Virus record (IMG/VR): IMGVR_UViG_2925939204_000001
Length of the DNA: 64,000 nucleotides
Source: a virus
Taxonomy: Duplodnaviria > Heunggongvirae > Uroviricota > Caudoviricetes
Direction: 5' to 3' (one strand)
Part shown: positions 1 through 64,000 of the stretch, piece after piece
How positions within the stretch are numbered: position 1 is the stretch's first letter
Layout of the letters: the number at the start of each line of letters is the position of its first letter
Notes under the pieces: model-generated
Database searches by the model: none
Told to the model about the DNA's origin: nothing
What the model saw: the letters and a program-made list of their open reading frames with translations, nothing else
Position numbers and translations under genes: made by a program

Positions 1-191
1 TGGTTATAGCAGAAAAATTGGCTATGCCTAATGACCGGCACAAGGTCATAGCCAGCCTCGATCTGGTGACAAACAGATACTGGGAAACAGAGGAACTACA
101 TGAGGCGGGAGTAATTCGTGACCTGATGGAGAATTCCGTTCCCCGCCGCTATCGTGCAGGGAACGGCATCTCCGTGGTTAAAGGTGTTTAA
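1..191 (+). CDS. 3' end of a gene truncated by the window edge, unknown function
   Basis: Open frame from window start to TAA at 189-191 (..RYRAGNGISVVKGV*); no recognisable motif. Confidence 0.3.
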   Translation, partial: VIAEKLAMPNDRHKVIASLDLVTNRYWETEELHEAGVIRDLMENSVPRRYRAGNGISVVKGV

Positions 192-580
192 AGCTCACCT
201 GCGCGCTGTTTTTCAAGCACAGATTTAACATTTGGCGCTTTCCCTTTAAAAGAATGGAAAGTGCCACATTTTTCTGTTTTAACCTCGCGCAGAGCTTCGC
301 CATCGGCGTTCTGCCATTGATGGGATAATGTCATATCACCGCGAGAAGGAACATCCAGCGAGTACAGCGTGTAAGTTCCCCCCATCTCCGCATACTCCTG
401 GAACACATAGCTCATTACGTCAGATTCAGTTTTTCGGTGTGCGTTATCAACCTTATTCCCATTCAGAAATATGGCATCTGGATAGATTTTTATATCAAAC
501 CTACCGCACTTAACTTGTAAATTTCCGGCGCTCGCGATCAAAGGGAAAGACGCCAGTAAAGCAATAGCCAATCTTTTCAA
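188..580 (-). CDS. small secreted/periplasmic protein, unknown function
   Basis: ORF track; N-terminal signal-peptide-like MKRLAIALLASFPLIASA, two Cys in mature part. Confidence 0.5.
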   Translation of the reverse strand: MKRLAIALLASFPLIASAGNLQVKCGRFDIKIYPDAIFLNGNKVDNAHRKTESDVMSYVFQEYAEMGGTYTLYSLDVPSRGDMTLSHQWQNADGEALREVKTEKCGTFHSFKGKAPNVKSVLEKQRAGEL

Positions 581-600
581 TTCTGCCTCCGCTGCGTAAC

Positions 601-1224
601 TTATTGCCCGTATTTTTTACACCATTGCTCTGCCATTTGTTTGGCTAAAGGCCCGGCTACTGCACTGTATTCTGCTGTTTTACTTTGCACACATGAAGCA
701 GATGGTTTTTTATTTCGCTGCTCGGTTAGTTTGCGCTCATAAGCCATCATGCTATCGAACCCGGCAATATCACTTTGGCGAAGCATTCCCTTTTTAACCA
801 AAAATTGCTGCCCCTCGGGCACCAGCGCAAGCATAAAAAGTGGTTGTAATAACTCACCTAATCCTTGCTGGCGATACACTTCGAATTGCTGCCATCCCTG
901 ACTTAATCTGGAAAGAGTATCTTTGGTTGAATAACCTGTTTTTGTTATAGCTTTGTCCGTCAGATATGCTGTATATGCAAAAACGCAAAAGTCAGTTTTA
1001 CCAATAAACTGAGTTCCAACAGGCCGTAATGGAATGCCCTCTCTCTTGCAAAAGTCCATAATTGCCGCTTGTGAATGATCCCCACCAGCGTTATTCATAA
1101 CCTGCTGCCCTGCCCTGAATTGTGCAGGTAACGCAGTTGCATTGGCTGTATTAACAGATACGCATCCCAACATAGCCGCGAGCGCGGTCCCTAAAACCCT
1201 TAACTTCACTACACCGTCCTTCAT
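601..1224 (-). CDS. secreted/periplasmic protein, unknown function
   Basis: ORF track; hydrophobic signal-like N-terminus (LRVLGTALAAMLGCVSVNTANA); co-directional with 188..580. Confidence 0.5.
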   Translation of the reverse strand: MKDGVVKLRVLGTALAAMLGCVSVNTANATALPAQFRAGQQVMNNAGGDHSQAAIMDFCKREGIPLRPVGTQFIGKTDFCVFAYTAYLTDKAITKTGYSTKDTLSRLSQGWQQFEVYRQQGLGELLQPLFMLALVPEGQQFLVKKGMLRQSDIAGFDSMMAYERKLTEQRNKKPSASCVQSKTAEYSAVAGPLAKQMAEQWCKKYGQ

Positions 1225-1439
1225 GTAAACAAAATGAAGTTTTATGTTACAAAAACAATCAACTACATCAACATGATTTAGGCCAAATTTCGGTCAAAAA
1301 ATAAAATCCACAAAAAGTGGTTGACACTATTTTGGAAATCACAAACTGCACATAATCCATCGCGCTAACGGCTCCCGTTGAAGGTTCTTTTGACGATTAA
1401 CTTTCAGCCGAAGCGCGGTAGGGAGTCATAACGCCAAAG

Positions 1440-1466
1440 CAGGCCGCCATGTGCGGCCTTTTTTTG
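1440..1466 (+). terminator. rho-independent terminator hairpin (GGCCGC-CATGT-GCGGCC then T7) about 26 nt before the next start codon
   Basis: Perfect 6-bp GC stem plus TTTTTTT read directly at 1442-1465. Confidence 0.55.
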
Positions 1467-1492
1467 TATCCGTCATCCGTGGAGGAAGGACA

Positions 1493-2146
1493 ATGGAAAA
1501 GATCGCAATATTCAGCCTGACCACCAGCAAGCCTCAAATGCTCACTGCAATACTGAAAGACGGTGCTCTCATTATTAACGAAGTAAAACCCCTTCCCGCG
1601 TCAGCATTGGAGCAAAAGCAAAAAATTCCTCCAGCCATAGCAGCCCTGCGGAAAAGCAAATTTAAGGTACTGGTAGACGAAATTACGCCAACGATCTCCG
1701 CTGGCACCGGAGCAAGCCAGGTGACTCTCAAGACCCGTCATGCCGATGGCAGAGCAGCAATCATCGTCGGGATGGAAAGATACAGAGAGTTAAAACTCCA
1801 GAAGCTATTATCCCTGCCGCAAAATAACAAAGGTGCTTTCGAAATCCCCGACTCTATCGTTGATACCGAATACAACGGTAACGGAGAAGAAGTCTACAGG
1901 GTGAACTGGCAGGATATCAGGCCGGAGCATATTCTGATGATCCTGTGTTGCTACGCGACCGTATACCACAACGTTGCCAGTGCGGATTACGTAGAGCAGA
2001 TGACCGGTACAGTCGATAAAGAGCAAAAAACAGGCATACTCGCTTCGTTCCTTTCCATTATTGGGCATGAAAAAGTTAAAGCAGGCACCTCCCAGCCAAA
2101 GTCACTGGCTGGGAAAGAAGTTGATGAAGATACCGTGATACTTTGA
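1493..2146 (+). CDS. hypothetical protein (about 217 aa)
   Basis: ATG at 1493 preceded by GGAGGAAGG; the ORF track start at 1451 is a GTG inside the terminator and is rejected. Confidence 0.55.
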   Translation: MEKIAIFSLTTSKPQMLTAILKDGALIINEVKPLPASALEQKQKIPPAIAALRKSKFKVLVDEITPTISAGTGASQVTLKTRHADGRAAIIVGMERYRELKLQKLLSLPQNNKGAFEIPDSIVDTEYNGNGEEVYRVNWQDIRPEHILMILCCYATVYHNVASADYVEQMTGTVDKEQKTGILASFLSIIGHEKVKAGTSQPKSLAGKEVDEDTVIL

Positions 2147-2474
2147 TCACATTAGTAGCTTTGTTAACTCCCTCAATACCAGGTAGAAGAGTAACAAAAA
2201 TATTGACGCGAGTATTTGAGTGGTCAATGAAGCGTTCATAAACAGATCAATTAGCATTAATAATTCGAAGATAACATCCATGTCATTCACTCCGTTTAAT
2301 TTTTAATCTAATGCCAGCAAATGAAGCTGGCCCCCGCATAAAGATTAATGAAAGTCACTTGTCACCAGTGAGGGGATTTATGAACCACATCCCCCTGAAC
2401 TGGTGGCCTGTCTGTTTCTCGCATTTCACACCCTGCATACAGTTTCCCCCAGGTTATGACTGAGAGGCTTTGTT

Positions 2475-2804
2475 ATGGGCTATAGCAGACTCGACGATAG
2501 GTACATTGAAGACGATATTTTTCGTGCGCTGTTTCACCAGGAAATGATTAAGCGGGTATCGGAGTATCACTCTGATAATTTCCAGTACACGATAAAGATT
2601 GATGAAGTATATCGTTCAGACCTTGCAGCCTACAGGGCGTATGGCAATGCAGATTTGCGCTGGGTATTCCGGGTGCTGGTGGGCCATGAGTCAGAAATGG
2701 AAGAAATGCCCGCCGGGACCACGTTAACTCTTCCTGATGTGGCATGGCTGAGGAACAAGATCCGTGATTACGCGAGCGCGGAACCGGAGATAGAAAATGC
2801 CTGA
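2475..2804 (+). CDS. hypothetical protein, translationally coupled to the next gene
   Basis: ORF track; ATGCCTGA overlap with the 2797 start. Confidence 0.5.
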   Translation: MGYSRLDDRYIEDDIFRALFHQEMIKRVSEYHSDNFQYTIKIDEVYRSDLAAYRAYGNADLRWVFRVLVGHESEMEEMPAGTTLTLPDVAWLRNKIRDYASAEPEIENA

Positions 2805-3990
2805 TTTCCTGAAAAACCAGGACGGGCGCTATATCACTGACGGCCTGTCCTCTAAGGACTTCACGCGTTTATTCGAGCTTATCAGGAAAGAACAAACCCG
2901 TAAGCGCCGACAAGCTCACCGGACGCTGACGCCAGGTAGACTGAGGAACAAATCCGCCGAAGATATTCTCAAGTTAGGGAAGAAAAAAGGCGGCACGTTC
3001 TTCACGCGAGACGACCTGAAAGGTTTCGAAAAGCTACGGAGTAAAACGCGCGAAAAATATGACAGCAAGACGGCTGGCATCACATACGCCCAGCTGGTGG
3101 CATCCAGCCAGGCAATCGATATTAAGCGTGCAAATAACGCCGTGGATGACGGATCTGGTATCAAAAGAGCTACACCCGTATCTCTTCGCCACAACGTGAT
3201 TAATATCCGCGTAGAAGCATCGGATATATCCGTCCACCAGCACCATATCGTCCGGATACGCTTTGAAGAATGGGATCAGATGGTCGATAACATCGCAGAA
3301 GACGATAAATCAGCTCTGAAAATCACTAAATCACTGTGCGCCGGGCGGGTGTCTTTCGATTGTGACTGTGGTCGTCATCAATACTGGTATCGTTACATCG
3401 CTACTGCGGGTAACTTTGCCCTGGCCCCGCCAAAAGAATACGCCTATCCAAAAGTTCGCAACCCGAAGCTGCAAGGCGTCGCCTGTAAACACGTGATCCA
3501 CTCAATGACGCGGTTACAGTCCGCCAGTTGGCAAATGAGTATTGCTCGTGCGCTACAAAAGGCTGCAACGCAAATTGCATTTGGTGACGATCGCCGCCGT
3601 ACAACCAAACACTTCTCAAAAGAAGACGAGAAGGAGTTTAATCGCAATCGTAGCAGTAAAACGAACGTTGAAGCCGCCAAACGCGAATGGAGGCTCTATC
3701 AGAAGCGCCAGGCAGCTTTAAGTACAAAACTGGCAAAGGACAACGGCAAGATCGACAAACTACGTGACCAATTGACCAAGGCCAGAAAGTTGTCAGATGC
3801 ACAGAAAAAACGGGCGGCAGCAAAAGAAGCGGCCTTGCAACGTGAGAAACAGAAAAACAAGGAGCTTCAGCAACGCCTTGCCGATCAGTTCGCACTGAAG
3901 AAGCAGGCGTTCATTGATGCGCTTGTCATGGCTGGAACACCACCAGCACAAGCTGAAAAAATGTTCATGGAGTATGTAAAAAAAGCATAA
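2797..3990 (+). CDS. SWIM-type zinc-finger protein with a highly charged coiled-coil C-terminus
   Basis: CxCx(n)CxH pattern FDCDCGRHQYW...GVACKHVIH; K/R/E-rich C-terminal 120 aa. Confidence 0.5.
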   Translation: MPDFLKNQDGRYITDGLSSKDFTRLFELIRKEQTRKRRQAHRTLTPGRLRNKSAEDILKLGKKKGGTFFTRDDLKGFEKLRSKTREKYDSKTAGITYAQLVASSQAIDIKRANNAVDDGSGIKRATPVSLRHNVINIRVEASDISVHQHHIVRIRFEEWDQMVDNIAEDDKSALKITKSLCAGRVSFDCDCGRHQYWYRYIATAGNFALAPPKEYAYPKVRNPKLQGVACKHVIHSMTRLQSASWQMSIARALQKAATQIAFGDDRRRTTKHFSKEDEKEFNRNRSSKTNVEAAKREWRLYQKRQAALSTKLAKDNGKIDKLRDQLTKARKLSDAQKKRAAAKEAALQREKQKNKELQQRLADQFALKKQAFIDALVMAGTPPAQAEKMFMEYVKKA

Positions 3991-3997
3991 ACCACAC

Positions 3998-4034
3998 ATA
4001 GCCTAGCTGCCTAGGCTAGGCTTTCATCTTTTTG
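3998..4034. terminator. hairpin AGCCTAG-ctgc-CTAGGCT followed by a T-tract, between convergent genes
   Basis: Inverted repeat at 4000-4017 then ...tttcatctttttg. Confidence 0.45.
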
Positions 4035-4752
4035 AAAAATCAATTTCCGTTTTATCAAATAAATTTGAAATATCAGCAACCAATTTATTAAAATCATGAT
4101 CGCCATTATAAAGCGAAGTCTTCTTTATTGCCATTACAAAATCATATAACTTTTCTGGGGAGTCAATACCAACCCCTCTACTTTTAAAAAGCTCAATGAT
4201 AACTCCAACATCATCATATAATAACTTTATTGCCGCCATAATCTCTTTTTGCTGCCTAAGCAATCTCTCAAGTTCATTTTTATTTTCATCCATAATTCTT
4301 TTGTTGAATTGTGTATCATTAATACTTTTTATTATTTCAGCCTCTTTTATTTGCAACGCCTTTCTTTTATTTTGATCCATGTCAGCATCCAAATACCTTA
4401 TCTCTGTGTATATTTTACTTGTTAGCTTTGATACGCAAAGAGTGACAATCGGAGCTGCAATTGATGCAATAATTCCAAAAATAAATGGCAAGAAAAAATG
4501 ATAAAACCAAGGAGACAAAACGCCTTCATAAACTAGAGGAATCTTACCTCCAACAAATGTTACAGATAAAGTATATAGGATATCATCCTTTGACTTCATC
4601 AATATTAGTATATCTTTCCAATTAATAATTAGAAAAGAAATTAATATATATGCAAACACTTTATTAAAAAGCTTGTCTTTTATGGCATCTCCAAAAGATA
4701 CTTTGATTAGATCATTTTCAGTCAATTTTTCTGTTGATGAATCTGTATTCAT
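4024..4752 (-). CDS. AT-rich membrane protein (two predicted TM helices) with cytoplasmic coiled-coil; candidate abortive-infection/exclusion effector
   Basis: Strongly AT-rich coding region versus neighbours; hydrophobic segments VFAYILISFLIINW and WFYHFFLPFIFGIIASIAAPIVTLCV; K/E-rich heptad C-terminus. Confidence 0.5.
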   Translation of the reverse strand: MNTDSSTEKLTENDLIKVSFGDAIKDKLFNKVFAYILISFLIINWKDILILMKSKDDILYTLSVTFVGGKIPLVYEGVLSPWFYHFFLPFIFGIIASIAAPIVTLCVSKLTSKIYTEIRYLDADMDQNKRKALQIKEAEIIKSINDTQFNKRIMDENKNELERLLRQQKEIMAAIKLLYDDVGVIIELFKSRGVGIDSPEKLYDFVMAIKKTSLYNGDHDFNKLVADISNLFDKTEIDFSKR

Positions 4753-4814
4753 ATAAACTACCGTGATTTCTAATATCTATTTTATGAAAATAGCTGTCAT
4801 CCAGACCGCCAAAC

Positions 4815-5174
4815 TCAAATACCAACCAAGCTTTCAAGAGGAATGCCAAACTGGGAATGTAAACGGCGAATCATAGGTAACGTCAAATTTCGTGTCCCAT
4901 TTAGCACTTCGTAAACACGATTTGACTTACCAATCGCCGGCTCCAGATCCTTCACGGTCAGCCCTTGCTGTTCCATACGGAATTTAATGGCCTCAATAGG
5001 TGATGGTGGCTCAATTGGGTAATGTTTTTTCTCGTACTCCTCAATGAGAAGACTCATAACCTCAAAGAAATCACCTTCCGGAGTATTCATTTCCGGTTCG
5101 TTATCGAACATCGGTTCGACCGCACGCAGTGCGGCCTCATAATCTTGTTCTGTACGGATAGGTTTAATGTTCAT
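4815..5174 (-). CDS. HigA-like HTH regulator/antitoxin (N-terminal domain plus C-terminal HTH, YgjM/COG5499 architecture), no cognate toxin adjacent
   Basis: C-terminal segment GLTVKDLEPAIGKSNRVYEVLNGTRNLTLPMIRRLHSQFGIPLESL matches the HigA C-terminal HTH pattern. Confidence 0.55.
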   Translation of the reverse strand: MNIKPIRTEQDYEAALRAVEPMFDNEPEMNTPEGDFFEVMSLLIEEYEKKHYPIEPPSPIEAIKFRMEQQGLTVKDLEPAIGKSNRVYEVLNGTRNLTLPMIRRLHSQFGIPLESLVGI

Positions 5175-5186
5175 TAATTACAAAGG

Positions 5187-5220
5187 AAAGCCCACTTGCT
5201 AAGTGGGCTTTTTGTATGTG
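5187..5220. terminator. palindromic hairpin AAAGCCCACTT-gcta-AGTGGGCTTT separating higBA from the downstream HTH gene
   Basis: Perfect 10-bp inverted repeat flanked by U-rich sequence on both strands. Confidence 0.5.
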
Positions 5221-5230
5221 TTTTACTATA

Positions 5231-5569
5231 TCAGGCTGCTTTTTTATTCAGGTTCCGCTGAGAAATAAATTTTTCAGCAGTATTGATACGACTTAACTCT
5301 TCCTGGACGCGCATATCATTTTCGACTTCCCACAGATCTACTGCGGTCTGAAGATTAATCCAAAAATCTACAGAAGTATCGAATGCTTTTGCCAGGCGAT
5401 ATGCCATATCCATCGTTAGCTTACGATTGTTATTAACAAGAGCGCTTACGGTGTTACGATGAACATGAAGTATTTCTGCTAACTCGTTGATCTTCAGCTC
5501 TAACGGCTCCAGGTATTCGTACAGCAGGATATCACCTACGGTCGTCGGTTTTCTGGTTGCCTGTTTCAT
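5231..5569 (-). CDS. higA: HigA-family antitoxin (XRE HTH, COG3093-type)
   Basis: HTH region LAEILHVHRNTVSALVNNNRKLTMDMAYRLAKAFDTSVDFWINLQ; directly downstream of the HigB-like toxin. Confidence 0.75.
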   Translation of the reverse strand: MKQATRKPTTVGDILLYEYLEPLELKINELAEILHVHRNTVSALVNNNRKLTMDMAYRLAKAFDTSVDFWINLQTAVDLWEVENDMRVQEELSRINTAEKFISQRNLNKKAA

Positions 5570-5639
5570 TTTTTGCCCTTACTAGCGTGCGTATTAAGTG
5601 GACTCTGGTCAGAACCCGGTCCGTAACCGGGTATCTGTT

Positions 5640-5942
5640 TTAGTATTTGTGAGGGTCGAGATACAAGTCCTCGGCCTTTCCGTTAACCCACTTAAAAATT
5701 AACCTATATTGCTTATTCACCCTTACTGATGAATAGCCATTTAGCTTCCCTGACAGTTCCTCATACCGATTACCTGGTGGTGATCTTAAATCCTTACAGG
5801 TAGTTGCGGCATTGATAATGTCCAACTTCCGTGACAATGTCATATGAATATCAGGAGGTATCTTTCTATGTGGTGTTGAAAATTCAAAAAAATCATCAAG
5901 CCACGCATCCCTGAAATCCTTTATGTTAATTTTTTTGGTCAT
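5640..5942 (-). CDS. higB: HigB toxin (RelE/ParE fold, plasmid maintenance killer family)
   Basis: C-terminal pattern NRYEELSGKLNGYSSVRVNKQYRLIFKWVNGKAEDLYLDPHKY typical of HigB; toxin-upstream-of-antitoxin order. Confidence 0.8.
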   Translation of the reverse strand: MTKKINIKDFRDAWLDDFFEFSTPHRKIPPDIHMTLSRKLDIINAATTCKDLRSPPGNRYEELSGKLNGYSSVRVNKQYRLIFKWVNGKAEDLYLDPHKY

Positions 5943-6104
5943 TAGTCATTTGATCCTCCGTGATGATTACCGAATGCCATAACTATAGCGCACCGTTGCA
6001 CTGTGCGCAAGTGCATTTTATGAATTCCCCCTCCTTCATCCAAAATCACAATCTCCCGAAAATCTTCCTTTCGATACCTGACAGATCGACCTTTGAGGAT
6101 GCTT

Positions 6105-6896
6105 ATGGGCCGTTTTGACGAATGGTTTGCTGACGATGCAAACCTGGCAAGTAAGGAGTCAGAACATGACAGCACGCAGAGAGAAACGCCAGCGCCGATT
6201 GAAGCGAATGCAGGAGGCGCGCCGGAACATGGCAATACCGGTTCGGATTCATTCAGCATTCTGGAAGAGCAACCCGCCGCCAAAGCTGATAGCCATGATA
6301 ATTTTGCTGATAGCAACGGTGGCCTTACTCCGGATGCTGGCGAATCAGATATAGCCATACTTCCATCTTCCCTGGCTGGCAGAGAACCGACTCCACAGTT
6401 AAAAGCACGCTATAACGGGCATAAAGCCTTTAACGACCAAATCCGCGCAGACTGGATGCTGATTATTGAATCCAGCCCAGACGCGTTTCAGGCTCTCTTA
6501 TATCGACCAGATGTTGGCACATATGGGGTAGTCAGCGACGAAACAGGAGAAGAGTCATTCACTGAACTGGATAACAACCAACGCGAACTGACTTACCAGG
6601 AACCTGAAATCGTTTATGTGCTGGATAACCCTGACGGGCGTGACTCTTTCCATGCGATTGACGCAGACGGTGAGCAGGATGGCTTAACCGATGATGTTCT
6701 GATTCTGCGTATTGCAGCAAATAACGTCCCCGTCGGCTCAATTCTTGAATGGAATGAAGAGATGGTAAACGGCGTAGCGCGCCGCTGGTGGTACGTGCAC
6801 CGTATTTTTAGCTACGGCACACAGCATGTTGGTTCGCTTTACTACTGCATACCTGCCAGGAATTTTGATACGACTCAAAACGGAGTGATCGAATGA
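6105..6896 (+). CDS. phage protein with acidic low-complexity N-terminal half
   Basis: ORF track (6093); ATG at 6105 has better GAGG spacing. Confidence 0.5.
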   Translation: MGRFDEWFADDANLASKESEHDSTQRETPAPIEANAGGAPEHGNTGSDSFSILEEQPAAKADSHDNFADSNGGLTPDAGESDIAILPSSLAGREPTPQLKARYNGHKAFNDQIRADWMLIIESSPDAFQALLYRPDVGTYGVVSDETGEESFTELDNNQRELTYQEPEIVYVLDNPDGRDSFHAIDADGEQDGLTDDVLILRIAANNVPVGSILEWNEEMVNGVARRWWYVHRIFSYGTQHVGSLYYCIPARNFDTTQNGVIE

Positions 6897-7660
6897 CTTC
6901 AAATAAAACCCTCCTGGCGCGAACAGGTGAATGGCAAACCTCACGTACAGGAAAATTCCAGACCACGGGCTTTGAAAACGTGGATAACGCGTTTGCGACG
7001 CTAATCAGCAACATTTTTTCTGATATCTTACTGGTGGCCCCCGCGCCGGAAGAAAAACGCTTTGCGTCATTCCTGAATCGTCCACCAGCAGAGCGTGTCT
7101 ATGTGGCCCGTTTCGACAATGCGATCGAGTTTCTTAAAGCAGTTCGTCGCGCAAATGCCGGGCAAGGGAGAAAACCTGAAAACCAGAACATTAACCGGGA
7201 TGCTCTCCCCCTGGTCAATATCTCACGCACTATGGATATCAATTATATCAACGATGATCAGCAGATTGACCGCAAAAAAGTAGCCAGTTTTTGCGAACCG
7301 GATACCGGAATGCCTTTAGCAGAACTGGAATACACCCAGGCCATTCTGACGTATGACGTTACGTTAATGGCAACTGATAAAGCGACCATGAGTCTGATGT
7401 GTAATTCGCTGGGCGCACGGCTTCGCCTGATGACAGGTACACAATTTGAAGCAACCACTCACCTTGTTCGTGTCCCGGTCCCGCTGATTTGCTCGATACA
7501 GGATGCCAAAGAAGTCGGCTTTACGGATGTTTCAGCACCAATTGGAGAAGAGCGTATTTATGCCACACAAGCGCCGATAAGTGTGATTGCAGACGTGATC
7601 ACAGCATGGGAGTTGGACGCAAAACGTATTATTACCGAAACCTCGATATCTATGGGGTGA
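6893..7660 (+). CDS. phage structural protein (baseplate candidate)
   Basis: ORF track; overlapping-stop coupling within the 6105-9294 operon. Confidence 0.4.
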   Translation: MTSNKTLLARTGEWQTSRTGKFQTTGFENVDNAFATLISNIFSDILLVAPAPEEKRFASFLNRPPAERVYVARFDNAIEFLKAVRRANAGQGRKPENQNINRDALPLVNISRTMDINYINDDQQIDRKKVASFCEPDTGMPLAELEYTQAILTYDVTLMATDKATMSLMCNSLGARLRLMTGTQFEATTHLVRVPVPLICSIQDAKEVGFTDVSAPIGEERIYATQAPISVIADVITAWELDAKRIITETSISMG

Positions 7661-7663
7661 TAA

Positions 7664-8644
7664 GTGGCCCAGGAGTTACAACAATATTTTCTACAGTCAG
7701 TGCTCATTAACGATAACAAAGTGCCACGAGACTGGATTTTTACCGCAGTATATGTAGAAAAAACCAGCCTCAAAGCCCCTTTGCTAAAACTGGAAATTCA
7801 TGACGCTACCGGCACCGTAATTGATGACTGGAAAGCCAAATACGGTGCATCGCTGGTGGCTGAAATGGGCGATCCAAACGGTAATGCAGGCACTTTTAAA
7901 ACAGATTTCTTTGTTACGTCTGCAATGCTGGCTGGTGATGTTGTTACCGTTATTGCTGTCAGTGAAGACGTGCGCAGGTTTAAGATCCCCTCCCCGCGCA
8001 CAAATTTACATACCAACAAAACACCAGACGCTATATTCAAGGCATATTCCGGCAAACTTAAAATTACCAGCAGCGTGCTAAAACGCGCAGTTACATATCA
8101 TCTGAATGCCGGTGACAAACCGTCAAAAATGCTTTCGGAGATAGCGCGAGACAAAGGTGCATTGTGTTGGGTATGTCGGGGGGAATTTAACTTTTACACC
8201 CTGGCTGATCTGATGAAGCAAACGCCATCATTTACCTACGAGGGGAATAACCCTAAAGCAGAATACACTTTGTCCAAAATGCGCCTACTCCAACAGGAAC
8301 ATGCGACAACAGCAAAGAATCAATATCGTTTTGTTGGGTATTCCATGACCGATGGCTACGTCGAATATGGCGATAGCTCACTCCCAGTGCGTTATATATC
8401 CGACTCTGATATGGAAACTCTTCGCAATATGCAGCTGTCTCTCGTCCCCAAAATGGATATAGAAGTCGCAGGCAATCCTGATATAAAACCGGGGATGGTA
8501 ATAGAGATTATCGTATACCGCTATGACCAGGAAAACCGCATTGATGAATCAATGCCCCGTAAGCTGATAGTAAAAAATGTTGCGCACTTTGAGGACCGCG
8601 TAGGCTACACAACACGAATGATATTGGGAGTGCCTAACAAATGA
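7664..8644 (+). CDS. phage structural protein (baseplate candidate)
   Basis: ORF track; operon context. Confidence 0.4.
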   Translation: MAQELQQYFLQSVLINDNKVPRDWIFTAVYVEKTSLKAPLLKLEIHDATGTVIDDWKAKYGASLVAEMGDPNGNAGTFKTDFFVTSAMLAGDVVTVIAVSEDVRRFKIPSPRTNLHTNKTPDAIFKAYSGKLKITSSVLKRAVTYHLNAGDKPSKMLSEIARDKGALCWVCRGEFNFYTLADLMKQTPSFTYEGNNPKAEYTLSKMRLLQQEHATTAKNQYRFVGYSMTDGYVEYGDSSLPVRYISDSDMETLRNMQLSLVPKMDIEVAGNPDIKPGMVIEIIVYRYDQENRIDESMPRKLIVKNVAHFEDRVGYTTRMILGVPNK

Positions 8645-9294
8645 AGCGTAGAGCGCAAATTGTTGGAACTGTGCACCCGGCAGGGCTTATGCGTGCTCAA
8701 GTCCGTGTTTTACCTGACTGGAATGGCGTTCCTGATGACGATCTACCCTGGGCGGAATACCAGTTACCCATCGGGAACGCTTTTGTACCTACAGTCAAAG
8801 GTGACCTGGTCTGGGTAGAGTTTCCTTATTTAGATGTTAACGGTCGAATAGACACCAGACGCCCAATGATAGTTGGTGCCGCTCAGGATGCACCGGGAGG
8901 AATTCCAAACGTTGCACCAGAAGCATCTGGTAAAGGCAACGGCTGGACGCCGCCGGAAGTAGATGGAGCACCTCCCCGCCCCCAAATCTCAGCAACGAAA
9001 GACTTCGTTATTCACCGCAACAATATTCTTGAAGTACGAACTGCTGGTGGCGGCTATGAAATTGCCAATACGGCAGCAGGCTCAAGGATTGGCATGAATG
9101 AGTCCGGGCAGATATATATCATTGGTCCGGCTGATGTAATCGTGAATGCAGGAGGGAGTGTTAACGTCAAATCAGCCAACAACATCAATGTTAATGGGGA
9201 AAATATAGCTGTCACCGCTAACGGAGACATAGCTTTCAAGGCAGGAGGAACCTTTCAGGCCACTGCTGGCAACTTCGATTTCAAGAAAGGATAG
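8641..9294 (+). CDS. baseplate central spike protein (gpV-like)
   Basis: N-terminal OB-fold-like region and C-terminal repeated beta-helix motifs (NVNGENIAVTANGDIAFKAGGTFQATAGNFDF). Confidence 0.6.
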   Translation: MKRRAQIVGTVHPAGLMRAQVRVLPDWNGVPDDDLPWAEYQLPIGNAFVPTVKGDLVWVEFPYLDVNGRIDTRRPMIVGAAQDAPGGIPNVAPEASGKGNGWTPPEVDGAPPRPQISATKDFVIHRNNILEVRTAGGGYEIANTAAGSRIGMNESGQIYIIGPADVIVNAGGSVNVKSANNINVNGENIAVTANGDIAFKAGGTFQATAGNFDFKKG

Positions 9295-9303
9295 AAAATG
9301 CAC

Positions 9304-9347
9304 CCATTTGTGTTAGATAATTAATATGTATTTTCTAACACAAATGG
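9304..9347. promoter_or_regulatory. perfect 14-bp inverted repeat CCATTTGTGTTAGA-N16-TCTAACACAAATGG just upstream of the rdgC-like gene; member of a dispersed TGTGTTAGAAAA motif family
   Basis: Read directly; same core recurs at seven or more other intergenic sites. Confidence 0.5.
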
Positions 9348-9353
9348 TGAGAC

Positions 9354-10259
9354 ATGAGATCAGTCGCTTTCAAAAATATCTTCATCTATCGTCTTTCACG
9401 CGAAGTTAGCTGGGATACTGCAGAAGTAAATGCAGCCCTTAGCAAGTTTGTGTTTACCCCATGCGGTTCTCAGGATATGGCTAAAGCTGGTTGGACCTCC
9501 GTTCTTGGTGACAACCTCACCCATGAATACCAGGGTTTTCTTCTGATACAGCATAAACGAGAGGAAAAAATCCTACCTTCTCAAGTGCTCAAAGAAGAGT
9601 TACAGAAAAAAATCCTGACACTTGAAGAAGAGCAAGACAGAAAGCTGAAGAAGACCGAAAAAGATTCGCTGAAGGATGAAGTGCTTCACTCTCTTCTTCC
9701 TCGTGCTTTCACGAGAAAATCACTCGCCAAAATCCTGATCGACCGCAGCAACCATCTGGTATTCGTTGAGGCAAGCAGCGCCAAAAAGGCAGAGGACCAG
9801 CTGGCTTTATTGCGAAAATCGCTCGGCAGCCTGCCTGTCATTCCATTCACACCACGCGAACCGCTGGAAATTACAATGACCGAGTGGTTTAAAAACGGCT
9901 TCCCTGCCGGATTTACAGCAGGTGAAGACGCCACATTAAAGGGTCTGCTCGATAATGGTGGTGCCGTTCGCTGCAACAAAGTTGATCTACAGTCCGACGA
10001 GATTATGTCTCACATTGAGGCGGGGAAAGTAGCTACGACCGTTGCAATTAACTGGATGGACCGCGCGTCGTTCAGAGTCAACGATGATATGAGTATCAAA
10101 GCCCTGACATTCTGTGATGATCTCTATGACCAGAACGACGATATCGACCGGGAGGATGTAGCACAACGATTTGATGCTGATTTCGTGCTCTTTACGGGCG
10201 AATTATCTGCACTGTTTAACGCGCTGGTGGAGGCCATTGGCGGTGAAGCAGAACGTTAA
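9354..10259 (+). CDS. rdgC: recombination-associated protein RdgC homologue (P1 HrdC-like)
   Basis: Near colinear similarity to E. coli RdgC as recalled ([34 protein letters not shown], [15 protein letters not shown]). Confidence 0.85.
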
Positions 10260-12399
10260 CCTTCGATATGGTTCAGTTTGCAGTGGAATTGAAGCCGCGA
10301 GCATTGCCTGGGAACCGTTGGGTATGCGTCCGGCGTGGTTTGCTGAAATTGAGCCTTTTCCATCTGCCGTTCTTGCGCACCGCTGGCCTCATATCGCCAA
10401 CCTTGGCGATATGACAAAACTTGCCAAAAAAGTCCTGGCTGGGGAAATCGAATCCCCTGATGTGCTCGTCGGGGGAACACCTTGTCAGGCATTCAGTATC
10501 GCGGGATTACGTGGTGGGCTTGATGATGAGCGCGGCGCGCTAACTTTGAAGTATGTGGAGCTTGCAAATGCAATTGACGACAAACGGTCTGAGTCCTTCC
10601 TCAAACCGACAGTTATCGTCTGGGAAAATGTCCCAGGAGTCCTGTCATCGGCAGATAACGCCTTCGGATGTTTCCTTGCCGGATTGGCTGGAGAAGATGC
10701 ACCATTTGAACCAGGTGATCGACCTGAATCAGGAAAAAGTAACGCGTTCTGGCGGTGGGATGGCAAAACCGGTTGCCATGCTCCAAAGTGGCCGCAGTGT
10801 GGTTGTATTTATGGACCGCAGCGAAAGGTGGCCTGGAGAATACTTGATGCCCAATACTTCGGAGTGGCACAACGACGCCGACGCGTGTTTGTTGTCGCAA
10901 GTGCTCGAACAGACCTCGATCCCGCAACGGTACTTTTTGAGTTCGAAGGCGTGCGCCGGGATATTGCGCCGAGCAGAGGCGAGGGGAAGGAAGTTGCCGG
11001 AAATGTTGGAAATGGCATTAAAAGCGGGAGCCATTGGGATAACCCTGTAAATCCTCACCCGACACTTGCCCGATCGCACAATACCGGCGGGACGGGTGCA
11101 AGCAACCAGGAGATTTTTTCACAGCGCGGAAGTGGGCTTGTCGGTGCTTACCGGATGGTAGCATTTGGTGAGTATGCGGATGATGAGGCGGCTTCCACGG
11201 TCAAGGCCAGAGATTTTAAGGATGCAACCGACCTGGCTGTTTTTGACAGTGCGAACGTCGGAGTGGCAGTACGTCGCTTAACGCCTGTCGAGTGCGAACG
11301 CCTGCAGGGCTTTCCTGACGGGCACACGTTGATCCCTACGGAAAAGCGTAAAAAAGTTTCTTCAGATGAACTGGCATACCTTCGCAATCACTATCCAGAT
11401 TTAAGCGAAGAAGAGGCCGCGATGCTTGCAGCTGACGGACCGCGTTACAAAGCGATCGGCAACAGCATGGCAGTTCCTGTTATGCAATGGATAGGGTGTC
11501 GCATTCTTGCGACCGTAGCGGATAAACAGCAAAAAACAATAAATACCATTACCTACACAAGAAAACTCCGGACTCCGGATGAATATGAACGCCCAATATT
11601 CAAATGGGTAGGCGGTAAATTCTCAGAGTTGCCTACAGTGCTTGAGCATCTACCACACGGCAAGCGGTTAATAGAACCATTCGTTGGTGGCGGTTCCGTA
11701 TTTACGAATGCAGGATTTCGCCACAACCTGCTTAATGATATTAACGGTGACCTGATTAACTTCTATCAGACATTGCAGCGAGAGGGACATTCGCTCGTCA
11801 CGCTGGCATATAGTTTTTTCAAAAATTACAACAACGCTGACGCTTACCTCGAAGTGCGCGAGGCATTTAACAGAGGAAAGTATGACCAGCTACATCATGC
11901 TGCCGCCTTTTTGTACCTTAATCGGCACTGTTTTAATGGCGTAACGCGGTACAACCAAAATGGCGAGTTCAACGTGGGGTATGGCAAATACAAAGCGCCC
12001 TACTTCCCACATGCAGAGATGGAGGCATTTTTGGCTGATGACGTACTCAAAAACACGTCCTTTGTATCAGGTGACTTTGCTGGCGTCATCGAGGCGGCTG
12101 GTGAAGGCGATGTGATTTTTTGCGATCCGCCGTATGAACCGCTGCCGGATACAGAAGGGTTTACCAGTTATTCAGGAAATAGCTTCCGTTTCGACGAACA
12201 GAAACGGCTGGTATCTCTATTGGTGGAAGCCCACCAGCGCGGCGCTAAGGTAGTGATAACAAATAGTGGTGCGCCAAACATCCGTGAACTATATGAACGA
12301 AACGGGTTTAAAGTACATCATATGGCAGCCAGACGGTCGGTGTCCTGCAAGGCGTCAACACGTGTAGTTGCTAACGATATAATTGCAATAATGAAGTAA
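10243..12399 (+). CDS. bifunctional DNA methyltransferase: N-terminal C5-cytosine MTase fused to C-terminal Dam-type N6-adenine MTase (P1 Dmt-like)
   Basis: C5 motifs [30 protein letters not shown]; Dam motifs KWVGGK and DPPY; GTG at 10243 after GGAGG is the likely start (ORF opens at 10171). Confidence 0.85.
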
Positions 12400-12431
12400 A
12401 AAACGCCGCAGTAGCGGCGTTTACTTTTTTA
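12398..12431. terminator. bidirectional rho-independent terminator (ACGCCGC-agta-GCGGCGT flanked by A/T tracts) between dmt and glnS
   Basis: Read directly at 12403-12420 with T-tract 12421-12430 and A-tract upstream. Confidence 0.6.
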
Positions 12432-12447
12432 TGTGGCGAAATACCTA

Positions 12448-14109
12448 TTAACCTAACTTCGCCCAGGTATCACGCAGCCCAACGGTGCGGTTAAATACCG
12501 GTTTTTCCGCCGTAGAATGGCGGCTGTCGAGGCAGAAATAACCTTCACGCTCAAACTGGAATGCTTTACCCGCTACCGCTTCTTTCAGCGACGGTTCAGC
12601 AAAACCCTGTTTGATCACCAGCGATTCCGGGTTAATCACCGACAGGAAATCATCCGCAGCACCTGGGTTCGGCACGCTGAACAGACGATCGTACAGGCGG
12701 ATTTCAACCGGCAGCGCATGTGCCGCGCTCACCCAGTGAATAACGCCTTTCACTTTACGACCATCTGCCGGATCTTTGCTTAAGGTGTCGGCGTCATAAG
12801 TACAGAAGATGGTGGTGATATTGCCTTCGGCATCTTTCTCCACGCGTTCAGCCTTAATGACGTAAGCATTACGCAGACGCACTTCTTTACCCAGCACCAG
12901 ACGTTTGTACTGCTTGTTAGCTTCTTCGCGGAAATCGGCGCGGTCGATCCAAATCTCACCGCTAAACGGCACCTGACGGCTACCCATTTCCGGTTTGTTT
13001 GGATGGTTCGGCATGGTGACCATTTCGCCTTCGCCCTGGTAGTTTTCGATAACCAGTTTCACCGGATCGATAACCGCCATTGCGCGCGGCGCATTTTCGT
13101 TGAGATCTTCACGGATGCAGGATTCCAGCGACGCCATCTCAATGGTGTTGTCCTGCTTGGTCACGCCGATGCGTTTGCAGAACTCACGAATAGAAGCCGC
13201 AGTGTAACCACGACGACGCAGACCGGAAATGGTCGGCATACGCGGGTCATCCCAGCCTTCAACGTGCTTGTCGGTCACCAGCAGGTTCAGCTTACGCTTG
13301 GACATCACAGTGTATTCCAGATTCAGGCGCGAAAATTCGTACTGGCGCGGGTGAACAGGAATGGTGATGTTGTCCAGTACCCAGTCATACAGACGACGGT
13401 TGTCCTGGAACTCAAGCGTACACAGAGAGTGCGTAATACCTTCCAGCGCATCGCTGATGCAGTGGGTGAAGTCGTACATCGGGTAGATGCACCACTTGTT
13501 GCCAGTCTGGTGATGTTCAGCAAACTTAATGCGGTACAGCACCGGGTCGCGCATCACGATAAACGGCGAAGCCATGTCGATTTTCGCACGCAGGCAGGCT
13601 TTACCTTCTTCAAAACCACCGGCACGCATTTTTTCGAACAGCGCCAGGTTCTCTTCAACGCTGCGGTCGCGGTACGGGCTGTTTTTACCCGGCTGCGTCA
13701 GGGTGCCGCGGTATTCGCGGATCTGTTCCGGCGTCAGTTCGTCAACATACGCCAGGCCTTTGTTGATCAGTTCAACAGCATAGGCATGGAGTTTGTCAAA
13801 ATAATCGGAGGAGTAACGGATGTTGCCAGACCAGTGAAAACCTAACCATTCAACGTCGTTTTTAATCGACTCGACGTACTCGATATCTTCTTTTACCGGG
13901 TTAGTGTCGTCGAAACGCAGGTTGCACTGGCCTTTATAGTCCTGGGCGATCCCGAAGTTCAGGCAGATAGATTTCGCATGACCAATATGCAGATAGCCAT
14001 TCGGTTCCGGCGGGAAACGGGTATGTACTGTGGTGTGCTTACCACTGGCCAGATCTTCATCGATGATCTGACGAATAAAGTTAGTCGGGCGGGCTTCTGC
14101 CTCACTCAT
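12448..14109 (-). CDS. glnS: glutaminyl-tRNA synthetase
   Basis: Full-length 553-aa product nearly identical to enterobacterial GlnRS as recalled; HIGH motif ([12 protein letters not shown]) and KMSKS-like VMSKR. Confidence 0.95.
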
Positions 14110-14261
14110 TGTGGATTCCTCAAAGCGTAAACAACGTATAACAGCGTATGATCTTATAAGCCGAATAGGCTGACAACCACTAGTTGATTAGAAATTACTT
14201 TCTATCGTTATTTCAATAATGAGCTTTTTCATGAAGCCCACTTTTGCGCATAAGTAAATTA

Positions 14262-14340
14262 ATGACAAATGGTACACAATTGGAACCAAAAAGGATGTAA
14301 AGGTGCACCAAATTAGTGGTGTATTGGTGCACCTTTGGTT
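14262..14340. repeat. cluster of degenerate TGGTGCACCA-like palindromic half-sites including a perfect 13-bp inverted repeat; candidate centromere/operator
   Basis: aaaggtgcaccaa-N12-ttggtgcaccttt at 14299-14337; tggtacaca, ttggaacca, tggttcaag nearby. Confidence 0.4.
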
Positions 14341-14377
14341 CAAGACTTTTTAAGTTCTAAAACCAACCTGAAAGACT

Positions 14378-14665
14378 TTATTTTGCTTCCTCAGACTCCG
14401 CTAACATGAGGATAGCATGGCGGATCATATTCAATTTGCTGCGATTATGCTTTTTGCTCAACGCATCAAGTACCTGGTACTCGTATTCATTGAAACCAAC
14501 ACGAATAGATTTAAAATCACGTGGAGCGTCCTTATCGAGCACTTTGTTGTCTTCTGGTTGCTCACCCGGCACCAAATCAGCCTTACTTGCAAAATCCTCA
14601 ATTCGGCGTTCAAGATCGGGGTCTTTTACTTCGGGGGCTTTTACCGATTTACGAGGCTTAATCAC
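14378..14665 (-). CDS. ParG-like ribbon-helix-helix partition/centromere-binding protein
   Basis: Small protein directly downstream of and overlapping the ParA-like gene; C-terminal RHH-like SIRVGFNEYEYQVLDALSKKHNRSKLNMIRHAILML. Confidence 0.6.
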   Translation of the reverse strand: MIKPRKSVKAPEVKDPDLERRIEDFASKADLVPGEQPEDNKVLDKDAPRDFKSIRVGFNEYEYQVLDALSKKHNRSKLNMIRHAILMLAESEEAK

Positions 14666-15299
14666 TTAATAACTCCTTAACCAACATCTGGATTTCACCT
14701 TTAGCTTTCCCGTTGTCCATCTCAACAACGCCCTTCCCTTCAGCCATGCAATCGCGGTAAACCTTACGATCACGAATGATGGTTTTCAGCAACTTCAGTT
14801 GCGGATATTCAGCCAGGTACTCTTTGGCCTCATTGGTTTCATTCACAACCGGATTGGATGGGGCCATTGTTAAGACTGCGAACGCCTTAATGCTAGGATT
14901 AGGCATCAGGTCCAAAGCCTCTTCAAACACTTCAACAAAGTGTGCCAGCGTGTCTAAATCTGGTTGAGATGGTCTGAATGGGACCAACACAATATCTGCA
15001 GCGGTTATGCCTGTACGCATCTCTTTGCTATCGCGCCCGGCTGTATCAACAACAACAAATTCATAACGCTTATCCAGATCGAGAAGTGTTTCTCGAATAT
15101 TACCAAACTTCTGGACACAATGAATTACAGGAGAAACCTCTGCCGTGTTACGGTCAGCTGCCCAGCGGGCAGCTGTTCCTTGCTTGTCTGCATCTAGTAA
15201 CACTACATCCTTATTTGCGCGGGCAAGCTCCGCACAGATGTTTACGCTTGTGGTTGATTTTCCACAGCCACCTTTTTGGCTGACTACCAATATAATCAT
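14658..15299 (-). CDS. parA: ParA/ParF-type partition ATPase (small type Ib Walker ATPase)
   Basis: Deviant Walker A KGGCGKST; ATG at 15299 with GAGGAA RBS (ORF track opens at 15329). Confidence 0.85.
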   Translation of the reverse strand: MIILVVSQKGGCGKSTTSVNICAELARANKDVVLLDADKQGTAARWAADRNTAEVSPVIHCVQKFGNIRETLLDLDKRYEFVVVDTAGRDSKEMRTGITAADIVLVPFRPSQPDLDTLAHFVEVFEEALDLMPNPSIKAFAVLTMAPSNPVVNETNEAKEYLAEYPQLKLLKTIIRDRKVYRDCMAEGKGVVEMDNGKAKGEIQMLVKELLSD

Positions 15300-15460
15300 A
15301 TCCGTTCCTCGGTGTGATTTTGGTATCAAAACGGTTCCAGATAAGAGCCTTTTTGATGCGGGACAGGCTCTATAATGGAGTCATGAATGTTTGGCAAAGT
15401 ATAACATCAATCAGACCAAATACACCTTATATTGCATCCTATTTAACACGAAATCAGCCC

Positions 15461-15512
15461 TAAATTGGAACCAGATACAAAATTGCACCATAACAGCACC
15501 TAAATGGTGCCA
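15461..15512. repeat. three tandem AAATTGGAACCA-like repeats upstream of the ParA-like gene; candidate centromere/operator
   Basis: taaattggaacca, aaaattgcacca, taaatggtgcca at about 18-bp spacing. Confidence 0.4.
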
Positions 15513-15586
15513 GTTCAACACTAATTAGACACCATTAAGGCACAAAAAGGGCTGCAATTTGCAGCCTTAAACCAGCACATCTTCTG

Positions 15587-15931
15587 TCAATCAGGTAGAG
15601 AGTCAGCCAGATTGCGCGCCGACGCGCTTTTGGCAACAACTTGCTCCTTCACTGGCTCAATGGAGGCAGGGCGCTCCTCAACCGCAGCTGGTAGTTCCAG
15701 GAAGGATGCCAGCATTTTTCGGATCAGCTCCGGGTTATTGTCTTCGGTCAGCAGGGAAGCCAGTAATCCTGGAAGCCTGCTATCGACTTCTCCCAGCGCA
15801 AGCCCTGCCAACAATGCAGTTCTTGCCATATCGCTATGTTTTTTTATCTTCTCGCTCGCCGCCTTTTCATTGGCATAAGCCTCTGGGCGAAGATAAATCA
15901 TCACTTTCTTACGTTCCTGAGACATGGACAT
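15587..15931 (-). CDS. parR: ParR/StbB-like centromere-binding protein of a type II partition system
   Basis: Directly downstream of parM; ALLAGLAL motif region resembles R1 ParR. Confidence 0.7.
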   Translation of the reverse strand: MSMSQERKKVMIYLRPEAYANEKAASEKIKKHSDMARTALLAGLALGEVDSRLPGLLASLLTEDNNPELIRKMLASFLELPAAVEERPASIEPVKEQVVAKSASARNLADSLPD

Positions 15932-15937
15932 ACCTCG

Positions 15938-16894
15938 TTAACCGATTGCTTTCAGGCCATGAACAAGAGCAAGTTGCGGGTCATCCGCCACGAAGAAACG
16001 GTCATCACGAATATTAACTTGCTCGCGAATTGCATCTGCCACCAGCGGTGCGCCACCACCGATCACCATGACATGCGTATATCCTTTAAAGTCGCCAATC
16101 ACATCAAGAACGCGGGTACGCAGACGGTCAATGCTTGCGGCAATGGCCTTTTTCACATCACCAATCGCTGATGGGTCATTGATATTGTCGTTCAGATAAT
16201 CTTCATCGTGGCGGTTAATAATGAGCTGATCAACATTGTAATTTGACGTTTCGGTATTGGCTCTGGCAAGTGCTTGCCTTACTTCCCTGGTAACCAGAGA
16301 GACGCCAAGATTCGAATCGCCAAAAACACGGGAAACTGCCGTCATTTGCCCGGCGACCATTGAAACATCAAGGGTAGTTCCACCCAAATCGACGATAAGA
16401 ATAGAATGGGCAGGGTTCAGATTGTCGCACAGGCCAATTCCTGCCGGAATAGACTCCGGTCGTACCGTAACTTTCTTAATCGTGAACACATTGCCTTTAT
16501 TCAGCGTGACGGGGCGCATAAGGCTGGCTTTCTTGCGCTCGATGTTATCGAGATTGTATTGCGCGTCGTCGTCGTAAAACTCCGCCAGAGGCAGCGTGAC
16601 CACAATTTCTACTTCCTGCGGCTCAATGCCACTTGTCAGCAGGGCATGGTGAACAGCCAGGACGTTAAGCGGGCTGTATTGCCATTCCACGTTATTCGTC
16701 GGCAGAACATCTGGCGAGATCAAATCATACGAATACTTTTCGTCGTCAATGACATAGTTAAACGGCTTGCCAGCACCAAATGTTGCTGACCATCCGCGCT
16801 TAAAGCTGTTAGGGCTGATGTGAGTGCGAGTTTCCCCGTCGTGCTCCCACAGCATTTTGATATTGGTTGAACCATCATCGATAAAAATGCGCAT
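15938..16894 (-). CDS. parM: ParM/StbA actin-like partition ATPase
   Basis: Strong similarity to R1 StbA as recalled (FIDDGSTNIK, ISPNSFKR, VDLGGTTLD, HVMVIGGGA); start at MRIFIDDG. Confidence 0.9.
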   Translation of the reverse strand: MRIFIDDGSTNIKMLWEHDGETRTHISPNSFKRGWSATFGAGKPFNYVIDDEKYSYDLISPDVLPTNNVEWQYSPLNVLAVHHALLTSGIEPQEVEIVVTLPLAEFYDDDAQYNLDNIERKKASLMRPVTLNKGNVFTIKKVTVRPESIPAGIGLCDNLNPAHSILIVDLGGTTLDVSMVAGQMTAVSRVFGDSNLGVSLVTREVRQALARANTETSNYNVDQLIINRHDEDYLNDNINDPSAIGDVKKAIAASIDRLRTRVLDVIGDFKGYTHVMVIGGGAPLVADAIREQVNIRDDRFFVADDPQLALVHGLKAIG

Positions 16895-16920
16895 CTTCTT
16901 GCTCCACTTCTGAGACACAT

Positions 16921-17074
16921 TTGAGAATCAAAATGTAATTTTAAAAGAGAAGCACCCAAAAATCCACACCAAACGAGATAAAGAAGAGCGATTGTTGAGT
17001 TTATTTTGAGAATATCTTGATCACCCACCGAATGATGGTCTGACAGTGAGATTTATTTGAGAACGAATTGAGAA
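16921..17074. repeat. candidate parC-like centromere: five copies of TTGAG(A/T)(A/T) upstream of parM
   Basis: TTGAGAA at 16921, 17006, 17057, 17068 and TTGAGTT at 16994. Confidence 0.4.
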
Positions 17075-17160
17075 TGCAAAAATATTCCGAAATTTAACTC
17101 TCCGTTTGAATGACGAAATAACAAAGTGATGACAATAGGAGGATAACCAGGAGGTGAAGA

Positions 17161-17445
17161 ATGAGCGCAATAGCCACCAGCGACACCCTTTGTTCTGGTC
17201 ACGGAGGATTTCCGCCGCGACTGGTAGCTGAAACCGTTCCCTGGTTCACCGTTAACGGTAAGCCAGTTGTTGTAGATGGTGCCATGTTTCCCAGTCACAC
17301 TGACGGTAACAGTGCACATCCAGGGGCAGCTGTATCGACGCGAGTATGGTTTTCGATAGGTGGAAAGGGAGTTGTCTGTGTAGGCGATCCGCTTTCTTGT
17401 GGTTCTGTTATCGCCAACGGCGAGGATATTTTTCAGGTTGCATAA
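17161..17445 (+). CDS. PAAR-domain spike-tip protein
   Basis: About 94 aa with CSGHGGFP and INGKP-like repeats typical of PAAR; strong RBS AGGAGG. Confidence 0.6.
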   Translation: MSAIATSDTLCSGHGGFPPRLVAETVPWFTVNGKPVVVDGAMFPSHTDGNSAHPGAAVSTRVWFSIGGKGVVCVGDPLSCGSVIANGEDIFQVA

Positions 17446-18251
17446 TGCTTGATTCAATAGGTGAAGTTAAAGCCTTCAAAATTCTGTCAGATGCCGGTAT
17501 CTCTACACCAGAATCTATAACCATAAGCCGGGCAGCTTCTGTAAAAGCCTCATCGCTCGCCAGCGCCATACAGGGAATAGTTCACGCCGATAAAACCTAT
17601 CCTGATTCTGTTTCGGCCTGGACTACTCAATTGCTTGGCTTTTCTGAACAGCTCAATGAGGCCAGCAAAGCGTCTTCATCACTGGCTGATTCTCTTTCCC
17701 CATACACCAAGCCATCAGAGCTGTTACAGATGAAGATTGGCTGGGAATGCTACGCAAAAGGTAACGAGCTGACCCCCATACCTGCTTTCGCCCTTGTTGA
17801 GGGAATGGGGAATGTTTCCATTCCGCAATCTCTAACGGACGCATTGACGGCGCTAAAACTTGATGCTCTGAAAACCGCCATGAACGCCATTAACGCAAAA
17901 ATTGAAGCTGCCGGAAGTGCTGGTGGTGGTGATAGCAATGGTGGACAGGGTGGTGCTGGGGGCGCTCAGGCTCCAGTCATTACTCAGGATGAAATTGATG
18001 CTTTACGGGAAGCAGTGACAGCCGCCGAAGCTTTACTCTCCGAAATTAACTCAGCAAGTGAGAGTGTCGTAGCCCTTACAGGTCGCATTAAAACGTCAAC
18101 CACTCAGGCAACCAAAGGTTTAGAGAACGCTGTCGCCATCACGTTAACTGGTTCTCTACTGGATGATGCAGTAATGAGTCCGGCACTCAGTTTAATCATG
18201 CCACAAGGCGTTATCGATGCGCTCCAAAAGAACACCAAAAAGGAACCATAG
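17445..18251 (+). CDS. hypothetical protein with Gly-rich linker, coupled to the PAAR gene (TAATG overlap)
   Basis: ORF track; ATG at 17445. Confidence 0.45.
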   Translation: MLDSIGEVKAFKILSDAGISTPESITISRAASVKASSLASAIQGIVHADKTYPDSVSAWTTQLLGFSEQLNEASKASSSLADSLSPYTKPSELLQMKIGWECYAKGNELTPIPAFALVEGMGNVSIPQSLTDALTALKLDALKTAMNAINAKIEAAGSAGGGDSNGGQGGAGGAQAPVITQDEIDALREAVTAAEALLSEINSASESVVALTGRIKTSTTQATKGLENAVAITLTGSLLDDAVMSPALSLIMPQGVIDALQKNTKKEP

Positions 18252-18306
18252 CAACACCACTTAGGCACACAAAAGGATGTAAATTGGCACATGTTTAACA
18301 CCAAAA

Positions 18307-18780
18307 ATGAACCTGAAGAGGATGGTTTTGAAAAAGATAATTTTGATTGTAATTGCGCTTTTAGCCATTTCTGGAATTTACCGAACAACGACGGCAGTTA
18401 TCGAACACATCAGGTATGTCCGATCGCTTGAAGACTCAAAATCACAACTGGAAAGCACGAACAACACGCTTTCTGCCGCATTACAGTTAAGTGAGAACGC
18501 TCGCTCAGCCATGCTGACCGAAAACGAAAGAATTAAAGCACTGGAAAAGGAGTACCAGCGCAAAACAGCAGAACTGAATGCCAACCTAATCAAACAACGA
18601 GAGGAAAGCCAGAATGAAATCACTCGCCTTGAAAATGCGTTACGCCGTGCTGGGATTAACGATGTGCGTGTGCCTGATGACGTTATCAGGATGCAGCGGG
18701 AACGGGCAAAAGCCATCAACCAGCGTGCCAGTGAAAATTACCGTAGAAGCCACCAGCAAGCCGCAGGCAAATCTGATTGA
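18307..18780 (+). CDS. i-spanin-like protein (N-terminal TM plus periplasmic coiled-coil)
   Basis: TM segment IILIVIALLAISGIY followed by charged heptad region. Confidence 0.5.
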   Translation: MNLKRMVLKKIILIVIALLAISGIYRTTTAVIEHIRYVRSLEDSKSQLESTNNTLSAALQLSENARSAMLTENERIKALEKEYQRKTAELNANLIKQREESQNEITRLENALRRAGINDVRVPDDVIRMQRERAKAINQRASENYRRSHQQAAGKSD

Positions 18781-18940
18781 TTACTCCCCTTGTTTAGTGC
18801 CAGAGGACACGCCAGTGCTGTTAAACAAGTATCCGACATACGCTGAACAGTTATTCAGCACGATCGACGAATGCAACCAACGAAACGCACTGAATAACCA
18901 AAGAAACAGGGAGATTTGGGAAGGGAAGGGGCGGCAGTGA
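18614..18940 (+). CDS. o-spanin-like outer-membrane lipoprotein, overlapping the i-spanin in another frame
   Basis: Lipobox LTLSGC after a signal sequence; overlapped Rz/Rz1-type architecture. Confidence 0.45.
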   Translation: MKSLALKMRYAVLGLTMCVCLMTLSGCSGNGQKPSTSVPVKITVEATSKPQANLIDYSPCLVPEDTPVLLNKYPTYAEQLFSTIDECNQRNALNNQRNREIWEGKGRQ

Positions 18941-18966
18941 GCTTCACAAAATCTATATAGCTATTT

Positions 18967-19000
18967 TATGTTAGAAAAATAATTTGAATTTTCGAACATA
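18967..19000. promoter_or_regulatory. operator-like inverted repeat TATGTTAGAAAA-N10-TTTTCGAACATA upstream of the immunity module 1 promoter
   Basis: Read directly; member of the TGTGTTAGAAAA family. Confidence 0.45.
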
Positions 19001-19031
19001 AACAATAAAATAAATCATCAAAAATTTGATG

Positions 19032-19060
19032 TTGATCTTCCATGTTTTCAGGCTTATATT
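19032..19060 (+). promoter_or_regulatory. sigma70-type promoter of immunity module 1 (TTGATC, 17-bp spacer, TATATT)
   Basis: Hexamers and spacing read directly; identical promoter at 52682-52710. Confidence 0.55.
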
Positions 19061-19139
19061 CACGCCGTTGCAGCAAATTCTGCGACCGGGTTTAGCAGCC
19101 TGAATGTACATGCGGACAACCGCAGATATCCGATATTGC

Positions 19140-19258
19140 GGTATTTTTGTGTCCGTAAAACCATGTTACGCCCGAATTATGGTGGGGCGTGATGGGGAGG
19201 CTTCGGCCTGCTGGTTTCATGTACGCCAGTCTGCTAACCCCGTCACGTCCTGCCACCC
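19140..19258 (+). ncRNA. c4: c4-like antisense regulatory RNA of an immI-like operon (module 1)
   Basis: RNA elements b' (catgtac, 19218-19224) and a' (ctgctaac, 19231-19238) are complementary to a1/b1 (19090-19112) and to a2/b2 (19259-19296) overlapping the icd RBS, as in the P1 c4 system. Confidence 0.55.
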
Positions 19259-19307
19259 GTTTAGCAGCGGGTAGCAGGTTGTTAAACCTGTACATGAGGC
19301 CGTAACT

Positions 19308-19523
19308 ATGGTTAATGCCAATCCTTGCGCACGCCCGGAATTTATCTGGCGCTTTTATTCCTGCACAAAACACACCTACATCAGCGTAATGGCAGCTACT
19401 GAGGCTGAAGCGCGTTCATTTCTTCCTACAGATCCATGCATTTTTGCCGCTCGCTTTAAACTCGATGCTCTGGACGTTTTGACCTACTGGAACCGCCCAA
19501 TGAACTGCGTGGAGGTGCATTAA
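19308..19523 (+). CDS. icd: Icd-like small protein (host cell division inhibitor family)
   Basis: N-terminal RPEFIWRF motif; position between c4-like RNA and ant; RBS overlapped by the b2 antisense target. Confidence 0.6.
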   Translation: MVNANPCARPEFIWRFYSCTKHTYISVMAATEAEARSFLPTDPCIFAARFKLDALDVLTYWNRPMNCVEVH

Positions 19524-20521
19524 TGGACGCAGTAACTATCAATAACAAACCATTCCCGACTCTCGAATATAAAAATCAGCGTGTAGTGACCTTTGAGATG
19601 ATTGATGAGGTGCACGAACGTGTTGATGGGGCAGCCAGGGGAACATTTAAGCGAAACAGAAGTCGTTTCATTGAAGGGGTGGATACTTATGTTATTGATT
19701 ATTCTGAAAAGGGCTTTTTAAGCCCATTTGGAATTGATGTCCCCCCGCGCGGTTTGCGCGTGTTCACTGAGTCCGGCTATCTGATGATTGTTAAGTCATT
19801 CAATGACGATCTGGCCTGGCAAGTGCAACGTGAGCTGGTAAACAGCTATTTTCGTATTAAGCAATTAATACCGGAGCACTCACCGCTAAAATCAAAAGCC
19901 GAAATCCTGGCCGAAATGGCGCAAATGCATCTTGAGCATGAACGCCGGATCAACGCCGTAAATGCCCAGGTAGCCGAGGTATCAGCACAAGTATCGATGG
20001 TCGCTGAAACACTCGAGCAAATCAAGAAAGGCAATATTCCGGAAGGCTACATTGGCTACCGCCAGCTGGCGGCGAAATGTGGCCTGACTGAAGCAAAATG
20101 TCGCAACCTGGTCAACGCTTACCGGATTCCCACCGATACGCATGAGTTTTTAACTCCCGATGGTTTGCTTGCGCGACGCTCCATTGTGGCCCTGGCCCCC
20201 TTCCGGAAAGCCTTTAAGCAGGTGATGTCGGAGGCAGAACCACGCAATAAACGCTGGTATCATCCAAAGATGGGGATGTTTCAGGCAATCCACCATCCTG
20301 TGCCTGAAAGCCCAAAGGATAATCTGTCACTACATACCGTCAGAGAGAAGATCAGGACTGGATACGCAACAGTGTGTCGTCGTTCTTCCTGGCCTGAAGG
20401 TATATGGGTGTGGCCCGAAGGTGGATCACGAAAGCACTGGCGCACTATCCGGGACGGGAAAATCCATGCTATTGATTTAGCGCCAGAGGATATTGTTGCT
20501 ACGGACTGGATTGTTAGTTAA
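19523..20521 (+). CDS. ant: antirepressor Ant with C-terminal DUF2829 (Tad2-like) domain
   Basis: TAATG-coupled to icd; central region identical to the module 2 Ant (IKKGNIPEGYIGYRQLAAKCGLTEAKCRNLVNAYRIPTDTHEFLTP); last ~65 aa homologous to the free-standing ORF 53885..54085. Confidence 0.7.
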   Translation: MDAVTINNKPFPTLEYKNQRVVTFEMIDEVHERVDGAARGTFKRNRSRFIEGVDTYVIDYSEKGFLSPFGIDVPPRGLRVFTESGYLMIVKSFNDDLAWQVQRELVNSYFRIKQLIPEHSPLKSKAEILAEMAQMHLEHERRINAVNAQVAEVSAQVSMVAETLEQIKKGNIPEGYIGYRQLAAKCGLTEAKCRNLVNAYRIPTDTHEFLTPDGLLARRSIVALAPFRKAFKQVMSEAEPRNKRWYHPKMGMFQAIHHPVPESPKDNLSLHTVREKIRTGYATVCRRSSWPEGIWVWPEGGSRKHWRTIRDGKIHAIDLAPEDIVATDWIVS

Positions 20522-20529
20522 TTACTGTT

Positions 20530-20556
20530 GCCCCGGCCTGTCCGGGGCTTTCGTGA
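20530..20556 (+). terminator. rho-independent terminator GCCCCGGCC-tgt-CCGGGGC then T-rich
   Basis: Read directly after the ant stop; near-identical terminator at 54089-54116. Confidence 0.55.
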
Positions 20557-20961
20557 CTAAAAATCTGTTCGCTGTCGCCATGCGTTTTTTAACTCAGGAA
20601 TATCCGCCATTTCAATTAACTTGCGAAGTCCAGCACTGACTTTCCCATTGCCAACCATAGCAAGCCAATCTCTTACTGCTTTCGGCATGTAGAGCGTTGC
20701 AGTTACCGGCTCTTCAACCCTGGCAGGACATCCGCATACAGGCCATTTAACTGATTCCATAACTTCGGATGCCGGGGTGAGGGCGGGGACATTGAGTATA
20801 TCTCTACCAGAAAACTGGATAACGATCCGTTCAGCGAGCGAGAGTATCTCACTTTCGGCAAGAATTGATGCCAACTGCGCCTCAACAAGAAAGCGACTTG
20901 TTGTGTTCAGAGAGTGGCTCTTAGCGCCATTTTTATACGAAACAAAGATTCGATACGCCAT
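20557..20961 (-). CDS. hypothetical protein, possible regulator
   Basis: ORF track; operator-like motif TGTGTTAGAAAA (20975-20986) lies in its upstream region. Confidence 0.4.
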   Translation of the reverse strand: MAYRIFVSYKNGAKSHSLNTTSRFLVEAQLASILAESEILSLAERIVIQFSGRDILNVPALTPASEVMESVKWPVCGCPARVEEPVTATLYMPKAVRDWLAMVGNGKVSAGLRKLIEMADIPELKNAWRQRTDF

Positions 20962-21119
20962 AACTCTAATGATTTGTGTTAGAAAACTAAAATTAAATCA
21001 CATAACAACATGCGTGTTAATAGATTTTATTTTACTAAACCTATTGACTAAATCACAAAGTAGGTATTGTTAGCCCGTCAAAAGAACCTTCACGCCGCGC
21101 CCGAATTTAGGGCTTAACC

Positions 21120-22817
21120 GTGAATAAAAACATTCAGCCAGCTCGTGATCGCGAGCGCGAGATTATGAATCGGGCGGCAAGCGTCATGGCTATGACCGTC
21201 GATCCGACCACCGATGCAGCAGGCAACATGATTGCTGACCAGGCAGTAATGATGGAAAACCTGGATAAAGCAATCCAGAAAGTGCCTATGTTTGAAGGCG
21301 TAAATCCAGAGGTCGCTCGTCAGATCACTGGTGGGTGGGCTATGTCTCTGCATGAGTATAAACGTCAACATGGTCATTACCCGGCAAGTGACATCCTGGC
21401 GAACGCACACATGGCTCTTGAGCGCCTGATGACTGAATGTGCCAGTGATACCCATGAAGGCACGGGTAAGGCAATGTTTGAGTCTGTCGCGCAATCAATG
21501 CGTAGCTCTGACGGCGTAATGAAAGTTGCTCAATATGCTGCTCTAATTCTGCCTGCCTCTCTGGGCGCTGCTACCAGTGATGCCTGTACTTTTGTTCCTT
21601 GTGATCGTGACGAGTCAAATATTTATGAACTGGTCAACGTAGCAGGCACAAAATTCGGCACCTTCAAACAAGGTGACGAACTGAATATGCAGTCAGCTGG
21701 TGTTTATTCTCAAATGAAGCGCCTGTATACCCTTTCCACTAAAGGGGATGGCAGCACCAAAACCTTCCAGTTCGACATCCAAAATTTTGAGGGACAATCC
21801 TGCCCGCTTCGCGCTGGTTATAACAAACTGCTGATCAACCGCAAACCGTCCAAAGTTGACGACGGCGATGGCAACCTTTATTTCAATGCTAAAGACAGCA
21901 AAGGTAATGCTTTCTCAGCGACTGCCAAAGTTGCCTATGACACTGGTGTCATTGACATTACATTTACCCAGGCTCCGCCAGTAGGTACTGAAATTGCTGT
22001 TCAGGTCGAAATTAACATCGAGCGCAATCCAAGCCTGATTCCGGTGATCAACCAGGCTATGCGTAAGTACGAAGTTCGTCCGTCCCAGTACGTACTTGCT
22101 TCCGAACACACGGTAATGTCCGCATCCGATTTAAGCCGTGAGCACGGCCTTGAATTAGCGGCACTTCAGTTCTCCGCGATGCGTAACTGGATCTCCCATG
22201 AAACCGACATCATGCGTCTGCGCACCCTGGTATTCCATACCGTTTATGGTCGTGAATTTGATGTGGCTCTGCCGGAAGCTCAAAACTATGAGTCCTGGGT
22301 CGGCCTCCTGCGTCACGCAGTAAACGCTCTGTCTCAAGAAATGGCAAATCGTACCCTGACAACGGGTATTCGTGGCGGCTTTGCTGGTAGTGACGCCGCG
22401 AACTTCCTGCGCTCTCTGCCTCCACAGCACTTCCAGATCGCACCAGGTTACGTTCAGTCGCCGTATGTACAGTACATCGGCACCCTGTTTGGCACGATTC
22501 GTATTTACGAAGTGCCGCAACCTGTCTGTGAGCAATTCCTGGCACAGGGATATGACTTCGGGCTGGATGACATCTTCTTCTATGGGCGTGGCGAAGGCAT
22601 CGGTAAAGCCGGTCTGATTGCTGGTGATGCAGTCCCAGCAATCCCTTACGTTCACGAAACCAATCCGTCTCTCGTTAACCGTACCACTCTCTGGGGCAGT
22701 GCCATCAACGAAGTACATCCTCGCAACGGTGAAAACTACTTCACCCGCCTGCGTCTGACTCGTGCCAAAGAAGGTGCTATCGACATGCTGACAGGCAAGG
22801 TTAACGAAAAAAAGTGA
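21120..22817 (+). CDS. major virion structural protein (major capsid candidate)
   Basis: 565-aa ORF followed by an Ig-like (Big_2) domain gene; assignment by size and context only. Confidence 0.45.
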   Translation: MNKNIQPARDREREIMNRAASVMAMTVDPTTDAAGNMIADQAVMMENLDKAIQKVPMFEGVNPEVARQITGGWAMSLHEYKRQHGHYPASDILANAHMALERLMTECASDTHEGTGKAMFESVAQSMRSSDGVMKVAQYAALILPASLGAATSDACTFVPCDRDESNIYELVNVAGTKFGTFKQGDELNMQSAGVYSQMKRLYTLSTKGDGSTKTFQFDIQNFEGQSCPLRAGYNKLLINRKPSKVDDGDGNLYFNAKDSKGNAFSATAKVAYDTGVIDITFTQAPPVGTEIAVQVEINIERNPSLIPVINQAMRKYEVRPSQYVLASEHTVMSASDLSREHGLELAALQFSAMRNWISHETDIMRLRTLVFHTVYGREFDVALPEAQNYESWVGLLRHAVNALSQEMANRTLTTGIRGGFAGSDAANFLRSLPPQHFQIAPGYVQSPYVQYIGTLFGTIRIYEVPQPVCEQFLAQGYDFGLDDIFFYGRGEGIGKAGLIAGDAVPAIPYVHETNPSLVNRTTLWGSAINEVHPRNGENYFTRLRLTRAKEGAIDMLTGKVNEKK

Positions 22818-22964
22818 TGGTGGCGAACGTGTCGGTATCACCAACGTCACTTGACGTAGATGAAGGTGAAACTATCGCCGCGAACACTTCAAAGGCACAG
22901 AAAAAAACAAAGCAGAAGTAAGGCAAAAACACGCCCCTGATTAAGGGGCGGTAAGGAGAAAAAA

Positions 22965-23243
22965 ATGGCAAACATTCAAGTAACTATCACGCCACCTGAC
23001 GCAACAGACAAATCTTTCACTGTTGAGTCAGATCACCCTGATATTGTCCAGGTTGATGGCACTACATGTACCGCTCTTAAGGCCGGGCAGGCAGTGCTGA
23101 CAATCAAAACAAATGACGGCAATAAAACCGCACAGTGCACAGTCACTGTTAGGGAGGCACATAAAAGCGTAAGCACCGTCAGTGTTGAACCAACTACGAA
23201 AGAAGTAACTGTAGGCGATAACTTCACGGTAAGCGAATCCTGA
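22965..23243 (+). CDS. Ig-like (Big_2) domain protein, candidate capsid decoration protein
   Basis: Beta-rich pattern IQVTITPPDATDKSFTVESDHPDIVQVDGTTCTALKAGQAVLTIKTNDGNKTAQCTVTV; strong RBS TAAGGAG. Confidence 0.55.
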   Translation: MANIQVTITPPDATDKSFTVESDHPDIVQVDGTTCTALKAGQAVLTIKTNDGNKTAQCTVTVREAHKSVSTVSVEPTTKEVTVGDNFTVSES

Positions 23244-23310
23244 TCAGAGGCTGCCCATTAACCGTGGGCAGCCTTGCCTCGTTCTCTCGCTTTAGAGGAT
23301 AAGAACCAGC

Positions 23311-24969
23311 ATGAATAAGATTAGTTTTTCGGTAGGGCAGGCAGCTGGCGTTGCTGTAATGTCAGTAAATGCTGACGCTAACCTCACCAATACCAGCGGT
23401 GGCGCATCCGTCTTTGCTGGGCTTGTAATATCGCGTCGTGGCGCACCGGGTAAGGTACTGAAAGTTGACGATACGACTTATCAAAGCGTATTAGGTTCAC
23501 CGATTCACCCTCGCCTGGGCGCGGCATTTGAACCATATCGCCACGTGGAGCGTGCAGTAAAAGGCGGCTCTGGATATGTCGTTCGAGTTTGCGCTAAAGA
23601 CATGAAGGTGCCGGGTATTTCTGTTTCCGTTGTGGGCAAAGCAAAAGCGGCAAAGGCGAGCAAAGAACTTTCCGTTGAACCTACTGAAACCACAGCAAAT
23701 CTAGGTGACACATTAAGCGTTGGTGTTGCTCCAACTGCAACGACTCAATCAGTGACCTTCACACCCAAAGAGACGCCCCAGATTAAAGGTGGAGAGAAGG
23801 CATTATTCTTCATCAAAGATGGTGATGCATCTCAAAATCGCACGTTATCACTAACTCGCGATGATGAAGAAAGCAAACTCTTTACGCTGACGCTGAAAGA
23901 AAAACAAACCGATGGGTCCATTGAGGTGCTGGAAAGCCACCAAGTGTCTTTCAATCCAGAAGGCACCAACGACATGGGCCAACCAGCATGGATTCCGACA
24001 CTGCTTGAAAGCCAGTCCGCTCGCATTGGTGCCGTACTGGCAGATAATGCAGAAGCATCCGCTGCTCAACTCATTTTTGAGGATGTGGCTTTTGAAGGTG
24101 GTACTGATGGAAATCTGTCCGAAATTGCCGCTGCAGACTATCTGGAAGCATTAAAGGTTCTCGAAGCTTCAGAGGTTAATTACACCGCATTGCTGTCATT
24201 GGGTTGTTATGACGCATCCGCCTTAGCCGCAATCAAAAAGCTGGCTGAAGATGTTCGCGTAGACATGTTCTATGACCTGAAGGGCAACCAGACACCTGAA
24301 AACGCTATTTCAGAAGCGAAAAGCCATAGTTTTGGCGGCTCACATCAACCAAGCCGTTACTACTTCCCGCTCTCCTGCCGAGATACTTTCACTGGAATGA
24401 ATGTCGTCTATGGCATTAGCTGCGACGCATTCGTAGCGAAGGCAAAAGGAGTGGCGCTGGTACCGGATGTTGGTGGTTGGCATTACGCACCGGCAGGTAT
24501 ATCACGCGCGATTATTGATCGACAGAACATTGCCCGAATTCCAAATATCGGTGCAGTTGATCGTGAAGCGTTCGTTCTTGCGCGCATTAATCCAGTTTCA
24601 GTTGCTGCTGACGGGTCCGTTTACATTGACGACTCTTTAACAACTTACAGCAAAAACAACTATCTGCGATTCCAGCATGTGTCTTCCTTGATGAACGCCA
24701 TCGCCAGAGATTTCTATGAAGTAGCTCAGGCGATTAAGCACGAACCGGATGGCATTACCAAAGAAGCGCTAATGAAAGCAATGACTGAATTGCTTGACCG
24801 TTACGTTGCAGCCGGTGCGCTGGTTACTCCACGTGACAAGTCCCAGGGTGAAGATCCATATGTTGTTCAGGTTGTCCAAAAGGACATCGATCTGTGGGAA
24901 GTGCCCTGGTCTGTTTGTCCGACCGGTACAGCTCGCCGAATCGCCGGTAAGCCAATTCTGATGCGCTGA
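23311..24969 (+). CDS. phage structural protein (tail sheath candidate)
   Basis: 552 aa; C-terminal region loosely resembles sheath C-terminal domains; followed by a tube-sized gene. Confidence 0.4.
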   Translation: MNKISFSVGQAAGVAVMSVNADANLTNTSGGASVFAGLVISRRGAPGKVLKVDDTTYQSVLGSPIHPRLGAAFEPYRHVERAVKGGSGYVVRVCAKDMKVPGISVSVVGKAKAAKASKELSVEPTETTANLGDTLSVGVAPTATTQSVTFTPKETPQIKGGEKALFFIKDGDASQNRTLSLTRDDEESKLFTLTLKEKQTDGSIEVLESHQVSFNPEGTNDMGQPAWIPTLLESQSARIGAVLADNAEASAAQLIFEDVAFEGGTDGNLSEIAAADYLEALKVLEASEVNYTALLSLGCYDASALAAIKKLAEDVRVDMFYDLKGNQTPENAISEAKSHSFGGSHQPSRYYFPLSCRDTFTGMNVVYGISCDAFVAKAKGVALVPDVGGWHYAPAGISRAIIDRQNIARIPNIGAVDREAFVLARINPVSVAADGSVYIDDSLTTYSKNNYLRFQHVSSLMNAIARDFYEVAQAIKHEPDGITKEALMKAMTELLDRYVAAGALVTPRDKSQGEDPYVVQVVQKDIDLWEVPWSVCPTGTARRIAGKPILMR

Positions 24970-25012
24970 TTTATAACCCCCGCTAAATGATGCGGGGGAG
25001 AGAGGTTTGAAT

Positions 25013-25747
25013 ATGAAAAATTATACTGCTGATCCGTTTATGCGTGCGATTTTCGGTTCTGGCTGCTTTGAAAGCGGTGATAAATCCACTCAGGACAATA
25101 ATGATAACGCCATGCTGGAAAGCGCAGGACAGAAAGGAAAGGACACTCAACCAAAGCCCAAAGACGACATTGAAACCGCGATGATGGAAGCGGTTGAATC
25201 CCGTGCACAAGGTGATATGCGCAGCCTGGCAGCGTCCATGCTTGCTGGTTGGGTTGAAGATGGTGATCCGGAGGCTGACTCATTTGATGCATTAGCAATC
25301 ACTATGGCTGGCCTGGCTGATATCGATGAAGGCACCGATTTCACCGATGAACAAATCGATGCTTATAACGATGCTCTCGCAGCTCTTGCTGATGCAGCTG
25401 TTGCGCTTGGCGCTGATCAGGACGATGTAACCGAAATGATCGACGATGAAGATGACTCAGCTGCCGAACGTGTTTATGACGCTCTTTCCGAAAGCGACAC
25501 CGACATGATGGAAACAGCTATTGCCATTTACACCGTTGCTGGTGGTGATAGCGCAATGCTGGAAGCGGTACGTAAAAAAGTGGTTCGTGATGGCAAGGTT
25601 ACCATCATCCGTAAACGCCCGCGTCCTCGCCGCATGACGTCATTGCAAAAACAGGCGCTGAAAAAAGCACGCCGCAAAGCACATACATCCGTAGCGAATA
25701 TCAACCGCAAAAAATCAATGCGCATTCGCAAAAAACGCGGTTTGTAA
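25013..25747 (+). CDS. acidic protein with basic C-terminal tail (scaffold/internal protein candidate)
   Basis: ATG at 25013 after GGGGGAGAGAGG; D/E-rich body, KR-rich C-terminus. Confidence 0.45.
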   Translation: MKNYTADPFMRAIFGSGCFESGDKSTQDNNDNAMLESAGQKGKDTQPKPKDDIETAMMEAVESRAQGDMRSLAASMLAGWVEDGDPEADSFDALAITMAGLADIDEGTDFTDEQIDAYNDALAALADAAVALGADQDDVTEMIDDEDDSAAERVYDALSESDTDMMETAIAIYTVAGGDSAMLEAVRKKVVRDGKVTIIRKRPRPRRMTSLQKQALKKARRKAHTSVANINRKKSMRIRKKRGL

Positions 25748-25795
25748 GTGACATAGGCCGCCTGCAAAGGTGGCCTCTACCTGGGAGAAATAGCT

Positions 25796-26392
25796 GTGTA
25801 TTGCGGAGCAAGTTTAGCTGATGGCATAAGCCCTTTTTTAAAGGTTTATATTATAAACGAGTCCAATACAGATATGGTGGTCGGCTATATTGGAGAAGGT
25901 TCGTCGGCGGAATTAGCATCACTATGGCAATCCCCATTTGAAGATAAAGCTATGGGAAGTTTGTTAGGCTCAATTAGTGAAGCAGCGTCATCATTTGCCA
26001 GCATAGTTCAAAATTTAAGTGGACTGACAAGCAAAAGCCGATTCAATTCCACGTTAATCTGGGAAGGACAACAGCCACCAGAGTTCAATCTTGTGCTGGA
26101 TTTCTTAGCAACATCCAATGCAAAAATTGAAGTTAATGACGCAATTACAACCTTATTGAAAATGGCCTCTCCAGAGTTAAATGACGTTGCGCCAATGGGA
26201 AGGATTCCTGAAACAGTCACAATTAATATTGGCAGAAACGTCCTGCTAACTGGCGTTGTTATCAAAAGCGTGAGTTACCAACTGGACGCCCCGCGCACAC
26301 CAGAAGGCTATTTCACTCATAACACGGTAACCCTGCAATGCAGCGGTAATACATCGATCAACCGTAGCAATATCTCATCTGTTTTTGTGTAG
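25796..26392 (+). CDS. hypothetical phage structural protein
   Basis: ORF track; start codon uncertain. Confidence 0.4.
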   Translation: MYCGASLADGISPFLKVYIINESNTDMVVGYIGEGSSAELASLWQSPFEDKAMGSLLGSISEAASSFASIVQNLSGLTSKSRFNSTLIWEGQQPPEFNLVLDFLATSNAKIEVNDAITTLLKMASPELNDVAPMGRIPETVTINIGRNVLLTGVVIKSVSYQLDAPRTPEGYFTHNTVTLQCSGNTSINRSNISSVFV

Positions 26393-26400
26393 GAGTATTT

Positions 26401-26892
26401 ATGTCCGGTTTTGCAAATACAAAAGCCGATATGGCCTTTCTAAAATCCCGGTTTAATAAAAACCTGGCTGCAGGCGAAAAACTTATTGGTTCTGAATATT
26501 GGATGACCATTAAGGGTTACGAACATCTGTCTGTACTTGTTCGTTCCACTCAGTTACCAGAAATGACACGCGAAGATGTGGAGGATTACGCCCCTGGCGG
26601 CATGAAATTCAACCAGCACGGACCATTACGCAACTCTGGTGAATTTCAGGTCACATGCGCGGAAACTATCGAAGGCGCAGTTCTCGCCGCTGTAAAACAG
26701 ATGGTATACGGAAAAGAATATCTGGAAATTACCTTACAGGCGGCGGCTGAATCGAATAGCGGTAACCATAAAGGTCTGATCCGCACATATTCTCATTGCA
26801 AAGTGTATTCCGACGCCGTGGACTTCTCATCCGAAGACGTAACGGCGGTCGTTAAACCTTCCCTGCGCATTGTTTACAACTGGGCGGAATAA
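26401..26892 (+). CDS. phage tail tube candidate
   Basis: 163 aa, position after sheath candidate; no decisive motif. Confidence 0.35.
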   Translation: MSGFANTKADMAFLKSRFNKNLAAGEKLIGSEYWMTIKGYEHLSVLVRSTQLPEMTREDVEDYAPGGMKFNQHGPLRNSGEFQVTCAETIEGAVLAAVKQMVYGKEYLEITLQAAAESNSGNHKGLIRTYSHCKVYSDAVDFSSEDVTAVVKPSLRIVYNWAE

Positions 26893-26946
26893 TCCCTATC
26901 CCGCCCTTGTGGCGGGAACATCCTTGTTATTGAGTTGTAGGCAACA

Positions 26947-27498
26947 ATGACACCAATTGAATTATTAGAAAGCGTTAAAGAGCGATTTAATCCGCTGCTT
27001 GTGCGTGAAGAAGAAACGTTGAAAGCATTCCTGATCAAAGCTCTGACCACGTATCAGGACAGGGCAGGGGTAGTGAAAACGTTAAAACTTGAAAAAGCTG
27101 GTGGTACTGCAATCCCGTTGCCAGAAGATTATCTCTCTTTGGTTCATGTTACCGACAACAACGGCTTGTTGGTCTATTCGGATGAATTATCCGGATTTAT
27201 TGAATTAGAACTAACAGGTTCAGAACGCTGGCCTTTTCGAATGCTGTATCTGGTTAATCTACGCGACAGAGAGCTGGATGAATGGCAAGTGCCTCCTGCA
27301 ATCATTGGAATGCTGGAGGAATATCTGGAGGCGCTTATCAATGTAAGAAATGTCGCCCGGCAGCGTAGAGCGTCCATCGACGGGAAATTTGACTACTCCG
27401 ATCTGCCCGATGAAGCCACGCTATATGCCCGCGTGCAGGAGATTGAGGAAAAAATGTCCTCAAACCGGGCCATTATTCCGGGGGCTACCATTTTTTAA
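26947..27498 (+). CDS. hypothetical phage protein
   Basis: ORF track. Confidence 0.45.
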   Translation: MTPIELLESVKERFNPLLVREEETLKAFLIKALTTYQDRAGVVKTLKLEKAGGTAIPLPEDYLSLVHVTDNNGLLVYSDELSGFIELELTGSERWPFRMLYLVNLRDRELDEWQVPPAIIGMLEEYLEALINVRNVARQRRASIDGKFDYSDLPDEATLYARVQEIEEKMSSNRAIIPGATIF

Positions 27499-27513
27499 CG
27501 CTGGAGGCGCAGA

Positions 27514-28221
27514 GTGAGTATTTTCAGCAGCGTTGGTAGAACGTTGACCACCGCATTGTCATTTAACACGAAATCATTCACCAGCAACCTCATTAGCGAC
27601 ATTCTTGATAAAGCCATATCAGGCGGCGGGGTAAGCGGGAATTACAGTAGCGATATTGCCTACGGGAAAAATATTGTTGCTGCCGCTATGCGTATCCGTT
27701 ACGCCCAGGGGTGGCAGTGGACCGTTGAAGTGGATGGTCTGAACGGCTTCGATATGTTCGTGAAGGATATCACCTACAGCAGTGGGAACATCGAGACAGA
27801 AAGCAAGGTGATCGGCAGCGTAGAATTCAGCAAGCCAACCTATGTTAGCGCCGGACCGGTCACTATGACCGTGAGGGATACCGAAGATGGCAAGATCATG
27901 GACTGGTTCAAAGAGCGTCGTTCTCGTGTAACAAATCCTGATGGAACAATAAACCTTCCTCCGGAATATCTGATGAAAATCCGTGTCTACCGGGTAACTC
28001 AGGACGGCGGAAAAGAACTGGAAGAAGAAATGCGCGTATTTCCTACTCAACTTGGGGAAATCACCCGCTCACGTGATCAGGTGTCAGAGTTCTTGTCATA
28101 CCCAATCACTTTCCAGAAATACACATCCGCAGGCTCAGGTGTTTCTGCTTTGGTCAACGGTGCCGCTGGCATGGCTACAAGTGCGTTAAAGGGGGCTGTG
28201 AGTGGAGTGATCAAATTCTGA
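27514..28221 (+). CDS. hypothetical phage protein
   Basis: GTG start after GGAGG; ORF track. Confidence 0.45.
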   Translation: MSIFSSVGRTLTTALSFNTKSFTSNLISDILDKAISGGGVSGNYSSDIAYGKNIVAAAMRIRYAQGWQWTVEVDGLNGFDMFVKDITYSSGNIETESKVIGSVEFSKPTYVSAGPVTMTVRDTEDGKIMDWFKERRSRVTNPDGTINLPPEYLMKIRVYRVTQDGGKELEEEMRVFPTQLGEITRSRDQVSEFLSYPITFQKYTSAGSGVSALVNGAAGMATSALKGAVSGVIKF

Positions 28222-28310
28222 ATAGCTTTAATTATGTGTGCTGGAGGGTTGCTCATTTCCCGTCAGCACCCACGACCTCAACGATAGCGGGTAGGGAAGG
28301 TAGCGCAATG

Positions 28311-28607
28311 TTGAGGGCATTTTTTACATCATCAATCCATCAGCAATGAAGGCATTCTTTACATATTTCAATAATATCAATCAGTTAACACAGTGAATGA
28401 TAATAAAAAAGCGCAATAAGAATGCACGATACGCACGATATTGGTTGAGGGCGATTTTTACATAATCCTTACATATCAATATGTTATATAAAAACACAAC
28501 TTGCTAATAACGAGATACATGCAATTAAGATGTAAAAATTGCCCTCAATTGCCGATCGTTAAGGGCAAATTCTACACCTTGAGAGGGGTGTAAAAATTGC
28601 CCTTAAG
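28311..28607. repeat. iteron cluster downstream of repA (copy-control locus candidate): five or more copies of the ~19-bp TGAGGGCAA-T-TTACA(CC) iteron in both orientations
   Basis: Copies at about 28311, 28445, 28529 (inverted), 28558, 28588 (inverted). Confidence 0.6.
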
Positions 28608-29391
28608 ACTGCTGATAGGTAAATTTTATCCTGGTAACTTTGCCGCCTTCCGTCACCTCTGAGAAGACTATTTTCATTTTTGTATTTTTTTCAATCTCTG
28701 CTACAGCCTTCGTTAAAAAACTTCTCTTAAATTCGGCATACCGCTGATAGCTTTTTGGTAACCCATAACGCTCCCGCATCCATTCGACGCCAAGTATGGC
28801 AAAGCCGCTTCCATCATCCTTCCTGTACTGGCATAAGGACTCATAAAGCCGCATAGAATAAGGATTTGTAAGGCGAGATACTTCGGTAAAATTCAGCCTT
28901 GTGAATCTCTTATCAAGCAGAGTAAAAAACGGCATGAGATATGGATTAAGATGAATAATGTAAGTCCCGCGCCGTGGTGAATAGGCATCCTTAATCATCC
29001 AGGGATAAGACTCATAACTGTCTTCTGATTCGGTCGATTCATCAGGGTTATATATCGTAACTTTCTTCTCGCTAAGACCTGAAATGGCCTTACGAATATC
29101 CTTGCTGGCTTCAGCAGAGGGCAAATTATACATCTCTGCATATTCGTTGACCGTCAACTCACAGGCACCTGAACCAAGAACGCCATCCTTAGAAGCATAG
29201 CGAAGTCTTCCCACCACAATAAACAACAGTCGCTTTTGGTCGCGAGTCAGGTGATAAGCAGCCTCCGTGATCTCATTGGCTTGTGCCAGACTACGACTAA
29301 TAGGTGTCGCTGACTCAATCAGGCTGACGGCTTTTGCTGTTAATTCCGCTCTGTTCATAACCCTGTGTGATCCTTCAAATGGTGAGGGCAA
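28603..29391 (-). CDS. repA: plasmid replication initiator, Rep_3 family (F RepE-like)
   Basis: Similarity to F RepE as recalled (EAAYxLxRDQKR, SAEASKDIR, YESxPW, NPYxMRLYESLCQYRK, DGSG, LPxSYQR); probable true start is the internal ATG at 29358. Confidence 0.85.
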   Translation of the reverse strand: MPSPFEGSHRVMNRAELTAKAVSLIESATPISRSLAQANEITEAAYHLTRDQKRLLFIVVGRLRYASKDGVLGSGACELTVNEYAEMYNLPSAEASKDIRKAISGLSEKKVTIYNPDESTESEDSYESYPWMIKDAYSPRRGTYIIHLNPYLMPFFTLLDKRFTRLNFTEVSRLTNPYSMRLYESLCQYRKDDGSGFAILGVEWMRERYGLPKSYQRYAEFKRSFLTKAVAEIEKNTKMKIVFSEVTEGGKVTRIKFTYQQS

Positions 29392-29500
29392 TTTTTACAC
29401 CACTTTGAGGGCAATTACTACACCTTTTGAGGGCAAATCTTACACCTTCTGAGGGCAAATCTTACACCGATCGTATTTAATTGAGGGCAAATCTTACACC
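29383..29500. repeat. five direct 19-bp iterons TGAGGGCAA(A/T)T(C/T)TTACACC at 22-24 bp spacing upstream of repA (origin)
   Basis: Copies at 29383, 29406, 29428, 29450, 29482; inverted copy at 29623. Confidence 0.75.
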
Positions 29501-29660
29501 AGCCTCCTCTACAGCCCGCGCCACTACTGGCCCCAGCGACGCCTAAAAAGGATCTAAAAAGGATTAAAAATGGAAAAAGGTTTATAAAAATACTCTGTGG
29601 ATATGTGAGTAGCGTCACTTAAGGTGTAAAAATCACCCTCAATAATCGCTTCTCGACCGG
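29500..29660. other. AT-rich origin-like region with A-tract heptamer repeats, GATC sites and a DnaA-box-like TGTGGATAT
   Basis: aaaaaggatctaaaaaggattaaaaatggaaaaagg at 29545-29580; tgtggatat at 29596-29604. Confidence 0.45.
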
Positions 29661-29746
29661 CAAAGATCTTCATTCAATCCCCATCGCAAATCACACACTC
29701 CCTATCCTCTGGAAAATGAACAGATACCTGCTTTTCGGAGGAATAA

Positions 29747-30568
29747 TTGAACATTCCAAAATTCCCATTGCCTTCCCGTCCTGAGACAGAAATTCAGTTC
29801 CACGCCCCTACCGTGAAGGATGCGCTGAAATATTCTGACCTGAACCCGGCAGAAGATGAGGCAACGACTACAGAGTACCTTAACTCTATGCAGGATGGTG
29901 AAATTAACGACAGTGCTAACTGGACAGTTCAGGACCGCAGAACTGCTCTTTGGTGGATATTTGTTAATTCGCGCCCCGATGCAGTAATGACCTACTCCTA
30001 TGAGTGCAGTCACTGCGGTAATACGCATCATGCAGATATTAACCTGAGCGACCTGGCCCAAACAGTAGAAATACTCACTGTACCTCCTTACGTGAAAACC
30101 AACGTACCAGTAAATGGAGTACCAACTGACTGGATACTTAAACCATTAACCGGGAAAGGCGCGGAACTCCTTGAACGAATGCGAGCGTCACTTCCTGATA
30201 TGAAAACTCCCGAATACAGTGCTGGCGTAGCACGGATGCGAATTGCTGAACTCGCTTTATGCACGGCGCTTGAAGACGATCCGGAGGACTTCACGCAGGC
30301 CGCTAACCGACGCTTTGACATCATTGAAAGCATGGCGCTTGAAACCGAATTTACCCCGCTTGTGGCTCGCATACAGCTTATGCAAAAAGACCTACGCCAC
30401 GGCCTGAAAATGTCTATTGAGAGAGGCTCAAGCCGACTGATCCTGCCTCCGCAACATTGCAAAAACGCTAAGGAGGGTGCAGATGTGACAACCACACTGT
30501 ACGTCCCCTTTCTCAATAGAGAGTTTATCCCATCAATTAGATCTGAATGGATGGCTAACCATTATTAA
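29747..30568 (+). CDS. hypothetical protein
   Basis: ORF track. Confidence 0.45.
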   Translation: MNIPKFPLPSRPETEIQFHAPTVKDALKYSDLNPAEDEATTTEYLNSMQDGEINDSANWTVQDRRTALWWIFVNSRPDAVMTYSYECSHCGNTHHADINLSDLAQTVEILTVPPYVKTNVPVNGVPTDWILKPLTGKGAELLERMRASLPDMKTPEYSAGVARMRIAELALCTALEDDPEDFTQAANRRFDIIESMALETEFTPLVARIQLMQKDLRHGLKMSIERGSSRLILPPQHCKNAKEGADVTTTLYVPFLNREFIPSIRSEWMANHY

Positions 30569-30622
30569 CAACCTGACTCTGTATGGATATCAGCCCGTTA
30601 GTGACGTTGAACAATTGCCACA

Positions 30623-33600
30623 ATGGCGAGCACTCCATATGTCAAAAGCCCTGGAAGAAAAATACAAAGCTCAAGCCGGGAAACGTTGATCGCCGCTGGC
30701 AAAAGAGAGGTTATTTTGAAAGAGAATAAAGACCGTATCGCAATAATTGACGCTATTCAGGGGGCGAGCACAAACGAACTTAACGCTCTTGCTGAGATCA
30801 AAGACGCCATTCTCTCTGGTAGAGGGTCTATAACTCAACTTGGTGAAAATCAAGGTAATGTAAGTCAAAGACTATCCCGTAGACTCATAGCAAGCGAACC
30901 CTATGTCTCTGATGATGCCAAGAATACCCAAGCTAACCCATATATAAAACGCCTTCCGATGAAAAAAGGGAGGACGCAGATCAACAACGGAGAAGAACGT
31001 CTCATTGTTGCAACCAACACATCAGAGCGCGTTCATTTTGCGTCATCACGCCAGTCAGCCCAAAAGTTGAAAGGTTCTGTGCCAGTAGCCGCTAATTCTG
31101 CTCCTCTTGAACCACAATCCCCCCAAAGCCAAAAAGGACCGCTTCGGGATAGTAACGGACGCTTTGTATCCCAGAAAAACAACGAAGATATAGCCAGAAA
31201 AAAAGAATGGCAGAAAGCACGTAAGGCTGACGCCAAACTACAAGAAGGCTTCCTCCGAAAATTAGGCTCCATTATAGGGGTAGATGGCAATCAGTCTTCC
31301 AGTGAAGAGTCTTTAACAGATGCCGCAGGTGTTGGCGCTGGTGGTCCGTTGTGGATGGCTGCTCGCGGCATGTACGACATTACTAAAGAGATCACAGGTA
31401 AAGCAGAATCTCTTAAAGAATGGGTAGAAAAGGGGAAAGGTGAGGCTTCACCTTCGAAAGCGACATCTCCAGCTATCACTTATCCGGCGGTGGTGAACAC
31501 TCAAAAAGCAACCTCTGCAACAGCATTTAATACTGCTGTTGAGACAAAATCAGCACAAGCAGTAGAAGAGCAAACAAAAATTCTTCAGACCAATGACAAC
31601 AAAATCATTGATGGTCTGGAAAATGTCTCCGACGAAGTAGTTAAGCTACGCAAATCAGTATCTTCTGGGGATAAGTTCGGCTTAAGTGATCTCTGGAAAA
31701 ATCGAGCAAGCAGAAGAAATAAAATCAATATTGGCGATCAGGCTGGTAAAAATAAACGGAACAAACCGAAAAGGAAAGGTCGCAATCTGGGGAAAAAAGC
31801 CCTTTCTGTTGGTGAAAAAGCCGCTGCCGGAACCGCTGCTGCTGGAGCTGGTGCCGGAGCTGCAAAGGCTGTTAAAACAAAGGTTAGTAAAGCCAAAGAC
31901 ATCAGCACCACAAGCGACGCATCTAAGGGTATTGCTAAAGAAACAAAAAACACAACAAAGGCAGTTAAGCCAGCAGGTGTTGTTGCCGAAGAGGCCACAA
32001 TTAAAACAGGTGAAACTGTTGCAAAGAAAAAAACCGAATCCTTAGCCCTCAAAAGTGCTGCAAAAATAGGTGTTAAATCAGCTGCTTCTACAGCTGCAAG
32101 AGCTATCCCGATCATCGGCTCGGTGGCTATGGCGGGATATGACGCTATAGATGGTTACACTGATACAGATGCGCAAAAGGCAGCCTTTGGATTAAGTGAC
32201 GATGATGCTGTATCCGAACAGCAAAAAACGGCTTACGCAACAGCTAATGTGCTCGATATGGGGGGCTTGGTGTCGGGCGCAACTAACTTGATAGGGAAAG
32301 GAATTTCTGCGCTAGGATTTGAAAGAGCAGGTGAAAAACTTCAGGATTTTGATACCGGAGATATTGCTCGTGGTGTTAACGGCGCGGTAGATATCACCAA
32401 ATCTGTTTTTGGTAGCCTTAAGGATACATTTTTATCCACTGACGAAAACACGAAACAAGTAAAAAAAGCTGTTGAAGACGGCACCAAAAAAACTGTCGAT
32501 GCGATTCATTCTCTAGGTGAACAATTACAAGGTGGGCGTAATGGCGAGGATGGAGTTGGTGAGCACGGGTATACTTCTCCAACTGAATTTAGTGCACCTG
32601 CCAACAACACCATTGCAGCGGATCTGAATATTGGTGGCAGCAACGCTAAAAACCGCAATTACCGAAATAATAATCTCGGCAATCTTGTTTTTGCCAACCA
32701 GGAAGGGGCGATACTGGAATCGCCAAATGCAAAAGGTGAACAACGTTTTGCGCGATTTAACACACCTGAAGAAGGGATCAGGGCACTGGCAAACCAGGTT
32801 TCCAGCTATTACAACGGCACCAGTGCCGCAGCGGGATATCAGAAGTTGCAGACGGTATCCAGCATCATTTCAAAATGGGCACCGCCAAATGAGAACAATA
32901 CTAACCAATACATTGATAACGTCAGTAAATATCTTGGTGTATCGCCTAATGAAAAAATAGATGTCAGCAAACCAGAGGTTATGACGCAATTAGTTCGTGC
33001 AATTGCGACGAAAGAAGGCGGAAATCCGGCAGTTAATAATGAGTTCATTAAGAACGCACTTGGAGCATTTAACACAAACACTGGTCGATGGGAGGGACAA
33101 TTCTCTGACGAAACATTGGCGCGGATTAATAAAATTCAGAAAGAAAATGGTGGTCAGCTAATTGCCCGCGATTCGCAATATAGTGTTGGTCGTAAGGTAA
33201 AATATGCTAATGGAAAATCTCCAGCTCAACCAGTTTTGAATGCCGTTCCGACAGCAACACAACAGCCAATTGAGGTTGCACAACATGCCCAGGCAGTCAA
33301 AAAGCCACAAAAAACAGGCAACCAACCACAACCGATTAATCCAGAGAGCGCTGATGTTAATACCGGCTCTCCATCGAGTTTGCTTGAGCGGTTAATCGCA
33401 ATAAATGAAAGCGGAATCAGTGGTGCAAGTAATTTATTTGGCGGCGCGGCTACCAGCCTTGCTGGAACAAGTCTGGACCTGGTAAAGGATTTTGCGTTGG
33501 CTACTTCGTTTGGTTCTATATCTTCGCTTTCCGAAAAAGCGAAAGGAATGGATCAGGCTCTTACTGAAAAGATATCCGGCTTAACCGGTAAATCTTTTGG

Positions 33601-34828
33601 ATTTAAAAAAGCTTCTCAAGTGGCTGATATCGCAACAGCCATACAACAAAAACGCACTGTTAATCACGATACAGAAATCATTGATCTACTTCCGGGAGAT
33701 CAAGTATCCCCTTTTACTCCGAAAACCCCACAGCAGGAGCAGGCTCTAGCAATCAGCCAGGCTATGGAGGGCTTTTCGTCTGCAGCGCCAGCACCGAAAA
33801 CCCCACAGCAGGAGCAGGCTCTAGCAATCAGCCAGGCTATGGAGGGCTTTTCATCTGCAGCGCCAGCACCGAAAACCCCACAGCAGGAGCAGGCTCTAGC
33901 AATCAGCCAGGCTATGGCGGGCTTTTCATCTGCAGCACCAGCACCGAAAACCCCACAGCAGGAGCAGGCTCTAGCAATCAACCAGGCTATGGCGGGCTTT
34001 TCGTCTGCAGCGCCAGCACCGAAAACCCCACAGCAGGAGCAGGCTCTAGCAATCAGCCAGGCTATGGCGGGCTTTTCATCTGCAGCACCAGCACCGAAAA
34101 CCCCACAGCAGGAGCAGGCTCTAGCAATCAACCAGGCTATGGCGGGAGCTGCGCCAGTAGTTACCTCTGGAAAACGAACTGTCACGGCACCAAGTGATGT
34201 GCAGATTTATGACAACGGCTACAAGGTGGTTACAGGTGAGGATAAGAGCTTCTTTGGTTCGCTATTTGATTCCACGGTGTCAGGGCTTAAACAGGCAGGG
34301 ACCGCAGTAATTCCTGCCGTTGGCGATAACCTTTCACGACTTGTTGGGGGGATTGATAGTACAGGGATATTGAACGATCTTGTAATGCAGTCTACTGGGC
34401 AGAATAGTGCGATTGCGCGAGCTATTAGCCCATTAACAAGAAATGTTGGAGACTGGCTGAATGGAGGGATTCAACAAACCGCTAATAGCATTAGGGGAAT
34501 AGCAACTGGTGCCAATAACGCCATATTTGGCTCTGCTTCAGCTGTGCAAGAACCTTTTCTTGCTATGCCGCCACAACTCCCTACTGTAACCGATCTCGCA
34601 CGAAGCGGAATAAGACAACCATTAACTACTGACACTATAAATAACGATCCTGCTATGTTGAAGGCGCTGGATAACATCTGCTCTATCCTGAACGATCTGC
34701 TGAATGTGAACAAGAACAATACAAAAGGCGATCCGGATAATGTTGTCAAAACATCGCAGCCGCAGCCGCGACCACGTGCGAGCACAACTATTAATGACCA
34801 GTCGCTGGATGCTCTGCTTGAGGATTAA
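30623..34828 (+). CDS. tape-measure-like protein with internal tandem repeats
   Basis: 1401 aa; Ala/Lys-rich segments; six 25-aa tandem repeats; position upstream of baseplate/tail-fibre genes. Confidence 0.55.
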   Translation: MASTPYVKSPGRKIQSSSRETLIAAGKREVILKENKDRIAIIDAIQGASTNELNALAEIKDAILSGRGSITQLGENQGNVSQRLSRRLIASEPYVSDDAKNTQANPYIKRLPMKKGRTQINNGEERLIVATNTSERVHFASSRQSAQKLKGSVPVAANSAPLEPQSPQSQKGPLRDSNGRFVSQKNNEDIARKKEWQKARKADAKLQEGFLRKLGSIIGVDGNQSSSEESLTDAAGVGAGGPLWMAARGMYDITKEITGKAESLKEWVEKGKGEASPSKATSPAITYPAVVNTQKATSATAFNTAVETKSAQAVEEQTKILQTNDNKIIDGLENVSDEVVKLRKSVSSGDKFGLSDLWKNRASRRNKINIGDQAGKNKRNKPKRKGRNLGKKALSVGEKAAAGTAAAGAGAGAAKAVKTKVSKAKDISTTSDASKGIAKETKNTTKAVKPAGVVAEEATIKTGETVAKKKTESLALKSAAKIGVKSAASTAARAIPIIGSVAMAGYDAIDGYTDTDAQKAAFGLSDDDAVSEQQKTAYATANVLDMGGLVSGATNLIGKGISALGFERAGEKLQDFDTGDIARGVNGAVDITKSVFGSLKDTFLSTDENTKQVKKAVEDGTKKTVDAIHSLGEQLQGGRNGEDGVGEHGYTSPTEFSAPANNTIAADLNIGGSNAKNRNYRNNNLGNLVFANQEGAILESPNAKGEQRFARFNTPEEGIRALANQVSSYYNGTSAAAGYQKLQTVSSIISKWAPPNENNTNQYIDNVSKYLGVSPNEKIDVSKPEVMTQLVRAIATKEGGNPAVNNEFIKNALGAFNTNTGRWEGQFSDETLARINKIQKENGGQLIARDSQYSVGRKVKYANGKSPAQPVLNAVPTATQQPIEVAQHAQAVKKPQKTGNQPQPINPESADVNTGSPSSLLERLIAINESGISGASNLFGGAATSLAGTSLDLVKDFALATSFGSISSLSEKAKGMDQALTEKISGLTGKSFGFKKASQVADIATAIQQKRTVNHDTEIIDLLPGDQVSPFTPKTPQQEQALAISQAMEGFSSAAPAPKTPQQEQALAISQAMEGFSSAAPAPKTPQQEQALAISQAMAGFSSAAPAPKTPQQEQALAINQAMAGFSSAAPAPKTPQQEQALAISQAMAGFSSAAPAPKTPQQEQALAINQAMAGAAPVVTSGKRTVTAPSDVQIYDNGYKVVTGEDKSFFGSLFDSTVSGLKQAGTAVIPAVGDNLSRLVGGIDSTGILNDLVMQSTGQNSAIARAISPLTRNVGDWLNGGIQQTANSIRGIATGANNAIFGSASAVQEPFLAMPPQLPTVTDLARSGIRQPLTTDTINNDPAMLKALDNICSILNDLLNVNKNNTKGDPDNVVKTSQPQPRPRASTTINDQSLDALLED
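33719..34143 (+). repeat. 5.7 tandem copies of a 75-bp coding repeat (PKTPQQEQALAI(S/N)QAM(E/A)GFSSAAPA) inside the tape-measure-like gene
   Basis: Exact 75-bp periodicity with a few substitutions. Confidence 0.9.
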
Positions 34829-34833
34829 TACTG

Positions 34834-35208
34834 ATGCTTTACGAAATAGACGCAAGACTTCAAACGAATGAGAGCGGTGTCATTATTGCAGAAGGAAGTA
34901 CCGCAGCATGGATGGCCCGACTTGACGAGTGGCTACGAACCCCTGAAGGGAGTGTTTATGGTTTACCCTCTTGGGGGAGTCCAATGGAAGAATTTAAGCA
35001 CGAACCATTCGGTTCTGAAACTTCGCATATAGTTGAAGTGGCTATCGAAGGGAGAATGATGACAAAACTACGACAAGACCTACCCGGTTTAGATGTTCAG
35101 GGGATTCGCTGTACATCCATTTCTGAAGATTCTTTATTAATCAGTTTTTATGCGAAAGGTGGGAGCATGGATATTGTTATGCAGAAATCAAGCGAGGTGG
35201 GTGCGTGA
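34834..35208 (+). CDS. baseplate protein candidate (gpW/gp25-like size)
   Basis: ORF track; operon position. Confidence 0.35.
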   Translation: MLYEIDARLQTNESGVIIAEGSTAAWMARLDEWLRTPEGSVYGLPSWGSPMEEFKHEPFGSETSHIVEVAIEGRMMTKLRQDLPGLDVQGIRCTSISEDSLLISFYAKGGSMDIVMQKSSEVGA

Positions 35209-36635
35209 CGATTACCGAATTACTCGACAAATTTAATACCAAGCTGAATGAAAATCCCTGGTGGTCACGGTTTGTAAACAGTCAGTTTGTACAGATGCAG
35301 GCGGTGTTCGGTGCGCAGGTGATTTATATTGCACGCACATTTGCAAGTCGTGCTCTGACCGAGGGATTTATTTCAACTGCCACACGGAGAGCAAGCATTT
35401 TAGCGGGAGCTGAAGACCGCAGTTACGTCGGGAGATTTGTGAGTGCTTCATACGGCACAACTTCGATAACGAATAAAACAGATCGGGATATAACGTTGCC
35501 TGCGGGAGCTGAGTTGCTTGCCAGCGACCAAACGCCACTTGCAATTATTAACAGTGTTGTTGTTCCAGCCGGGGGGGCTGTACACGGTGTCGAAACCAAA
35601 CAGCATGAAGCTGTGAGCGTGACATTTGATGTTGAAAAAGAAACCCCCTTTCTTACGCTGTTGCTTTCCAGGGAACTGACAAAAGAAGTGTCCAGCCTCG
35701 ATGTTACTGTGATTATTAATGGTGCAGAAGAGAAATGGACCTACAACCCATTATTTCGAATGTCAAGGGACAAGAGCAAACACTATGTATTGGCATATAA
35801 GCCAACGGAACAACTTGGCGTTAAATTTGGCGATGGTTCTATGGGTATGATGCCGCCAGCTGGGTGCCAGGTGCGAATTGATGTAATGGCAAGCCTCGGT
35901 GACTACACTTTGGCTGAAGGTCAAAAGTTAGAACCTGCTGGAAATATTGCGCAATATGTGGAGTCACTGGAATTTAAAACCGATTCGATTATTACCGGAG
36001 GCGGTGGAATGGAAACCACAGAAGAAACCCGAAACCGTGCACAGTATTATGTTGCCTACGATGAACAAGTCGTATGGGGAGGTGATTATCGTCAATTCAT
36101 TCAGAACGCGGTACACGGTACGTCATGGCTTAACGTTTGGGGTGAAGCGTTACAAGAAAAAATAACCGGATTTGATGTGCGCAACATCAATAAGATTTTC
36201 TTTTGTGGGCATAAGCCGGGCGTAAGCCAGGAACAATTAAAGTCAGAAATACTTAAATCCCTGGAGAATGTGCCAAATGAATTGAACAAGCGGTTCGAAT
36301 ATGTGGACACAAATGAACAGCCATTTACTATAAATTTCACAGGTATTGCACGTAAAAACGTTCTGATAGATGACGCCAAAAACGCCATTAAAAAGGCGTT
36401 AGAGGATAATTTTGGTCGTGATTCATCTTCATTTAGTTTGTTGTTACAGAGTGATGATGATTCCCAGCAATGCTATGCGCAGGTAAAAGTTAAAGATATT
36501 TGGCGTGTTATAGAATCACTGGATATGTTTCTCTCTTACGATATTACAACACAGAATATGAAGGATGCTGTTTACTTCAATGACTTTATTTATCTTGACG
36601 TAAATTCATCTGCATTCAATATTTCCTATCCGTAA
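35205..36635 (+). CDS. baseplate protein candidate (gpJ-like size)
   Basis: ORF track; overlapping-stop coupling. Confidence 0.35.
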   Translation: MTITELLDKFNTKLNENPWWSRFVNSQFVQMQAVFGAQVIYIARTFASRALTEGFISTATRRASILAGAEDRSYVGRFVSASYGTTSITNKTDRDITLPAGAELLASDQTPLAIINSVVVPAGGAVHGVETKQHEAVSVTFDVEKETPFLTLLLSRELTKEVSSLDVTVIINGAEEKWTYNPLFRMSRDKSKHYVLAYKPTEQLGVKFGDGSMGMMPPAGCQVRIDVMASLGDYTLAEGQKLEPAGNIAQYVESLEFKTDSIITGGGGMETTEETRNRAQYYVAYDEQVVWGGDYRQFIQNAVHGTSWLNVWGEALQEKITGFDVRNINKIFFCGHKPGVSQEQLKSEILKSLENVPNELNKRFEYVDTNEQPFTINFTGIARKNVLIDDAKNAIKKALEDNFGRDSSSFSLLLQSDDDSQQCYAQVKVKDIWRVIESLDMFLSYDITTQNMKDAVYFNDFIYLDVNSSAFNISYP

Positions 36636-36645
36636 TGAGGCTGAA

Positions 36646-37491
36646 ATGAAAGAGAATTGGTTTAAGGAGCGGTTAACTAAAGCAAAACAGGATTCTAAGC
36701 TCTGGAGCGCCTTTATAGGCGCTTTACATGAAGTCTGGGATGAAGCTGTAGAACCAATATTAACAAGAATAAGTAACAGAAAATCCTTCTTCACTATGGA
36801 CAGTGAGGATATGGATGCCCGCATTGCTGAATACGGGCGTTTTTTCGTTATCACTGAAAAAGATAAGGCCCGTAGGCCAATGCTTCTGGCACAACGTTTA
36901 GATGAAGTGCACTTTAAAGGCACTATCCTGCCTATTGAGCAGACATTCTGGCGTGAATTCGGTTGTATTCCTGTAAGTTGGGAACCGCTGTATGCTCCTG
37001 TAAATATAGAAAAACACCCCTATGGTTCATATTTTGCGACCGAAATAGAGATACCAACTGCACAGTCTCAATTCGGTGAGTTCTTCCTGACATCAAGGGG
37101 GCTGGTCGTTGTTGATCAGAACAAGCTATATCGCTCATATGGAGAGCAGGATCGAGAAGCTGCTGTGCAGAAATTGTTATCTGACTTCGAAACAGTAATA
37201 GCCCCATTGTTGCCATTGCATATTATTTTTGATGGCGTCTCGTTTCGGCTTAGTGCAGTATTCCCTGAAGTGGCAGAAATACTAAATTGCTTGTCTACGG
37301 ATATTTCGGTAATTGAAGGTGTTTATGTTACTGAGAGTATGGCTGATATGCTATCCCATAGTGATACCTCCTGCCAGGCAGACAATATTTCTCTTAACGC
37401 CATACCGAACCGAACGGCAGAAAAGCAATTACATCTTGATGTAACCCCACTCGATGCGTGGCCTTTGGATTACCACCTTCAACCTGTTTAA
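36646..37491 (+). CDS. baseplate/tail protein candidate
   Basis: ORF track. Confidence 0.35.
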   Translation: MKENWFKERLTKAKQDSKLWSAFIGALHEVWDEAVEPILTRISNRKSFFTMDSEDMDARIAEYGRFFVITEKDKARRPMLLAQRLDEVHFKGTILPIEQTFWREFGCIPVSWEPLYAPVNIEKHPYGSYFATEIEIPTAQSQFGEFFLTSRGLVVVDQNKLYRSYGEQDREAAVQKLLSDFETVIAPLLPLHIIFDGVSFRLSAVFPEVAEILNCLSTDISVIEGVYVTESMADMLSHSDTSCQADNISLNAIPNRTAEKQLHLDVTPLDAWPLDYHLQPV

Positions 37492-37582
37492 TAATTCTTC
37501 CCCCGCATTTGGGGGAACAACGGAAATCACAAACTGAGCATACTCTCCTTTGGTTCATTGCTTATGAAGGGGCTATGTTCGT

Positions 37583-38029
37583 ATGGCTGAAAATTTAAAG
37601 GCAAGAGATGGTAACCGCCTGTATAAGGCGCAATTGCTTTCCTACTATTATTCACGCCGCGCTGAGTCGGCGATCGGCAAAGGTGCGCGTTTTGTTATCT
37701 CTAAGGCGTATTGGTGCAAATCTAGTCTGGTAACTGCTAATGGTGCAGGAGGCTGGAATATAGCGGACATTCCACTCGATTTTAAATTGAGTAAAGCTCA
37801 ACAGTTTGCTGTGTCCGATCTGATATTGTCCAGTGTGGATGGGATTATCACTATCAATGCAGCCTTCCCTCAAGAAAGAATGCCGGATAACACGCCTTAC
37901 GACTTTAACACGCTTGTGCTTGTTGATGCTGAGGAACAGGCTTTTGCTGTGCTTTGCACCCAGCAAGACACCCTCTATAAAGGTAAACGTTACAGTATTC
38001 TCATGACAATCGAGCAAGTTGAGGGTTGA
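37583..38029 (+). CDS. hypothetical tail protein
   Basis: ORF track; stop overlaps the tail-fibre start. Confidence 0.35.
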   Translation: MAENLKARDGNRLYKAQLLSYYYSRRAESAIGKGARFVISKAYWCKSSLVTANGAGGWNIADIPLDFKLSKAQQFAVSDLILSSVDGIITINAAFPQERMPDNTPYDFNTLVLVDAEEQAFAVLCTQQDTLYKGKRYSILMTIEQVEG

Positions 38030-41016
38030 TTATGAATGCTGATAAAACGAACAACATAATGACACTATCCTCTGGTGTCTCACAGCCGTTGCTTGCTGAT
38101 GTTCAATATTTCGAACTCTATAGTAGTCTGGCTCTTAACAGAAAACTAAAAAATATTGTTTTGCCTGGCTTTTACTGTGGATTTGAACCGGTTCCCGGCA
38201 CAGGGTTGAGTGTCCGTATAACTTCTGAAAACTCAGAAGGTAAAGGGGCTGCTTCAGTAGATGTAAATAATGTTCAGATATCCGTTCAGCAAATAGAAGA
38301 TGTGACTGTCTCGGTAAAGGCAGGGGCTACCAACATTATTGTGCTGGAAGCCAATTTTGAACATGGTGTAAAAACGACACAGGTAGATAGCGCATCTTTT
38401 GTCAGTGCTGCAAGAATTTACGCGCGTACGGACAATACTATTGGGCAGAATCAAATTGAATTATGTCGAGTTATCGTGCCTAGCGGCGCAACGGCTGTGA
38501 CTAAAGAAATGATTGTGCTTAAATACCGGGTTAACCGTGCTGTTGGTGTCGAATTCTCTAATGAAATAAGCAGTACAGAAGAAAGAAAAGCGGCTACACC
38601 TCTGGCTGTCAAAACTCTCCATGATTTGGTTGATACAAAAGCCCCGATCAACAGCCCGAATCTGACAGGAACGCCAACAACACCAACAGCGACACAGGGG
38701 ACTAATAATACCCAGATCGCAAGCACGGCTTTCGTTATGGCCGCGATTGCCGCACTTGTAGATTCGTCACCTGATGCACTTAACACTCTGAACGAACTGG
38801 CCGCCGCGCTTGGTAATGATCCGAACTTTTCCGCGACAGTGACTCGCCTGATTGGGGAAAAAGTTGCCAAAGATGGCGACACCATGGAAGGTAAACTTAA
38901 TCTGCCGCAGACCTCTGCATTCGGCATCAATACCGACAACAGACTGGGGGGGAACTCTCTGACGCTGGGCGATCACGATACCGGAATTAAACAGGAAGGA
39001 GACGGCGTATTGTCCGTGTTCGCCAACGGCCAGCGTGTGTTCCTTTTCACGGAAAGAAGTATTACCTCATTAAAAGAGCTTCTGATAGGTGATGCACGTT
39101 ATAGCACCGGTGGTGATGTGTATGGCAGTCAGTGGGGAGACGGTTGGTTGAGTTCCTGGTTAAGTGCCCGCTTTGCAGAGTGTGCCAACGCCAGCCATAA
39201 CCACCCTTGGAGCCAGATTACCGACGTACCAGCAGCCAGCCTCACTCAGAGCGGCATTGTACAACTTAGTAGTGCCACCAACAGCACTTCTGAAACATTA
39301 GCTGCAACGCCAAAAGCGGTTAAAGCTGCATACGATCTAGCAGCCGGAAAGGCACCATCCAGTCATACACATCCCTGGAATCAGATCACCGGTGTGCCAA
39401 CAGCTTCATTGACAGCGAAAGGCATCACTCAGCTCAGTAGTGCCACTAACAGCACGTCCGAAGTGCTGGCCGCCACACCGAAAGCTGTCAAGGCCGCATA
39501 TGACCTGGCTAACGGGAAGTATACGGCCCAGGATGCAACCACGACACAAAAAGGGATAGTTCAGCTCAGTAGCGACACCAACAGCACTTCTGAAACATTA
39601 GCTGCAACGCCAAAAGCGGTTAAAGCTGCATACGATCTAGCAGCCGGAAAGGCACCATCCAGTCATACACATCCCTGGAATCAGATCACCGGTGTGCCAA
39701 CAGCTTCATTGACAGCGAAAGGCATCACTCAGCTCAGTAGTGCCACTAACAGCACGTCCGAAGTGCTGGCCGCCACACCGAAAGCTGTCAAGGCCGCATA
39801 TGACCTGGCTAACGGGAAGTATACGGCCCAGGATGCAACCACGACACAAAAAGGGATAGTTCAGCTCAGTAGCGACACCAACAGCACTTCTGAAACATTA
39901 GCTGCAACGCCAAAAGCGGTTAAAGCTGCATACGATCTAGCAGCCGGAAAGGCACCATCCAGTCATACACATCCCTGGAATCAGATCACTAGTGTGCCAA
40001 CAGCTTCATTGACAGCGAAAGGCATCACTCAGCTCAGTAGCGACACCAACAGCACGTCCGAAGTGCTGGCCGCCACACCGAAAGCTGTCAAGGCCGCATA
40101 TGACCTGGCTAACGGGAAGTATACGGCCCAGGATGCAACCACGACACAAAAAGGGATAGTTCAGCTCAGTAGCGACACCAACAGCACTTCTGAAACATTA
40201 GCTGCAACGCCAAAAGCGGTTAAAGCTGCATACGATCTAGCAGCCGGAAAGGCACCATCCAGTCATACACATCCCTGGAATCAGATCACTAGTGTGCCAA
40301 CAGCTTCATTGACAGCGAAAGGCATCACTCAGCTCAGTAGCGACACCAACAGCACGTCCGAAGTGCTGGCCGCCACACCGAAAGCTGTCAAGGCTGCATA
40401 TGATTTGGCTAATGGAAAGCAAGCGGCAGACACTACGCTCACTGCTCTAGCGGCACTAGCTACAGCAGCAGATAAACTCCCTTATTTCACAGGGGTTGAT
40501 CGTGCCGCGTTAACTGCATTGACAAGTGTTGGACGCGCCATTCTTGGTAAGACCAGTATTCAGAGCGTTCTTGATTACCTTCAATTGGGAGAAGCGGCAA
40601 AAAGGGGCGTGGGCACCGGTAGCAATCAACTCCCTGACATGTCCGCATTTGGTATGTCGCGAAACGGACAAACTGCCTGGGATATTCTCCCAAATGGTAT
40701 GATTCGACAGGCTGGCACTGTGACACTGACACCAGTTGGTAACTTCAACGCGCAGGTGCTTGGTGGGGTGACGTACTACACCCATTACTACAGGATTAAT
40801 TTCCCCAGACAATTCCCAAATGCACAAATAGCAACGCTGGCTACACTAGCGAGTTACGCCTATTCGAACCAGGCAACAATGGCTGGAAAATCACTGGCAA
40901 CGCATCGCGATACTGATTCTGGCACTGACGTATCAAGAACGCGATTCACTGTGGCGTATACGACACCCAATCTCGGCGAAATACCGACAGTGCATTTTGA
41001 ATCAATAGGGTACTAA
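38026..41016 (+). CDS. tail fibre protein with tandem tail-fibre repeats
   Basis: 996 aa; repeated ATPKAVKAAYDLA and HTHPW motifs typical of enterobacterial phage tail-fibre repeats. Confidence 0.8.
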   Translation: MIMNADKTNNIMTLSSGVSQPLLADVQYFELYSSLALNRKLKNIVLPGFYCGFEPVPGTGLSVRITSENSEGKGAASVDVNNVQISVQQIEDVTVSVKAGATNIIVLEANFEHGVKTTQVDSASFVSAARIYARTDNTIGQNQIELCRVIVPSGATAVTKEMIVLKYRVNRAVGVEFSNEISSTEERKAATPLAVKTLHDLVDTKAPINSPNLTGTPTTPTATQGTNNTQIASTAFVMAAIAALVDSSPDALNTLNELAAALGNDPNFSATVTRLIGEKVAKDGDTMEGKLNLPQTSAFGINTDNRLGGNSLTLGDHDTGIKQEGDGVLSVFANGQRVFLFTERSITSLKELLIGDARYSTGGDVYGSQWGDGWLSSWLSARFAECANASHNHPWSQITDVPAASLTQSGIVQLSSATNSTSETLAATPKAVKAAYDLAAGKAPSSHTHPWNQITGVPTASLTAKGITQLSSATNSTSEVLAATPKAVKAAYDLANGKYTAQDATTTQKGIVQLSSDTNSTSETLAATPKAVKAAYDLAAGKAPSSHTHPWNQITGVPTASLTAKGITQLSSATNSTSEVLAATPKAVKAAYDLANGKYTAQDATTTQKGIVQLSSDTNSTSETLAATPKAVKAAYDLAAGKAPSSHTHPWNQITSVPTASLTAKGITQLSSDTNSTSEVLAATPKAVKAAYDLANGKYTAQDATTTQKGIVQLSSDTNSTSETLAATPKAVKAAYDLAAGKAPSSHTHPWNQITSVPTASLTAKGITQLSSDTNSTSEVLAATPKAVKAAYDLANGKQAADTTLTALAALATAADKLPYFTGVDRAALTALTSVGRAILGKTSIQSVLDYLQLGEAAKRGVGTGSNQLPDMSAFGMSRNGQTAWDILPNGMIRQAGTVTLTPVGNFNAQVLGGVTYYTHYYRINFPRQFPNAQIATLATLASYAYSNQATMAGKSLATHRDTDSGTDVSRTRFTVAYTTPNLGEIPTVHFESIGY
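39250..40430 (+). repeat. about four near-identical tandem 300-bp repeats within the tail-fibre gene
   Basis: Identical 60-nt lines recur at 39541, 39841 and 40141. Confidence 0.9.
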
Positions 41017-41018
41017 AT

Positions 41019-41252
41019 ATGGAGAATATCTATTTCAGCCCAACGACCGTTGGTTTTTATGTTTCTGAACAAGAGCGACCTGATGATGCGGTTGAAGTCT
41101 CGCCAGAGGTGGAGGCATTTTTGAGGGAGTGTGTTATCTGGGGAGCGGATACATTTAACGTAGAGCGAGATGCAGCAACGGTGACATATCCAACAGAACT
41201 GCTTGAATATGTCACCACCTACAACGCCCCCGTTAAATATCCTGCGGATTGA
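41019..41252 (+). CDS. short ORF with tail-fibre-assembly-like N-terminus ([14 protein letters not shown]...PDDAVEV) lacking the conserved Tfa C-terminal domain
   Basis: N-terminal motif resembles Tfa chaperones; ends 77 aa in, overlapping the convergent Tfa pseudogene. Confidence 0.4.
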
Positions 41253-41643
41253 CAGGCCATACGGGTTTTGCTGTATCAACGCGCATCAGCAAGACCCGGT
41301 ATTTTTTCCATTCAGATAACGCGGCGGTTTCTTCTGCCGTCGCGATTTCCGCATCAAAAGCATCCTGTCTCTAGGCTATTTCCTTATCAGCCATAGAACG
41401 CAATACCGTTCTTTTCTGTTCAGCCTGAATAATCTGTTGTTCAGCGGAGAGTGGCGGGATATCAATCCACGCAGGATTACCATTTTTATCAGCCCCCAGC
41501 GTTTTGCCTTGTGGCGCTACGCCTGTGTAAATTGCCATTGTTTCATCATCAACATCAACGCCATTTTCAGGCCATGAACCGGCGCTGATATATACCTCTT
41601 TTAGTGCTTTCGGATAGAAAGAGCCTTTATAAAATTTATTCAT
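41233..41643 (-). pseudogene. tail fibre assembly (Tfa) gene interrupted by an in-frame TAG (41371-41373)
   Basis: N-terminal 90 codons then TAG then 45 codons in the same frame ending with the conserved Tfa C-terminus [36 protein letters not shown]. Confidence 0.55.
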
Positions 41644-41835
41644 TCTTAATACCCCAGCGCGATAAAACAACAATCTTTGGTGCCCTCTCCGGATGGCGAC
41701 CAGTTCTGAATACTGATATGCGTTCTGCTGGCAATACGCACATTCATCGCGGCATTGTAGCCAGATGTTCCACGGTTTCCGGTCGCAAATAAGCCTGCAT
41801 AGGGAAAAGCAAATGGTAAGCCGCTCTAACTGCTA

Positions 41836-42012
41836 TACGACCAAGGCTTCATCTCTGGAAAACATACGCAGAACCTTTTTTAACCCTTGGCGTTTAGCCT
41901 TTTTGCCACTCGCTTTGCCCTCAAAAATTAGCTCACATCCTGCGCTTTCAAGGGGGCGTTGCAAAGCGGTGTTTTGGTCATTTGTTGATATGCGAATGTA
42001 TCTAATAAGCAT
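41836..42012 (-). pseudogene. N-terminal fragment of a Cin/Gin/Hin-type serine DNA invertase, stopped by TAG where Trp is expected and degenerate thereafter
   Basis: MLIRYIRISTNDQNTALQRPLESAGCELIFEGKASGKKAKRQGLKKVLRMFSRDEALVV* aligns with invertase N-termini including the catalytic Ser; next codons QLERL match the expected W-KLDRL. Confidence 0.6.
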
Positions 42013-42117
42013 ATGTCTCCCCTTGTATGTTAAGGAAGGAGATTTTAGAAGATGTCCTGTAAGGAAATAACAAACTGACTAAGGTAGTGGCGCATTAGAT
42101 GTTATTTCTGGAGGGGT

Positions 42118-42444
42118 ATGTTTGCAGATTATGAAAATCTGGCTGTAGTAGTCATAACATCCCTACTAAGTGGAACCGGCGTATTCCTTCTCGGAGTTAG
42201 AGACGGGCGCATTTCTGCGTCCCTGCTCAATCTTGCGAGTGAATTGTTTACTGCGGTAACAGCCGGGCTTGCGGGGTATGGGGTGGCGGTTAGCCAAGAA
42301 TGGCCTGAAGGTATCATTTTCTGCGTTGTTCTGATTGCCAGTAACAACGGTAGTGAAATTTTACAGGGCTTGAAGTCCAGAGCTAGTAACGTCTTGAATC
42401 TCTTAAGCGTAATAGCGAATGGGGGAAAAGGTGGAGAGAAATAA
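42118..42444 (+). CDS. holin-like small membrane protein (three predicted TM segments)
   Basis: 108 aa with three hydrophobic stretches and charged C-terminus. Confidence 0.4.
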   Translation: MFADYENLAVVVITSLLSGTGVFLLGVRDGRISASLLNLASELFTAVTAGLAGYGVAVSQEWPEGIIFCVVLIASNNGSEILQGLKSRASNVLNLLSVIANGGKGGEK

Positions 42445-42890
42445 TGGGTAACTTTGGAAATTATTTCATTTTTATCATGGCATTTGTTGCCATCATTGAC
42501 CGTTTCATTTTTCGTCGCAAGAGTGTTGAGATTTTGAGTATTGGTGACGCTGTAGTGAAAGAATCCGCTATAGCATTTCCTGTTTCGCTACGTGTTAAGC
42601 GAAGCTGGTTCAGCAATGCTCAAATCGAATATTGGTTGCAAGACCTGAAAAATCCATCTGTGGTTATTTCAGGGAAAACGCGACCAGTTGACGCTTCAAA
42701 ACGCGGTGAGAGAGAAGAGTATTTGCTCATCGATACGAAATATCTTGAGCCAACGAAGTGGGATCTGAAAGTCACATTGACTAACGGTAACTGCCGACTG
42801 AATCCGCTTTATCGCATTTTCCCTATCAATGACTGCATAGAGCGCCAGTTTACGATCGAAAAGCGTGAAGGAGACTGGGATGTCAAATAA
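42444..42890 (+). CDS. membrane-anchored protein (antiholin/lysis-associated candidate)
   Basis: N-terminal TM FIFIMAFVAIIDRFIF; coupled start (TAATG). Confidence 0.3.
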   Translation: MGNFGNYFIFIMAFVAIIDRFIFRRKSVEILSIGDAVVKESAIAFPVSLRVKRSWFSNAQIEYWLQDLKNPSVVISGKTRPVDASKRGEREEYLLIDTKYLEPTKWDLKVTLTNGNCRLNPLYRIFPINDCIERQFTIEKREGDWDVK

Positions 42891-43500
42891 GAATAATTAT
42901 GTTCTTCTTAATTATGATGAGTTAAACGAAAAGGGGCTGGCAAAACTCGTCAAAGAAATCAGCAAAGGTGGTTACAAGATAGCGAGGGTGATCCCTGCAA
43001 GTAATGGCAGGAAGAAAGATGGGATCATGACGCGCACGTTTACCCTTATTGGTATTGATGAACAGACAATGGAAGTTCAGGTTAACGATACCGGTGATAT
43101 ATCTGGGATCAAACTGAATGGTAAAACAGTACCGTTCAAGCCAGTAAAAACAATGTCGTCTTTGGGGCAATCTCTTGCGGCTTTATTTAATCGTGGAGCA
43201 ACTTCTTTCCAGAAGTCATTAGCTCGAAAACTTGCTCGTGCAGCAAAAAATATTGACGACGGAAATAAGAAGCGGCAGGGAGTTAAATCTAGCGCTCAGA
43301 AATTAGCTGAAGCGAAAGAATCACGTGATGCACTCCGTGAAGATATCGCTAATGCTAACGACAAACTGTCTAAACTCCAGAGCAAGTCAGACAAAGTAAT
43401 GCAAGATACGGGTAATGTTAAAGCTGCCTTGTCTCAGGAAGTAGCTAAGACACGTGCTCTTAAAGAAGAAATCGCGCGCCTGGAGGATGAGCATGATTAA
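42880..43500 (+). CDS. coiled-coil protein, candidate Hdf-like component of a Dar-type anti-restriction operon
   Basis: ATG at 42880 after GGAG; size and order relative to the following large gene. Confidence 0.3.
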   Translation: MSNKNNYVLLNYDELNEKGLAKLVKEISKGGYKIARVIPASNGRKKDGIMTRTFTLIGIDEQTMEVQVNDTGDISGIKLNGKTVPFKPVKTMSSLGQSLAALFNRGATSFQKSLARKLARAAKNIDDGNKKRQGVKSSAQKLAEAKESRDALREDIANANDKLSKLQSKSDKVMQDTGNVKAALSQEVAKTRALKEEIARLEDEHD

Positions 43501-45430
43501 CAATCCTTTACGAATTAATATTCAGTCTACTTTTGCTGATACGATCCCCGGCTATATGCCAAGTCGCTGGTCTTCAGAAGAATTAAGCGAAGATGACCTG
43601 ATTTTTGAGGCGGCGACCTTAGAAGATATTGAGCTTGCCTATATGGGCAATGAAATTCTGGTTGTGTCTGACGAAGCTATGTTTGAGTCCATAACTACAA
43701 CCAGAATTCGGTTAGCTCAAACAATGCGAGCTTTCGTCCGTGCGCTGAATCGTGGCCTGAATGGTACGAATATTATGGCAGGGACTGATGAAGCTGGGAC
43801 CGATGAAAATGGACGTAATTGTATTGGTGGTGCGATTATCGGTCGTGTACGTCGGGTAGCTAATATCCCTGTTTTGACCGCGCAGATACCGCTTACTGAC
43901 GGGCAGAGTACAAGCATAATTTTCCACTCTCCAACAGCTGACGGGGCAAAAATAAAGAGTAACGACGAGCTTGTTGCATTTCAGTTTTTACTTAATAAGC
44001 GTAACGTAACTCACGTTGTCGCCCCGATTGGTGGGAGAGATGTTTCTTTAAGCCAGGTATGCCAGGCGCTATCTAATTTGATTGAGCGTAACAGCGAAAA
44101 ATTTAAGAAAGCAAAAGAGCGCCAGGATAAAATGAAGGCAGATATTGAGAGTTATCTCAATGAAGCAGATAAACTGGCAGAAGAACGGTCAATAATGATT
44201 GATCAGGTGGACGTTGCGCAACGTGGGCTGACTGAAAAGCGTGCTGCTCTTACGGAGATGCAAAAAAAACTTGATGCCCAGAAAGCCATCAACGAGGAAT
44301 TACAAGAAAAACGCGATAAATTGTTGTCTGCTAAAGGTGAAAAAACGAAGGAACGAGCGTTTAGTGACCAGCTGCGACATGTAAAACATAATCTTGCCAT
44401 TGACGGAAAAACAGTGCTGGATAATGGCGCTGAAGTTAATTATATCACGTCCGGCAGTGACAATTTCGTTACGATAATAGCACCTGAAGGTAAATTCAGT
44501 ATTGATGCCAGTGCTGTCAAAGGAGGCAGTTTGGCAGATGCTGCAACCAAATTACTTAAAGCCTACCGAGAGCATAACGCAGATAAATATAAAGTTGATG
44601 TGTTACCAGGCCAGCAGGAAGACCCCGAACCACCACAGACAGACCCCGAGACGAACCCAGTATCACAACCAGAGAGCCAGGATGTAGGTAAATACCACTA
44701 TGCACTTCAATCTCGCCCGGCTGGTGTTGGTGCTGTGCCGGATGGAAATAAAGCCGTGCTTGATCGTCCTGACCAGGCTGATCAGTATTACGAATATGCT
44801 CGTCACGGTATCATTACGTATGACCGTAAACTGACAGATGAAGAAGTCAGCCAGTACGAGTTGCTCTATCTTCCTGATGAAGATGAGCTGAAAGATTTTG
44901 CAGACCAATTGGTTGCGTCCAGCATGTCGAAACATATTGATGGCTATGTGGACCTGTTTGGCAGTGACCTGAAAACATTCAAGGCGCAAGTGAAAATTCT
45001 TTTCCGCAAAGAGTTTCCGAACGTGGCTTATCCGCTTGGTGATGGGGAGAACCTTTTCATTATGGACGTATATAACGCCCTTCAAAATCATTCAAACGAA
45101 GCAACGCCAGAGCCTGAATTAGCACCTGTAGTTGAGCCAGAATCCCACCCACAAACAGAACCAGAGCAACAGCCAACGCCGGAAGACGCTGGAGAAGCGG
45201 CAACTGAAGCAGATCAGGAAGCAGATAAAGCGTTGGAGTACCTTAAATCCGTCCCGGTGCAGTTTACATCCCGCGATCTGACGGTAATCAGTGCCGAACT
45301 TGACCATGTGCAGGAAGCTGCAAACGCTCTTATCAGTGCTGGTCGATACGACGAGAACGAATCAACGGTTGGCGCAGCAGTTGACTACCTGATCAACATC
45401 CTGGCTGAAATTCAGCAGGGAGGTGCTTAA
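43493..45430 (+). CDS. large acidic coiled-coil protein, candidate DarA-like packaged anti-restriction protein
   Basis: About 646 aa; operon order after lysis-like genes as in the P1 dar operon; no sequence-level confirmation. Confidence 0.3.
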   Translation: MINNPLRINIQSTFADTIPGYMPSRWSSEELSEDDLIFEAATLEDIELAYMGNEILVVSDEAMFESITTTRIRLAQTMRAFVRALNRGLNGTNIMAGTDEAGTDENGRNCIGGAIIGRVRRVANIPVLTAQIPLTDGQSTSIIFHSPTADGAKIKSNDELVAFQFLLNKRNVTHVVAPIGGRDVSLSQVCQALSNLIERNSEKFKKAKERQDKMKADIESYLNEADKLAEERSIMIDQVDVAQRGLTEKRAALTEMQKKLDAQKAINEELQEKRDKLLSAKGEKTKERAFSDQLRHVKHNLAIDGKTVLDNGAEVNYITSGSDNFVTIIAPEGKFSIDASAVKGGSLADAATKLLKAYREHNADKYKVDVLPGQQEDPEPPQTDPETNPVSQPESQDVGKYHYALQSRPAGVGAVPDGNKAVLDRPDQADQYYEYARHGIITYDRKLTDEEVSQYELLYLPDEDELKDFADQLVASSMSKHIDGYVDLFGSDLKTFKAQVKILFRKEFPNVAYPLGDGENLFIMDVYNALQNHSNEATPEPELAPVVEPESHPQTEPEQQPTPEDAGEAATEADQEADKALEYLKSVPVQFTSRDLTVISAELDHVQEAANALISAGRYDENESTVGAAVDYLINILAEIQQGGA

Positions 45431-45804
45431 TGACTATCTCTGTTTTAGACCGTCTGAAATTGGGTAAAGAGCTATCAGATTTAATGCAGGCGCAGAAAAC
45501 CGCGCCAGTATTACAACGCGTCGCAATTGGTAAGCAGATTGTTGATCTGATGCTTAAGCTGGGGCTGGGTGCTGCCGCTCAACCGATATCGGAACCGCAA
45601 CCGCACCCACAGTCTGATCCTGTTGCAGATGAAGTTCCTAAGATAGTGACTGACTTCCTGGGCGGTGTGTTCACAAAGTCCACACAAATGGAATTTATTG
45701 ATGCGCTGCGTGGGATCTCAAACTATGTTGGCGAGTTCCTTACGTTGGAGCAGGCTAAAGAGCAGACCATCGGTTGGGTTAAAGCCAACGGATATGCCGG
45801 ATAA
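45430..45804 (+). CDS. hypothetical protein (DdrA-like by position)
   Basis: ORF track; TAATG coupling with the upstream gene. Confidence 0.35.
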   Translation: MTISVLDRLKLGKELSDLMQAQKTAPVLQRVAIGKQIVDLMLKLGLGAAAQPISEPQPHPQSDPVADEVPKIVTDFLGGVFTKSTQMEFIDALRGISNYVGEFLTLEQAKEQTIGWVKANGYAG

Positions 45805-45834
45805 TCCAAAGGGGCTGAAATACCCCTTTCACTT

Positions 45835-47225
45835 ATCCAGTGCGCCATAAAACCCCGTCCTTCAGGGCGGGGATATAAGGCGCGGTTTTCCACCTAAATT
45901 TTTTTGTTTAAAATAGCGGGATGAAACGACTACAGGCATTTAAATTCCGGTTAAGACCAGATGGTCAACAGGAGCGAGAAATGAGGCGCTTCGCGGGAGC
46001 TTGTCGTTTCGTTTTCAATCGTGCTCTGGCGCTTCAGAATGAGAATCATGAAGCCGGGAACAAATATATTCCTTACACAAAAATGGCTTCCTGGCTGATT
46101 GAGTGGAAAAATGCCTCTGAAACGCAATGGCTTAAAGATTCTCCCTCACAGCCATTGCAGCAATCACTGAAAGACCTTGAGCGGGCCTACAAAAATTTCT
46201 TCCAGAAGCGTGCGGCTTTCCCCCGATTCAAAAAGCGGGGACAGAATGATGCATTCCGCTACCCGCAGGGCGTTAAGCTCGATCAGGAAAACAGCCGTAT
46301 TTTTCTGCCGAAACTGGGCTGGATGCGCTACCGGAACAGCCGTCAGGTCACGGGTGTTGTGAAAAATGTCACTGTCAGCCAGTCCTGCGGTAAGTGGTAC
46401 ATCAGTATTCAGACAGAAAGTGAAGTATCAACTCCGGTTCACCCTTCAGCATCAATGGTCGGGCTGGATGCTGGCGTGGCTAAACTCGCCACGCTGTCAG
46501 ATGGCACAGTCTTTGAGCCTGTAAACAGTTTTCAGAAAAACCAGAAGAAGCTGGCGAGACTTCAGCGACAGTTAAGCCGCAAGGTCAAATTCAGCAACAA
46601 CTGGCAGAAGCAGAAACGCAAAATACAGCGACTGCATTCCTGTATCGCAAATATCCGCAGGGACTACCTTCACAAAGTCACAACGACCGTCAGCAAAAAC
46701 CACGCAATGATAGTCATTGAGGATTTGAAGGTCAGCAACATGTCAAAGTCAGCAGCGGGTACGGTCAGCCAGCCGGGGCGCAATGTCCGGGCAAAATCAG
46801 GTTTAAACCGTTCGATACTGGATCAGGGCTGGTATGAAATGCGCCGCCAGCTTGAGTACAAGCAGCTCTGGCGTGGCGGTCAGGTGCTTGCTGTTCCGCC
46901 AGCGTACACAAGCCAGCGTTGCGCGTACTGTGGTCATACAGCGAAAGAAAATCGCCTGTCACAAAGTAAATTCGAGTGCCGGGCATGTGGATATACAGCG
47001 AACGCCGATATAAACGGCGCTCGTAACATTTTAGCGGCGGGACACGCCGTTCTTGCCTGTGGAGGGATGGTGCAGTCAGGCCGCCCGTTGAAGCAGGAAC
47101 CCACCGAAATGATTCAGGCAACAGCCTGAGCGTAGCAGGAATCCATGTTCTTGAGGGCGTGGAGGATGTCAACTGTTCTCACATAAATCACACACTTTTT
47201 ACACTTCCAGCTTTCTCTATAGGGG
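45835..47225 (+). mobile_element. IS200/IS605-family element carrying only tnpB, with subterminal hairpins; boundaries approximate
   Basis: TnpB ORF flanked by imperfect hairpins (AACCCCGTCC-ttca-GGGCGGGG at 45851-45874) and no TnpA gene. Confidence 0.55.
45921..47129 (+). CDS. tnpB: TnpB (OrfB) RNA-guided endonuclease, apparently intact
   Basis: RuvC-like residues in GLDAGV, IVIEDLK and [10 protein letters not shown]; C-terminal zinc finger CAYCGH...CRACG. Confidence 0.85.
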
Positions 47226-47235
47226 GGAGTGTATT

Positions 47236-48621
47236 TTGAACAAGTCAGTTACTTCTGCGCTTTCCGAGGCCGCAGATATTAACAGCGTCATTGCTCTGGT
47301 TTCTTCATTAGAGAGGAAAGAAACACGCCTTGGGCGAAGTAGCTACGTAGTCACCAGCAAAGGTGCAGAGGTAAAGACGGCTTTTAAGGTCGTTGATGCC
47401 AGCAGTCTGATCATTTCGAACAACCTTGACGGTACGATTAACCTGGCCTTCCCGGAAGAACTCCAACCACGAGATCGTACCCGGCTATCCAGCAAACTCC
47501 AGGTTAACCGTATTGCCTCCAATTTACGCCCGGCACAATTAACGGATTCCGGTATGAGCAGCCACGGAGCGCCGATAGTTGGTCCGGACAACGTTGTAGA
47601 ATCCGGCAACGGAAGGAGTATGGGTATCTGGCGTGCCTATGAGCAAGGACAGGCGGATGAGTATCGCCAGTACCTGATCGACCATGCGAAAGAGTTTGGT
47701 CTGAATCCTGACGAAATTTCGCAAATGTCTATGCCCGTACTGGTGCGAGAAAGACTCACAGATGTAGACCGCGCTCAATTTGCCCGCGATTCAAACATTA
47801 GCGATCTGCAAGAGATGGCAGCAAGTGAAAAAGCGTATGCGGATGCGCAATTTCTCACTGAGAGCGTCATGGCGCTATTTAATCCTTCAGATGATGGAAA
47901 TCTGCTGGCGCGGTCCAATGATGCGTTTATTCGTGCGTTTTTGCGCGAAATTGGCGATACAGCGACGGCAGGCTTGCTTACTGCCGATGGGCGTCCCACG
48001 AAACAGCTTATCGATCGCATCCAGAATGCAATTTTTGCCAAAGCGTACAAGGATGAAAGGCTTGTTCGGCTGGTGTCGGAAGAGCCAGATCCGGAAATGC
48101 GTAATATCCTGACCGCATTAAATACGGCAGCCAGCGATTTTGCGCAAATGCAGTCGCTGTCTGGCGACGCTCACCATGACGCAGTAACAGGCTTAGTGGA
48201 CGGTATAGAGCAGGTTAATGGCCTGGATACACAGGCGATAGCAGCACTCCAGGAAGCAATTAATCTTGTACGTGAAGCCAAAGACAACGGTCAGGCCGTT
48301 GAAGAAGTGATCGCCCAAAGGGGGTTATTCGGCGACAGTACACCGGAAGCTGAGGCATTGGCGCTATTCATCGTAGCAAATAATCGCAGTGCGAAGCGTA
48401 TGGGGGCCGCATTCAAAAAAATGGCGCAAAAAATCAACGACGAGCTGACTCATAAACAACAGGCATTGGGCGATATGTTCGGCGGTGGCGATGTTGATCT
48501 GCGTCGTATTTTGTCTGCTGTATCTGATGAAATTGAGGGTGAATTTGGCGAAGGGAAAGGTCTGAACTTTGCTATGCTTGAAAATTCTACAGATCTAAAT
48601 AATTGCAGTATGGAAAACTAA
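47236..48621 (+). CDS. hypothetical phage protein (DdrB-like by position)
   Basis: TTG start after GGGGGGAG; ORF track. Confidence 0.4.
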   Translation: MNKSVTSALSEAADINSVIALVSSLERKETRLGRSSYVVTSKGAEVKTAFKVVDASSLIISNNLDGTINLAFPEELQPRDRTRLSSKLQVNRIASNLRPAQLTDSGMSSHGAPIVGPDNVVESGNGRSMGIWRAYEQGQADEYRQYLIDHAKEFGLNPDEISQMSMPVLVRERLTDVDRAQFARDSNISDLQEMAASEKAYADAQFLTESVMALFNPSDDGNLLARSNDAFIRAFLREIGDTATAGLLTADGRPTKQLIDRIQNAIFAKAYKDERLVRLVSEEPDPEMRNILTALNTAASDFAQMQSLSGDAHHDAVTGLVDGIEQVNGLDTQAIAALQEAINLVREAKDNGQAVEEVIAQRGLFGDSTPEAEALALFIVANNRSAKRMGAAFKKMAQKINDELTHKQQALGDMFGGGDVDLRRILSAVSDEIEGEFGEGKGLNFAMLENSTDLNNCSMEN

Positions 48622-48685
48622 ACCAACCGCTGAAATCACATACTGATTATGCTGCCGCAAAACTGGAAACAATTTGCGGTGATTC

Positions 48686-50368
48686 ATGGCAACGAAAGAC
48701 AAAAACAAAGGCTTTCTGTCAGCATTGAAGAAAGCCTTCAACGGTGGTGATGTTACGCCCGCCGATCCGGTCGTTTTTACGAGCGGGCATAGTGTCGTTG
48801 CTCGTTCCGGCCTGTCTGCTTTACGTCCAGGTATACTGGGGAGCAACAGCGATGGCATGACGAGTGCAGCAGATTCAATTTCTTTATCCGCTGAACTGCC
48901 CGGCGAGCGCCTGCAAAAGTACAACATCCTGGAAACGATGGCTAAAAGCCCGACTATCTCGACGGCTTTAAACATTCACATTGCACATGCGCTTGCGCCT
49001 TCAAAAAAAACCGGACAAGCATTCATCCTTTCGCCAAAGGATGGTTCCGATGCCGAGGCAGTAAGTAGATGTGAAGAGTTAACCGCTGATTTGGGGGCGA
49101 TGATTAATGACGGACTTCCTTCATGGGCCATGATTATGGCTATCTTTGGGGTGTCTTATGTCCGACCTTATGCTGAACAGGGCAGGGGGATAACAGGCAT
49201 TGAGTCCAGTTATTACACTCTGCCACACTTCGTCCAGGAGTTTTATCGTGGTAGCCAGCTGGTAGGTTTCAGTGGTGATTACATTCTGGATACGCATAGT
49301 TTGCGCAGAGTAATAACCGAACCGTGGAATCTGGTTTCCATGAAAAATCCCTATTGGACGCCACAGCATAAAGTTATTCCGGTTAGCTACGGCACAAAAG
49401 GGTACTCACTGTTAAGTGATCAGGCTGATAAGCCGTTAATGGAGACGCAGAATTACGGAACTTCATTCCTGGAATACAGCTATGAACCTTACCTTAATTT
49501 ATGTGCTTCGCTCGCCGCGCTGAAATCAACGCGAAATAATGCAGCCAAAATTGACCGCCTGATTGCTCTTACGACGAACACACTGGACCCGGTTAATGCG
49601 GCGAACTATACGCGTGGCGTCAGCCAGGCATTGAAGCGTCATAGTGACCTGGTGGCGCAAAGGTCGATTAATGCCAACGCTATTCCGACTGTGCTTAACC
49701 ATCTGATACCTGTTATGGGAGACGGGAAGAACGGCATCACCATTGATACGCAATCCATACCCGCAGATATCAGTGGTATCGAAGACGTTATGTTTCACCT
49801 CCGGCAGCTTGCTGCAAGCCTCGGCATTGACGCAACAATGCTTGGCTGGGCTGATCAGATGAGCGGAGGGCTTGGAGAAGGCGGCTGGCAGCAAACTGCT
49901 ATCCAGGCTGCATTGCGTGCGAACTGGATCAGACAGGCCGCCCAGCGAACTATTTATCGGCTTCTGGACATTCACCTCGCTTATAAATACGGCAAGGTTT
50001 ACACCGAAACAAACCGCCCTTATGACGTGCAATTCAACTCAATGAACACTGCTATCCAGGAAGAGGAAAACCGAGAACTGGATGCACGCGCCAACTTTGT
50101 TGCTGTCATCTCCCAAATTATGGACCAGATCCAGAACAACCCGAAACTGGCTGGTAGTGACGCGTTTATGCGTTATCTGTTCACCGAGCAGTTGCACATC
50201 GACGATGACACTCTCAACACCATGATCAAAGAGTTTAAGGCGAATGAATCAGAGCAAAACAGCGAGCATGGTATGTACGAATCCGCGCCGTTGTCGTCCG
50301 GTGACGATCCGGAAAACTGGACGCCAGAACAGTTAATAAACTTTGCAAAATTTGTGATGAGCAATTAA
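48686..50368 (+). CDS. phage morphogenesis protein (portal candidate)
   Basis: 560 aa; followed by a 332-aa gene; assignment by size and order only. Confidence 0.35.
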   Translation: MATKDKNKGFLSALKKAFNGGDVTPADPVVFTSGHSVVARSGLSALRPGILGSNSDGMTSAADSISLSAELPGERLQKYNILETMAKSPTISTALNIHIAHALAPSKKTGQAFILSPKDGSDAEAVSRCEELTADLGAMINDGLPSWAMIMAIFGVSYVRPYAEQGRGITGIESSYYTLPHFVQEFYRGSQLVGFSGDYILDTHSLRRVITEPWNLVSMKNPYWTPQHKVIPVSYGTKGYSLLSDQADKPLMETQNYGTSFLEYSYEPYLNLCASLAALKSTRNNAAKIDRLIALTTNTLDPVNAANYTRGVSQALKRHSDLVAQRSINANAIPTVLNHLIPVMGDGKNGITIDTQSIPADISGIEDVMFHLRQLAASLGIDATMLGWADQMSGGLGEGGWQQTAIQAALRANWIRQAAQRTIYRLLDIHLAYKYGKVYTETNRPYDVQFNSMNTAIQEEENRELDARANFVAVISQIMDQIQNNPKLAGSDAFMRYLFTEQLHIDDDTLNTMIKEFKANESEQNSEHGMYESAPLSSGDDPENWTPEQLINFAKFVMSN

Positions 50369-50381
50369 CCGGAGGGAAATA

Positions 50382-51380
50382 ATGCAATCACTGAATACTG
50401 TTACGGATCGCTTCTCCCTGGTAGAGAAAATCCGCAAACACACACCGCAGAACAACCGAAATTACGTCATTCAGTCGGTACGAGACACATTCAACTCGCC
50501 AGAAACAAAAGAGCGTATCGCGCTGGGTGAGATGTATGGTTATTACGGTCATGGTCGCCGGGCGATGCACTATAACAAAACGAAAAGCCTGAACTTGCCG
50601 GAAGTCTCTGTTGTGATGGTAGATGGGAAGCCTGTTGTATTGGAGAACGTGCCGTCAAACAGGACTATCAACATTTCGATTGACGACAACGGCATTGTTA
50701 CTCATACGCAGGAAATACTGGATACAGACACCGGGCGTATTGTTCAGGGCATGATTAATTCTGGTGCTGGTGGTTGGTCGTGGGCTACATCTGGCCCAGA
50801 TTCATCGGTATCCCTGGTAAAGTCTTTCCACGGCTTTGATTACGTAACTGTGCCTAACTATATCAGCCTCGACAAGAAAAGCCTGATGCTTGAATCAGCA
50901 GAAGAGCGCGATGCGGCTATTCATGCAGCACTTATCGAACAAGGTTTTACCGATAACGCTGCTACGGATCTGGTTCACCACTTTTCAGCAATGAAAAATC
51001 AGCAAGCCATGCTCGAATCTGCACATCGTGAAGCCCTGGAATCAGAATTGATGCTCCTTGAAGTGGAAAACATACAGCTTCGAGATAAGCTGCGCGCTCA
51101 AACAGCGATGATGGAAAGCCAGGGGGAAAATGCAAAGCAATGCCGCCGGATTTTGCGTGACGCTATCCAGGAAATGCCTGTTTTTATCAGCGCAGAACAG
51201 CGCCGGGCGCTCTGCCGTATGCAGTCTGAAGATGATGCCCGCATAGTGGCTGCGATGCTTGAATCTCTTGGGGCAAATGCTACTTATGGCTTACCGGTAT
51301 CAGGCAAGAAAGAACCAGAGTTATCACCGAAGGAGAACAAAAACACCACCCCGTTACTCTTCGTTTCCAGAAGGGGGTGA
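50382..51380 (+). CDS. phage morphogenesis protein (head protease/scaffold candidate)
   Basis: ORF track. Confidence 0.3.
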   Translation: MQSLNTVTDRFSLVEKIRKHTPQNNRNYVIQSVRDTFNSPETKERIALGEMYGYYGHGRRAMHYNKTKSLNLPEVSVVMVDGKPVVLENVPSNRTINISIDDNGIVTHTQEILDTDTGRIVQGMINSGAGGWSWATSGPDSSVSLVKSFHGFDYVTVPNYISLDKKSLMLESAEERDAAIHAALIEQGFTDNAATDLVHHFSAMKNQQAMLESAHREALESELMLLEVENIQLRDKLRAQTAMMESQGENAKQCRRILRDAIQEMPVFISAEQRRALCRMQSEDDARIVAAMLESLGANATYGLPVSGKKEPELSPKENKNTTPLLFVSRRG

Positions 51381-51486
51381 TCGCCTCGTTAAGTTAAATT
51401 TCTAACATAGTGTATTTATATACACTGTTGATCCTGGTGGATGGGATCGAGTAGGATCGCGGTCACTGCTCCGGTAGCGACTGCCA

Positions 51487-51521
51487 AAAAAGCAAAAGCC
51501 GCTGAGAAGCGGCTTTTTGGG
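51487..51521 (+). terminator. rho-independent terminator AAGCCGCT-gaga-AGCGGCTT then TTTTGGG
   Basis: Read directly. Confidence 0.55.
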
Positions 51522-51580
51522 TGTATAAATCCACTGCCATAGATTTATACGGTAGATAGATTTTTTCACGGAACTATCTG

Positions 51581-52543
51581 GTGAGTATTTTAAATTCAGT
51601 TTCAGTAACTTTCAACACTTCTGAGTATAAAAACAACACTGAATACCACAAAAAAATCAAAGGTCATCAGTTGAGTTTTTTTGCTCGTCATAGCGGTCTT
51701 CTTTCCCCTTCACATAGCGCCATTATTGCCGAGTTCGCCAACCTGGCAGGGGCTACCGATGAATACATGATCCGTCGCTCATATGCTGATATGTCCGAGA
51801 TTACAGGACGCAGTATTTCTACTGTGCGCCGGGCATTTGCTGAAGCGACGAAGTGCGGAATGCTTGTTAAGCAACATCAGGTAGCGAATAACAATGCCCA
51901 GGTGTGTAACGTATATCGGTTTACGACACAATTTCTCCACTTCATTCATGTAGCAATGGAGATAGGGGGTAAGCAGGGCATCAAATTTGCCAACGCCACA
52001 AAACTGGTTAAGCAGTTGATTTCAAAGGTTCGTTATTTTTTTGAAACTGGGAACCCCCTGTTCAAATTGAACAAGTCCCCCCATGTTCAAAATGAACAGC
52101 CAATAGAAAATAAGAGTCACTCTATAGCCAAAAGAAGAGAAAGATCATGCGCGGTTCAGCCAAAGGCTTCACCAGCAGATAGTTCTCAAGCGGATAATGG
52201 GGGACTGGATAAAAAACCAGTAATCAGGGAAGAACATACCAACCACTGCCTGGCGGCGGCAAAAGCGAGAGCTGCAAAGCGTCGTTCAGACGAGGGTCAC
52301 GCAAAACGGCAGGCTCTGTATCGTACCGCTGAAAAGCTGGCAAAAAAATTTGCATGGATACGTAGTGCAGCTACCGCAGTGAATAAGCCTAAACAATCCA
52401 GTGCCCTGGATTTCTCAATGGATTATTCTGGCTCCCAGGGGTGTGCAACCATTGGTGAAGCCTTTGACCTGATGAAACAGCGTGGCTATCGGTCTGAATT
52501 TGACCGTGAGGATTGGTCAATCCCGGCTGGCTTTAGGGGATGA
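51581..52543 (+). CDS. HTH-containing protein, candidate replication/regulatory protein (RepL-like by position upstream of immunity module 2)
   Basis: HTH-like ITGRSISTVRRAFAEATKCGMLV; start codon uncertain; inverted repeats GTATAAATC/GATTTATAC upstream. Confidence 0.35.
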   Translation: MSILNSVSVTFNTSEYKNNTEYHKKIKGHQLSFFARHSGLLSPSHSAIIAEFANLAGATDEYMIRRSYADMSEITGRSISTVRRAFAEATKCGMLVKQHQVANNNAQVCNVYRFTTQFLHFIHVAMEIGGKQGIKFANATKLVKQLISKVRYFFETGNPLFKLNKSPHVQNEQPIENKSHSIAKRRERSCAVQPKASPADSSQADNGGLDKKPVIREEHTNHCLAAAKARAAKRRSDEGHAKRQALYRTAEKLAKKFAWIRSAATAVNKPKQSSALDFSMDYSGSQGCATIGEAFDLMKQRGYRSEFDREDWSIPAGFRG

Positions 52544-52595
52544 CCTGTGCGTCTACAAAACATCCCAATGATCGGAAAATGCTCGCTCGATAATT

Positions 52596-52630
52596 TGTGT
52601 TAGAAAATTAATTTGCTGTTTCTAAATCGG
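52596..52630. promoter_or_regulatory. operator-like site TGTGTTAGAAAA-N-TTTCTAA upstream of the immunity module 2 promoter
   Basis: Read directly. Confidence 0.45.
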
Positions 52631-52681
52631 AATGTATGATCTGCATCATCGACTGAAGTCATCCATTGCTGAAATTTTTAG

Positions 52682-52710
52682 TTGATCTTCCATGTTTTCA
52701 GGCTTATATT
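52682..52710 (+). promoter_or_regulatory. sigma70-type promoter of immunity module 2 (TTGATC, 17-bp spacer, TATATT)
   Basis: Identical to the module 1 promoter. Confidence 0.55.
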
Positions 52711-52789
52711 CATGCCGTCGTAGCAAATTCTGCGACCAGGTTTGACAGCCTGAATGTTAGTGCGGACAACCGCAGATTTCCGATATTGC

Positions 52790-52907
52790 GGTATTTTTGT
52801 GTCCGTAAACCGCGTTACGCCCGAATTATGGTGGGGCGTGATGGGGAGGCTTCGGCCTGCTGGTTTCACTAACGCCAGTCTGTCAACCCTGTCACGTCCT
52901 GCCACCT
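52790..52907 (+). ncRNA. c4: c4-like antisense regulatory RNA, module 2, with altered specificity
   Basis: b' cactaac (52867-52873) and a' ctgtcaac (52880-52887) complementary to a1/b1 (52740-52762) and a2/b2 (52908-52945); compensatory changes relative to module 1. Confidence 0.55.
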
Positions 52908-52956
52908 GTTTGACAGCGGGTAGCAGGTTGTTAAACCTGTTAGTGAGGCCGTAACT

Positions 52957-53181
52957 ATGGTTAATGCCAATCCTTGCTCACGTCCAGAATTCATCTGGCG
53001 TTTCCACTCCCTGCAAAAACACTGCGATCACTTCGCAATTGCCGCAACCGAAAAAGAAGCCCGTTCTCTGATCCCTGATCAGTATGGTGTTCTTACTGGT
53101 CGTTTCTCTACTTCCCCACAACCAAACACTAATCCCTGGTATCGCAATATTACCAATCCCGGAATTGCGGAGGCACACTGA
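52957..53181 (+). CDS. icd: Icd-like small protein, module 2
   Basis: MVNANPCSRPEFIWRF N-terminus; paralogue of 19308..19523. Confidence 0.6.
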   Translation: MVNANPCSRPEFIWRFHSLQKHCDHFAIAATEKEARSLIPDQYGVLTGRFSTSPQPNTNPWYRNITNPGIAEAH

Positions 53182-53888
53182 TGGAAATCTGCATTCTTGA
53201 AAAGCCATCAATGACCAGCATTGAGATCGCTGAGCTGGTGGGAAGTCGCCCTGATAACGTTAAACGCACTATTGAACGCTTGAGTAAATCAGGTGTTATT
53301 CCACTTCCTCCAATGGAGGTTTCCGAAAATATCAATAACTTAGGATTTAAAGTTAAAAATTCACACTACGTCTTCGAAGGCGAGCAAGGCAAGCGTGACA
53401 GTATCATTGTCGTTGCGCAGCTTTCTCCCGAATTTACCGCCCGGCTGGTGGACCGCTGGCGCGAACTGGAAGAACAAGCACGCCAGCCGTTGACCGAAAT
53501 AGAGATGATCGCCGCAATGGCTGCAAATGCAGTTCAGCAGCAAAAGCGGCTTCATGTTGTTGAGTCAAAGGTTAGCCAGGTGGTAGAAACCGTTGAGCAA
53601 ATCAAGAAAGGCAATATGCCGGAAGGCTACATTGGCTACCGCCAGCTGGCGGCGAAATGTGGCCTGACTGAAGCCAAATGCCGTAACCTTGTCAACGCTT
53701 ACCGGATTCCCACCGATACGCATGAGTTTTTAACTCCAGAGGGGGTATTGTCGCGTCGTTCCATCGTGGCCTTATCTCCCTTCATGAATGCTTTTAACCG
53801 GATGATGTCGGAGGCTGAACACCGAGGAAAACGCTGGTATCACCCCAAAATGGGGCAATTCCAGGTGATCGGTTGGGGAGGTGAGTGA
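53181..53888 (+). CDS. ant: antirepressor Ant with Rha-like N-terminal domain and shared Ant core
   Basis: N-terminal SIEIAELVGSRPDNVKRTIERL (Rha-like HTH); central region identical to module 1 Ant. Confidence 0.7.
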   Translation: MEICILEKPSMTSIEIAELVGSRPDNVKRTIERLSKSGVIPLPPMEVSENINNLGFKVKNSHYVFEGEQGKRDSIIVVAQLSPEFTARLVDRWRELEEQARQPLTEIEMIAAMAANAVQQQKRLHVVESKVSQVVETVEQIKKGNMPEGYIGYRQLAAKCGLTEAKCRNLVNAYRIPTDTHEFLTPEGVLSRRSIVALSPFMNAFNRMMSEAEHRGKRWYHPKMGQFQVIGWGGE

Positions 53889-54085
53889 TGGACATCATGC
53901 AGGCGGTAAAAAAAATCAGGGAAGGACAGGCTGAAGTGTGCCGCCGTAAAGCATGGAGTATTGATGTATGGGCCTGGCCTGATAATTACTCTACTACCGG
54001 ATGGTTTTGTATTAATGGACTCAAGATCCGGGAAGTTTATTTATCGACGGCTGATATAGTCGGTAATGATTGGATCGTGACTTGA
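53885..54085 (+). CDS. DUF2829-like small protein (candidate Tad2-type anti-defence sponge), coupled to ant
   Basis: 66 aa with N-terminal AxxKIReGxxVCRRKAW and C-terminal ADIVGNDWIV pattern; homologous to the C-terminal 65 aa of the module 1 Ant. Confidence 0.45.
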   Translation: MMDIMQAVKKIREGQAEVCRRKAWSIDVWAWPDNYSTTGWFCINGLKIREVYLSTADIVGNDWIVT

Positions 54086-54088
54086 AGC

Positions 54089-54116
54089 GTGATGCCCCGG
54101 CCTGGCCGGGGCTTTT
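54089..54116 (+). terminator. rho-independent terminator GCCCCGGCC-tgg-CCGGGGC then TTTTTTC
   Basis: Read directly. Confidence 0.6.
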
Positions 54117-54117
54117 T

Positions 54118-54603
54118 TCATGCCTCATTAGTTGAGGTTGCTGCGTCTCCGACTGGTAACAGAGCGGTATTGCGTGGTTCGCCAGCAGGCCAGCGATAGC
54201 CAGACACTCTTGATGTTGGGAATGCGCGAATATTAACCGCATCCCCCTGGTTCCCACCCAGGACAAGCAGATCGCCATTGGCGCGGCGTCCGACAACGAA
54301 GCCTACGTGCCCACCGCCTACGCGGGTAAATACAACGATACATCCGTATGCCGGTGTATCTAATTTCTCGCCCCAATCCAGATAGGATTTTGCCGACTCA
54401 AATCTTGTTGAGCGGATGCCTACACGTTCCAGCATTGCACCGACAAATGCTGCGCACCACGGCGTTTCATCGTCTTTAATTCCGCCGCGCTTGATGTCGC
54501 GCCAGAACTGAACGATTTCAGGGTTGTGTTTAGCGCCTTTTATTTCAGTCAGGCCAATGTGCTTACGGGCTTCAATTAGCCAGCGAGGTTCAATGTTTGC
54601 CAT
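54118..54603 (-). CDS. putative cell-wall peptidase (NlpC/P60-CHAP-like phage protein)
   Basis: Candidate catalytic Cys in TPWCAAFVGAM; strong RBS; family assignment from memory. Confidence 0.45.
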   Translation of the reverse strand: MANIEPRWLIEARKHIGLTEIKGAKHNPEIVQFWRDIKRGGIKDDETPWCAAFVGAMLERVGIRSTRFESAKSYLDWGEKLDTPAYGCIVVFTRVGGGHVGFVVGRRANGDLLVLGGNQGDAVNIRAFPTSRVSGYRWPAGEPRNTALLPVGDAATSTNEA

Positions 54604-54678
54604 ATTTTTCTCCCGGTCATGGGTTAATAAGTAGGCAAACTATGGGGAGTATGTGATTTTGACGGTAGTATCGTCCCC

Positions 54679-57600
54679 GTGAAAATAACATTCTCCATAC
54701 CCTCTCAACCGTACCGCATAGCGGAATTTTTACGGTTTAGAGGGGGAAATCCTTTGGACAAACTACTTCATTCAATCAGTGAAGCCTCCAGCTTAGGCGA
54801 ACTGATTGAAATTGTTAGTCGGTTGCATAAATTACGAGCTGTTGCGACCTTTGGCGTCAGGAAAGCCGATGGCGTCAGTATTCAGAAAACACGCCGGGCA
54901 GCAAACAATGCCGCAGTAAATCTTCTTAATTCCCTTCCGCCCGGCTTCGATGGGGCGAAATTAACTGACGAACAACGTCAGATTCTTGCCGGGTATACCG
55001 GTGAAGGCGGCCTGACAGATGGTGAGGGCAGCCAATACGAATACTACACGCCACAGTTTATGGCTGAAGGTATATGGGATCTGTTTGCTGACTACGGTAT
55101 TGATGGCGGGCACGTACTGGAACCATCAGCGGGCACAGGTATTTTCCAGGAGACAAAACGACAGGGCATGATAATGACCAGCGCCGAACTGTCTCCGATT
55201 TCCGGTCGAATAAACCAGCTTTTGCACCCGGAAGACGATGTGAATATCGGGGCGTTTGAGGCGCTGGCGGCGAAAGACGCAATGTATGATCACGCTGTTG
55301 GTAACGTACCGTTTGGTGAAGGGCGTTCCGGTGTCGCCGGGCTTGATCCGGCATATGCAAACGAGAAGAACGTTGGCAATTACTTTGTGCTGCGCACGAT
55401 CGACAAGGTTAAGCCTGGTGGGCTTATCGTATTGGTGGTGCCGAATGGCATGACCGATGGTGCGAAATATAAAAAATTGCGCGATAAAGTCAGCCGTAAA
55501 GCGGAATTTTTGGGCGCGCATCGTATGCCTTCCGGTACGTTCAGTGAATCAGGTACAGATACCGTGGTGGACGTATGGGTATTGCGTAAACACCCGGAAG
55601 CCTTCCTGGAGATGATCCCCGATACGGATGATTCGACGCTCAAATCGGCAAACGTCCTTTGGGATACCTTCCTCAAAGGAAAATGGTTTACAACCGAAGG
55701 GAAGCGATTTGTTTACGGCGACATGGAACGTACCAGCTTCCGCAATACCCTGGTGGTGAAAAAAGACGGTCGTGTATCCAATGAGTCGATGAAAACCGCG
55801 CTATCTCGTCGCTTTGATAGTCGCATCAATTGGGATTTGCTCGGCGTAACTACTCAGGCATGGCAGGGCGCGAAAGTGGGCGATAAACGCCTTGTAGGCG
55901 GTATCTGGCATGAGTTTGATGGTCTGAAATGGGTTAAGGACACGACAACCAAATCCTCCGCGCTTGATGTAAGTCGATATGGTGTTTCGACGTTTGGCGA
56001 TCTGCAGATCGCGTTTCAGTCAACAAATGGCATTCTGGCTTTGTCATGGGACCAGATATCGGCGATCGCGTCTGACTACCCATCGGTTGTCAGTGATGAA
56101 GTGGCAGCAATGATTCGCTTTGCTGGCAAGCAGCGAGAAAAAGACAGGGAGCGCGTTATGCGCGGTGCACTGATAGGTCAGTTGATCAACAAGGCACTTG
56201 ATTTGCGTAACCTGGGGGTGAACGTTGATGACAAACTGGCAGATGCATCCCGCCTGGCGGCAGCAGAAGTTGCGAAGTATGGACCACCGCACGCGATTAA
56301 GCTGAATGGGCTTGCTGAAGCTGGCGCTAAAAACTGGATGACGTTCACTGGCAATGTGAAACAGGATGGTTCCACTTCTGACCTTCTGGCAGGGCGACTT
56401 GATGTAACGGATGGTGCTGCCGGTATTGACTTTACGCGTCCTGAACAAGTGATAGCACATCTTTTTAGTGATGTAGCCCTTAATCCTATAACGCTTGGCG
56501 ACTTTCGTGAGGCGTTTGCTGGTGAACTGCCAGAGGACGACGACGCGGCCCTTGAATACCTGGCGAAATTTGATGATATCGCTATTGATGGGTATGGCTG
56601 TCTGCTGCCGATGGACCGCGCCACCAGCGGCGATGTTGCAACCAAAACAGCACTGCTGGTGGGCTGGCGTGATGCGTCAACAGGTGAGCAGAAAGCGAAC
56701 TTTGAGCGTCAGTTGGCGAAAATCGAAGAGAAACGCATTTTCACGCCACTAAATAAAGTCACCGTTAATCTGAATGCCCGCTGGCTGGATCGCCGCTTGA
56801 TAAAAGAGTTCCTGGCAGAGCAGGGCTATGACGAGTTTAAGTACACTGAACCTGATCTGAAGGTCGTCGATGGCATTCTGGTATCTCCGGACGATTACGA
56901 AGGTAAGGACGGTGTATTTACCGGCTACCAGCTACGAACCGTAAACGGCAAAAACGGGAATGAGTTCAAGAAGGCCAACAATAAAGACGGCTTCCTGAAC
57001 CAGTTAGAAAACTACCTGAACGGTGTTAAACCGCGTGGGCAGAATGCTAACGAGTACCTGGATAAAATTGCTCAACTGGAAGTTAGCTTTAACGACTGGT
57101 TACGCACCCACCCGCAGGCGGATCAGATAGCCCGTGACTATAACGACGCATTCAATGGTTTCATTCCGTTCACACATTCTGACGCACCGCTAGGCCTGGA
57201 AGGGATTAGTGGAAAGCGCATTCCTCTGACTTATCAGAATGAAGAAGTTCGCCGCTTGTCAGAAGATGGGCGTGGCATCATGGGATTTGGTACCGGGCTG
57301 GGTAAAACCACGACCGCGCTTGCGCTTGAGGCGTATAACTTCGAAACAGGTCGCACTAAACGCACGTGTATTGTTGTTCCGAAGGCGGTTTATCAGAACT
57401 GGTATCACGAGGCACAGAGTTTCTACAGTGCTGATGCCTTCGCCAATATGATGTTTATCGGTTTGGATGAAGTTCGTGATGACGGCGGAAATATTCTTAC
57501 CGCGCCAGTGCTTGATGAAAATGGCGAACCACGCCTCGACAGTAACGGGCAGCCTCTTACCAGAAATGTTGTGAAAGAGTCCGCCAGCGCCGTTATCGTT

Positions 57601-60600
57601 CAGCGCATGAACATGATCCCGTCGTCAAATTGGCGAACGGTCATCATGACAAAAGAACAATTCGCGTCTATCCCGCTACGAGAAAAAACCATCGAGGAGA
57701 ACTCACAGCAAGCTGTCTTTAATGCTGTGGAAATGGGGCGTCTTGACCTGGCCTCCGGTAAACACCGTGATGCGCAGAAGAAGAACAAGATTAAGGATCA
57801 GGCCGCGAATACCGGTACAACGAAGAAGCAGAATATCCCGTACTTTGAGGATATGAACTTCGATAGCGTGATTGCCGACGAGGGGCATAACTACCGCAAC
57901 TCCTTTAATGCCGGGCGTGAAGCGGGACAACTGGCATATTTGCCTAACCCGGCAGTATCCAAGATGGCCCGCGACATGGCTGTAAAAGCTGCGTACATGA
58001 TGAAACGCAACAACGGGCGTGGTGTAGTCATGCTGACGGCAACTCCGCTGGTGAACAGTCCGATTGATGCCTTCAACATGCTGTCTACTGTCATTCCGCA
58101 GGAAGAGTGGATGCGCATGGGTATTGTTACGCCGGATGATTTCGTTCGCGTGTTCGGCAAAACAGCCACAGTTCAGGTTCAGAAAATTTCCGGTGAGGTG
58201 GAAGAGAAGCAGGGGCTGGTGGGCTTCCAGAACCTTGATGGTCTGCGTGGTATTTTCCACCGTTGGACCACTCTGAAGACTGCCGCAGATGTCGGAGCGA
58301 CGGTTAAAATTCCCGATATCATCGAGAACACCTTGCAGATCCCGATGACAGGGGAGCAGGAGGCTGCTTATGAAGAGCTTCGTAAGCGTGCTCAGGAGTT
58401 AAGTCGCAATGATGAGCTGACAGTCGATGAAAACGGGCATATCACTAACGACAAACCGGATGATTTCATCTTCTCCATCATCCGCGACATGGATAAGGTT
58501 GCTATAGATCCGGATCTGTATGCCAGTGCGATTACATTCCAGTTCCCCGTTGAGCTTGCAGACAAGGTAAAAGCTATTGCTGATGCCCTGCCAAAAGTCG
58601 CAGGCGGTAAAGTGGCAGATGATGCAGACGAGGCCGAAGAAGACGGCGCTGGTGGACTGGTCAGTACGCGTACCAGCAAGGTAGTGAAGACCACCTTTAG
58701 TGCACATCCGGCGCATGTTGAAATACGCGCCAGCATTGAACTGGAAGCTGAAATACTGAAGGCCATTGCTGCCGCCGGGATTGATCTGCAGCAGGTATCA
58801 CACCCCATCCCACCGAAGTATGCCGCGCTGATCGAAAACCTTCGTGAAGGTCTGAAGAACGGTAAACAAATTGTCTTCATTGATGAAAAAGCCCAGCACC
58901 AGAAGCTGCGCCGTATTATCGCCAGTGCACTGCAAATGCCGGAGCAGGAGATAGGCATTATCAATGCGACGACCGTTAGCCAAGCTGGCGGCATCAAGCT
59001 GAAGAAGGTGAATAAACCGACTGAACCTACTCCGAATAAAAACGGTGAATACAAAGAAGGGGCATGGGAAACCTACTACAGCAAACTTGCCCAATATGAG
59101 GATTATCTCTCAGCTAAAAATGATGCTGGCCTTGAGGGCATGGAAGGTATTGCCGCCGACTATAACGAAGGTCGCACGCGCATCATAATCTGTAACAAGA
59201 AGGCTGAAGTAGGTATTAACCTGCACATCGGGACAACCGATATCCACCACCTGACACTACCCTGGACACCAGCCAGTATCGACCAACGAAATGGTCGCGG
59301 TGCGCGCGTAGGGTCACCGCAAGAGAAGGTCAATGTTCACTACTATTGTGGCAAAGGCACATTCGATGACTTCCGTCTGGATACGCTTAAACGTAAGAAA
59401 GACTGGATCAAGATGGTGATGACCTCCGACATGTCAGAGATCGCCAATGGTGATGCGGATGATGCTGATGAACGCGCCATTATGCTGGCGGCAAACCCGG
59501 AAGAACGCCGCGCAATCATGGCTCGCCAGGCGCAAGAGCGTGAAGAACGTCTGAAACTGAAAGCACAGCGCGAGGCCAACAATGCTCTCGATATCTACCT
59601 GAAAGCGGCAAACGCCGCCGGAAAAGATATCGGCATGATGGAGACAGAACTGAAAAGCGCGATGGAACAGATAGAGTATTACCAGCGAAATCTTGACGAC
59701 CTGATAAAAGCGGGTACGAACAGGAATGGGCAAAAATACGCACTTGAGCAGTTGAGTAGCTACAGAAAACGTGCGCGGGTGCTGCGGTTTGCGATCACCA
59801 GGGCAAAAGACGCGGATACCATAATGAAACGCTCTCGTGGTGATGTGGAGCGCGCTATTAAGTCTGGTGTGCTGGATATCAGTATCGATGTTATTCAGAA
59901 CCCACAGGAGTATATGCGCACTGACAAGAATATCCTGTTGCATAAAGGTAGTTATTACCGTGCAGTCATTGATGATCGCGAAACAACAGCGATTGTCCGG
60001 GTGGAAAAAATTGACGGTGAAAAAGCACAATACCTCTGCCGTATCGCCTGGCTGGATAGAGCAAGTCGTTACGCTCGAGCACCGGGGTCAATCGTTACAT
60101 TGCCGTTTGACTCTGTGATTGAAGCGGTAACTTTTGAAGAGGGGGTAGCTGAATCGCGCGCAACGGCTGCGCGAGGTGTTCAGTGCCACCAGCTATCAAC
60201 AATACTTACTCGCGATCAGTTCTATGATGCTATTCGCAATGGGGTAATGAATGTTATTGCTGGTAAACCTGGTAATGCATGGGGCGGTGGGTCAGCTATT
60301 AAATACTGGGCATATCGCACAGATGATGGTCAGATCGCGCTGTCATCGGCCTATGATGGCGTGATAGGCCAAAAAATCGGGCGAGCATCGGATATAGCAC
60401 CTGAGCGATGGATATATCCTGATGGCAACGACGAGGCGCTGAAGCGTGAAGTAGCAAAAATACAAGCCAGTGATAACCCGCTGAATATCGTGGACGGCGA
60501 GGGATTCCTCCAGGCATTGTATGGGTATGATTACATCCAGGGAATGCAGGCATGGGGCGCACAGGCAACGATGGATGATGTTGCCCAGGAGTTCGAAAAC

Positions 60601-61590
60601 TGGATGGCTGGGCGTGGTCTGTCAGGTCGTTCGCTTAATAAAGTCACTTCTGAAGATATTCTTAGCTTGTTCCGCAAACCGTCCGGAGAAGGTCTGGAAT
60701 CATTCTGGAGGACCGTGCTGGCATACCGTTTATTCCAGGGCAGGATGAAAGCCTTTAGCAATATCGATGATATTGAACGGATGTTTAATCAGGTCAAGAT
60801 CGCGAAAATTAAGGCGAAGATCGAAAAAACACGTTCTGCGCTGGTGGCCTGGCGCGATGCATTGTTTGAGCAATATAAATCACTCAGTGATGCAGATGGA
60901 TGGGCGGCATTGGAACAGCTGGCGAATAATGGGGTAGATGGAGCTAAACTCGCCATTGTTCAGGCTGATAACCCCCTGGAATCACCGGCAGCACAGTGGA
61001 TTAAGGTGGGGGCTGTCATCAATGCATTTGATGAAAAACACATTAGTAAGGACGATTTTGCTGATGCTGTTTCTGTTAATCGCCTGGTAGAAATGGCTAC
61101 CCGCCGCGCCCGTGAGTTGAAAGACGGCGACTATGTGAATGAGTTGCCGGATACGCTCAAATCGGCAACGTGGCAGGACTATGTATCGCTGAAAAACGGC
61201 GGGGCCACTGAATCAGAGATCGCGGAAAGGCTTGAGCAGGCTGAAAGCAAAAGAGAAGAGCAGGCGGCAGTGGCTGAAGCCAGAGCTGATGAAGCGGCGA
61301 ATGATGACTATATCATTGTGGTTAATGATAAGCCGATTCGCGCTAAGGCGCGTGTTCGCGGGCGCTGGTGGAGCGTCAGCGAGGACGTTGGCGCGGTTTA
61401 TCTCATTGCCGACCAACCAGGTTCCTCGACAATACGGAACGCCAAAGACGCGATTAAGAAGATTGGCGGGCGTTTCTGGAATTTTGAAGCAAACCCGGTT
61501 GCTGATGTGAACTTTGACCGTCCTGCATGGATGGTATCTACGCGTTACTCGGTAGATGAACTGCGTAAAATAATCGCCGATGCGGCCTAA
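54679..61590 (+). CDS. darB: giant DarB-like methyltransferase-helicase (candidate packaged anti-restriction protein)
   Basis: N-terminal MTase motifs VLEPSAGTGIF and GNVPFG; helicase motifs GFGTGLGKTT, DEGHNYRN, LTATPLVNSP, QRNGRGAR; start may be the TTG at about 54754 after AGAGGGGGA. Confidence 0.7.
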   Translation: MKITFSIPSQPYRIAEFLRFRGGNPLDKLLHSISEASSLGELIEIVSRLHKLRAVATFGVRKADGVSIQKTRRAANNAAVNLLNSLPPGFDGAKLTDEQRQILAGYTGEGGLTDGEGSQYEYYTPQFMAEGIWDLFADYGIDGGHVLEPSAGTGIFQETKRQGMIMTSAELSPISGRINQLLHPEDDVNIGAFEALAAKDAMYDHAVGNVPFGEGRSGVAGLDPAYANEKNVGNYFVLRTIDKVKPGGLIVLVVPNGMTDGAKYKKLRDKVSRKAEFLGAHRMPSGTFSESGTDTVVDVWVLRKHPEAFLEMIPDTDDSTLKSANVLWDTFLKGKWFTTEGKRFVYGDMERTSFRNTLVVKKDGRVSNESMKTALSRRFDSRINWDLLGVTTQAWQGAKVGDKRLVGGIWHEFDGLKWVKDTTTKSSALDVSRYGVSTFGDLQIAFQSTNGILALSWDQISAIASDYPSVVSDEVAAMIRFAGKQREKDRERVMRGALIGQLINKALDLRNLGVNVDDKLADASRLAAAEVAKYGPPHAIKLNGLAEAGAKNWMTFTGNVKQDGSTSDLLAGRLDVTDGAAGIDFTRPEQVIAHLFSDVALNPITLGDFREAFAGELPEDDDAALEYLAKFDDIAIDGYGCLLPMDRATSGDVATKTALLVGWRDASTGEQKANFERQLAKIEEKRIFTPLNKVTVNLNARWLDRRLIKEFLAEQGYDEFKYTEPDLKVVDGILVSPDDYEGKDGVFTGYQLRTVNGKNGNEFKKANNKDGFLNQLENYLNGVKPRGQNANEYLDKIAQLEVSFNDWLRTHPQADQIARDYNDAFNGFIPFTHSDAPLGLEGISGKRIPLTYQNEEVRRLSEDGRGIMGFGTGLGKTTTALALEAYNFETGRTKRTCIVVPKAVYQNWYHEAQSFYSADAFANMMFIGLDEVRDDGGNILTAPVLDENGEPRLDSNGQPLTRNVVKESASAVIVQRMNMIPSSNWRTVIMTKEQFASIPLREKTIEENSQQAVFNAVEMGRLDLASGKHRDAQKKNKIKDQAANTGTTKKQNIPYFEDMNFDSVIADEGHNYRNSFNAGREAGQLAYLPNPAVSKMARDMAVKAAYMMKRNNGRGVVMLTATPLVNSPIDAFNMLSTVIPQEEWMRMGIVTPDDFVRVFGKTATVQVQKISGEVEEKQGLVGFQNLDGLRGIFHRWTTLKTAADVGATVKIPDIIENTLQIPMTGEQEAAYEELRKRAQELSRNDELTVDENGHITNDKPDDFIFSIIRDMDKVAIDPDLYASAITFQFPVELADKVKAIADALPKVAGGKVADDADEAEEDGAGGLVSTRTSKVVKTTFSAHPAHVEIRASIELEAEILKAIAAAGIDLQQVSHPIPPKYAALIENLREGLKNGKQIVFIDEKAQHQKLRRIIASALQMPEQEIGIINATTVSQAGGIKLKKVNKPTEPTPNKNGEYKEGAWETYYSKLAQYEDYLSAKNDAGLEGMEGIAADYNEGRTRIIICNKKAEVGINLHIGTTDIHHLTLPWTPASIDQRNGRGARVGSPQEKVNVHYYCGKGTFDDFRLDTLKRKKDWIKMVMTSDMSEIANGDADDADERAIMLAANPEERRAIMARQAQEREERLKLKAQREANNALDIYLKAANAAGKDIGMMETELKSAMEQIEYYQRNLDDLIKAGTNRNGQKYALEQLSSYRKRARVLRFAITRAKDADTIMKRSRGDVERAIKSGVLDISIDVIQNPQEYMRTDKNILLHKGSYYRAVIDDRETTAIVRVEKIDGEKAQYLCRIAWLDRASRYARAPGSIVTLPFDSVIEAVTFEEGVAESRATAARGVQCHQLSTILTRDQFYDAIRNGVMNVIAGKPGNAWGGGSAIKYWAYRTDDGQIALSSAYDGVIGQKIGRASDIAPERWIYPDGNDEALKREVAKIQASDNPLNIVDGEGFLQALYGYDYIQGMQAWGAQATMDDVAQEFENWMAGRGLSGRSLNKVTSEDILSLFRKPSGEGLESFWRTVLAYRLFQGRMKAFSNIDDIERMFNQVKIAKIKAKIEKTRSALVAWRDALFEQYKSLSDADGWAALEQLANNGVDGAKLAIVQADNPLESPAAQWIKVGAVINAFDEKHISKDDFADAVSVNRLVEMATRRARELKDGDYVNELPDTLKSATWQDYVSLKNGGATESEIAERLEQAESKREEQAAVAEARADEAANDDYIIVVNDKPIRAKARVRGRWWSVSEDVGAVYLIADQPGSSTIRNAKDAIKKIGGRFWNFEANPVADVNFDRPAWMVSTRYSVDELRKIIADAA

Positions 61591-61626
61591 CAGATAAGGA
61601 GCGGCCCCAACTGGGGCCGAATTTGA

Positions 61627-62061
61627 ATGACGACATTAATTGACACTGTAAAACAGACGGAATCCTACCTTGAGGACATTTTGCCGCAGGCGCTCAATGG
61701 CAGGAGTGAAGAGGCGTTTCTGGATGCATATCTGAAAGGCATGGTGGAAAGGCTGAAACGAGATCCACAGCTTTATCACCTTTATGGGCCGTGGTGGCCT
61801 GCGCTTAAAACGTTATTGCTGGAGCGCGGCGACATATCATTTGGACAAGTTGTAGATAGTGATGTGGCAGAGATCTACAAAATGAGTCGCCCGGCGCTTA
61901 CGGTTTTGGCTGGGCATCTGTATTCGAGCGATCGCCTGGAAAATGACGCGGTATACAATCCTGTTCATGCTCTGGAAGTCGCACCTTATGCCGATGATAC
62001 AGAGCCATACGTGTACACAAGTTACGACGAGTCTATAGAGAAATATCGAATTATGGGGTAG
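61627..62061 (+). CDS. hypothetical protein
   Basis: ORF track. Confidence 0.45.
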   Translation: MTTLIDTVKQTESYLEDILPQALNGRSEEAFLDAYLKGMVERLKRDPQLYHLYGPWWPALKTLLLERGDISFGQVVDSDVAEIYKMSRPALTVLAGHLYSSDRLENDAVYNPVHALEVAPYADDTEPYVYTSYDESIEKYRIMG

Positions 62062-62063
62062 CC

Positions 62064-62324
62064 ATGCGAAAGAATCGTAGGTTTACGGTCGAAGACCTAA
62101 AGGAATATTCCATATCGAAGGGGTATATCCTTGAGTTCCACCGATACAAGAAGGTTTTTACGCTGCGAAAAGCAGAAAACCCTGCGAACTGGAGCTGGAT
62201 ATACTTTCCTCACACCGATGATAAGTTGGTAGAACTTGTTGATGATTTAACCTATGAAGGTTGGTTGATCGCAATCGACAAGACAATCAAAGAATTATCC
62301 GAACAGGATAAAATAACCCTTTAA
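62064..62324 (+). CDS. hypothetical protein
   Basis: ORF track. Confidence 0.45.
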   Translation: MRKNRRFTVEDLKEYSISKGYILEFHRYKKVFTLRKAENPANWSWIYFPHTDDKLVELVDDLTYEGWLIAIDKTIKELSEQDKITL

Positions 62325-62327
62325 AAA

Positions 62328-62367
62328 TAACAGGTTGGGTAAATGCCATGCGATTTACCCAACCTGT
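62328..62367. terminator. perfect 16-bp-stem hairpin AACAGGTTGGGTAAAT-N8-ATTTACCCAACCTGTT
   Basis: Read directly; U-rich flank on the minus strand. Confidence 0.4.
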
Positions 62368-62460
62368 TGATTAAGGTCACTCTTTACTCTAAAAGCAAAT
62401 CCGACCTGTTGCATATAGACCATCCTTGAGTAGTATCTCTCTTGTTTTACAAATCTAACG

Positions 62461-62955
62461 TTGTTGTTATTATTTCGCATATTTACTATCAATGTGTGTG
62501 TTAGAAAAATAGCGCGAAAGAGAAGGCGTCGCAGTGAATATTCTGAAACATCCCCACATGCCGCAGCTCTTAGAGAACTGGAGAAAAACCCAGATCTAAT
62601 CAAAAGGAACCATGAGCATTACGAGCAGGTTCGCGTCCTGGACTGGATGTATCGCAATATGCGTTATGTGTATGAGCATACTCACGCCACTCCAAACGGT
62701 GGCCTGCGAGGCATAAGGACGGCAATAAAAATGGTGGCAGAGGGCCAAAAGAAGGGATATCCCGATCTTTCTATAGACCTTGCTTGTGGGGGATACCACG
62801 GAATGCGCATTGAGATGAAACATGGGAGAAATCGCCTGACTCCCGAACAACTCGTCTGGATGACTCGCCTCACAGAAGCCGGTTACTACTGCTTTGAGGC
62901 GCGCAGTGCCGCTGAAGCCATAAAAGCTATCACGGAGTATGTTTGTCTTGATTAA
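62461..62955 (+). CDS. VRR-NUC domain nuclease (PD-(D/E)xK); true start likely internal
   Basis: GYPDLSIDL...GMRIEMKHG motif pattern; operator-like TGTGTTAGAAAA at 62497-62508 upstream. Confidence 0.5.
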   Translation: MLLLFRIFTINVCVRKIARKRRRRSEYSETSPHAAALRELEKNPDLIKRNHEHYEQVRVLDWMYRNMRYVYEHTHATPNGGLRGIRTAIKMVAEGQKKGYPDLSIDLACGGYHGMRIEMKHGRNRLTPEQLVWMTRLTEAGYYCFEARSAAEAIKAITEYVCLD

Positions 62956-62969
62956 ACGGAGAAATCGTT

Positions 62970-63170
62970 TTGCGTTTACTTAACGTGGCAGAACTTATCC
63001 CTGCAGGAACTAATGCTATCGCTCGTCGTCGCTCATGGCAGCAGGCTCTATGTATTGAGATCTCGAAACGTATCAATGGAAGTTTTGAAGCTCGCAATAT
63101 TGTTACTGGCGATAAGGTTCACATAACCCCGGAAAGTGCAAGCGCTGATGATTGGGAGTTTGTACATTGA
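62970..63170 (+). CDS. hypothetical small protein
   Basis: ORF track. Confidence 0.4.
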   Translation: MRLLNVAELIPAGTNAIARRRSWQQALCIEISKRINGSFEARNIVTGDKVHITPESASADDWEFVH

Positions 63171-63466
63171 GCAAAAAATATTATGTGAGTCTGGCGTTCG
63201 CTGACGATGCGGGGAGGACGCGGAGTATCACGTTGAGCACACCGGTTAAGGCTGTGACAGCACCGTTAATCCGTGAAGCTCTCAGAGAGCTGGAATTGGG
63301 GGAAAACTCGGCACTGTTGTCGGTTAGTTGGTTCGGGAAAATGTCAGAGAAACAATACGTGGATGGAGTTACCCCAATAACAGTAATGAGGCTACTTTCA
63401 TTGCTGCAATGGGCCATCGTACCTGTATTTATCGCGTATCTTATTTATCAGGCTGCAACACAGTAA
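63152..63466 (+). CDS. small protein with C-terminal TM segment; start codon uncertain
   Basis: ORF track; hydrophobic C-terminus LLSLLQWAIVPVFIAYLIY. Confidence 0.35.
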   Translation: MGVCTLSKKYYVSLAFADDAGRTRSITLSTPVKAVTAPLIREALRELELGENSALLSVSWFGKMSEKQYVDGVTPITVMRLLSLLQWAIVPVFIAYLIYQAATQ

Positions 63467-63471
63467 TTGCA

Positions 63472-63500
63472 TAAAAACCCGCCAATTAGCGGGTTTTTTG
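63472..63500 (+). terminator. rho-independent terminator AAACCCGC-caatta-GCGGGTTT then TTTTG
   Basis: Read directly. Confidence 0.6.
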
Positions 63501-63579
63501 TTTATTGCATCTTCCGATACTGTCATCAAACTAATAAAATATGTTAGAAAACTAATTTAACAAAGTAACGGGAATAGCA

Positions 63580-64000
63580 ATGAGTCAACACACTGATACT
63601 TCTAATCTGGAAATTATCTCGACAGCAATTGAAACGCTGCGCACACAAATCGCTCTTATACAGAAACGGAATCCGGGTGATGACCTGTCAAAGCGACTGC
63701 ACGAGAGTGTCATTGCCACTACAGATAACCTGGTGGCGGAAATCAACAAGCTGCTTGATGATGGGGCAGTTGATTACAATAAGCTGGTGGATCAGTTTGA
63801 GGAATACCAACAAGCCGTTAATGATGGCTTGATCCGTTTTTCACAAGTCACAGGCGTATCAGCGACAGTTGAAAGCCTGGGTGATGCAGTTAATCAATTT
63901 GCCGCGAATATGCGTAATGAGATCGGCAATCTGGAAGCGCGTCTTGAACAGGCAAATACACTGCGTAAATCTGCCGAAGCCGATTTGAACCGTTACAAAA
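63580..64000 (+). CDS. coiled-coil protein, 5' part (runs off the window end)
   Basis: ATG at 63580, open to the window end; not in the ORF track because no stop is reached; preceded by an ATGTTAGAAAA motif. Confidence 0.45.
   Translation, partial: MSQHTDTSNLEIISTAIETLRTQIALIQKRNPGDDLSKRLHESVIATTDNLVAEINKLLDDGAVDYNKLVDQFEEYQQAVNDGLIRFSQVTGVSATVESLGDAVNQFAANMRNEIGNLEARLEQANTLRKSAEADLNRYK

What the first reader, a model, noticed from the sequence alone, without database searches (positions are those of the whole stretch)
22800..23243. dnaX-type slippery heptamer at the end of the capsid-candidate gene
The last codons of 21120..22817 are GAA AAA AAG TGA, giving the heptamer A_AAA_AAG (22808-22814), the same slippery sequence as the dnaX -1 frameshift site as recalled. 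A -1 shift would add 35 residues (VMVANVSVSPTSLDVDEGETI...) whose start resembles an Ig-like domain, and a separate Big_2 Ig-like ORF follows at 22965. This could be a programmed frameshift producing a minor decorated capsid form, or a decayed fusion.
Basis: seen in the sequence. Interest (0 to 1): 0.45.

Follow-up and report, generated by a model that had tools for sequence, protein, structure and literature searches.

The report
Capsid frameshift feeding a split Ig domain
The capsid gene of this D6-type phage-plasmid ends in a conserved ribosome-slipping site that most likely adds a 35-residue tail to a minority of capsid proteins; that tail is only the first two strands of an Ig-like domain whose remainder sits on the small neighbouring gene, so the two may snap together to decorate the capsid.

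Summary
The P1-gp23-like capsid gene (21120..22817) ends GAA AAA AAG TGA, so A_AAA_AAG (22808-22814) is in phase and abuts the stop, and the -1 frame stays open for 35 codons.

The window is 99% identical to Escherichia phage D6, which annotates the -1 ORF as a separate "orf50". Comparative evidence favours a programmed -1 frameshift:
- The heptamer is invariant in all 69 D6-type capsid-gene ends in the tally, while the stop varies (TGA/TAA/TAG).
- It recurs in phase in three more diverged lineages with different flanking residues.
- In two of those lineages the -1 ORF has no start codon at all.
- Three other lineages carry the same segment fused in frame to the capsid protein.
- Rosenbergiella-type relatives have an independent G_GGA_AAG + stop + strong-hairpin cassette at the same place.

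The extension is not a whole Ig domain. It matches Big_2 profile positions 2-22 (strands A/A'). The downstream 92-aa ORF (22965..23243) matches positions 23-79 plus a second A/A' segment, is under strong purifying selection, and belongs to a family with fixed boundaries.

"Decayed fusion" is rejected. Docking of the small protein onto the capsid tail by strand complementation is inferred, not shown. The frameshift is a new member of a known kind; the split domain is a new variant.

The parts
21120..22817 (+). Major capsid protein gene (P1 gene 23 homologue), zero frame, 565 codons plus TGA
   Evidence: 99% identical to phage D6, where it is annotated 'major capsid protein, similar to P1 gene 23'; 44% identity to P1 gp23 over the full length.
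22808..22814 (+). Slippery heptamer A_AAA_AAG in X_XXY_YYZ phase, last two sense codons of the capsid gene
   Evidence: The string AACGAAAAAAAGT is invariant in all 69 D6-type loci of the tally. The same heptamer is in phase in L146/L214, L213 and L210.
22815..22817 (+). Zero-frame stop codon directly 3' of the heptamer (TGA here; TAA or TAG in other clades)
22814..22921 (+). -1 frame extension, 35 codons plus TAA: Big_2 strands A/A' (about 22823-22885) followed by a Lys-rich tail (22886-22918). D6 annotates it as orf50.
   Evidence: joining it to ORF92 extends the Big_2 match from profile 23-79 to 2-79 (30.8 to 37.9 bits); omega 0.40 in this frame against 2.25 and 1.5 in the other two. Homologous segments are fused in frame to the capsid protein in L147, L211 and L212.
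22820..22881 (+). Predicted imperfect hairpin starting 5 nt after the heptamer: helix 1 22820-22826 with 22875-22881, helix 2 22834-22842 with 22865-22873. Possible frameshift stimulator.
   Evidence: the stems are invariant, the loop 22843-22864 holds most of the variation, and the two stem changes (22834 G>A, 22837 A>T) improve pairing in clade 3; z about -2.5. Caveats: similar z values occur elsewhere nearby, and the hairpin is weak or absent in some other A_AAA_AAG lineages.
22932..22950 (+). GC-rich hairpin (CGCCCC / GGGGCG) between the extension and ORF92, with no T-tract
   Evidence: Clade 3 has AGCCCC / GGGGCT, so both sides of the closing pair have changed. Equivalent hairpins follow the capsid gene in relatives.
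22953..22958 (+). Shine-Dalgarno sequence AAGGAG for ORF92, 6 nt upstream of the ATG
   Evidence: AGGAG or GGAGG is kept in all clades.
22965..23243 (+). ORF92, a small Ig-like protein made of the Big_2 core strands B-G (residues 1-62), a short linker, and a second A/A' segment (residues 69-92, nt 23169-23240)
   Evidence: Big_2 profile positions 23-79 only; omega 0.04 for the core and 0.11 for the C-terminal piece; a family of at least 20 clusters, 88-96 aa, with identical boundaries. AlphaFold assigns strands only to residues 18-62; moving the C-terminal segment in front of the core completes the profile (2-79, 35.1 bits).
23248..23274 (+). Hairpin AGGCTGCCCA / TGGGCAGCCT after ORF92, upstream of the tail sheath gene (23311..24969)
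   Evidence: windows here reach z -2.9 to -4.1. An equivalent hairpin is present in all relatives.

Best explanation
A minority of ribosomes translating the capsid mRNA slip back one base on A_AAA_AAG (22808-22814), probably while the TGA stop sits in the A site. They then read GTG ATG GTG... in the -1 frame, producing a 600-residue capsid protein: 565 residues plus VMVANVSVSPTSLDVDEGETIAANTSKAQKKTKQK. This tail is only the first two beta-strands (A/A') of a Big_2 Ig-like domain followed by a basic tail. The remaining strands (B-G) are made separately as the 92-aa product of 22965..23243, which ends in a second A/A' segment. The proposed mechanism is that the capsid-borne A/A' segment inserts into the incomplete Ig core of ORF92 (strand complementation in trans), tethering ORF92 to the frameshifted subunits. 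ORF92's own C-terminal A/A' segment could then recruit a further ORF92 core, as in a non-covalent tandem Ig array. Shown here: the site, its phase and its conservation; that the -1 peptide cannot be an independent gene in several lineages; the split of the domain; selection on all parts. Inferred: that frameshifting occurs and at what rate (I put about 0.8 on it occurring), and the trans-docking (about 0.45).
For: Frameshift:
- The heptamer plus the following T is invariant in 18 distinct junctions and in all 69 D6-type loci of 208 capsid-gene ends tallied. Meanwhile the stop is TGA, TAA or TAG, and flanking synonymous sites are near saturation (dS 1.5 and 2.3).
- A_AAA_AAG recurs in phase in diverged lineages with different flanking residues: DEKK* in L210, EEKKSE* in L146/L214, EAKKSE* in L213.
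- The -1 ORFs of L146 and L214 contain no ATG, GTG or TTG. L213 has one only after strand A. D6 clade 3 lacks the ATG, and no candidate start has a Shine-Dalgarno sequence.
- L147, L211 and L212 carry the homologous A/A' + short basic tail fused in frame to the capsid protein. Three Serratia relatives fuse a complete Big_2 in frame at the same point.
- Rosenbergiella-type relatives (L037, L096, L160) have G_GGA_AAG + stop + a 9-11 bp hairpin 4-5 nt downstream (z -3.3 and -4.0) and a 71-72-codon -1 extension. L160's -1 frame has no start codon, and L098 has a similar tail in frame.
- The -1 frame is the only coding-like frame of the extension (omega 0.40 vs 2.25 and 1.5).
- A_AAA_AAG is the most shift-prone heptamer in E. 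coli and is absent from its 306 most highly expressed genes (PMC5009743). Its fixation in a capsid gene therefore implies use.

Split domain:
- In D6, L146, L147 and L210 the small ORF's core matches only Big_2 positions 22/23-79. Adding the capsid-linked segment gives 2-79 and raises the score.
- All 88-96-aa family members share the same start and end points.
- AlphaFold assigns strands only to residues 18-62 and leaves the C-terminal A/A' segment undocked in both models.
- The linker between strand G and the second A/A' segment is as short as in tandem arrays, and 4 residues shorter still in L025. On standard Ig-fold geometry this argues against folding back in cis.
- L210 has an extra 68-aa core-only ORF, which fits a chain cap.
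Against: - No protein-level evidence exists here. The D6 record annotates orf50 as a separate gene, and the D6 paper could not be read.
- In D6 clades 1-2 the stop overlaps an ATG (TGATG, TAATG), so some reinitiation cannot be excluded.
- No conserved upstream Shine-Dalgarno-like stimulator was found.
- The downstream hairpin is only moderately supported: z about -2 to -2.7, similar values occur elsewhere nearby, it is weak in L138 and L213, and there is no true covariation.
- Selection on the extension is much weaker than on its neighbours (omega 0.40 against 0.04).
- The trans-docking rests on domain arithmetic and single-chain models. No multimer prediction could be run, and both A/A' segments complete the profile almost equally well (a 3-bit difference).
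Confidence: 0.55

Rival explanations
1. The frameshift is real, but the two Ig pieces do not dock. The 35-residue tail acts on its own, for example as a basic or beta-hairpin tail contacting neighbouring capsomers or another partner. ORF92 is then a self-sufficient protein, either a circularly permuted Big_2 completed by its own C-terminal A/A' segment or a swapped homodimer, that binds the virion some other way.
For: ORF92's own C-terminal segment also completes the Big_2 profile (35.1, 24.4 and 33.4 bits). A duplication-then-truncation origin would give exactly this permuted order. With the deeper alignment the C-terminal segment has high local confidence (pLDDT 86-91). The extension evolves faster than ORF92.
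Against: No strand or bridge is assigned to residues 63-92 in either model. The linker is short and shorter still in L025. The capsid-linked piece is kept as precisely A/A' in all lineages, whether in frame or frameshifted, and always co-occurs with an ORF92-type gene, whereas Serratia, with a complete fused domain, has no such gene. The capsid-linked segment scores about 3 bits better than the C-terminal one each time.
Confidence: 0.25
2. orf50 is an independent small gene, as annotated in D6, translated by termination-reinitiation at the overlapping TGATG. It would give a free 34-aa peptide, and the heptamer would be incidental.
For: The D6 annotation. The stop and start overlap as TGATG or TAATG in clades 1-2. 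One gene caller also called a 34-aa gene in L029.
Against: Clade 3 lacks the ATG. L146 and L214 have no start codon anywhere in the -1 ORF, and L213 has none before strand A. No candidate start has a Shine-Dalgarno sequence. The homologous segment is covalently part of the capsid protein in L147, L211 and L212. The heptamer phase is conserved in every lineage.
Confidence: 0.07
3. The extended protein arises mainly from transcriptional slippage by RNA polymerase on the A7 run (loss of one A in the mRNA) rather than from ribosomal frameshifting.
For: There are seven consecutive A residues at 22807-22813. Transcriptional slippage on A/T runs is a known alternative to ribosomal frameshifting (PMC5009743).
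Against: L213 has only six A residues. The run is always in X_XXY_YYZ phase, which polymerase slippage does not require. The homologous Rosenbergiella-type site is G_GGA_AAG, which is not a homopolymer, and has a classical hairpin. From general knowledge, efficient slippage in E. coli usually needs runs of about 9 or more.
Confidence: 0.06
4. Decayed fusion: the -1 ORF and ORF92 are non-functional remnants of an ancestral capsid-Big_2 fusion broken by an insertion, and the heptamer is a chance feature of a Lys-rich C-terminus.
For: Serratia relatives show that an intact in-frame capsid-Big_2 fusion exists. A near-repeat (GCGAACACTTCAA at 22880-22892 and GCAAACATTCAA at 22968-22979) flanks the intervening segment, consistent with an old insertion.
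Against: ORF92 omega is 0.04 for the core and 0.11 for the C-terminal piece. It has its own conserved Shine-Dalgarno sequence. The family has fixed boundaries across members 35-97% identical. The split layout is conserved in at least 8 lineages. No disrupted copies were found among the 69 D6-type loci, apart from a 1-nt length change in the tail in 2 loci.
Confidence: 0.03

Closest known systems
Capsid-gene -1 frameshifts that add a C-terminal Ig-like extension: phage T3 gene 10A/10B, Lactobacillus phage A2 major head protein, MSTV1-like archaeal viruses
   Same: The slip occurs near the 3' end of the major capsid gene and gives a minor, C-terminally extended subunit. Related genomes alternate between frameshifted and in-frame versions of the same extension (PMC5009743; PMC11375127). 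That alternation is what I see between D6, L146, L213 and L210 on one side and L147, L211, L212 and Serratia on the other.
   Different: In those systems the extension is described as a whole Ig-like domain (or, in T7, a non-Ig tail). Here it covers only Big_2 profile positions 2-22, and the rest of the domain is on a separate gene. No experimental product has been shown for D6.
E. coli dnaX -1 frameshift cassette (gamma subunit)
   Same: It uses the identical heptamer A_AAA_AAG, which depends on the single tRNA-Lys of enterobacteria (PMC5009743). A stem-loop is predicted about 5 nt downstream.
   Different: No conserved upstream Shine-Dalgarno-like stimulator is present. The hairpin is imperfect and only moderately supported. 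In dnaX, from general knowledge, the shift leads quickly to a stop and a shorter product, whereas here the zero-frame stop abuts the site and the shift lengthens the product.
Phage lambda G/GT-type heptamer G_GGA_AAG
   Same: Rosenbergiella-type relatives of this capsid gene use G_GGA_AAG + stop + hairpin at the homologous position.
   Different: That heptamer is not used in the window itself. In those relatives it sits in a capsid gene rather than a tail chaperone gene, and it adds an Ala/Lys/Asp/Gln-rich tail rather than an Ig piece.
Ig-like (Big_2) decoration of phage virions, e.g. the lambda tail tube protein V C-terminal domain
   Same: The ORF92 core is a Big_2 fold. The best structural matches are Big_2-CBM56 (7quz, 7r3t) and lambda gpV C-terminal domain 2l04. 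It is encoded next to the capsid and sheath genes.
   Different: Known examples are complete domains covalently attached to a structural protein or to a dedicated decoration protein. Here the domain is divided between two polypeptides.
Donor-strand complementation in chaperone-usher pili (and engineered split Ig-like tags)
   Same: An Ig-like fold lacks edge strands, and a matching strand segment is carried on another polypeptide. A C-terminal donor segment on each subunit would allow head-to-tail chaining.
   Different: This is a functional analogy only, with no homology, no chaperone or usher, and A/A' rather than the G strand missing. Complementation is untested here.

Membership tests
Programmed -1 ribosomal frameshift site | X_XXY_YYZ heptamer in phase with the upstream ORF | tested here: met
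   A_AAA_AAG at 22808-22814 is in phase with 21120..22817.
Programmed -1 ribosomal frameshift site | Heptamer and phase conserved in relatives beyond what protein coding requires | tested here: met
   It is invariant in 69 D6-type loci with three different stop codons. It is also present in phase in L146/L214, L213 and L210 with different flanking residues.
Programmed -1 ribosomal frameshift site | -1 ORF that codes for protein and cannot be expressed on its own | tested here: met
   Omega is 0.40 in the -1 frame against 2.25 and 1.5 in the others. L146, L214 and L160 have no start codon, and D6 has no Shine-Dalgarno sequence. Homologues are fused in frame in L147, L211 and L212.
Programmed -1 ribosomal frameshift site | 3' stimulatory RNA structure 5-9 nt downstream | tested here: inconclusive
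   A hairpin at 22820-22881 has invariant stems and a variable loop, with z about -2.5. But there is no covariation, similar z values occur elsewhere, and it is weak in L138 and L213. It is strong in the G_GGA_AAG relatives.
dnaX-type cassette | Upstream Shine-Dalgarno-like stimulator about 10 nt 5' of the heptamer | tested here: not met
   Only AAGG or GGGAAGG is found 7 nt upstream in clades 1-2, and it is replaced by GGGCAAAT in clade 3.
Programmed -1 ribosomal frameshift site | Trans-frame protein product detected | not testable with these tools
   This needs mass spectrometry, western blot or a reporter assay.
Pfam Big_2 (PF02368) Ig-like domain | Score above the gathering threshold | tested here: met
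   ORF92 scores 30.8 bits against a cut-off of 22.8. Its structural neighbours are Big_2 domains.
Pfam Big_2 (PF02368) Ig-like domain | Complete domain on one polypeptide | tested here: not met
   ORF92 covers profile positions 23-79 only. Positions 2-22 are on the capsid -1 extension and again at ORF92's C-terminus.
Capsid proteins with an Ig-like domain added by frameshift (T3 10B / A2 type) | Frameshift near the 3' end of the major capsid gene gives an extended minor subunit | tested here: inconclusive
   The sequence evidence is strong (see above), but no product has been shown.
Capsid proteins with an Ig-like domain added by frameshift (T3 10B / A2 type) | The extension is a whole Ig-like domain | tested here: not met
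   The extension is 35 residues, and only Big_2 strands A/A' plus a basic tail.
P1 gp23-type major capsid protein | Full-length homology to P1 gene 23 and position upstream of the sheath gene | tested here: met
   It is 44% identical over the full length. Gene order is as in P1 and D6.
Donor-strand complementation systems | Acceptor Ig fold lacking strand(s), with a donor segment on another chain | tested here: met
   Met at the level of sequence and single-chain models: profile coordinates, and AlphaFold assigns strands to residues 18-62 only.
Donor-strand complementation systems | Physical insertion of the donor strand into the acceptor | not testable with these tools
This needs AF-Multimer or experiment.

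The most novel reading that the evidence does not exclude
D6-type phage-plasmids decorate their heads with a non-covalent Ig chain built by strand donation. The capsid protein supplies the A/A' strands that complete the Big_2 core of ORF92. It does so substoichiometrically via -1 frameshifting in some lineages and on every subunit in the in-frame lineages. ORF92's own C-terminal A/A' segment then primes the next ORF92, with L210's 68-aa core-only protein acting as a chain terminator. This would be a naturally split Ig domain used as a capsid-docking device, with frameshift efficiency setting the copy number.
Probability: 0.35. Interest if true: 0.8.

Novelty: new variant of a known kind. Interest (0 to 1): 0.62.

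Why it matters
D6-like phage-plasmids are common in E. coli, Salmonella and Shigella: over 100 plasmid records match at 90% identity or more. Their reference annotation treats the -1 ORF as an unrelated hypothetical gene. Recognising the frameshift corrects the annotation of the major capsid gene across this group. It also adds a well-conserved bacterial A_AAA_AAG site, plus a second, independent G_GGA_AAG cassette in the same gene family, to the short list of capsid-gene recoding events. More interesting is the split Big_2 domain. If the capsid tail and ORF92 do dock by strand complementation, this would be a natural, genetically compact way to attach a decoration protein after head assembly and to tune its copy number through frameshift efficiency. 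It would also be a ready-made peptide/domain pair for phage display or protein ligation-style tools. The in-frame, frameshifted and fully fused variants found in relatives provide natural controls for testing it.

Tried and rejected
1. A second recoding event joining the extension to ORF92 is rejected. Frame 0 has a TGA inside the intervening hairpin, the second A-run (22901-22907) is not conserved in clade 3, and ORF92 has its own conserved Shine-Dalgarno sequence and ATG.

2. An upstream Shine-Dalgarno-like stimulator as in dnaX is not conserved.

3. Thermodynamic z-score as proof of the hairpin does not hold up. Sliding windows show several equally low z values nearby, and the hairpin is inconsistent across A_AAA_AAG lineages. 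I kept it only as a possible stimulator.

5. The first single-sequence homology search found only close relatives of at least 74% identity. A profile built from metagenomic homologues was needed to reach further.

6. The D6 genome paper (PMC5800970) is not held, so I could not check whether its authors discussed a frameshift or virion proteins.

7. The in-phase A_AAA_AAG at 31793 was dismissed because it lies in a frame nested within a 1401-aa gene.

8. The Xenorhabdus A_AAA_AAC runs near the capsid stop were dismissed because their -1 frames close at once or run into the next gene.
Full report
**1. What is in the sequence**

The 565-codon ORF 21120..22817 ends GTT AAC GAA AAA AAG TGA. A_AAA_AAG (22808-22814) is therefore in X_XXY_YYZ phase and is directly followed by the stop. 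In the -1 frame the next codon is GTG (22814), and 35 codons follow (VMVANVSVSPTSLDVDEGETIAANTSKAQKKTKQK) before TAA at 22919-22921.

Downstream come these features, in order:
- a GC-rich hairpin (22932-22950)
- a Shine-Dalgarno sequence AAGGAG (22953-22958)
- a 92-codon ORF (22965..23243, frame 0)
- another hairpin (23248-23274)
- the tail sheath gene (23311..24969)

The window is 99% identical to Escherichia phage D6, a P1-like plasmid prophage. In that record the long ORF is "major capsid protein, similar to P1 gene 23", the -1 ORF is "orf50 hypothetical protein" starting at the ATG at 22817, and the 92-aa ORF is "structural protein with Ig domain". No frameshift is annotated.

As a bare motif AAAAAAG is not enriched (22 copies against 20.7 expected). 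This copy is, however, the only one in phase with a real gene in the window and the only one abutting a stop.

**2. Conservation of the site**

I collected 208 capsid-gene ends of the P1/D6 family, 81 of them distinct. They came from plasmid, phage, viral-contig, species-representative-genome and metagenome collections and were classified.

All 69 D6-type ends keep AACGAAAAAAAGT, while the stop codon is TGA, TAA or TAG. All keep a 35-codon -1 ORF, except two loci where a 1-nt change in the second A-run lengthens the tail to 41 codons.

Against the most diverged D6-type clade (77% nucleotide identity), selection looks like this:

| Segment | omega | dS |
|---|---|---|
| Capsid C-terminus | 0.045 | 1.46 |
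| Extension, -1 frame | 0.40 | 0.44 |
| Extension region, the other two frames | 2.25 and 1.5 | – |
| ORF92 core | 0.04 | 2.3 |
| ORF92 C-terminal 29 codons | 0.11 | 1.29 |

So the -1 frame is the coding frame of the extension. ORF92, including its odd C-terminal piece, is under strong purifying selection.

**3. More distant lineages settle how the -1 peptide is made**

Three further lineages have A_AAA_AAG in phase at the end of the capsid gene, each with different flanking residues. In each, the -1 frame encodes a short V-x-G-V-S-V...G-D/E-x-[FIL] segment:

| Lineage | Capsid C-terminus | Codons at the site |
|---|---|---|
| L210 | ...GDEKK* | GAA AAA AAG TAA |
| L146 and L214 (Enterobacter hormaechei) | ...EEEKKSE* | GAA AAA AAG TCG GAG TAA |
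| L213 | ...GEAKKSE* | GCA AAA AAG TCC GAG TAA |

- **No independent start.** In L146 and L214 the whole -1 ORF contains no ATG, GTG or TTG. In L213 the only candidate lies after strand A. D6 clade 3 has lost the ATG. None of the D6 candidates has a Shine-Dalgarno sequence.
- **In-frame versions.** L147/L069/L070, L211 and L212 have the homologous segment fused in frame to the capsid protein. An example is ...TGQVNGTSGTVVEGVTLSPASITVSAGDEITAGNTKKDS*.
- **Full fusion.** Three Serratia relatives fuse a linker plus a complete Big_2 domain in frame at the same point and have no ORF92-type gene.
- **An independent cassette.** Rosenbergiella-type relatives (L037, L096, L160) have G_GGA_AAG + stop, a 9-11 bp hairpin 4-5 nt downstream (z -3.3 and -4.0), and a 71-72-codon -1 extension rich in Ala, Lys, Asp and Gln. 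L160's -1 frame has no start codon. L098 has a similar tail in frame.

The C-terminus of this capsid family is thus a site where modules are appended either in frame or by -1 frameshifting. That is the pattern described for phage Ig-like extensions in general (PMC5009743) and for MSTV1-like archaeal viruses (PMC11375127). A_AAA_AAG is the most shift-prone heptamer in E. coli and is absent from its most highly expressed genes (PMC5009743), so its fixation in a capsid gene argues for use.

**4. RNA context**

A long imperfect hairpin is predicted to start 5 nt after the heptamer. Helix 1 pairs 22820-26 with 22875-81, and helix 2 pairs 22834-42 with 22865-73.
- For it: the stems are invariant, most variation lies in the loop, and the two stem substitutions improve pairing in clade 3. 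z is about -2.5 in two clades.
- Against it: comparable z values occur elsewhere nearby, the hairpin is weak in L138 and L213, and there is no true covariation.
- In-frame controls give z of 0.2, -1.7 and -0.2.

I treat it as a possible stimulator. It may also account for the low synonymous divergence in the extension. There is no conserved upstream Shine-Dalgarno-like element. On standard knowledge of "shifty stops", the abutting stop codon may itself promote slippage.

**5. What the extension is**

| Construct (D6) | Big_2 score | Profile positions matched |
|---|---|---|
| ORF92 alone | 30.8 bits | 23-79 of 79 |
| Extension residues 1-24 + ORF92 | 37.9 bits | 2-79 |
| ORF92's last segment moved in front of its core | 35.1 bits | 2-79 |

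The same arithmetic holds in L146, L147 and L210. There the cores cover 22/23-79, the capsid-linked segment completes the match to 2-79, and it scores about 3 bits above the ORF's own C-terminal segment.

A profile search found at least 20 clusters of 88-96-aa proteins, 35-97% identical. All start at strand B (MxxI[KQ]VxIxPENATNK) and end just after a second A/A' segment (...VSVDxxxxxxTVGDTFTVxE).

AlphaFold models (mean pLDDT 66.7 with 13 sequences, 81.4 with 52) assign strands only to residues 18-62. No strand or bridge is assigned to the C-terminal 30 residues. The nearest solved folds are Big_2 domains and the lambda gpV C-terminal Ig domain.

The linker between strand G and the second A/A' segment is as short as in tandem Big_2 arrays, and 4 residues shorter still in L025. 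L210 additionally encodes a 68-aa core-only protein.

**6. Interpretation**

The best-supported reading is a conserved programmed -1 ribosomal frameshift that gives a minor capsid species carrying the A/A' strands of a Big_2 domain. The rest of that domain is supplied by ORF92.

- Shown: the domain is split, and the split is maintained by selection.
- Inferred from domain arithmetic, co-occurrence, linker length and single-chain models: the two parts dock by strand complementation, possibly chaining through ORF92's own donor segment. No multi-chain prediction or experiment was possible.

My estimates are about 0.8 that frameshifting produces the extended capsid protein and about 0.45 that the tail docks ORF92 in trans.

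**7. Rivals**

- Frameshift real but no docking (ORF92 self-completes): not excluded, about 0.25.
- Free orf50 peptide by reinitiation: contradicted by the lineages without start codons and by the in-frame fusions.
- Transcriptional slippage: disfavoured by phase conservation, the A6 variant in L213 and the non-homopolymeric homologous cassette.
- Decayed fusion: contradicted by purifying selection and by the conserved architecture.

**8. Novelty**

Capsid-gene -1 frameshifts that add Ig-like extensions are known, so the frameshift is a new, apparently unannotated member of a known kind. An Ig domain divided between the frameshifted capsid tail and a separate small protein is, as far as I could find in the held literature, not described. 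I rate the whole as a new variant of a known kind.

Noticed in passing
L037 4695-4918 (Rosenbergiella metrosideri JB07); also L096 and L160: An independent -1 frameshift cassette sits at the end of the homologous capsid gene. It consists of G_GGA_AAG + stop (TGA or TAG), a 9-11 bp hairpin 4-5 nt downstream, and a 71-72-codon -1 extension rich in Ala, Lys, Asp and Gln. L098 has a similar tail in frame.
   Followed up: partly
L210 2238-2444 (Logan SRR11077323): This lineage has an extra 68-aa ORF between the capsid extension and the ORF92 homologue. It encodes a Big_2 core (profile positions 22-79) with no C-terminal A/A' segment, so it could be a chain-terminating variant.
   Followed up: partly
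L030 1909-3876, L041, L042 (Serratia plasmids and contigs): The capsid protein carries a linker plus a complete Big_2 domain fused in frame, and no ORF92-type gene lies between the capsid and sheath genes.
   Followed up: yes
window 22880-22892 and 22968-22979: A near-repeat (GCGAACACTTCAA and GCAAACATTCAA) flanks the segment that interrupts the Big_2 coding sequence. The 1-nt length difference equals the frame offset between the extension and ORF92. The repeat is weak in clade 3, so it may be chance.
   Followed up: no
window 22932-22950 vs L003: The hairpin between the extension and ORF92 is CGCCCC/GGGGCG here and AGCCCC/GGGGCT in clade 3, so both sides of the closing pair have changed. It has no T-tract and its function is unknown; it could be a partial terminator, an mRNA stabiliser or a translational control element.
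   Followed up: no
L017 / L058 (IMG/VR 2531839449_000024), equivalent to window 22901-22907: A 1-nt deletion in the second A-run changes the basic tail of the extension, giving 41 instead of 35 residues (...KAQKKQSRSKAKTRP). It could be a real variant or a homopolymer sequencing error.
   Followed up: no
window 31793-31799 and 30623..34828: A second in-phase A_AAA_AAG lies in a 119-codon frame (31686..32045) that is nested inside a 1401-aa gene, so it is probably meaningless. The segment of the large gene around 31700-32050 is Lys/Ala-rich and low in complexity.
   Followed up: partly
window 23311..24969 (tail sheath), residues about 118-160: The D6-type sheath protein contains a stretch (KELSVEPTETTANLGDTLSVGVAPTATTQSVTFTPK) that resembles the A/A'/B strands of an Ig-like domain. 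Pfam found no significant domain, and any relation to the ORF92 system was not examined.
   Followed up: no
L032 3603-3944 (Aeromonas hydrophila pASP-135): A distant relative has an unrelated 113-aa ORF with an acidic and Ala/Lys-rich C-terminus between the capsid and sheath genes, at the position ORF92 occupies in D6.
   Followed up: no
L026 / L027 1-401: An IS605 OrfB/TnpB-type gene lies a few hundred bases upstream of the capsid gene in some clade-3 D6-like elements.
   Followed up: no

Follow-up and report, generated by a model that had tools for sequence, protein, structure and literature searches.

A probable remnant of a Din-family tail-fibre inversion switch, locked on one tip, in a D6-type phage-plasmid

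Can the tail-fibre region of this phage-plasmid still alternate between two fibre tips, or has it been fixed on one of them, and by what series of events? A Din-family switch comprises an invertase of about 185-190 amino acids, with a catalytic N-terminal domain and a DNA-binding C-terminal domain, two inverted 26-bp sites with identical central dinucleotides, and a Fis-dependent enhancer located in the 5' end of the invertase gene. The locus studied here lies in a stretch of 64,000 nucleotides (the window, in what follows), of which positions 36900-43000 are 100% identical to the plasmid unitig_3 of E. coli AR_0118 (NZ_CP020051.1); at least positions 40900-42150 also match a plasmid record of strain AR_0128 at 100%. 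The backbone is of the phage D6 type, a P1-family phage-plasmid, and homology to D6 covers 36881-38722 and resumes from 41818. An earlier note, made from the sequence alone, had read the region as the fossil of a host-range switch of the P1 C-segment or Mu G-segment type that is now locked. The present analysis supports that reading, as intact relatives carry the same cassettes together with two 26-bp sites and a full-length invertase, and positions 40568-42012 very probably represent the remnant of a Din-family (Cin/Gin/Pin-type) inversion switch locked on one tip. The locus is a pseudogenised member of a well-known kind that has undergone ordinary gene decay, and it had been flagged already by automated annotation: RefSeq/PGAP labels both the tfa gene (41233-41643, minus strand) and the invertase stub as pseudogenes.

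By annotation, the remaining phage-plasmid is largely intact, and other pseudogenes are few. One of them is a DNA adenine methylase gene without its N-terminus (11581-12399; 98.3% identity to NZ_CP020051.1), which adjoins a plasmid-borne glutaminyl-tRNA synthetase gene, glnS (12448-14109; 99.6% identity to NZ_CP020051.1). The presence of glnS on D6-like plasmids has already been reported (PMC6799933). Another feature of the window is a 1.3-kb insertion relative to D6, found between ddrA-like and ddrB-like genes (45835-47172), which contains a lone gene for a TnpB/InsQ RNA-guided endonuclease from an IS200/IS605-type element (45921-47129).

The expressed fibre tip and its 77-aa partner

The tail-fibre gene, a homologue of gene S of P1 and D6, is intact (38026-41016, plus strand; PGAP places the start at 38032) and encodes a protein of 996 aa. 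It is a mosaic, with a D6-like N-terminus extending to about 38722, Phage_fiber_2 repeats in the middle and, from 40577, a tip like those of chromosomal prophages. The protein matches the Pfam family Phage_fiber_2 with E=6.6e-159, and a weak match to Gp53-like_C is found at residues 888-978. The Phage_fiber_2 repeats, which appear as nine stretches in the protein, are encoded by a 300-bp tandem repeat within the gene (39268-40419; 3.8 copies, 98% identity). The fibre genes of the sibling plasmids described below range from 996 to more than 1200 aa, and this difference in length suggests that the copy number of the 300-bp repeat varies.

At the boundary between the constant and the variable parts of the fibre lies an orphan 26-bp crossover site, TTCTTGATTACC-TT-CAATTGGGAGAA (40568-40593; central dinucleotide at 40580-40581). 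It aligns with the annotated cix sites of D6 and with the left sites of three intact relatives, namely L005 (a chromosomal prophage of strain CRE1493 with pinE), L006 (in the chromosome of AR_0118), and L009 (a P1-like plasmid). The homology of one fibre type stops at 40596 and that of the prophage modules begins at 40577, that is, at the crossover site. Beyond it, the variable tip Sv (40581-41016, plus strand) is fixed in the expressed orientation, in frame with the constant part, and shares about 98% identity with its counterparts in L005 and L006.

The earlier note had called for a search for cix-like sites, and this was run as a half-site scan of all 64 kb, with the chance expectation taken from shuffles. 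The scan returned one 26-bp site in the fibre gene, its partner being gone: six sites reached a score of at least 15 against 2.3 expected, with the known site (40568-40593) among the six, and no second crossover site was found in the window. Besides the known site, only a weak site-like 26-mer at 4544-4569, TTACCTCCAACA AA TGTTACAGATAA, has a compatible central dinucleotide. This 26-mer lies 36 kb off, agrees at 16 of 20 specified positions (about 0.25 such sites being expected by chance), and is probably fortuitous. Since an intact site joins the fibre gene to the Sv/77-aa cassette, the corresponding fibre is the sole one that the phage can make; from the sequence, a single fibre type is predicted, encoded by the 996-aa fibre gene in permanent fusion with Sv, downstream of which lies the 77-aa gene.

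The partner of Sv, an intact gene at 41019-41252 (plus strand), encodes a protein of 77 aa (WP_001340317.1) that is 100% identical in intact switches. Its exact sequence is found on at least 1000 contigs, and homologues in Citrobacter, Enterobacter, and Phytobacter, down to 59% identity, are 77-84 aa in length and have invariant residues along the full length. It had been proposed that this ORF has a Tfa-like N-terminus but no conserved C-terminus. The first part agrees with a match to PHROG 188 ("tail fiber assembly protein", E=9e-5), which is limited to residues 1-31. The second part did not stand, as the protein belongs to an intact family conserved over its whole length. The candidate explanation of a degraded Tfa is ruled out by the constancy of the length (77-84 aa) and by the conservation up to the C-terminus. 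The connection to Tfa proteins is weak, as the protein has no match in Pfam and its comparison with the neighbouring Tfa by hhalign was not significant. A compact alpha/beta fold is predicted by AlphaFold (AF2) with a mean pLDDT of 91.5; Foldseek searches of PDB and BFVD with this fold gave nothing at E<=0.001, and the top match, a weak one at E=0.15, was a 60-aa "tail fiber assembly protein" of Pantoea phage LIMEzero. To judge from its position, the 77-aa protein presumably serves the Sv tip as a small assembly chaperone.

A 14-nt inverted repeat (GGTGACATATCCAA / TTGAATATGTCACC, with a 9-nt loop) is located inside the 3' end of the 77-aa gene (41180-41216), just ahead of the 20-nt overlap between the convergent 77-aa and tfa genes. 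It is conserved in L005 and L006 and could be a bidirectional terminator or a regulatory hairpin. A promoter and terminator scan of positions 40900-42200 gave nothing informative.

The silent cassette, the invertase scar, and the junction between them

The tfa pseudogene (Caudo_TAP; 41233-41643, minus strand) corresponds to the chaperone that belongs to the silent cassette. A single internal stop interrupts its 136-codon frame, in agreement with the PGAP remark "internal stop", and the sole lesion is the change of Trp91 from TGG to TAG at 41371-41373. The earlier note had described the gene as split by a single in-frame TAG at this position, and this is borne out by the letters, by the translation, and by the comparison with L005, the Tfa being identical to the intact Tfa of that chromosomal prophage apart from W91*. 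When the Trp is restored, the protein matches Pfam Caudo_TAP (PF02413) with E=2.4e-31 over profile positions 5-131 of 131; with its frame broken at codon 91, it is a pseudogene member of this family. Both 41371-41373 and 41833-41835, the latter being the position of the invertase lesion, are CTA on the plus strand and hence TAG on the minus strand. No suppressor tRNA for these ambers was found: the tRNA anticodons of the plasmid are CAT, TGA, TGT, and GTT, and the window carries no tRNA.

The alternative tip itself survives only as a remnant, Sv' (41646-41820, minus strand), which comprises the last 57 codons and the stop of a protein that has 168 aa when intact, and which has lost the 5' part, the start codon, and the crossover site. 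A tblastn comparison of residues 112-168 of the L005 Sv' with the remnant gave 98% identity; the intact 168-aa protein of L005 has a Gp53-like_C domain. The homology to L005, L006, L003 (phage vB_EcoM-813R1), and L002 stops at 41820. Over positions 40901-41820 only three nucleotides differ from L005, and two of them fall in the dead cassette, namely the amber base of tfa (41372) and a change that replaces E by K in the Sv' remnant. The pair of facing tip cassettes with chaperones is therefore incomplete: Sv and the 77-aa gene are intact, Sv' retains 57 of 168 codons, and tfa carries W91*.

Next to this remnant lies the cin scar (41818-42012, minus strand), in which a serine invertase of the P1/D6 type is preserved for codons 1-66 (D6 numbering); it retains Ser9 and has TAG in place of Trp61 (41833-41835). 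The 59-codon ORF that precedes the stop (41836-42012, minus strand) matches Pfam Resolvase with E=3.9e-8 at profile positions 2-69 of 145, and PGAP describes the stub as "recombinase family protein" and "incomplete, missing C-terminus". The Resolvase match and Ser9 confirm the earlier identification of the ORF as the first 59 codons of a Cin/Gin/Hin-type invertase including the catalytic Ser. The TAG had likewise been placed correctly at the expected Trp codon, as D6 and P1 Cin have Trp61 (TGG changed to TAG). Compared with D6 Cin, the stub has accumulated about 14 changes or losses (13 substitutions, the nonsense change included, and one deleted codon): G4R, V8I, a 3-nt deletion in a C-run, D33G, E41K, P43Q, I51M, L52F, G55D, D56E, T57A, W61*, K62Q, and D64E. 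Conserved residues are replaced by six of them (G4R, P43Q, G55D, D56E, K62Q, and D64E). The scar is 85% identical to P1, and it still contains a stretch homologous to the recombinational enhancer that P1 has at nt 19-90 of cin (here at about 41926-41994, minus strand); the 3-nt deletion shortens this putative enhancer. A full-length serine recombinase is absent, codons 1-66 with an internal TAG being all that is left of the gene. Searches of the window by tblastn with D6 Cin and with a pin-type protein found no other serine recombinase, the stub being the sole match, and the annotation of the rest of the matching plasmid lists no serine invertase but only a tyrosine recombinase. Left with a single site and without an invertase, the switch is predicted to be unable to turn.

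The sequence past the invertase TAG, previously taken to be degenerate, is in fact made up of five more cin codons (QLERL, against KLDRL in D6), followed by a junction at AAG (41818-41820) into the last 57 codons of Sv', in another frame. At this illegitimate junction with AAG microhomology, the homology to D6 stops and that to the prophage/P1-like segment starts. An invertase-mediated deletion at a quasi-site was considered and is ruled out, since neither side of the junction is located at a crossover site and only three nucleotides (AAG) are shared.

Intact relatives, locked siblings, and the order of events

Inversion of this kind of segment has been observed in the relatives. In L005, L006, L009, and L010, the last of which is also a P1-like plasmid, the order is the constant part of the fibre, a site, Sv, and the 77-aa gene, then tfa and Sv' on the opposite strand, a second site, and a full-length invertase. 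L009 and L010 encode the same recombinase (WP_046598022.1) and carry the segment in opposite orientations: in L009 the invertase-side half-site TTTTCTTAGACG meets the Sv' side at the central TT, and in L010 it meets the Sv side there. Both orientations have thus been found in intact relatives only. Another copy of the same switch, L006, is present in the chromosome of AR_0118 (NZ_CP020048.1, 383250-385742), adjoining yciI/tonB, with both sites, a full Sv', an intact Tfa, and an invertase of 182 aa. It is 98.2% identical to the block of the window and is a possible donor or gene-conversion partner. More complex arrangements are found in L013 (pEc-050-T0_3; 1547-5763) and in L003: besides two Tfa genes and a pin-type invertase, these multi-cassette segments carry two additional fibre-tip ORFs. 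The annotation of 813R1 divides the invertase into Hin1 and Hin2. These multi-cassette relatives and the split invertase suggest that cassette shuffling and invertase decay are common across P1/D6-like elements.

Plasmids that share the locked state were sought in PLSDB with a chimeric query, in which the 77-aa gene and tfa were joined to D6-type lysis genes and which matched 152 records. About 150 of the records match the D6-type lysis region, and both parts of the query are found together in only six. All six plasmids with the Sv/77-aa cassette lack an invertase, and the 77-aa cassette is ON in every one of them. They fall into four junction types. The type of the window (AR_0118 and AR_0128) keeps Sv' residues 112-168 and 66 cin codons, and pEc1079_2 keeps Sv' residues 56-168 and 39 cin codons. 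In the W444 plasmid unnamed3 and in pCUVET16-559.2, Sv' residues 38-168 are followed by about 190 nt of filler, including spacer from downstream of pin, and 17 cin codons are left. Finally, in plasmid II of RL465 nothing remains of Sv', the deletion reaching into tfa, and there are 45 codons of a different cin allele. The siblings pEc1079_2, W444, pCUVET16-559.2, and RL465 have the same backbone as the window, with the same cassette fixed ON, no invertase, and a cin scar by lydA. The tfa amber is present only in the window type, whereas the three complete sibling tfa genes read Trp91, as does that of RL465, which has lost about its first 22 codons.

Because the four junction types are not nested, the deletions that gave rise to them are independent. 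The same cassette is ON in all four, a coincidence with a chance of about 1/8, which is not significant. Neutral decay that followed a single earlier inactivation explains the siblings most simply, and repeated selection, although it may have occurred, is not required. That locking on this tip has been repeatedly selected or, as a second possibility, that the 77-aa protein stands for a minimal class of fibre-tip chaperones not yet described is considered improbable.

The proposed history would begin with a serine invertase that flipped a segment of about 1.5 kb between two 26-bp sites, so that the constant part of the ancestral fibre was joined either to Sv and its 77-aa partner or to Sv' and Tfa. 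The cin stub would have been the first to die, through the change of Trp61 to amber and further lesions, at the time when the D6 segment, along with the 3' part of cin, gave way to a prophage-type segment that brought its own invertase. Next, at AAG (41818-41820), either a deletion or an illegitimate recombination would have removed the second site and the first 111 codons of Sv'; the same event probably also took a pin-type gene, the spacer, and codons 67-102 of the scar. The tfa gene, by then useless, would finally have gained its amber at Trp91. According to this order of events, the last working invertase was probably not the cin stub but a pin-type gene that is now wholly deleted.

The order proposed for these steps draws on the scars of the relatives. 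In L013, the cin scar is nearly the same allele, lacking only G4R and E41K and sharing the TAG, K62Q, and D64E; it lacks 2 nt in the same C-run, reaches as far as codon 102, and has as its neighbour an intact pin-type recombinase that faces away from the segment. L009 shows this pairing of pin and scar as well, and W444 keeps about 60 nt of the spacer from downstream of pin. The occurrence of the same TAG allele beside an intact pin-type gene in L013 implies that the stub was already dead in the common ancestor. The stub would also be much older than the deletion, given its approximately 14 changes against two nucleotides in the tfa/Sv' remnant, and the event that created the junction appears to be recent, as only three nucleotides separate 40901-41820 from L005. 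No D6-like plasmid with this cassette pair and an intact invertase was found, all six such PLSDB plasmids being locked; for this reason, the proposal of a pin-type ancestor draws on a relative with different cassettes.

A simpler history, implied by the earlier note, is that the cin stub was the own invertase of the switch, killed in place by the Trp61 amber and truncated later, so that a pin-type gene was never present. The cin genes of D6 and P1 have the same position and orientation, with a crossover site at the 3' end, and the stub has 77% protein identity to D6 Cin, as this history would predict. However, the same decayed TAG allele is found in pEc-050-T0_3 by an intact pin-type recombinase that serves the switch there, W444 retains the pin-downstream spacer, and the stub has about 14 changes against only two nucleotides in the tfa/Sv' remnant; a switch that relied on its own cin until the end is therefore considered rather unlikely. 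Somewhat more weight, although still that of a minority view, is given to the junction as an acquisition scar, in which Sv, the 77-aa gene, tfa, and a partial Sv' would have come from a prophage by crossovers at the site and at AAG, so that segment and invertase would have been exchanged at one stroke. Over 40900-41820 the block shares 99.7% identity with prophages of E. coli chromosomes, with three nucleotides separating it from L005, and over 40576-41820 only 97.3% with the sibling plasmids; because it is closer to a chromosomal prophage than to its siblings, the junction could date from the acquisition of the module. In addition, the AR_0118 chromosome contains an intact copy, and the homology has its left limit at the crossover site. 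The same pattern of identity would nevertheless be left by a later gene conversion between plasmid and prophage, and the siblings, which also have truncated Sv' remnants and cin scars with other endpoints, fit the progressive decay of a shared ancestor. The AAG event may thus have been a simple deletion or part of the import of a block from a chromosomal prophage.

Two further readings would leave the switch functional, and both are given very little credit. One would have it still work through an invertase supplied in trans and a cryptic second site, and indeed the chromosome of AR_0118 has an intact invertase by a 98% identical segment and the window has the weak 26-mer at 4544-4569. This 26-mer, however, is too distant (36 kb) and too close to the chance expectation (0.25) to make such a reading anything but extremely improbable, and the flipping would yield no second fibre, as the first 111 codons of Sv' are gone and a stop interrupts the frame of its chaperone. 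With one site on the plasmid and a truncated Sv', a chromosomal invertase acting in trans cannot restore switching. The other attributes both TAGs to base-calling errors in a switch that is intact. It could be argued from the nature of the lesions, both single G-to-A changes in Trp codons, and from the matching records, which are long-read assemblies. Nonetheless, the locus is 100% identical in two assemblies, and the exact 90-aa Tfa fragment has been found on six contigs and the exact 59-aa Cin fragment on five (NCBI and Logan), while other 59-aa members of the 90%-identity cluster of the Cin fragment occur on more than 100 contigs, Salmonella included. The recurrence of the truncated products in independent assemblies shows that the stops are real, which settles the question of sequencing errors raised in the earlier note. 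Moreover, the invertase is cut by a junction to unrelated sequence, a lesion beyond a mere base change, and an artefact can practically be dismissed. The preferred reading is still that of a decayed switch whose last invertase was probably of the pin type.

Significance and comparison with known switches

Beyond what the annotation already records, the significance of the locus is small. Just two of its features are new, and only to a modest degree: the siblings that were truncated independently of one another, and the conserved protein of 77 aa that partners Sv. A phage-plasmid with one fibre type is relevant when host range is predicted. The locus also shows how inversion modules are swapped at crossover sites among P1-like plasmids, D6-like plasmids, and chromosomal prophages, and then decay. 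In a paper on D6-like plasmids, the inversion region has been identified as their most divergent part, and locked variants are not described there. The sibling plasmids with their differing endpoints offer a modest lead on the turnover of fibre switches, and the 77-aa protein one on fibre assembly.

Among the closest known systems are the Pin-type segments of E. coli chromosomal prophages (L005 and L006) and of the P1-like plasmids pEC73552_03 and H8 plasmid A. They share the left site with the window, and their Sv, 77-aa, tfa, and Sv' cassettes are 97-99.7% identical to its own. Four features that the window does not have set these loci apart: the complete pair of sites, an Sv' of the full 168 aa, an intact Tfa, and a full-length invertase whose transcription leads away from the segment. 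With regard to the P1 C-segment with Cin and to the corresponding region of D6 (S, U, U', S', cixL, cixR, and cin), the locus occupies the same position, between the fibre gene and the lydA holin gene. The cin stub has the P1/D6 orientation and 77% protein identity to D6 Cin, the architecture of the sites is alike, and the putative enhancer region is located within the 5' end of cin. On the other hand, the window keeps only 66 cin codons with a stop, and one site instead of two. Its cassettes are not those of the Sv-U type of P1 and D6 but short tips with a gp53-like C-terminal domain, one of them paired with the 77-aa protein and not with a Caudo_TAP Tfa. The locus once worked like the switches of the P1 C-segment, the Mu G-segment, and the e14 P-segment.

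Follow-up and report, generated by a model that had tools for sequence, protein, structure and literature searches.

The locus analysed here has several described relatives. IS609 of Escherichia coli is about 1750 bp long and combines insQ/tnpB with a divergent tnpA, and elements of the IS1341 group, reported in 312 E. coli genomes, consist of a single tnpB between IS605-type ends, TTAT on the left and TCAA on the right being the commonest motifs of that survey (PMC9956272). In IS608 of Helicobacter pylori the target TTAC is recognised by a left guide tetranucleotide (GL, AAAG; PMC3201880); the right guide tetranucleotide (GR) is GAAT, the right cleavage site (CR) TCAA lies 10 nt 3' of the hairpin, and insertion creates no duplication. 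ISDra2 of Deinococcus radiodurans (PDB 8bf8, 8h1j) has the TAM TTGAT and an ωRNA, with a 116-nt scaffold, that covers the tnpB 3' end and stops at the element's right end; this RNA folds into several stems, places a tetraloop hairpin roughly 20 nt ahead of the guide, and pairs the residues directly preceding the guide with a distal 5' segment (PMC10097598). The ISGst elements of Geobacillus stearothermophilus for the most part carry tnpB without tnpA and are moved in trans; their TnpA and TnpB use the same adjacent motif, and the guide is directed at the scarless donor joint (Meers et al., PMC10055086).

The window considered here is the whole analysed stretch of 64,000 nucleotides, a D6-like (P1-related) E. 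coli phage-plasmid. Between its ddrA-like and ddrB-like genes lies a tnpB-bearing insertion (Table 1) that is very probably a non-autonomous IS609 element, carrying an apparently intact tnpB and an ωRNA scaffold, that was inserted in trans. The element belongs to a known, catalogued E. coli IS lineage and is nothing new, and its TnpB is already annotated in identical public plasmids; our literature searches returned no paper on this insertion or on an IS609 ωRNA. No second copy of the element is present within the 64-kb window.

Table 1. Coordinates of the element, its predicted functional parts and its neighbours in the 64-kb window
Feature	Positions	Strand	Basis
ddrA-like gene, 124 aa	45430-45804	+	ORF list; D6 orf26 at homologous position, annotated 'similar to P1 gene ddrA'
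Native hairpin with T-rich tail after ddrA, AAAGGGG-CTGAAATA-CCCCTTT	45808-45829	+	Sequence; also in empty-site relatives
TTAT target, left cleavage site and predicted TAM; flank DNA, outside the element	45833-45836	+	Copy comparison, empty sites
Whole element, tnpA-less IS609-type (IS1341-style) IS, 1336 bp	45837-47172	+	Junctions compared with empty sites
Left guide tetranucleotide (GL) AAAA, directly 5' of left hairpin	45849-45852	+	Position as IS608 GL (PMC3201880, PMC5934647)
Left subterminal hairpin (IPL), CCCCGTCC-TTCA-GGGCGGGG	45853-45872	+	Sequence
Promoter-like site TTTCCA, 16-nt spacer, TAAAAT	45887-45914	+	Consensus scan only, 9/12 matches
tnpB, 402 aa, apparently intact predicted RNA-guided endonuclease gene	45921-47129	+	ORF, Pfam, catalytic residues
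Predicted ωRNA scaffold	47023-47172	+	Covariation, covariance model R1
Predicted scaffold helices	47034-47050; 47056-47097 enclosing 47065-47085; 47109-47133; 47142-47163		
Right guide tetranucleotide (GR) GAAT, 5' of right hairpin	47139-47142	+	Sequence, position as IS608 GR (PMC5934647)
Right subterminal hairpin (IPR), also final predicted ωRNA scaffold stem	47143-47162	+	Covariation
Right cleavage site TCAA, final four bases of the element	47169-47172	+	10 nt past hairpin foot; motif and spacing as IS608 (PMC3201880)
Predicted guide segment CTGTTCTCACATAAAT, flank DNA	47173-47188	+	Follows from right-end boundary
ddrB-like gene, 461 aa, ParB-type domain	47236-48621	+	Pfam ddrB-ParB 2.5e-42

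The insertion is evident from a comparison with plasmids that lack it. Empty sites in related plasmids read ...TTTCACTTAT/CTGTTCTCACAT..., with the slash at the insertion point, and in L009, L010 and L011 TTTCACTTAT/CTGTTCTCACATAAATC with no duplication; because related plasmids supply such sites, both ends of the element are fixed to the base, the empty alleles being TTAT/CTGTTCTC and the filled one TTAT/CCAGTG...GTCAA/CTGTTCTC. The initial annotation had proposed a tnpB-only IS200/IS605 element with definable boundaries at 45810-47235, between the 124-aa and 461-aa genes of a putative anti-restriction operon, and had named relatives with the same sequence but no IS boundaries as evidence against it. 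Empty sites in D6 and in some 100 D6-like plasmids define those boundaries, and the ORF list, Pfam and the D6 annotation confirm the position within the operon; the insertion thus stands, in an interval slightly narrower than proposed. Upstream of the ddrA/ddrB pair lie hdf-like and darA genes, and the element is co-oriented with the operon. A left boundary placed after CACTT was rejected: it gave a 2-bp mismatch with the D6 empty site, which a six-copy comparison resolved because TTAT is flank DNA and D6 carries a TTCT variant.

At every independent copy that we examined, TTAT or TTAC stands 5' of the left end, and insertion 3' of a specific tetranucleotide, without target-site duplication or terminal inverted repeats, is what characterises the IS200/IS605 family. 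The target lies within the tail of the post-ddrA hairpin, and other copies of the element likewise sit directly after hairpins with T-rich tails. The flank match with IncI2 copies, which extends from 45824, was considered as a sign of shared site ancestry and set aside, since it reflects merely a similar hairpin tail (...CCCTTTC-TTAT).

The affiliation with IS609 is supported by nucleotide identity of 95-96% to chromosomal IS609 copies, both at the left end and from tnpB through the right end (5043 records), and by the PGAP label 'IS609 family transposase' for the adjacent tnpA in H59; IS609-type sequence is found in 5015 of 5426 complete E. coli genomes. The element shares with IS609 the TTAT target, the hairpins and the GGAGGATGTCAA terminus. 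It differs in having a 25-nt AT-rich junction where IS609 has a tnpA segment of about 430 bp, and in starting tnpB with ATG instead of GTG; because the junction replaces the tnpA segment, the element measures 1336 bp and is non-autonomous. Its single tnpB and its cleavage motifs, TTAT on the left and TCAA on the right, are those of the IS1341 group. An autonomous IS609 encodes a Y1/HUH TnpA, and the lack of TnpA recorded in the initial annotation holds across the 64-kb window, in which none is detectable by tblastn with IS609 TnpA (best E-value 2.1). From these comparisons we assign the element to the IS609 lineage of the IS200/IS605 family as a non-autonomous, tnpA-less member.

A recent local deletion of tnpA can be discarded as the origin of this form: the 25-nt junction is absent from full IS609 and common to other tnpA-less copies, so the tnpA-less form is an established sublineage. 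Its architecture, 1335-1336 bp long, recurs on plasmids and phage-plasmids at five distinct sites (this one and four others). The promoter-like site is part of the junction that only tnpA-less copies have, and 6 nt separate its end from the tnpB ATG. As a separate observation, the tnpA beside many chromosomal IS609 copies is annotated as a pseudogene, and that of K-12 has an internal stop.

Both ends carry the subterminal hairpins, guide tetranucleotides and fixed-distance cleavage sites typical of IS200/IS605 elements. As in IS608, there is target-GL recognition, GR is GAAT, TCAA lies 10 nt 3' of the hairpin and no duplication accompanies insertion; unlike IS608, the target is TTAT and GL is AAAA, the target is separated from the left hairpin by 16 nt (19 nt reported for IS608), and this copy lacks tnpA. 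GL covaries with the fourth base of the target among copies according to the IS608 rule (AAAA with TTAT 21 times, AAAG with TTAC nine times, one exception; PMC3201880). On the right, compensatory changes occur at seven of the nine hairpin pairs across relatives, and GGAGGATGTCAA forms the terminus in 46 of 47 relatives, with flank divergence starting right after it; the left hairpin is weakly matched by the right-end hairpin part of covariance model R1 (13.2 bits), described below. Since the window has no tnpA, any movement must be in trans, and since both sets of TnpA recognition signals are present, excision and mobilisation should remain possible. This particular copy may still be mobile. 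It would resemble the ISGst elements in trans mobilisation, in a motif shared by TnpA and TnpB and in a guide against the donor joint, a function shown by experiment there and predicted from sequence here. Given that no TnpA is encoded in the window, this copy may also never move again.

The tnpB reading frame is full length and free of stops, and its product is identical to K-12 InsQ at 386 of 402 positions. The domains HTH_OrfB_IS605 (PF12323, 2.4e-16), OrfB_IS605 (PF01385, 1.3e-34) and Cas12f1-like_TNB (PF07282, 9.3e-24) all score above their curated cut-offs and make up a complete HTH/WED-REC, RuvC and zinc-ribbon architecture. In the alignment with ISDra2 TnpB (8bf8; E = 6.5e-54, residues 3-376), the RuvC triad D183/E267/D363 falls on D191/E278/D361 and a 15-residue insertion follows E267; both CxxC pairs are kept (C334/C337/C353/C356). 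The initial description of an apparently intact TnpB, which mutated catalytic residues would have contradicted, agrees with the conserved triad and cysteine pairs, and the protein is predicted to be an active nuclease. Our literature search found no biochemical characterisation of this TnpB lineage; an IS609 TnpB was one of nine candidates purified in one study (PMC12781874). A match of TnpB residues 351-398 at 29999-30136 (tblastn E = 0.003) falls within a 273-aa ORF that is unrelated and has a Cys/His motif; it was taken as chance.

A conserved structured RNA of about 150 nt overlaps the final 107 nt of tnpB plus the right end. Protein homologues, nearly all from E. coli and with few exceptions at 95-97% identity to the query, were useless for covariation, and the diversity for the RNA alignment was therefore taken from a scan of genome contigs. 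In alignment A1, comprising 47 relatives, the structure has 40 pairs with 94.4% of cells paired and compensatory change at 24 of the 40; at 47039/47045, for example, 26 sequences have A-U and 20 have G-C. None of 500 shuffles reached the observed level, and slid controls gave 41-52%. The structure was replicated in A2, a gap-free alignment of non-Escherichia relatives (97.6% paired), and covariance model R1, built without Escherichia sequences, matches this copy over its full length at 47023-47172 (163.2 bits, E = 5e-46), every base pair of the model being standard here. Positions 47026-47030 can pair at long range with 47165-47169, next to the guide, in 98.7-100% of cells, with one-sided changes only (e.g. 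U-G to C-G); this candidate pairing may form a pseudoknot or triplex. In every relative, conservation stops at 47172, and from the next base on the flanks differ at every locus. A single-sequence MFE fold gave a middle region unlike the comparative structure, and the covariation-based structure was preferred.

The initial annotation had expected an ωRNA at 47000-47225 and suggested a covariance-model search for it; the match of R1, ending at 47172, supports the location over the tnpB 3' end and right end and narrows the extent. The layout resembles that of the ISDra2 ωRNA in its several stems and in the tetraloop hairpin about 20 nt ahead of the guide, and the guide-proximal residues may likewise pair with a distal 5' segment; it differs in a predicted scaffold of about 150 nt rather than 116 nt, and in TTAT rather than TTGAT as the predicted TAM. 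Two Rfam families that overlap tnpB 3' ends, RAGATH-18 and HgcC, match below their gathering scores (28.1 vs 44.9 bits at 47056-47099 and 19.1 vs 50 at 47062-47185, respectively), and the scaffold is for this reason assigned to neither.

Part of this structure has a second possible role. The right hairpin, GAAT and TCAA correspond exactly to what TnpA recognises in IS608-type elements, and they cover the best-supported helix, and because the same hairpin is the TnpA-binding DNA hairpin, covariation of the final hairpin alone is no proof of a role in RNA. That the entire segment serves the transposase as a single-stranded DNA signal, rather than being a guide-RNA scaffold, is nonetheless very improbable: IS608 TnpA complexes need just the right-end 45-56 nt (RE45/RE56 substrates, PMC3201880), while compensatory changes also support four more helices located 40-140 nt upstream, within the tnpB coding region, in a layout like that of the ISDra2 ωRNA (PMC10097598). 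The conserved RNA is most likely the ωRNA scaffold, and would be expressed and processed as such.

The guide, with a length of 16 nt assumed from ISDra2 (PMC10097598), would begin at 47173, in keeping with the initial proposal that it is specified by the adjacent flank, and flanks differ at every insertion. Its sole perfect match in the window is its own flank, and TTAT plus the guide reconstitutes the empty allele of related plasmids. The site is empty in 102 of 114 D6-like plasmids, and about 10 of 112 relatives carry the element; the unoccupied ddrA-ddrB spacer perfectly matches TTAT plus the guide in about 67 of the 112 (~60%; PLSDB), and D6 and some others have TTCT at the TAM position. 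All carriers have the element at one common site and with near-identical sequence, which fits vertical inheritance.

Such a distribution would also be expected of an inert relic, a dead passenger that is inherited with the plasmid and has lost production or activity of its TnpB and RNA, and the lack of tnpA in the window and the weak promoter match (9/12) point the same way. We consider this quite unlikely, given a full-length, stop-free frame with its catalytic and zinc residues kept and such high identity to InsQ, the uniformly standard pairs of the RNA model, the intact transposition signals at both ends, and the occurrence of the tnpA-less form at a minimum of five sites. The position inside an operon, co-oriented with it, together with a similar element at the ddrA/ddrB junction of P1-like phages, could instead suggest a domesticated, nuclease-dead TldR-like regulator recruited to control the dar operon. 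This is scarcely credible for a protein with an intact RuvC D-E-D triad between full transposon ends: roughly 90% of D6-like plasmids do without the element, the copy in P1-like phages is in the opposite orientation and at a different site, and the guide matches nothing in the window other than its own flank.

As the initial annotation suggested, the insertion may alter expression of the downstream gene. It lengthens the transcribed interval between ddrA and ddrB by 1.3 kb of co-oriented DNA, and processing of the ωRNA would sever a read-through transcript directly 5' of ddrB, so that the element might be kept mainly for altered ddrB expression, through polarity, a new promoter or an RNA-processing site. 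We regard this explanation as distinctly improbable. The 63 bp immediately 5' of the ddrB start are unaltered, terminator-like sites show no significant excess (4 vs 2.4 expected), and carriers are few among the relatives. The ddrB-like gene itself is not truncated: the comparison of downstream gene lengths suggested at the outset gives 461 aa with the IS and also in the empty-site plasmids L008 and L009, and D6 has an annotated 454-aa ORF at the ddrB position in the same TTG-start context.

The favoured explanation, a non-autonomous IS609 element inserted in trans, has mechanistic precedents (PMC10055086, PMC10097598). The element would have entered one D6-like sublineage as single-stranded DNA, 3' of TTAT in the tail of the post-ddrA hairpin, through the Y1 transposase of a host-resident IS609 copy. 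Transcripts running past the right end would then acquire the flank CTGTTCTCACATAAAT as a guide, and the TnpB-ωRNA complex would cut copies of the locus that lack the element, recognising TTAT together with the guide match.

The significance of these results is mostly that of a clean negative, the insertion being a catalogued IS found in most E. coli genomes. They yield as useful by-products the base-exact ends and the TTAT TAM of the tnpA-less IS609 form, and a covariation-supported ωRNA structure with a covariance model for an enterobacterial TnpB lineage that scores below threshold in Rfam. More tentatively, and with only a modest chance of being right, the TnpB-ωRNA pair on a phage-plasmid may do more than retain the element, mediating homing or exclusion where relatives compete. 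If so, an IS-bearing plasmid could cut a co-resident D6-like phage or plasmid without the IS, the cut rival would be eliminated or converted to the IS-bearing allele, and the TTCT alleles would be escape variants. Because the predicted guide matches the empty allele common among D6-like phage-plasmids, allele conversion or exclusion driven by TnpB between natural phage-plasmids is open to a simple test.

The window is part of a D6-like, P1-related E. coli phage-plasmid. Positions 45700-47350 are 100% identical to nine ~92-kb non-mobilizable E. coli plasmids (e.g. NZ_CP032875.1), and the gene order around the element is as in phage D6 (lydB-like, hdf-like, darA, ddrA-like, ddrB-like, portal). 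This order, together with Pfam matches in a 658-aa protein (DarA_N and DarA_C), a 211-aa protein (DarA_N) and the 461-aa protein (ddrB-ParB domain), bears out the Dar-like operon setting proposed in the initial annotation. In NZ_CP032875.1 and its twins (H14-H16) two places match the 1651-nt query, one of them in the window and the other outside these 64 kb. Elsewhere, a 59-aa ORF at 41833-42012 (-), MLIRYIRISTNDQNTALQ..., ended by a stop, adjoins the tail-fibre region; we take it to resemble the N-terminus of a serine invertase of the Cin/Hin type, and it may be what is left of a decayed one.

The element is absent from phage D6. A synthetic empty-site query matched 114 plasmids, 102 of which run contiguous over the junction. 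The three empty sites that we read, in the D6-like plasmids L009, L010 and L011, have ...CCCCTTTCACTTAT/CTGTTCTCACATAAATC..., and the filled site in the window has ...CACTTAT/CCAGTGCGCC...GGAGGATGTCAA/CTGTTCTCACATAAATC...; this comparison gives base-exact junctions and hence an element of 1336 bp, with no target duplication at its ends relative to these sites. A solo element with definable boundaries, as first described, is thus upheld, and its extent is corrected from 45810-47235 to 45837-47172. In D6 (~3125-3135), L008 and some other D6-like plasmids the insertion point has TTCT for TTAT, which explains an apparent 2-bp mismatch of D6 in the window junction alignment; the TTCT allele should resist insertion as well as cleavage by TnpB.

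The 402-aa product has all three TnpB Pfam domains, each far over cut-off, and its residues 3-376 align with ISDra2 TnpB (PDB 8bf8/8h1j; E ~6.5e-54). The RuvC triad D183/E267/D363 corresponds in this alignment to D191/E278/D361 of ISDra2 TnpB, and the protein has two CxxC pairs, C334/C337 and C353/C356, in keeping with the earlier reading of an intact protein. That reading also held that tnpA is missing: in a tblastn search of the 64-kb window the strongest match of IS609 TnpA had an E-value of 2.1, so that the window holds no TnpA-like coding sequence, and no second copy of the element was found there. Public records already label identical copies 'RNA-guided endonuclease TnpB family protein'. 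A 647-bp segment of filamentous Escherichia phage If1 (records H7/H8, 6409-7055; annotated 'ORF348') is 96% identical to the middle of tnpB. Several Logan assembly contigs encoding this TnpB (P0050, P0065, P0117) are exactly 1336 bp, the element length, as expected if the repeat collapses into its own unitig.

The element sequence is matched in 5015 of 5426 complete E. coli genomes, at a median of two places per genome with any. Chromosomal copies match in two pieces around ~430 bp that hold a divergent tnpA of 142 codons, which has the HUH and Tyr motifs and is named 'IS609 family transposase' in some annotations; this pattern identifies the window copy, at the level of sequence, as a tnpA-less IS609 derivative. 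In place of the tnpA segment is a 25-nt AT-rich junction not found in full IS609, and tnpB starts with ATG rather than the GTG of full IS609. The junction and the 1335-1336 bp length recur at four other locations, namely a P1-like plasmid (between lysozyme and head-processing genes), an IncI2 plasmid, another D6-like plasmid (between baseplate and maturation-control genes) and phage RCS47, which points to an established tnpA-less sublineage mobilised in trans. The form corresponds to the IS1341-group elements of a six-species survey, which found them in 312 E. coli genomes (PMC9956272). A 56-aa ORF at 45723-45893 (-) is no gene; it derives from the IS609 tnpA frame, which in full copies is stop-free through the left end (VENRAVYPRPEGRGF...) and of which nothing but this tail is left here.

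Coordinates of the element, its signals and the sister insertion
Feature	Position	Strand	Remarks
Target TTAT	45833-45836	+	directly 5' of element
Element	45837-47172	+	1336 bp, junctions versus empty sites
Promoter-like site	45887-45914		just before tnpB; consensus scan
tnpB ORF	45921-47129	+	402 aa
Putative long-range pairing	47026-47030 with 47165-47169	+	changes one-sided only
Helix	47034-47039 with 47045-47050	+
Helix	47056-47060 with 47093-47097	+	encloses 47065-47066 with 47084-47085 and 47068-47071 with 47080-47083
Helix	47109-47111 with 47131-47133	+	encloses 47114-47119 with 47124-47129
Right guide tetranucleotide GAAT	47139-47142	+	5' of right hairpin
Helix	47142-47150 with 47155-47163	+
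Right hairpin	47143-47162	+
Right cleavage site TCAA	47169-47172	+	element's last bases, 10 nt past hairpin foot
Predicted guide CTGTTCTCACATAAAT	starts 47173	+	16-nt length assumed from ISDra2
RCS47 copy	L002 (phage RCS47) 2970-4303		antisense to operon; empty sites at ~position 300 in L100 (JL22) and L101 (P1)

TTAT precedes every independent copy, with TTAC in some relatives. Left-end junctions were compared between L004-L007, L013-L086, L102, L103 and window 45833-45852. Across 34 distinct junctions, base four of the target motif changes in step with base four of the tetranucleotide that directly precedes the left hairpin: TTAT goes with AAAA in 21 and TTAC with AAAG in 9, one exception pairs TTAC with AAAA, and three TTAT junctions have one A deleted and an ambiguous parse. 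This follows the IS608 rule, under which the cleavage and target site is recognised through base-pairing to the left guide sequence (PMC3201880), and natural sequence variation thus supports that rule in the enterobacterial lineage. The right guide, the right cleavage site and the 10-nt distance of the latter from the hairpin foot are exactly those of IS608; with the left guide/target match, they indicate that all cis signals for TnpA-mediated excision and insertion are intact in the window copy.

For the ωRNA we collected 80 loci encoding TnpB relatives (30-96% protein identity) from one-genome-per-species contigs; in 46 further sequences similarity ends at GGAGGATGTCAA, and the 20 nt that follow are different at nearly all loci. 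RNAalifold on the 175 nt upstream of the right end in 47 sequences gave several helices with compensatory changes. In a fixed structure of 40 pairs, 94.4% of cells hold standard pairs and 24 pairs have both-sided changes, several covarying pairs lying at synonymous coding positions (at 47039/47045, for instance, 26 sequences have A-U and 20 have G-C); none of 500 shuffles reached any of five measures, and sliding the 3' partners by 1-3 columns lowered pairing to 41-52%. In a gap-free alignment of 28 non-Escherichia relatives, pairing extends to 97.6% of cells and double changes occur in 12 pairs, and a covariance model built from it matches 47023-47172 (+) at full length (163.2 bits, E ~5e-46, zero non-standard pairs), its only other match in the window being a weak one on the similar left hairpin. 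Rfam RAGATH-18 and HgcC matched the scaffold region below thresholds only. The ωRNA expected at the tnpB 3' end and right end is therefore supported, with the span of the predicted scaffold revised from ~47000-47225 to 47023-47172. In ISDra2 the scaffold comprises four stems, with a UUUA tetraloop at -20 to -17, and -5..-3 form a pseudoknot with -103..-105 (PMC10097598). The layout predicted here is similar: it has several stems, a tetraloop hairpin ~20 nt ahead of the guide and a putative pairing between the bases that directly precede the guide and a distal 5' segment, the last of these changing on one side only. The last scaffold hairpin doubles as a TnpA-binding DNA hairpin. Since the upstream helices fall beyond the 45-56 nt of right end required by IS608 TnpA, they are best explained by a role as RNA.

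The element is co-oriented with the operon and lies 3' of the native hairpin after ddrA; the TTG start of ddrB keeps its 63 bp of upstream sequence unchanged, and ddrB has its usual 461 aa, unaltered relative to IS-less homologues. A consensus scan gave no significant excess of terminators. The P1-like phages RCS47, SJ46 and vB_EcoM-813R1 carry a 1335-bp tnpA-less copy (93% identity), annotated insQ in the RCS47 record, also at the ddrA/ddrB junction. It runs antisense to the operon and uses a TTAT other than the window's, the complement of the last base of ddrA plus the TAA stop; with its right end, GTCAC, an Ala codon and a TGA stop are re-formed, which leaves DdrA unchanged in P1-like carriers. 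The P1-like insertion is an independent event of a sister lineage at the matching gene junction.

Within the window the predicted guide matches perfectly only at its own flank, and there the element displaces the target-adjacent motif; TTAT plus the guide reconstitutes the empty allele. With a 60-nt empty-junction query against 112 D6-like plasmids, identity was at least 99% in 67 records and lower in 45 (the D6-type TTCT allele, e.g. L008, gives 94.9%); the junction was spanned in 102 records, and the 10 matching in the right half only are, judged by this pattern, insertion carriers. For such a guide/empty-allele configuration, cleavage of the scarless donor joint by TnpB-ωRNA is known, and it drives re-installation through recombination (PMC10055086); by that mechanism, TnpB-ωRNA here would cut the empty allele and recombination would re-install the element. 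TTCT in D6-like relatives may be an escape allele or have arisen by chance. The observation is genuine, and the initial annotation is supported with corrected coordinates; the element, its kind and its type of location are all already known, and the one mildly new angle is that the guide may play a part when IS-bearing and IS-less D6-like phage-plasmids compete.

What the first reader, a model, noticed from the sequence alone, without database searches (positions are those of the whole stretch)
52680..54085. Second immunity module with Rha-type antirepressor (module 2)
Paralogue of module 1 with compensatory a/b element changes. Its Ant has a Rha-like N-terminal HTH domain instead of the module 1 N-terminus but shares a 100% identical central block of about 35 aa. 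The DUF2829-like segment that is fused to Ant in module 1 is here a separate TGATG-coupled ORF. This suggests modular domain shuffling of antirepressors under separate antisense control.
Basis: partly seen in the sequence, partly recalled or inferred. Interest (0 to 1): 0.75.

Follow-up and report, generated by a model that had tools for sequence, protein, structure and literature searches.

The report
P1-type antisense-controlled antirepressor operon, second copy
This is a real, intact copy of the phage P1 "immI" switch (a small antisense RNA that keeps a lysis-promoting operon silent) in a D6-like plasmid prophage. It is already annotated in phage D6; its cargo is not the P1 antirepressor but an uncharacterised double winged-helix protein plus a tiny protein with the fold of the anti-Thoeris sponge Tad2.

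Summary
The window is a D6-like phage-plasmid (97.4% identical to phage D6, 100% to an E. coli plasmid).

Positions 52598-54120 form one operon:
- a promoter;
- the a1/b1 leader;
- a C4 antisense RNA gene;
- a2/b2 targets over the icd ribosome site;
- an Icd-like gene;
- a 235-aa "Ant2";
- a TGATG-coupled 65-aa ORF;
- a terminator.

The C4 RNA is 100% identical to phage P1 C4. Module 1 differs from it by concerted changes in all three copies of the a and b elements. Among 126 related c4 genes, 14 a/b haplotypes occur and every located target matches its own C4.

Ant2 has no similarity to the proven P1 antirepressor. It is a Rha-like winged helix, a coiled coil and a second winged helix; the 40-aa block identical in both modules lies in that second domain (pN/pS 0.03). 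The 65-aa ORF has a minimal Tad2/DUF2829 fold, but key gcADPR-binding residues are missing.

Natural chimeras confirm domain shuffling. Module 2 is the conserved D6 module; "module 1" is a 1.64-kb cassette that phage D6 lacks at that site.

The RNA control is solid. Antirepressor activity is inferred from gene position only.

The parts
52598..52615 (+). Putative C1-type operator, TGTTAGAAAATTAATTTG
   Evidence: The motif occurs 5 times in the window with up to 3 mismatches, against 0.22 expected. One copy sits at the same place upstream of module 1 (18969-18986) and another lies upstream of the repL-like gene. In P1 the C1 operator Oc4/Op51 occupies this position. The function is inferred.
52613..52640 (+). 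Inferred upstream promoter overlapping the operator: TTGCTG, 16 nt, TATGAT (the counterpart of P1 P2c4/P51a)
   Evidence: Read directly from the sequence. It was not reported by the consensus scan. Module 1 has TTGAAT-16-TAAAAT at 18984-19011. Inference only.
52682..52710 (+). Sigma-70 promoter TTGATC-17-TATATT, positional homologue of P1 P1c4/P51b
   Evidence: Consensus scan. It aligns with the annotated P1 promoter and is conserved in both modules.
52704..52763 (+). Leader carrying the a1 (52742-48) and b1 (52756-63) elements
   Evidence: Rfam RF03163 c4-a1b1, 54.4 bits vs 46.7. The element coordinates are transferred from the P1 annotation through a 237-nt exact match.
52830..52906 (+). C4 antisense RNA gene (77 nt mature form), loops b' CACTAAC and a' CTGTCAA
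   Evidence: Rfam RF01695, 68.8 bits. It is 100% identical to the annotated P1 C4.
52910..52946 (+). Targets a2 (52910-16) and b2 (52939-46); b2 runs into the icd Shine-Dalgarno sequence GAGG
   Evidence: Identical to the annotated P1 a2/b2 sites and complementary to the C4 loops.
52957..53181 (+). icd-like gene (74 aa)
   Evidence: NCBIfam NF033153 phage_ICD_like, 40 bits vs 25. phrog_1426. pN/pS 0.22 over 19 alleles.
53181..53888 (+). 'Ant2', 235 aa: Rha-like winged HTH (about residues 1-100), a long helix (106-142) and a second winged-helix domain (about 147-230)
   Evidence: Pfam HTH_24 and sub-threshold Phage_pRha. phrog_63 and phrog_1726 'anti-repressor'. AF2 model with the C-terminal domain at pLDDT 74-87. 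pN/pS 0.26. The ATG overlaps the icd stop (TGATG).
53619..53738 (+). 40-aa block identical to Ant1 (PEGYIGYRQLAAKCGLTEAKCRNLVNAYRIPTDTHEFLTP): the HTH and first wing strand of the second winged helix
   Evidence: pN/pS is 0.03 at pS 0.28 among 16 alleles.
53888..54085 (+). 65-aa ORF with a minimal Tad2/DUF2829-like fold, TGATG-coupled to ant2, with its own GGAGG 5 nt upstream
54094..54120 (+). Intrinsic terminator (8 G-C pairs followed by T6), placed so it could also end the convergent gene at 54118-54603 (-)
   Evidence: It is homologous to the terminator after Ant1, at about 20526-20551.
18932..20572 (+). Module 1 cassette: operator, promoters, a1b1, C4, a2b2, icd (19308-19523), Ant1 (19523-20521) and terminator
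   Evidence: It replaces 481 bp (orf53) of phage D6.

Best explanation
Positions 52598-54120 are a complete operon of the phage P1 immI type, in a D6-like plasmid prophage.

How it is controlled:
- One promoter region transcribes a leader (a1/b1), the C4 RNA, and then icd, ant2 and a 65-aa gene.
- C4 RNA is cut out of this transcript (established P1 knowledge).
- Its two loops (a', b') pair with a2 and b2, and b2 covers the icd ribosome-binding site.
- Blocking icd translation also silences the two downstream genes, because each is coupled to the one before it by an overlapping stop/start (TGATG).
- In the lysogen the operon is therefore off. It turns on after infection, or when transcription outruns C4.

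Specificity:
- Module 2 has exactly the P1 specificity.
- Module 1 has a different one, so the two operons should be controlled independently.
- Each resident C4 should also silence incoming relatives that carry the same allele.

Products:
- An Icd-like division inhibitor.
- A double winged-helix Rha-family protein in the antirepressor slot. I infer that it antagonises the phage's C1-type repressor or otherwise promotes lytic growth.
- A small Tad2-fold protein of unknown ligand, which works with or extends that protein, since it is fused to it in module 1.

Shown: the RNA elements, their covariation, the gene structure, the folds and the chimeras. Inferred: operator control, antirepressor activity, and any ligand binding.
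For: RNA control:
- Rfam C4 and c4-a1b1 hits lie above their gathering scores.
- C4 is 100% identical to P1 C4, and a 237-nt exact match with P1 runs from a1 into icd.
- P1's own annotation gives the roles of these elements.
- The three copies of a and b change together between modules 1 and 2, P1, P7 and D6.
- In 126 c4 genes from IMG/VR loci and reference phages there are 14 a/b haplotypes. In 119 of them at least one target pair could be located, and all match their own C4 loops.
- Modules on the same contig always differ (9 contigs).

Operon structure:
- Promoter and terminator bracket the operon.
- An operator-like motif is enriched 5 vs 0.22 expected and sits upstream of both modules.

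Genes:
- The Icd family hit is above its cutoff.
- Ant2 and icd are under purifying selection (pN/pS 0.26 and 0.22).
- The module is intact in D6 and covered at 80% or more in 109 plasmids.
- The small ORF's top structural matches, by two methods, are Tad2 proteins.
- The fusion/split polymorphism and the chimeras link the small ORF functionally to Ant.
Against: - No experiment exists for any D6-type module.
- Ant2 and Ant1 have no detectable similarity to P1 Ant1/2 or KilA and lack the ANT/KilAC domain.
- Ant2 looks like a DNA-binding protein with two winged helices. Its weak Foldseek hits are transcription factors such as PF0095, DnaD-N and MarR.
- In L073 a Rha-MID protein co-occurs with a P1-type Ant in one operon.
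- The Ant2 model is poor overall (pLDDT 60.6).
- The small ORF shows pN/pS 0.78, though on very few changes (pS 0.044).
- The 'co-resident alleles always differ' result would arise by chance about 9% of the time (my estimate from the allele frequencies).
Confidence: 0.6

Rival explanations
1. Ant2 is not a protein-binding antirepressor. It is a sequence-specific DNA-binding regulator of the Rha/Roi type that switches lytic or host genes directly. The c4 module only times its expression.
For: - It has two winged-helix domains (Pfam HTH_24; AF2 model).
- Its weak Foldseek hits are two-winged-helix and MarR-type transcription factors.
- NCBI names its relatives 'Rha family transcriptional regulator' or 'DNA-binding protein'.
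- It has no homology to P1 Ant.
- In L073 it co-occurs with a bona fide P1-type Ant in one operon.
- The HTH block is almost invariant (pN/pS 0.03), as expected for a domain that reads a fixed DNA site or partner.
Against: - It occupies the exact slot of ant, translationally coupled to icd.
- Winged helices also mediate protein contacts.
- PHROG families with the same architecture are annotated as anti-repressors.
- No target DNA site was identified.
Confidence: 0.27
2. The operon is mainly an early-expressed counter-defence and host-takeover cassette. The 65-aa Tad2-fold protein, and the same domain fused to Ant1, sequesters a host immune signalling nucleotide; Icd arrests division.
For: - PF11195 is the best or only Pfam hit for three family members.
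- Residues equivalent to Tad2 W25, S76 and D79 are conserved.
- A c4-controlled operon is expressed right after infection in P1 (established knowledge), which is the right time for an anti-defence protein.
Against: - The ligand-stacking W73 is V or I here, N26 is S or P, and T78 is A or E.
- The beta2-beta3 loop with helix alpha2, which forms the Tad2 dimer interface, is missing: the protein is 65 aa against 89.
- All Pfam scores are below the cutoff.
- The family is tiny, with 7 hits among 1.84 billion representatives.
- pN/pS is 0.78.
Confidence: 0.1
3. Module 2 is a decaying or redundant duplicate with no present function.
For: - The small ORF has a high pN/pS.
- A few truncated or frameshifted variants exist (P0002 and P0003; short ORFs).
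Against: - The module is intact in D6 and covered at 80% or more in 109 plasmids.
- Purifying selection acts on icd and ant2.
- The antisense elements covary perfectly.
- Promoter, Shine-Dalgarno sequences and terminator are intact.
Confidence: 0.03

Closest known systems
Phage P1/P7 immI operon (c4-icd-ant1/2)
   Same: - Same order of elements: C1-operator region, tandem promoters, a1/b1, C4 RNA, a2/b2 over the icd ribosome site, then icd overlapping the next gene.
- C4 and all a/b elements of module 2 are identical to those of P1.
   Different: - The gene after icd is unrelated to Ant1/Ant2: no ANT/KilAC domain and no in-frame Ant2-type restart was examined.
- A third coupled gene follows.
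- repL lies upstream rather than downstream.
- No kilA is present.
Phage D6 orf19-orf18-orf17 (NC_050154, 19789-20917) and D6-like plasmids such as pYU39_89
   Same: - The same module at 97.4% identity, annotated Icd / putative anti-repressor 'similar to HK97 Roi' / hypothetical.
[quoted passage not shown]
   Different: - The D6 copy has a different b allele (ACTTAC, with matching changes in b1, b' and b2), whereas the window has the P1 allele GTTAGT.
- None of these copies has been studied functionally, as far as the held literature shows.
Tad2 / DUF2829 (SPO1 gp34.65, ModTad2, HgmTad2 = AcrIIA7)
   Same: - The fold has the same order of elements: an N-terminal helix, a five-stranded antiparallel sheet and a short helix before the last strand.
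- The 'G..v.R..W' and 'D....DW.iv' motifs are shared.
   Different: - 65 aa against 85-104 aa; it lacks the beta2-beta3 insertion.
- W73, N26 and T78 of the ligand pocket are not conserved.
- All scores are below the Pfam threshold.
- It occurs fused to an antirepressor-type protein and under antisense control, which the Tad2 papers I read do not describe.
Rha / Roi family phage regulators (Pfam PF09669; P22 Rha, HK97/HK022 Roi)
   Same: An N-terminal winged HTH matches Phage_pRha across the full profile (1-91 of 91). Close relatives score above the cutoff (P0004 36.9 bits).
   Different: - This sequence scores 26.4 bits against a cutoff of 29.9.
- The C-terminal half is a different, Pfam-less winged-helix domain (phrog_6610) rather than the ANT/KilAC domain that P1 Ant and KilA carry at their C-termini.
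Domain-shuffled phage regulators of the KilA-N / Bro-N / ORF6N / ANT type (Iyer et al. 2002, recalled from my own knowledge)
   Same: N-terminal DNA-binding modules (ORF6N, Rha) are combined freely with different C-terminal modules. The survey found ORF6N joined either to the P1-type ANT C-terminus or to the MID+Tad2-like C-terminus.
   Different: Here the shuffling takes place inside one regulatory cassette, and a DUF2829-fold domain is one of the shuffled pieces.

Membership tests
P1/P7-type immI operon | C4 antisense RNA gene with the conserved fold | tested here: met
   Rfam RF01695, 68.8 bits vs gathering score 45. 77/77 identical to P1 C4.
P1/P7-type immI operon | Targets a1/b1 in the leader and a2/b2 at the icd ribosome site, complementary to the C4 loops a'/b' | tested here: met
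   RF03163, 54.4 bits vs 46.7. The elements are identical to the annotated P1 sites. They covary across 126 c4 genes with no mismatch.
P1/P7-type immI operon | icd gene translationally coupled to the downstream gene | tested here: met
   NF033153, 40 bits vs 25. The icd stop and the ant2 start overlap as TGATG.
P1/P7-type immI operon | Downstream gene is homologous to Ant1/Ant2 (ANT/KilAC domain PF03374) | tested here: not met
   BLASTP finds nothing better than E=0.38. Pfam finds ANT in P1 Ant1 and KilA but not in Ant2 or Ant1 of the window.
P1/P7-type immI operon | C1 repressor operator controlling an upstream promoter | tested here: inconclusive
   An 18-nt motif is shared by both modules and enriched 5 vs 0.22 expected. 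It differs from the P1 operator sequence, and no repressor binding was tested.
P1/P7-type immI operon | The product binds and inactivates the C1 repressor | not testable with these tools
   Needs genetics or biochemistry.
Rha family (Pfam PF09669) | Domain score at or above the Pfam gathering score | tested here: inconclusive
   26.4 bits vs 29.9 for this protein, with full profile coverage. 36.9 bits for relative P0004. PF09669 is precomputed for many proteins that are 88-99% identical.
Tad2 / DUF2829 (Pfam PF11195) | Domain score at or above the Pfam gathering score (25 bits) | tested here: not met
   14.5 bits for the small ORF. Relatives score 23.9 and 14.0 bits. No sequence-level PDB hit.
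Tad2 / DUF2829 (Pfam PF11195) | Tad2 fold (alpha1, beta1-beta5, alpha3) | tested here: met
Tad2 / DUF2829 (Pfam PF11195) | gcADPR pocket residues W25, N26, W73, S76, T78, D79 (SPO1 numbering) | tested here: not met
   Only W23 (=W25), S53 (=S76) and D56 (=D79) are kept. The others change: W73 to V50, N26 to S24, T78 to A55.
Tad2 / DUF2829 (Pfam PF11195) | Binds gcADPR and inhibits Thoeris | not testable with these tools
   Needs binding and infection assays.
ORF6N / KilA-N-like domain (Ant1 of module 1) | Pfam PF10543 at or above the gathering score | tested here: met
   46.4 bits vs 27.8, residues 14-92.

The most novel reading that the evidence does not exclude
The Tad2-fold domain is a small-molecule sensor attached to the lysis-lysogeny switch. 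It is fused to the antirepressor-slot protein in module 1 and in D6 orf82, and split off as a coupled ORF in module 2. By binding a host immune signalling nucleotide, or another metabolite, it would do one of two things. It could protect the phage early in infection, or it could modulate the winged-helix partner so that the prophage induces when the host's abortive-infection signalling fires. That would be a direct link between bacterial immune signalling and prophage induction.
Probability: 0.07. Interest if true: 0.8.

Novelty: new member of a known kind. Interest (0 to 1): 0.36.

Why it matters
The module itself is ordinary for this phage group. It is a P1-type antisense immunity operon that is already annotated in phage D6 and present in hundreds of E. 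coli and Salmonella phage-plasmids.

Three details are worth recording.

1. This copy carries the exact P1 C4 RNA. The plasmid and phage P1 should therefore silence each other's immI operons, a simple and testable case of cross-immunity between distant relatives.

2. The a/b elements behave as a combinatorial set of alleles (2 a alleles by at least 8 b alleles). They recombine freely with the downstream cargo, and co-resident modules always differ. This extends the classic P1/P7 heteroimmunity pair to a multi-allele system.

3. The cargo is an uncharacterised double winged-helix protein joined, by fusion or by translational coupling, to a minimal Tad2-fold domain. That association is not described in the Tad2 literature I could search.

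None of this changes how such switches are thought to work unless the Tad2-fold domain turns out to bind a signalling molecule.

Tried and rejected
- I first scanned viral and metagenome contigs with a C4 pattern that had a 7-nt b' loop instead of 6. It did reveal a rarer C4 class with a 7-nt loop (L008-L012). The corrected pattern gave 120 loci.
- The D6 genome paper (Gilcrease & Casjens 2018) is not held, so I could not check what it says about the two modules.
- Sequence searches of the PDB with the small ORF, its family profile and P0005 found no Tad2 chain.
- The word-indexed homologue search found 3 relatives of the small ORF. The exhaustive profile search found 7, one of which (P0008, a PKD-repeat protein) is spurious.
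- Whole-molecule RNAduplex energies did not separate cognate from non-cognate pairs usefully, so I relied on element-level complementarity.
- afdb50 was not available.
- Foldseek on the Ant2 model gave only weak hits (best E=3e-3) on a low-confidence model. I use it only for the winged-helix call.
- I rejected recent gene conversion as the sole cause of the 40-aa identity. The block has 5 synonymous differences between modules, and pS is 0.28 with pN/pS 0.03 among orthologues, which points to strong constraint.
- A third ORF (62970-63170) with Tad2-like end motifs did not pass testing: hhalign probability 11.7% and no Pfam hit.
Full report
**What the window is**

The module 2 region (52600-54120) is 97.4% identical over its full length to Escherichia phage D6. 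There it is annotated as orf19 (Icd-like), orf18 ('putative anti-repressor, similar to HK97 Roi') and orf17 (hypothetical). It is 100% identical to a 216-kb E. coli plasmid, NZ_CP021720.1. In the plasmid collection 576 records match part of it and 109 carry at least 80% of it, nearly all from Escherichia or Salmonella. The flanking genes are those of a P1/D6-type phage-plasmid: portal, pro and repL homologues upstream, and a CHAP/TIGR02594 hydrolase and a 2303-aa DarB-like protein downstream. [quoted passage not shown] I could not read the D6 genome paper.

**Observation check**

- **RNA elements.** Rfam finds two C4 antisense RNA genes (52824-52909 and 19175-19260) and two c4-a1b1 leaders (52704-52756 and 19054-19106). 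All are above their gathering scores, with E-values near 1e-11.
- **Gene order.** Both modules have an icd-like ORF (74 and 71 aa; NCBIfam phage_ICD_like at 40 and 46.5 bits vs 25). Its stop overlaps the start of the next gene: TGATG in module 2, TAATG in module 1.
- **N-termini.** Ant2 (235 aa) starts with a winged HTH that matches HTH_24. It also matches Phage_pRha over the full profile, but just below threshold (26.4 vs 29.9 bits). Ant1 (332 aa) starts with ORF6N at 46.4 bits.
- **Shared region.** The two proteins share 67% identity over Ant2 105-230 / Ant1 124-256. This includes a 40-aa identical run, Ant2 147-186, with 5 of 120 nucleotide differences.
- **Small ORF.** The 65-aa ORF at 53888-54085 overlaps the ant2 stop (TGATG), has its own GGAGG, and aligns with the last 58 residues of Ant1 at 45% identity, E=8e-17.
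- **Nucleotide homology.** It is confined to four segments: the operator-like motif; promoter through early icd (89%); the central ant block (85%); and the 3' end plus terminator (72.5%).

**The antisense elements**

I aligned P1, P7 and both modules against the annotated P1 record.

| Source | a element | b element |
|---|---|---|
| P1 | TTGACAG | GTTAGTGA |
| Module 2 | TTGACAG | GTTAGTGA |
| P7 | TTAGCAG | GATTGTGA |
| Module 1 | TTAGCAG | GTACATGA |

In each case the same bases appear in a1/b1 and a2/b2, and their reverse complements appear in the C4 loops. The module 2 C4 is 77/77 identical to mature P1 C4. A 237-nt exact match with P1 runs from a1 into icd. Module 1 C4 differs at 6 of 77 positions.

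The D6 copy of module 2 is 97% identical in its flanks but carries yet another b allele, ACTTAC, again changed in all three places.

**Survey of c4 alleles**

I surveyed 126 c4 genes, drawn from 120 IMG/VR loci plus the reference phages.

- They carry 2 a alleles and 8 b alleles, forming 14 combinations.
- In 98 genes both target pairs could be located, and in 21 more one pair could be located.
- Every located target matched its own C4 loops. There was no mismatch.

The sample contains related genomes and was selected by fixed flanking sequence. The counts are therefore not independent events, but concerted change at three sites across many alleles is strong evidence that the pairing is functional.

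Modules 1 and 2 differ at 2 positions in a and 3 in b. P1 and P7 differ at 2 and 2, and that is known to make them heteroimmune (established P1/P7 biology). Independent control of the two operons is therefore the expected outcome.

On nine contigs with two or three modules, the co-resident alleles always differ. From the allele frequencies I estimate this would happen by chance about 9% of the time, so it is only suggestive.

**Operon boundaries**

- A sigma-70-like promoter (TTGATC-17-TATATT, 52682-52710) aligns with the P1 P1c4/P51b promoter. A strong terminator (54094-54112 plus T6) follows the small ORF.
- Upstream of both modules lies the same 18-nt motif, TGTTAGAAAAWTAATTTG. It occurs five times in the window against 0.22 expected, including once upstream of the repL homologue. 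P1 has C1 operators at the corresponding places. I read this as the D6-type C1 operator, overlapping a weak upstream promoter (TTGCTG-16-TATGAT, 52613-52640). That is inference from the sequence.

**The proteins**

- **No homology to the proven antirepressor.** Neither Ant2 nor Ant1 shows any BLASTP similarity to P1 Ant1/2 or KilA. They also lack the ANT/KilAC domain that Pfam finds in both P1 proteins. PHROGs places them in families labelled 'anti-repressor' (phrog_63 at 1.4e-47, phrog_1726), and places the shared C-terminal part in phrog_6610, of unknown function. These names are inherited annotations.
- **Ant2 structure.** An AlphaFold model has low confidence overall (pLDDT 60.6). Residues 140-230 are at 74-87 and form strand-helix-turn-helix-hairpin, i.e. 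a second winged helix, preceded by a long helix at 106-142. The 40-aa identical block is the HTH plus first wing strand. Foldseek gives only weak hits, led by a two-winged-helix archaeal transcription factor.
- **Selection.** Among 16 alleles, Ant2 has pN/pS 0.26. The block has 0.03 at pS 0.28, and the N-terminal domain 0.39. The block's identity therefore reflects strong constraint.

**The small ORF**

- **Family size.** An exhaustive profile search of 1.84 billion representatives returned seven hits. One, P0008, is a spurious PKD-repeat protein.
- **Pfam.** PF11195 (Tad2-like, formerly DUF2829) is the only hit of the window ORF (E=0.053) and of P0005 (E=6.2e-5, 23.9 bits vs 25), and one of two weak hits of P0006 (0.076). 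All three cover nearly the whole profile and all are below threshold.
- **Profile comparison.** hhalign against four solved Tad2 sequences aligns the full length (E=1.1e-4, probability 56%).
- **Pocket residues.** W23, S53 and D56 correspond to the ligand-contacting W25, S76 and D79. However, W73 is V (I in Ant1), N26 is S and T78 is A. The beta2-beta3 insertion that builds the Tad2 dimer is absent.
- **Selection.** pN/pS among close alleles is 0.78, on very few substitutions.
- **Assessment.** I conclude that this is a minimal member of the DUF2829 fold (about 0.8 confidence) and that gcADPR sponge activity is unlikely (about 0.1).

**Shuffling**

Natural recombinants exist.

- P0062 (306 aa) is the Ant2 N-terminal half joined, inside the identical block, to the Ant1 C-terminal half with the fused Tad2-like domain. 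It sits at the module 2 position, but on a low-coverage metagenome contig that could be a chimeric assembly.
- P0004 (313 aa), the architecture of D6 orf82 (also 313 aa), is a different Rha N-terminus with the Ant1-type middle and fused C-terminus. In D6 it lies next to ref, behind a divergent C4 whose leader matches Rfam isrK.
- L021 is a further mosaic.
- Elsewhere ORF6N is combined with the P1-type ANT C-terminus.
- The Rha-MID-plus-65-aa architecture occurs behind at least five different a/b haplotypes. Specificity and cargo therefore recombine independently.
- In L073 a Rha-MID protein is followed by a P1-type Ant in the same operon. This argues against a simple one-for-one replacement of Ant.

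**Which module is the extra one**

Module 2 is the conserved D6 module. The host plasmid gives three matches to the module 2 query. A third, D6-orf82-type module probably lies outside the window.

**Verdict**

The finding is a genuine, intact P1-type immI operon with exact P1 antisense specificity. The mechanism of its RNA control can be stated with high confidence by homology and covariation. What its protein cargo does is open. An antirepressor role is the best guess from position (about 0.5), a DNA-binding regulator is a serious rival, and a sponge role for the Tad2-fold protein is a long shot.

The module is already annotated in a published phage, so it is not new in kind. The useful additions are:
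- identity with P1 C4;
- the multi-allelic a/b system;
- the double winged-helix architecture;
- the Tad2-fold domain that alternates between fused and separate forms.

Noticed in passing
window 9311-9328, 18969-18986, 51390-51407 (-), 52598-52615, 63542-63559: An 18-nt motif, TGTTAGAAAAWTAATTTG, occurs five times against 0.22 expected. Copies lie upstream of both c4 modules, of the repL homologue and of an RdgC-like gene. It is probably the operator of the D6-type C1 repressor.
   Followed up: partly
It replaces 481 bp (orf53) of phage D6 between flanks that are 98-99% identical, so c4-icd-ant units appear to move as cassettes.
   Followed up: yes
L001 4091-4366 (phage D6) vs window 52690-52965: D6's copy of module 2 has a different b allele (ACTTAC, against the window's P1 allele GTTAGT). 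It is changed in b1, b' and b2, although the surrounding DNA is 97% identical.
   Followed up: yes
L073 (IMGVR_UViG_2579778564_000018): One operon carries c4, icd, a 237-aa Rha-MID protein and then a 334-aa P1-type Ant. The two kinds of 'Ant' can therefore coexist behind one C4.
   Followed up: partly
L005 2521-2599 and L134 (D6 orf82-83 region): The D6-type module next to ref has a divergent C4 (71.6 bits). Its leader matches Rfam isrK (59.1 bits) rather than c4-a1b1, which links it to the Salmonella Gifsy-1 isrK locus.
   Followed up: no
L008-L012: There is a rarer C4 class with a 7-nt b' loop (CTAGAAC or CTAGTGC). I found it by accident with a mis-specified search pattern.
   Followed up: no
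window 62970-63170 (+): A 66-aa ORF has end motifs reminiscent of DUF2829 (G..ARRRSW near the N-terminus, ADDWEFV at the C-terminus). The support is weak: hhalign probability 11.7% to the small-ORF family, and no Pfam hit.
   Followed up: partly
window 54118-54603 (-): A CHAP/TIGR02594 peptidoglycan hydrolase gene is convergent with the operon, and the terminator at 54094-54120 lies directly at its 3' end.
   Followed up: no
window 10171-12399 (+): A 742-aa ORF fuses a C5-cytosine methylase domain with a Dam-type N6-adenine methylase domain, preceded by an RdgC-like gene (9354-10259).
   Followed up: no
L099/L100 (IMGVR_UViG_651053023_000001, 3144-7764): Two c4 modules with different b alleles (GTACAT and ACTTAC) lie back to back within about 2 kb on a 103-kb contig. 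Another contig (2713896909_000009) carries three modules.
   Followed up: partly
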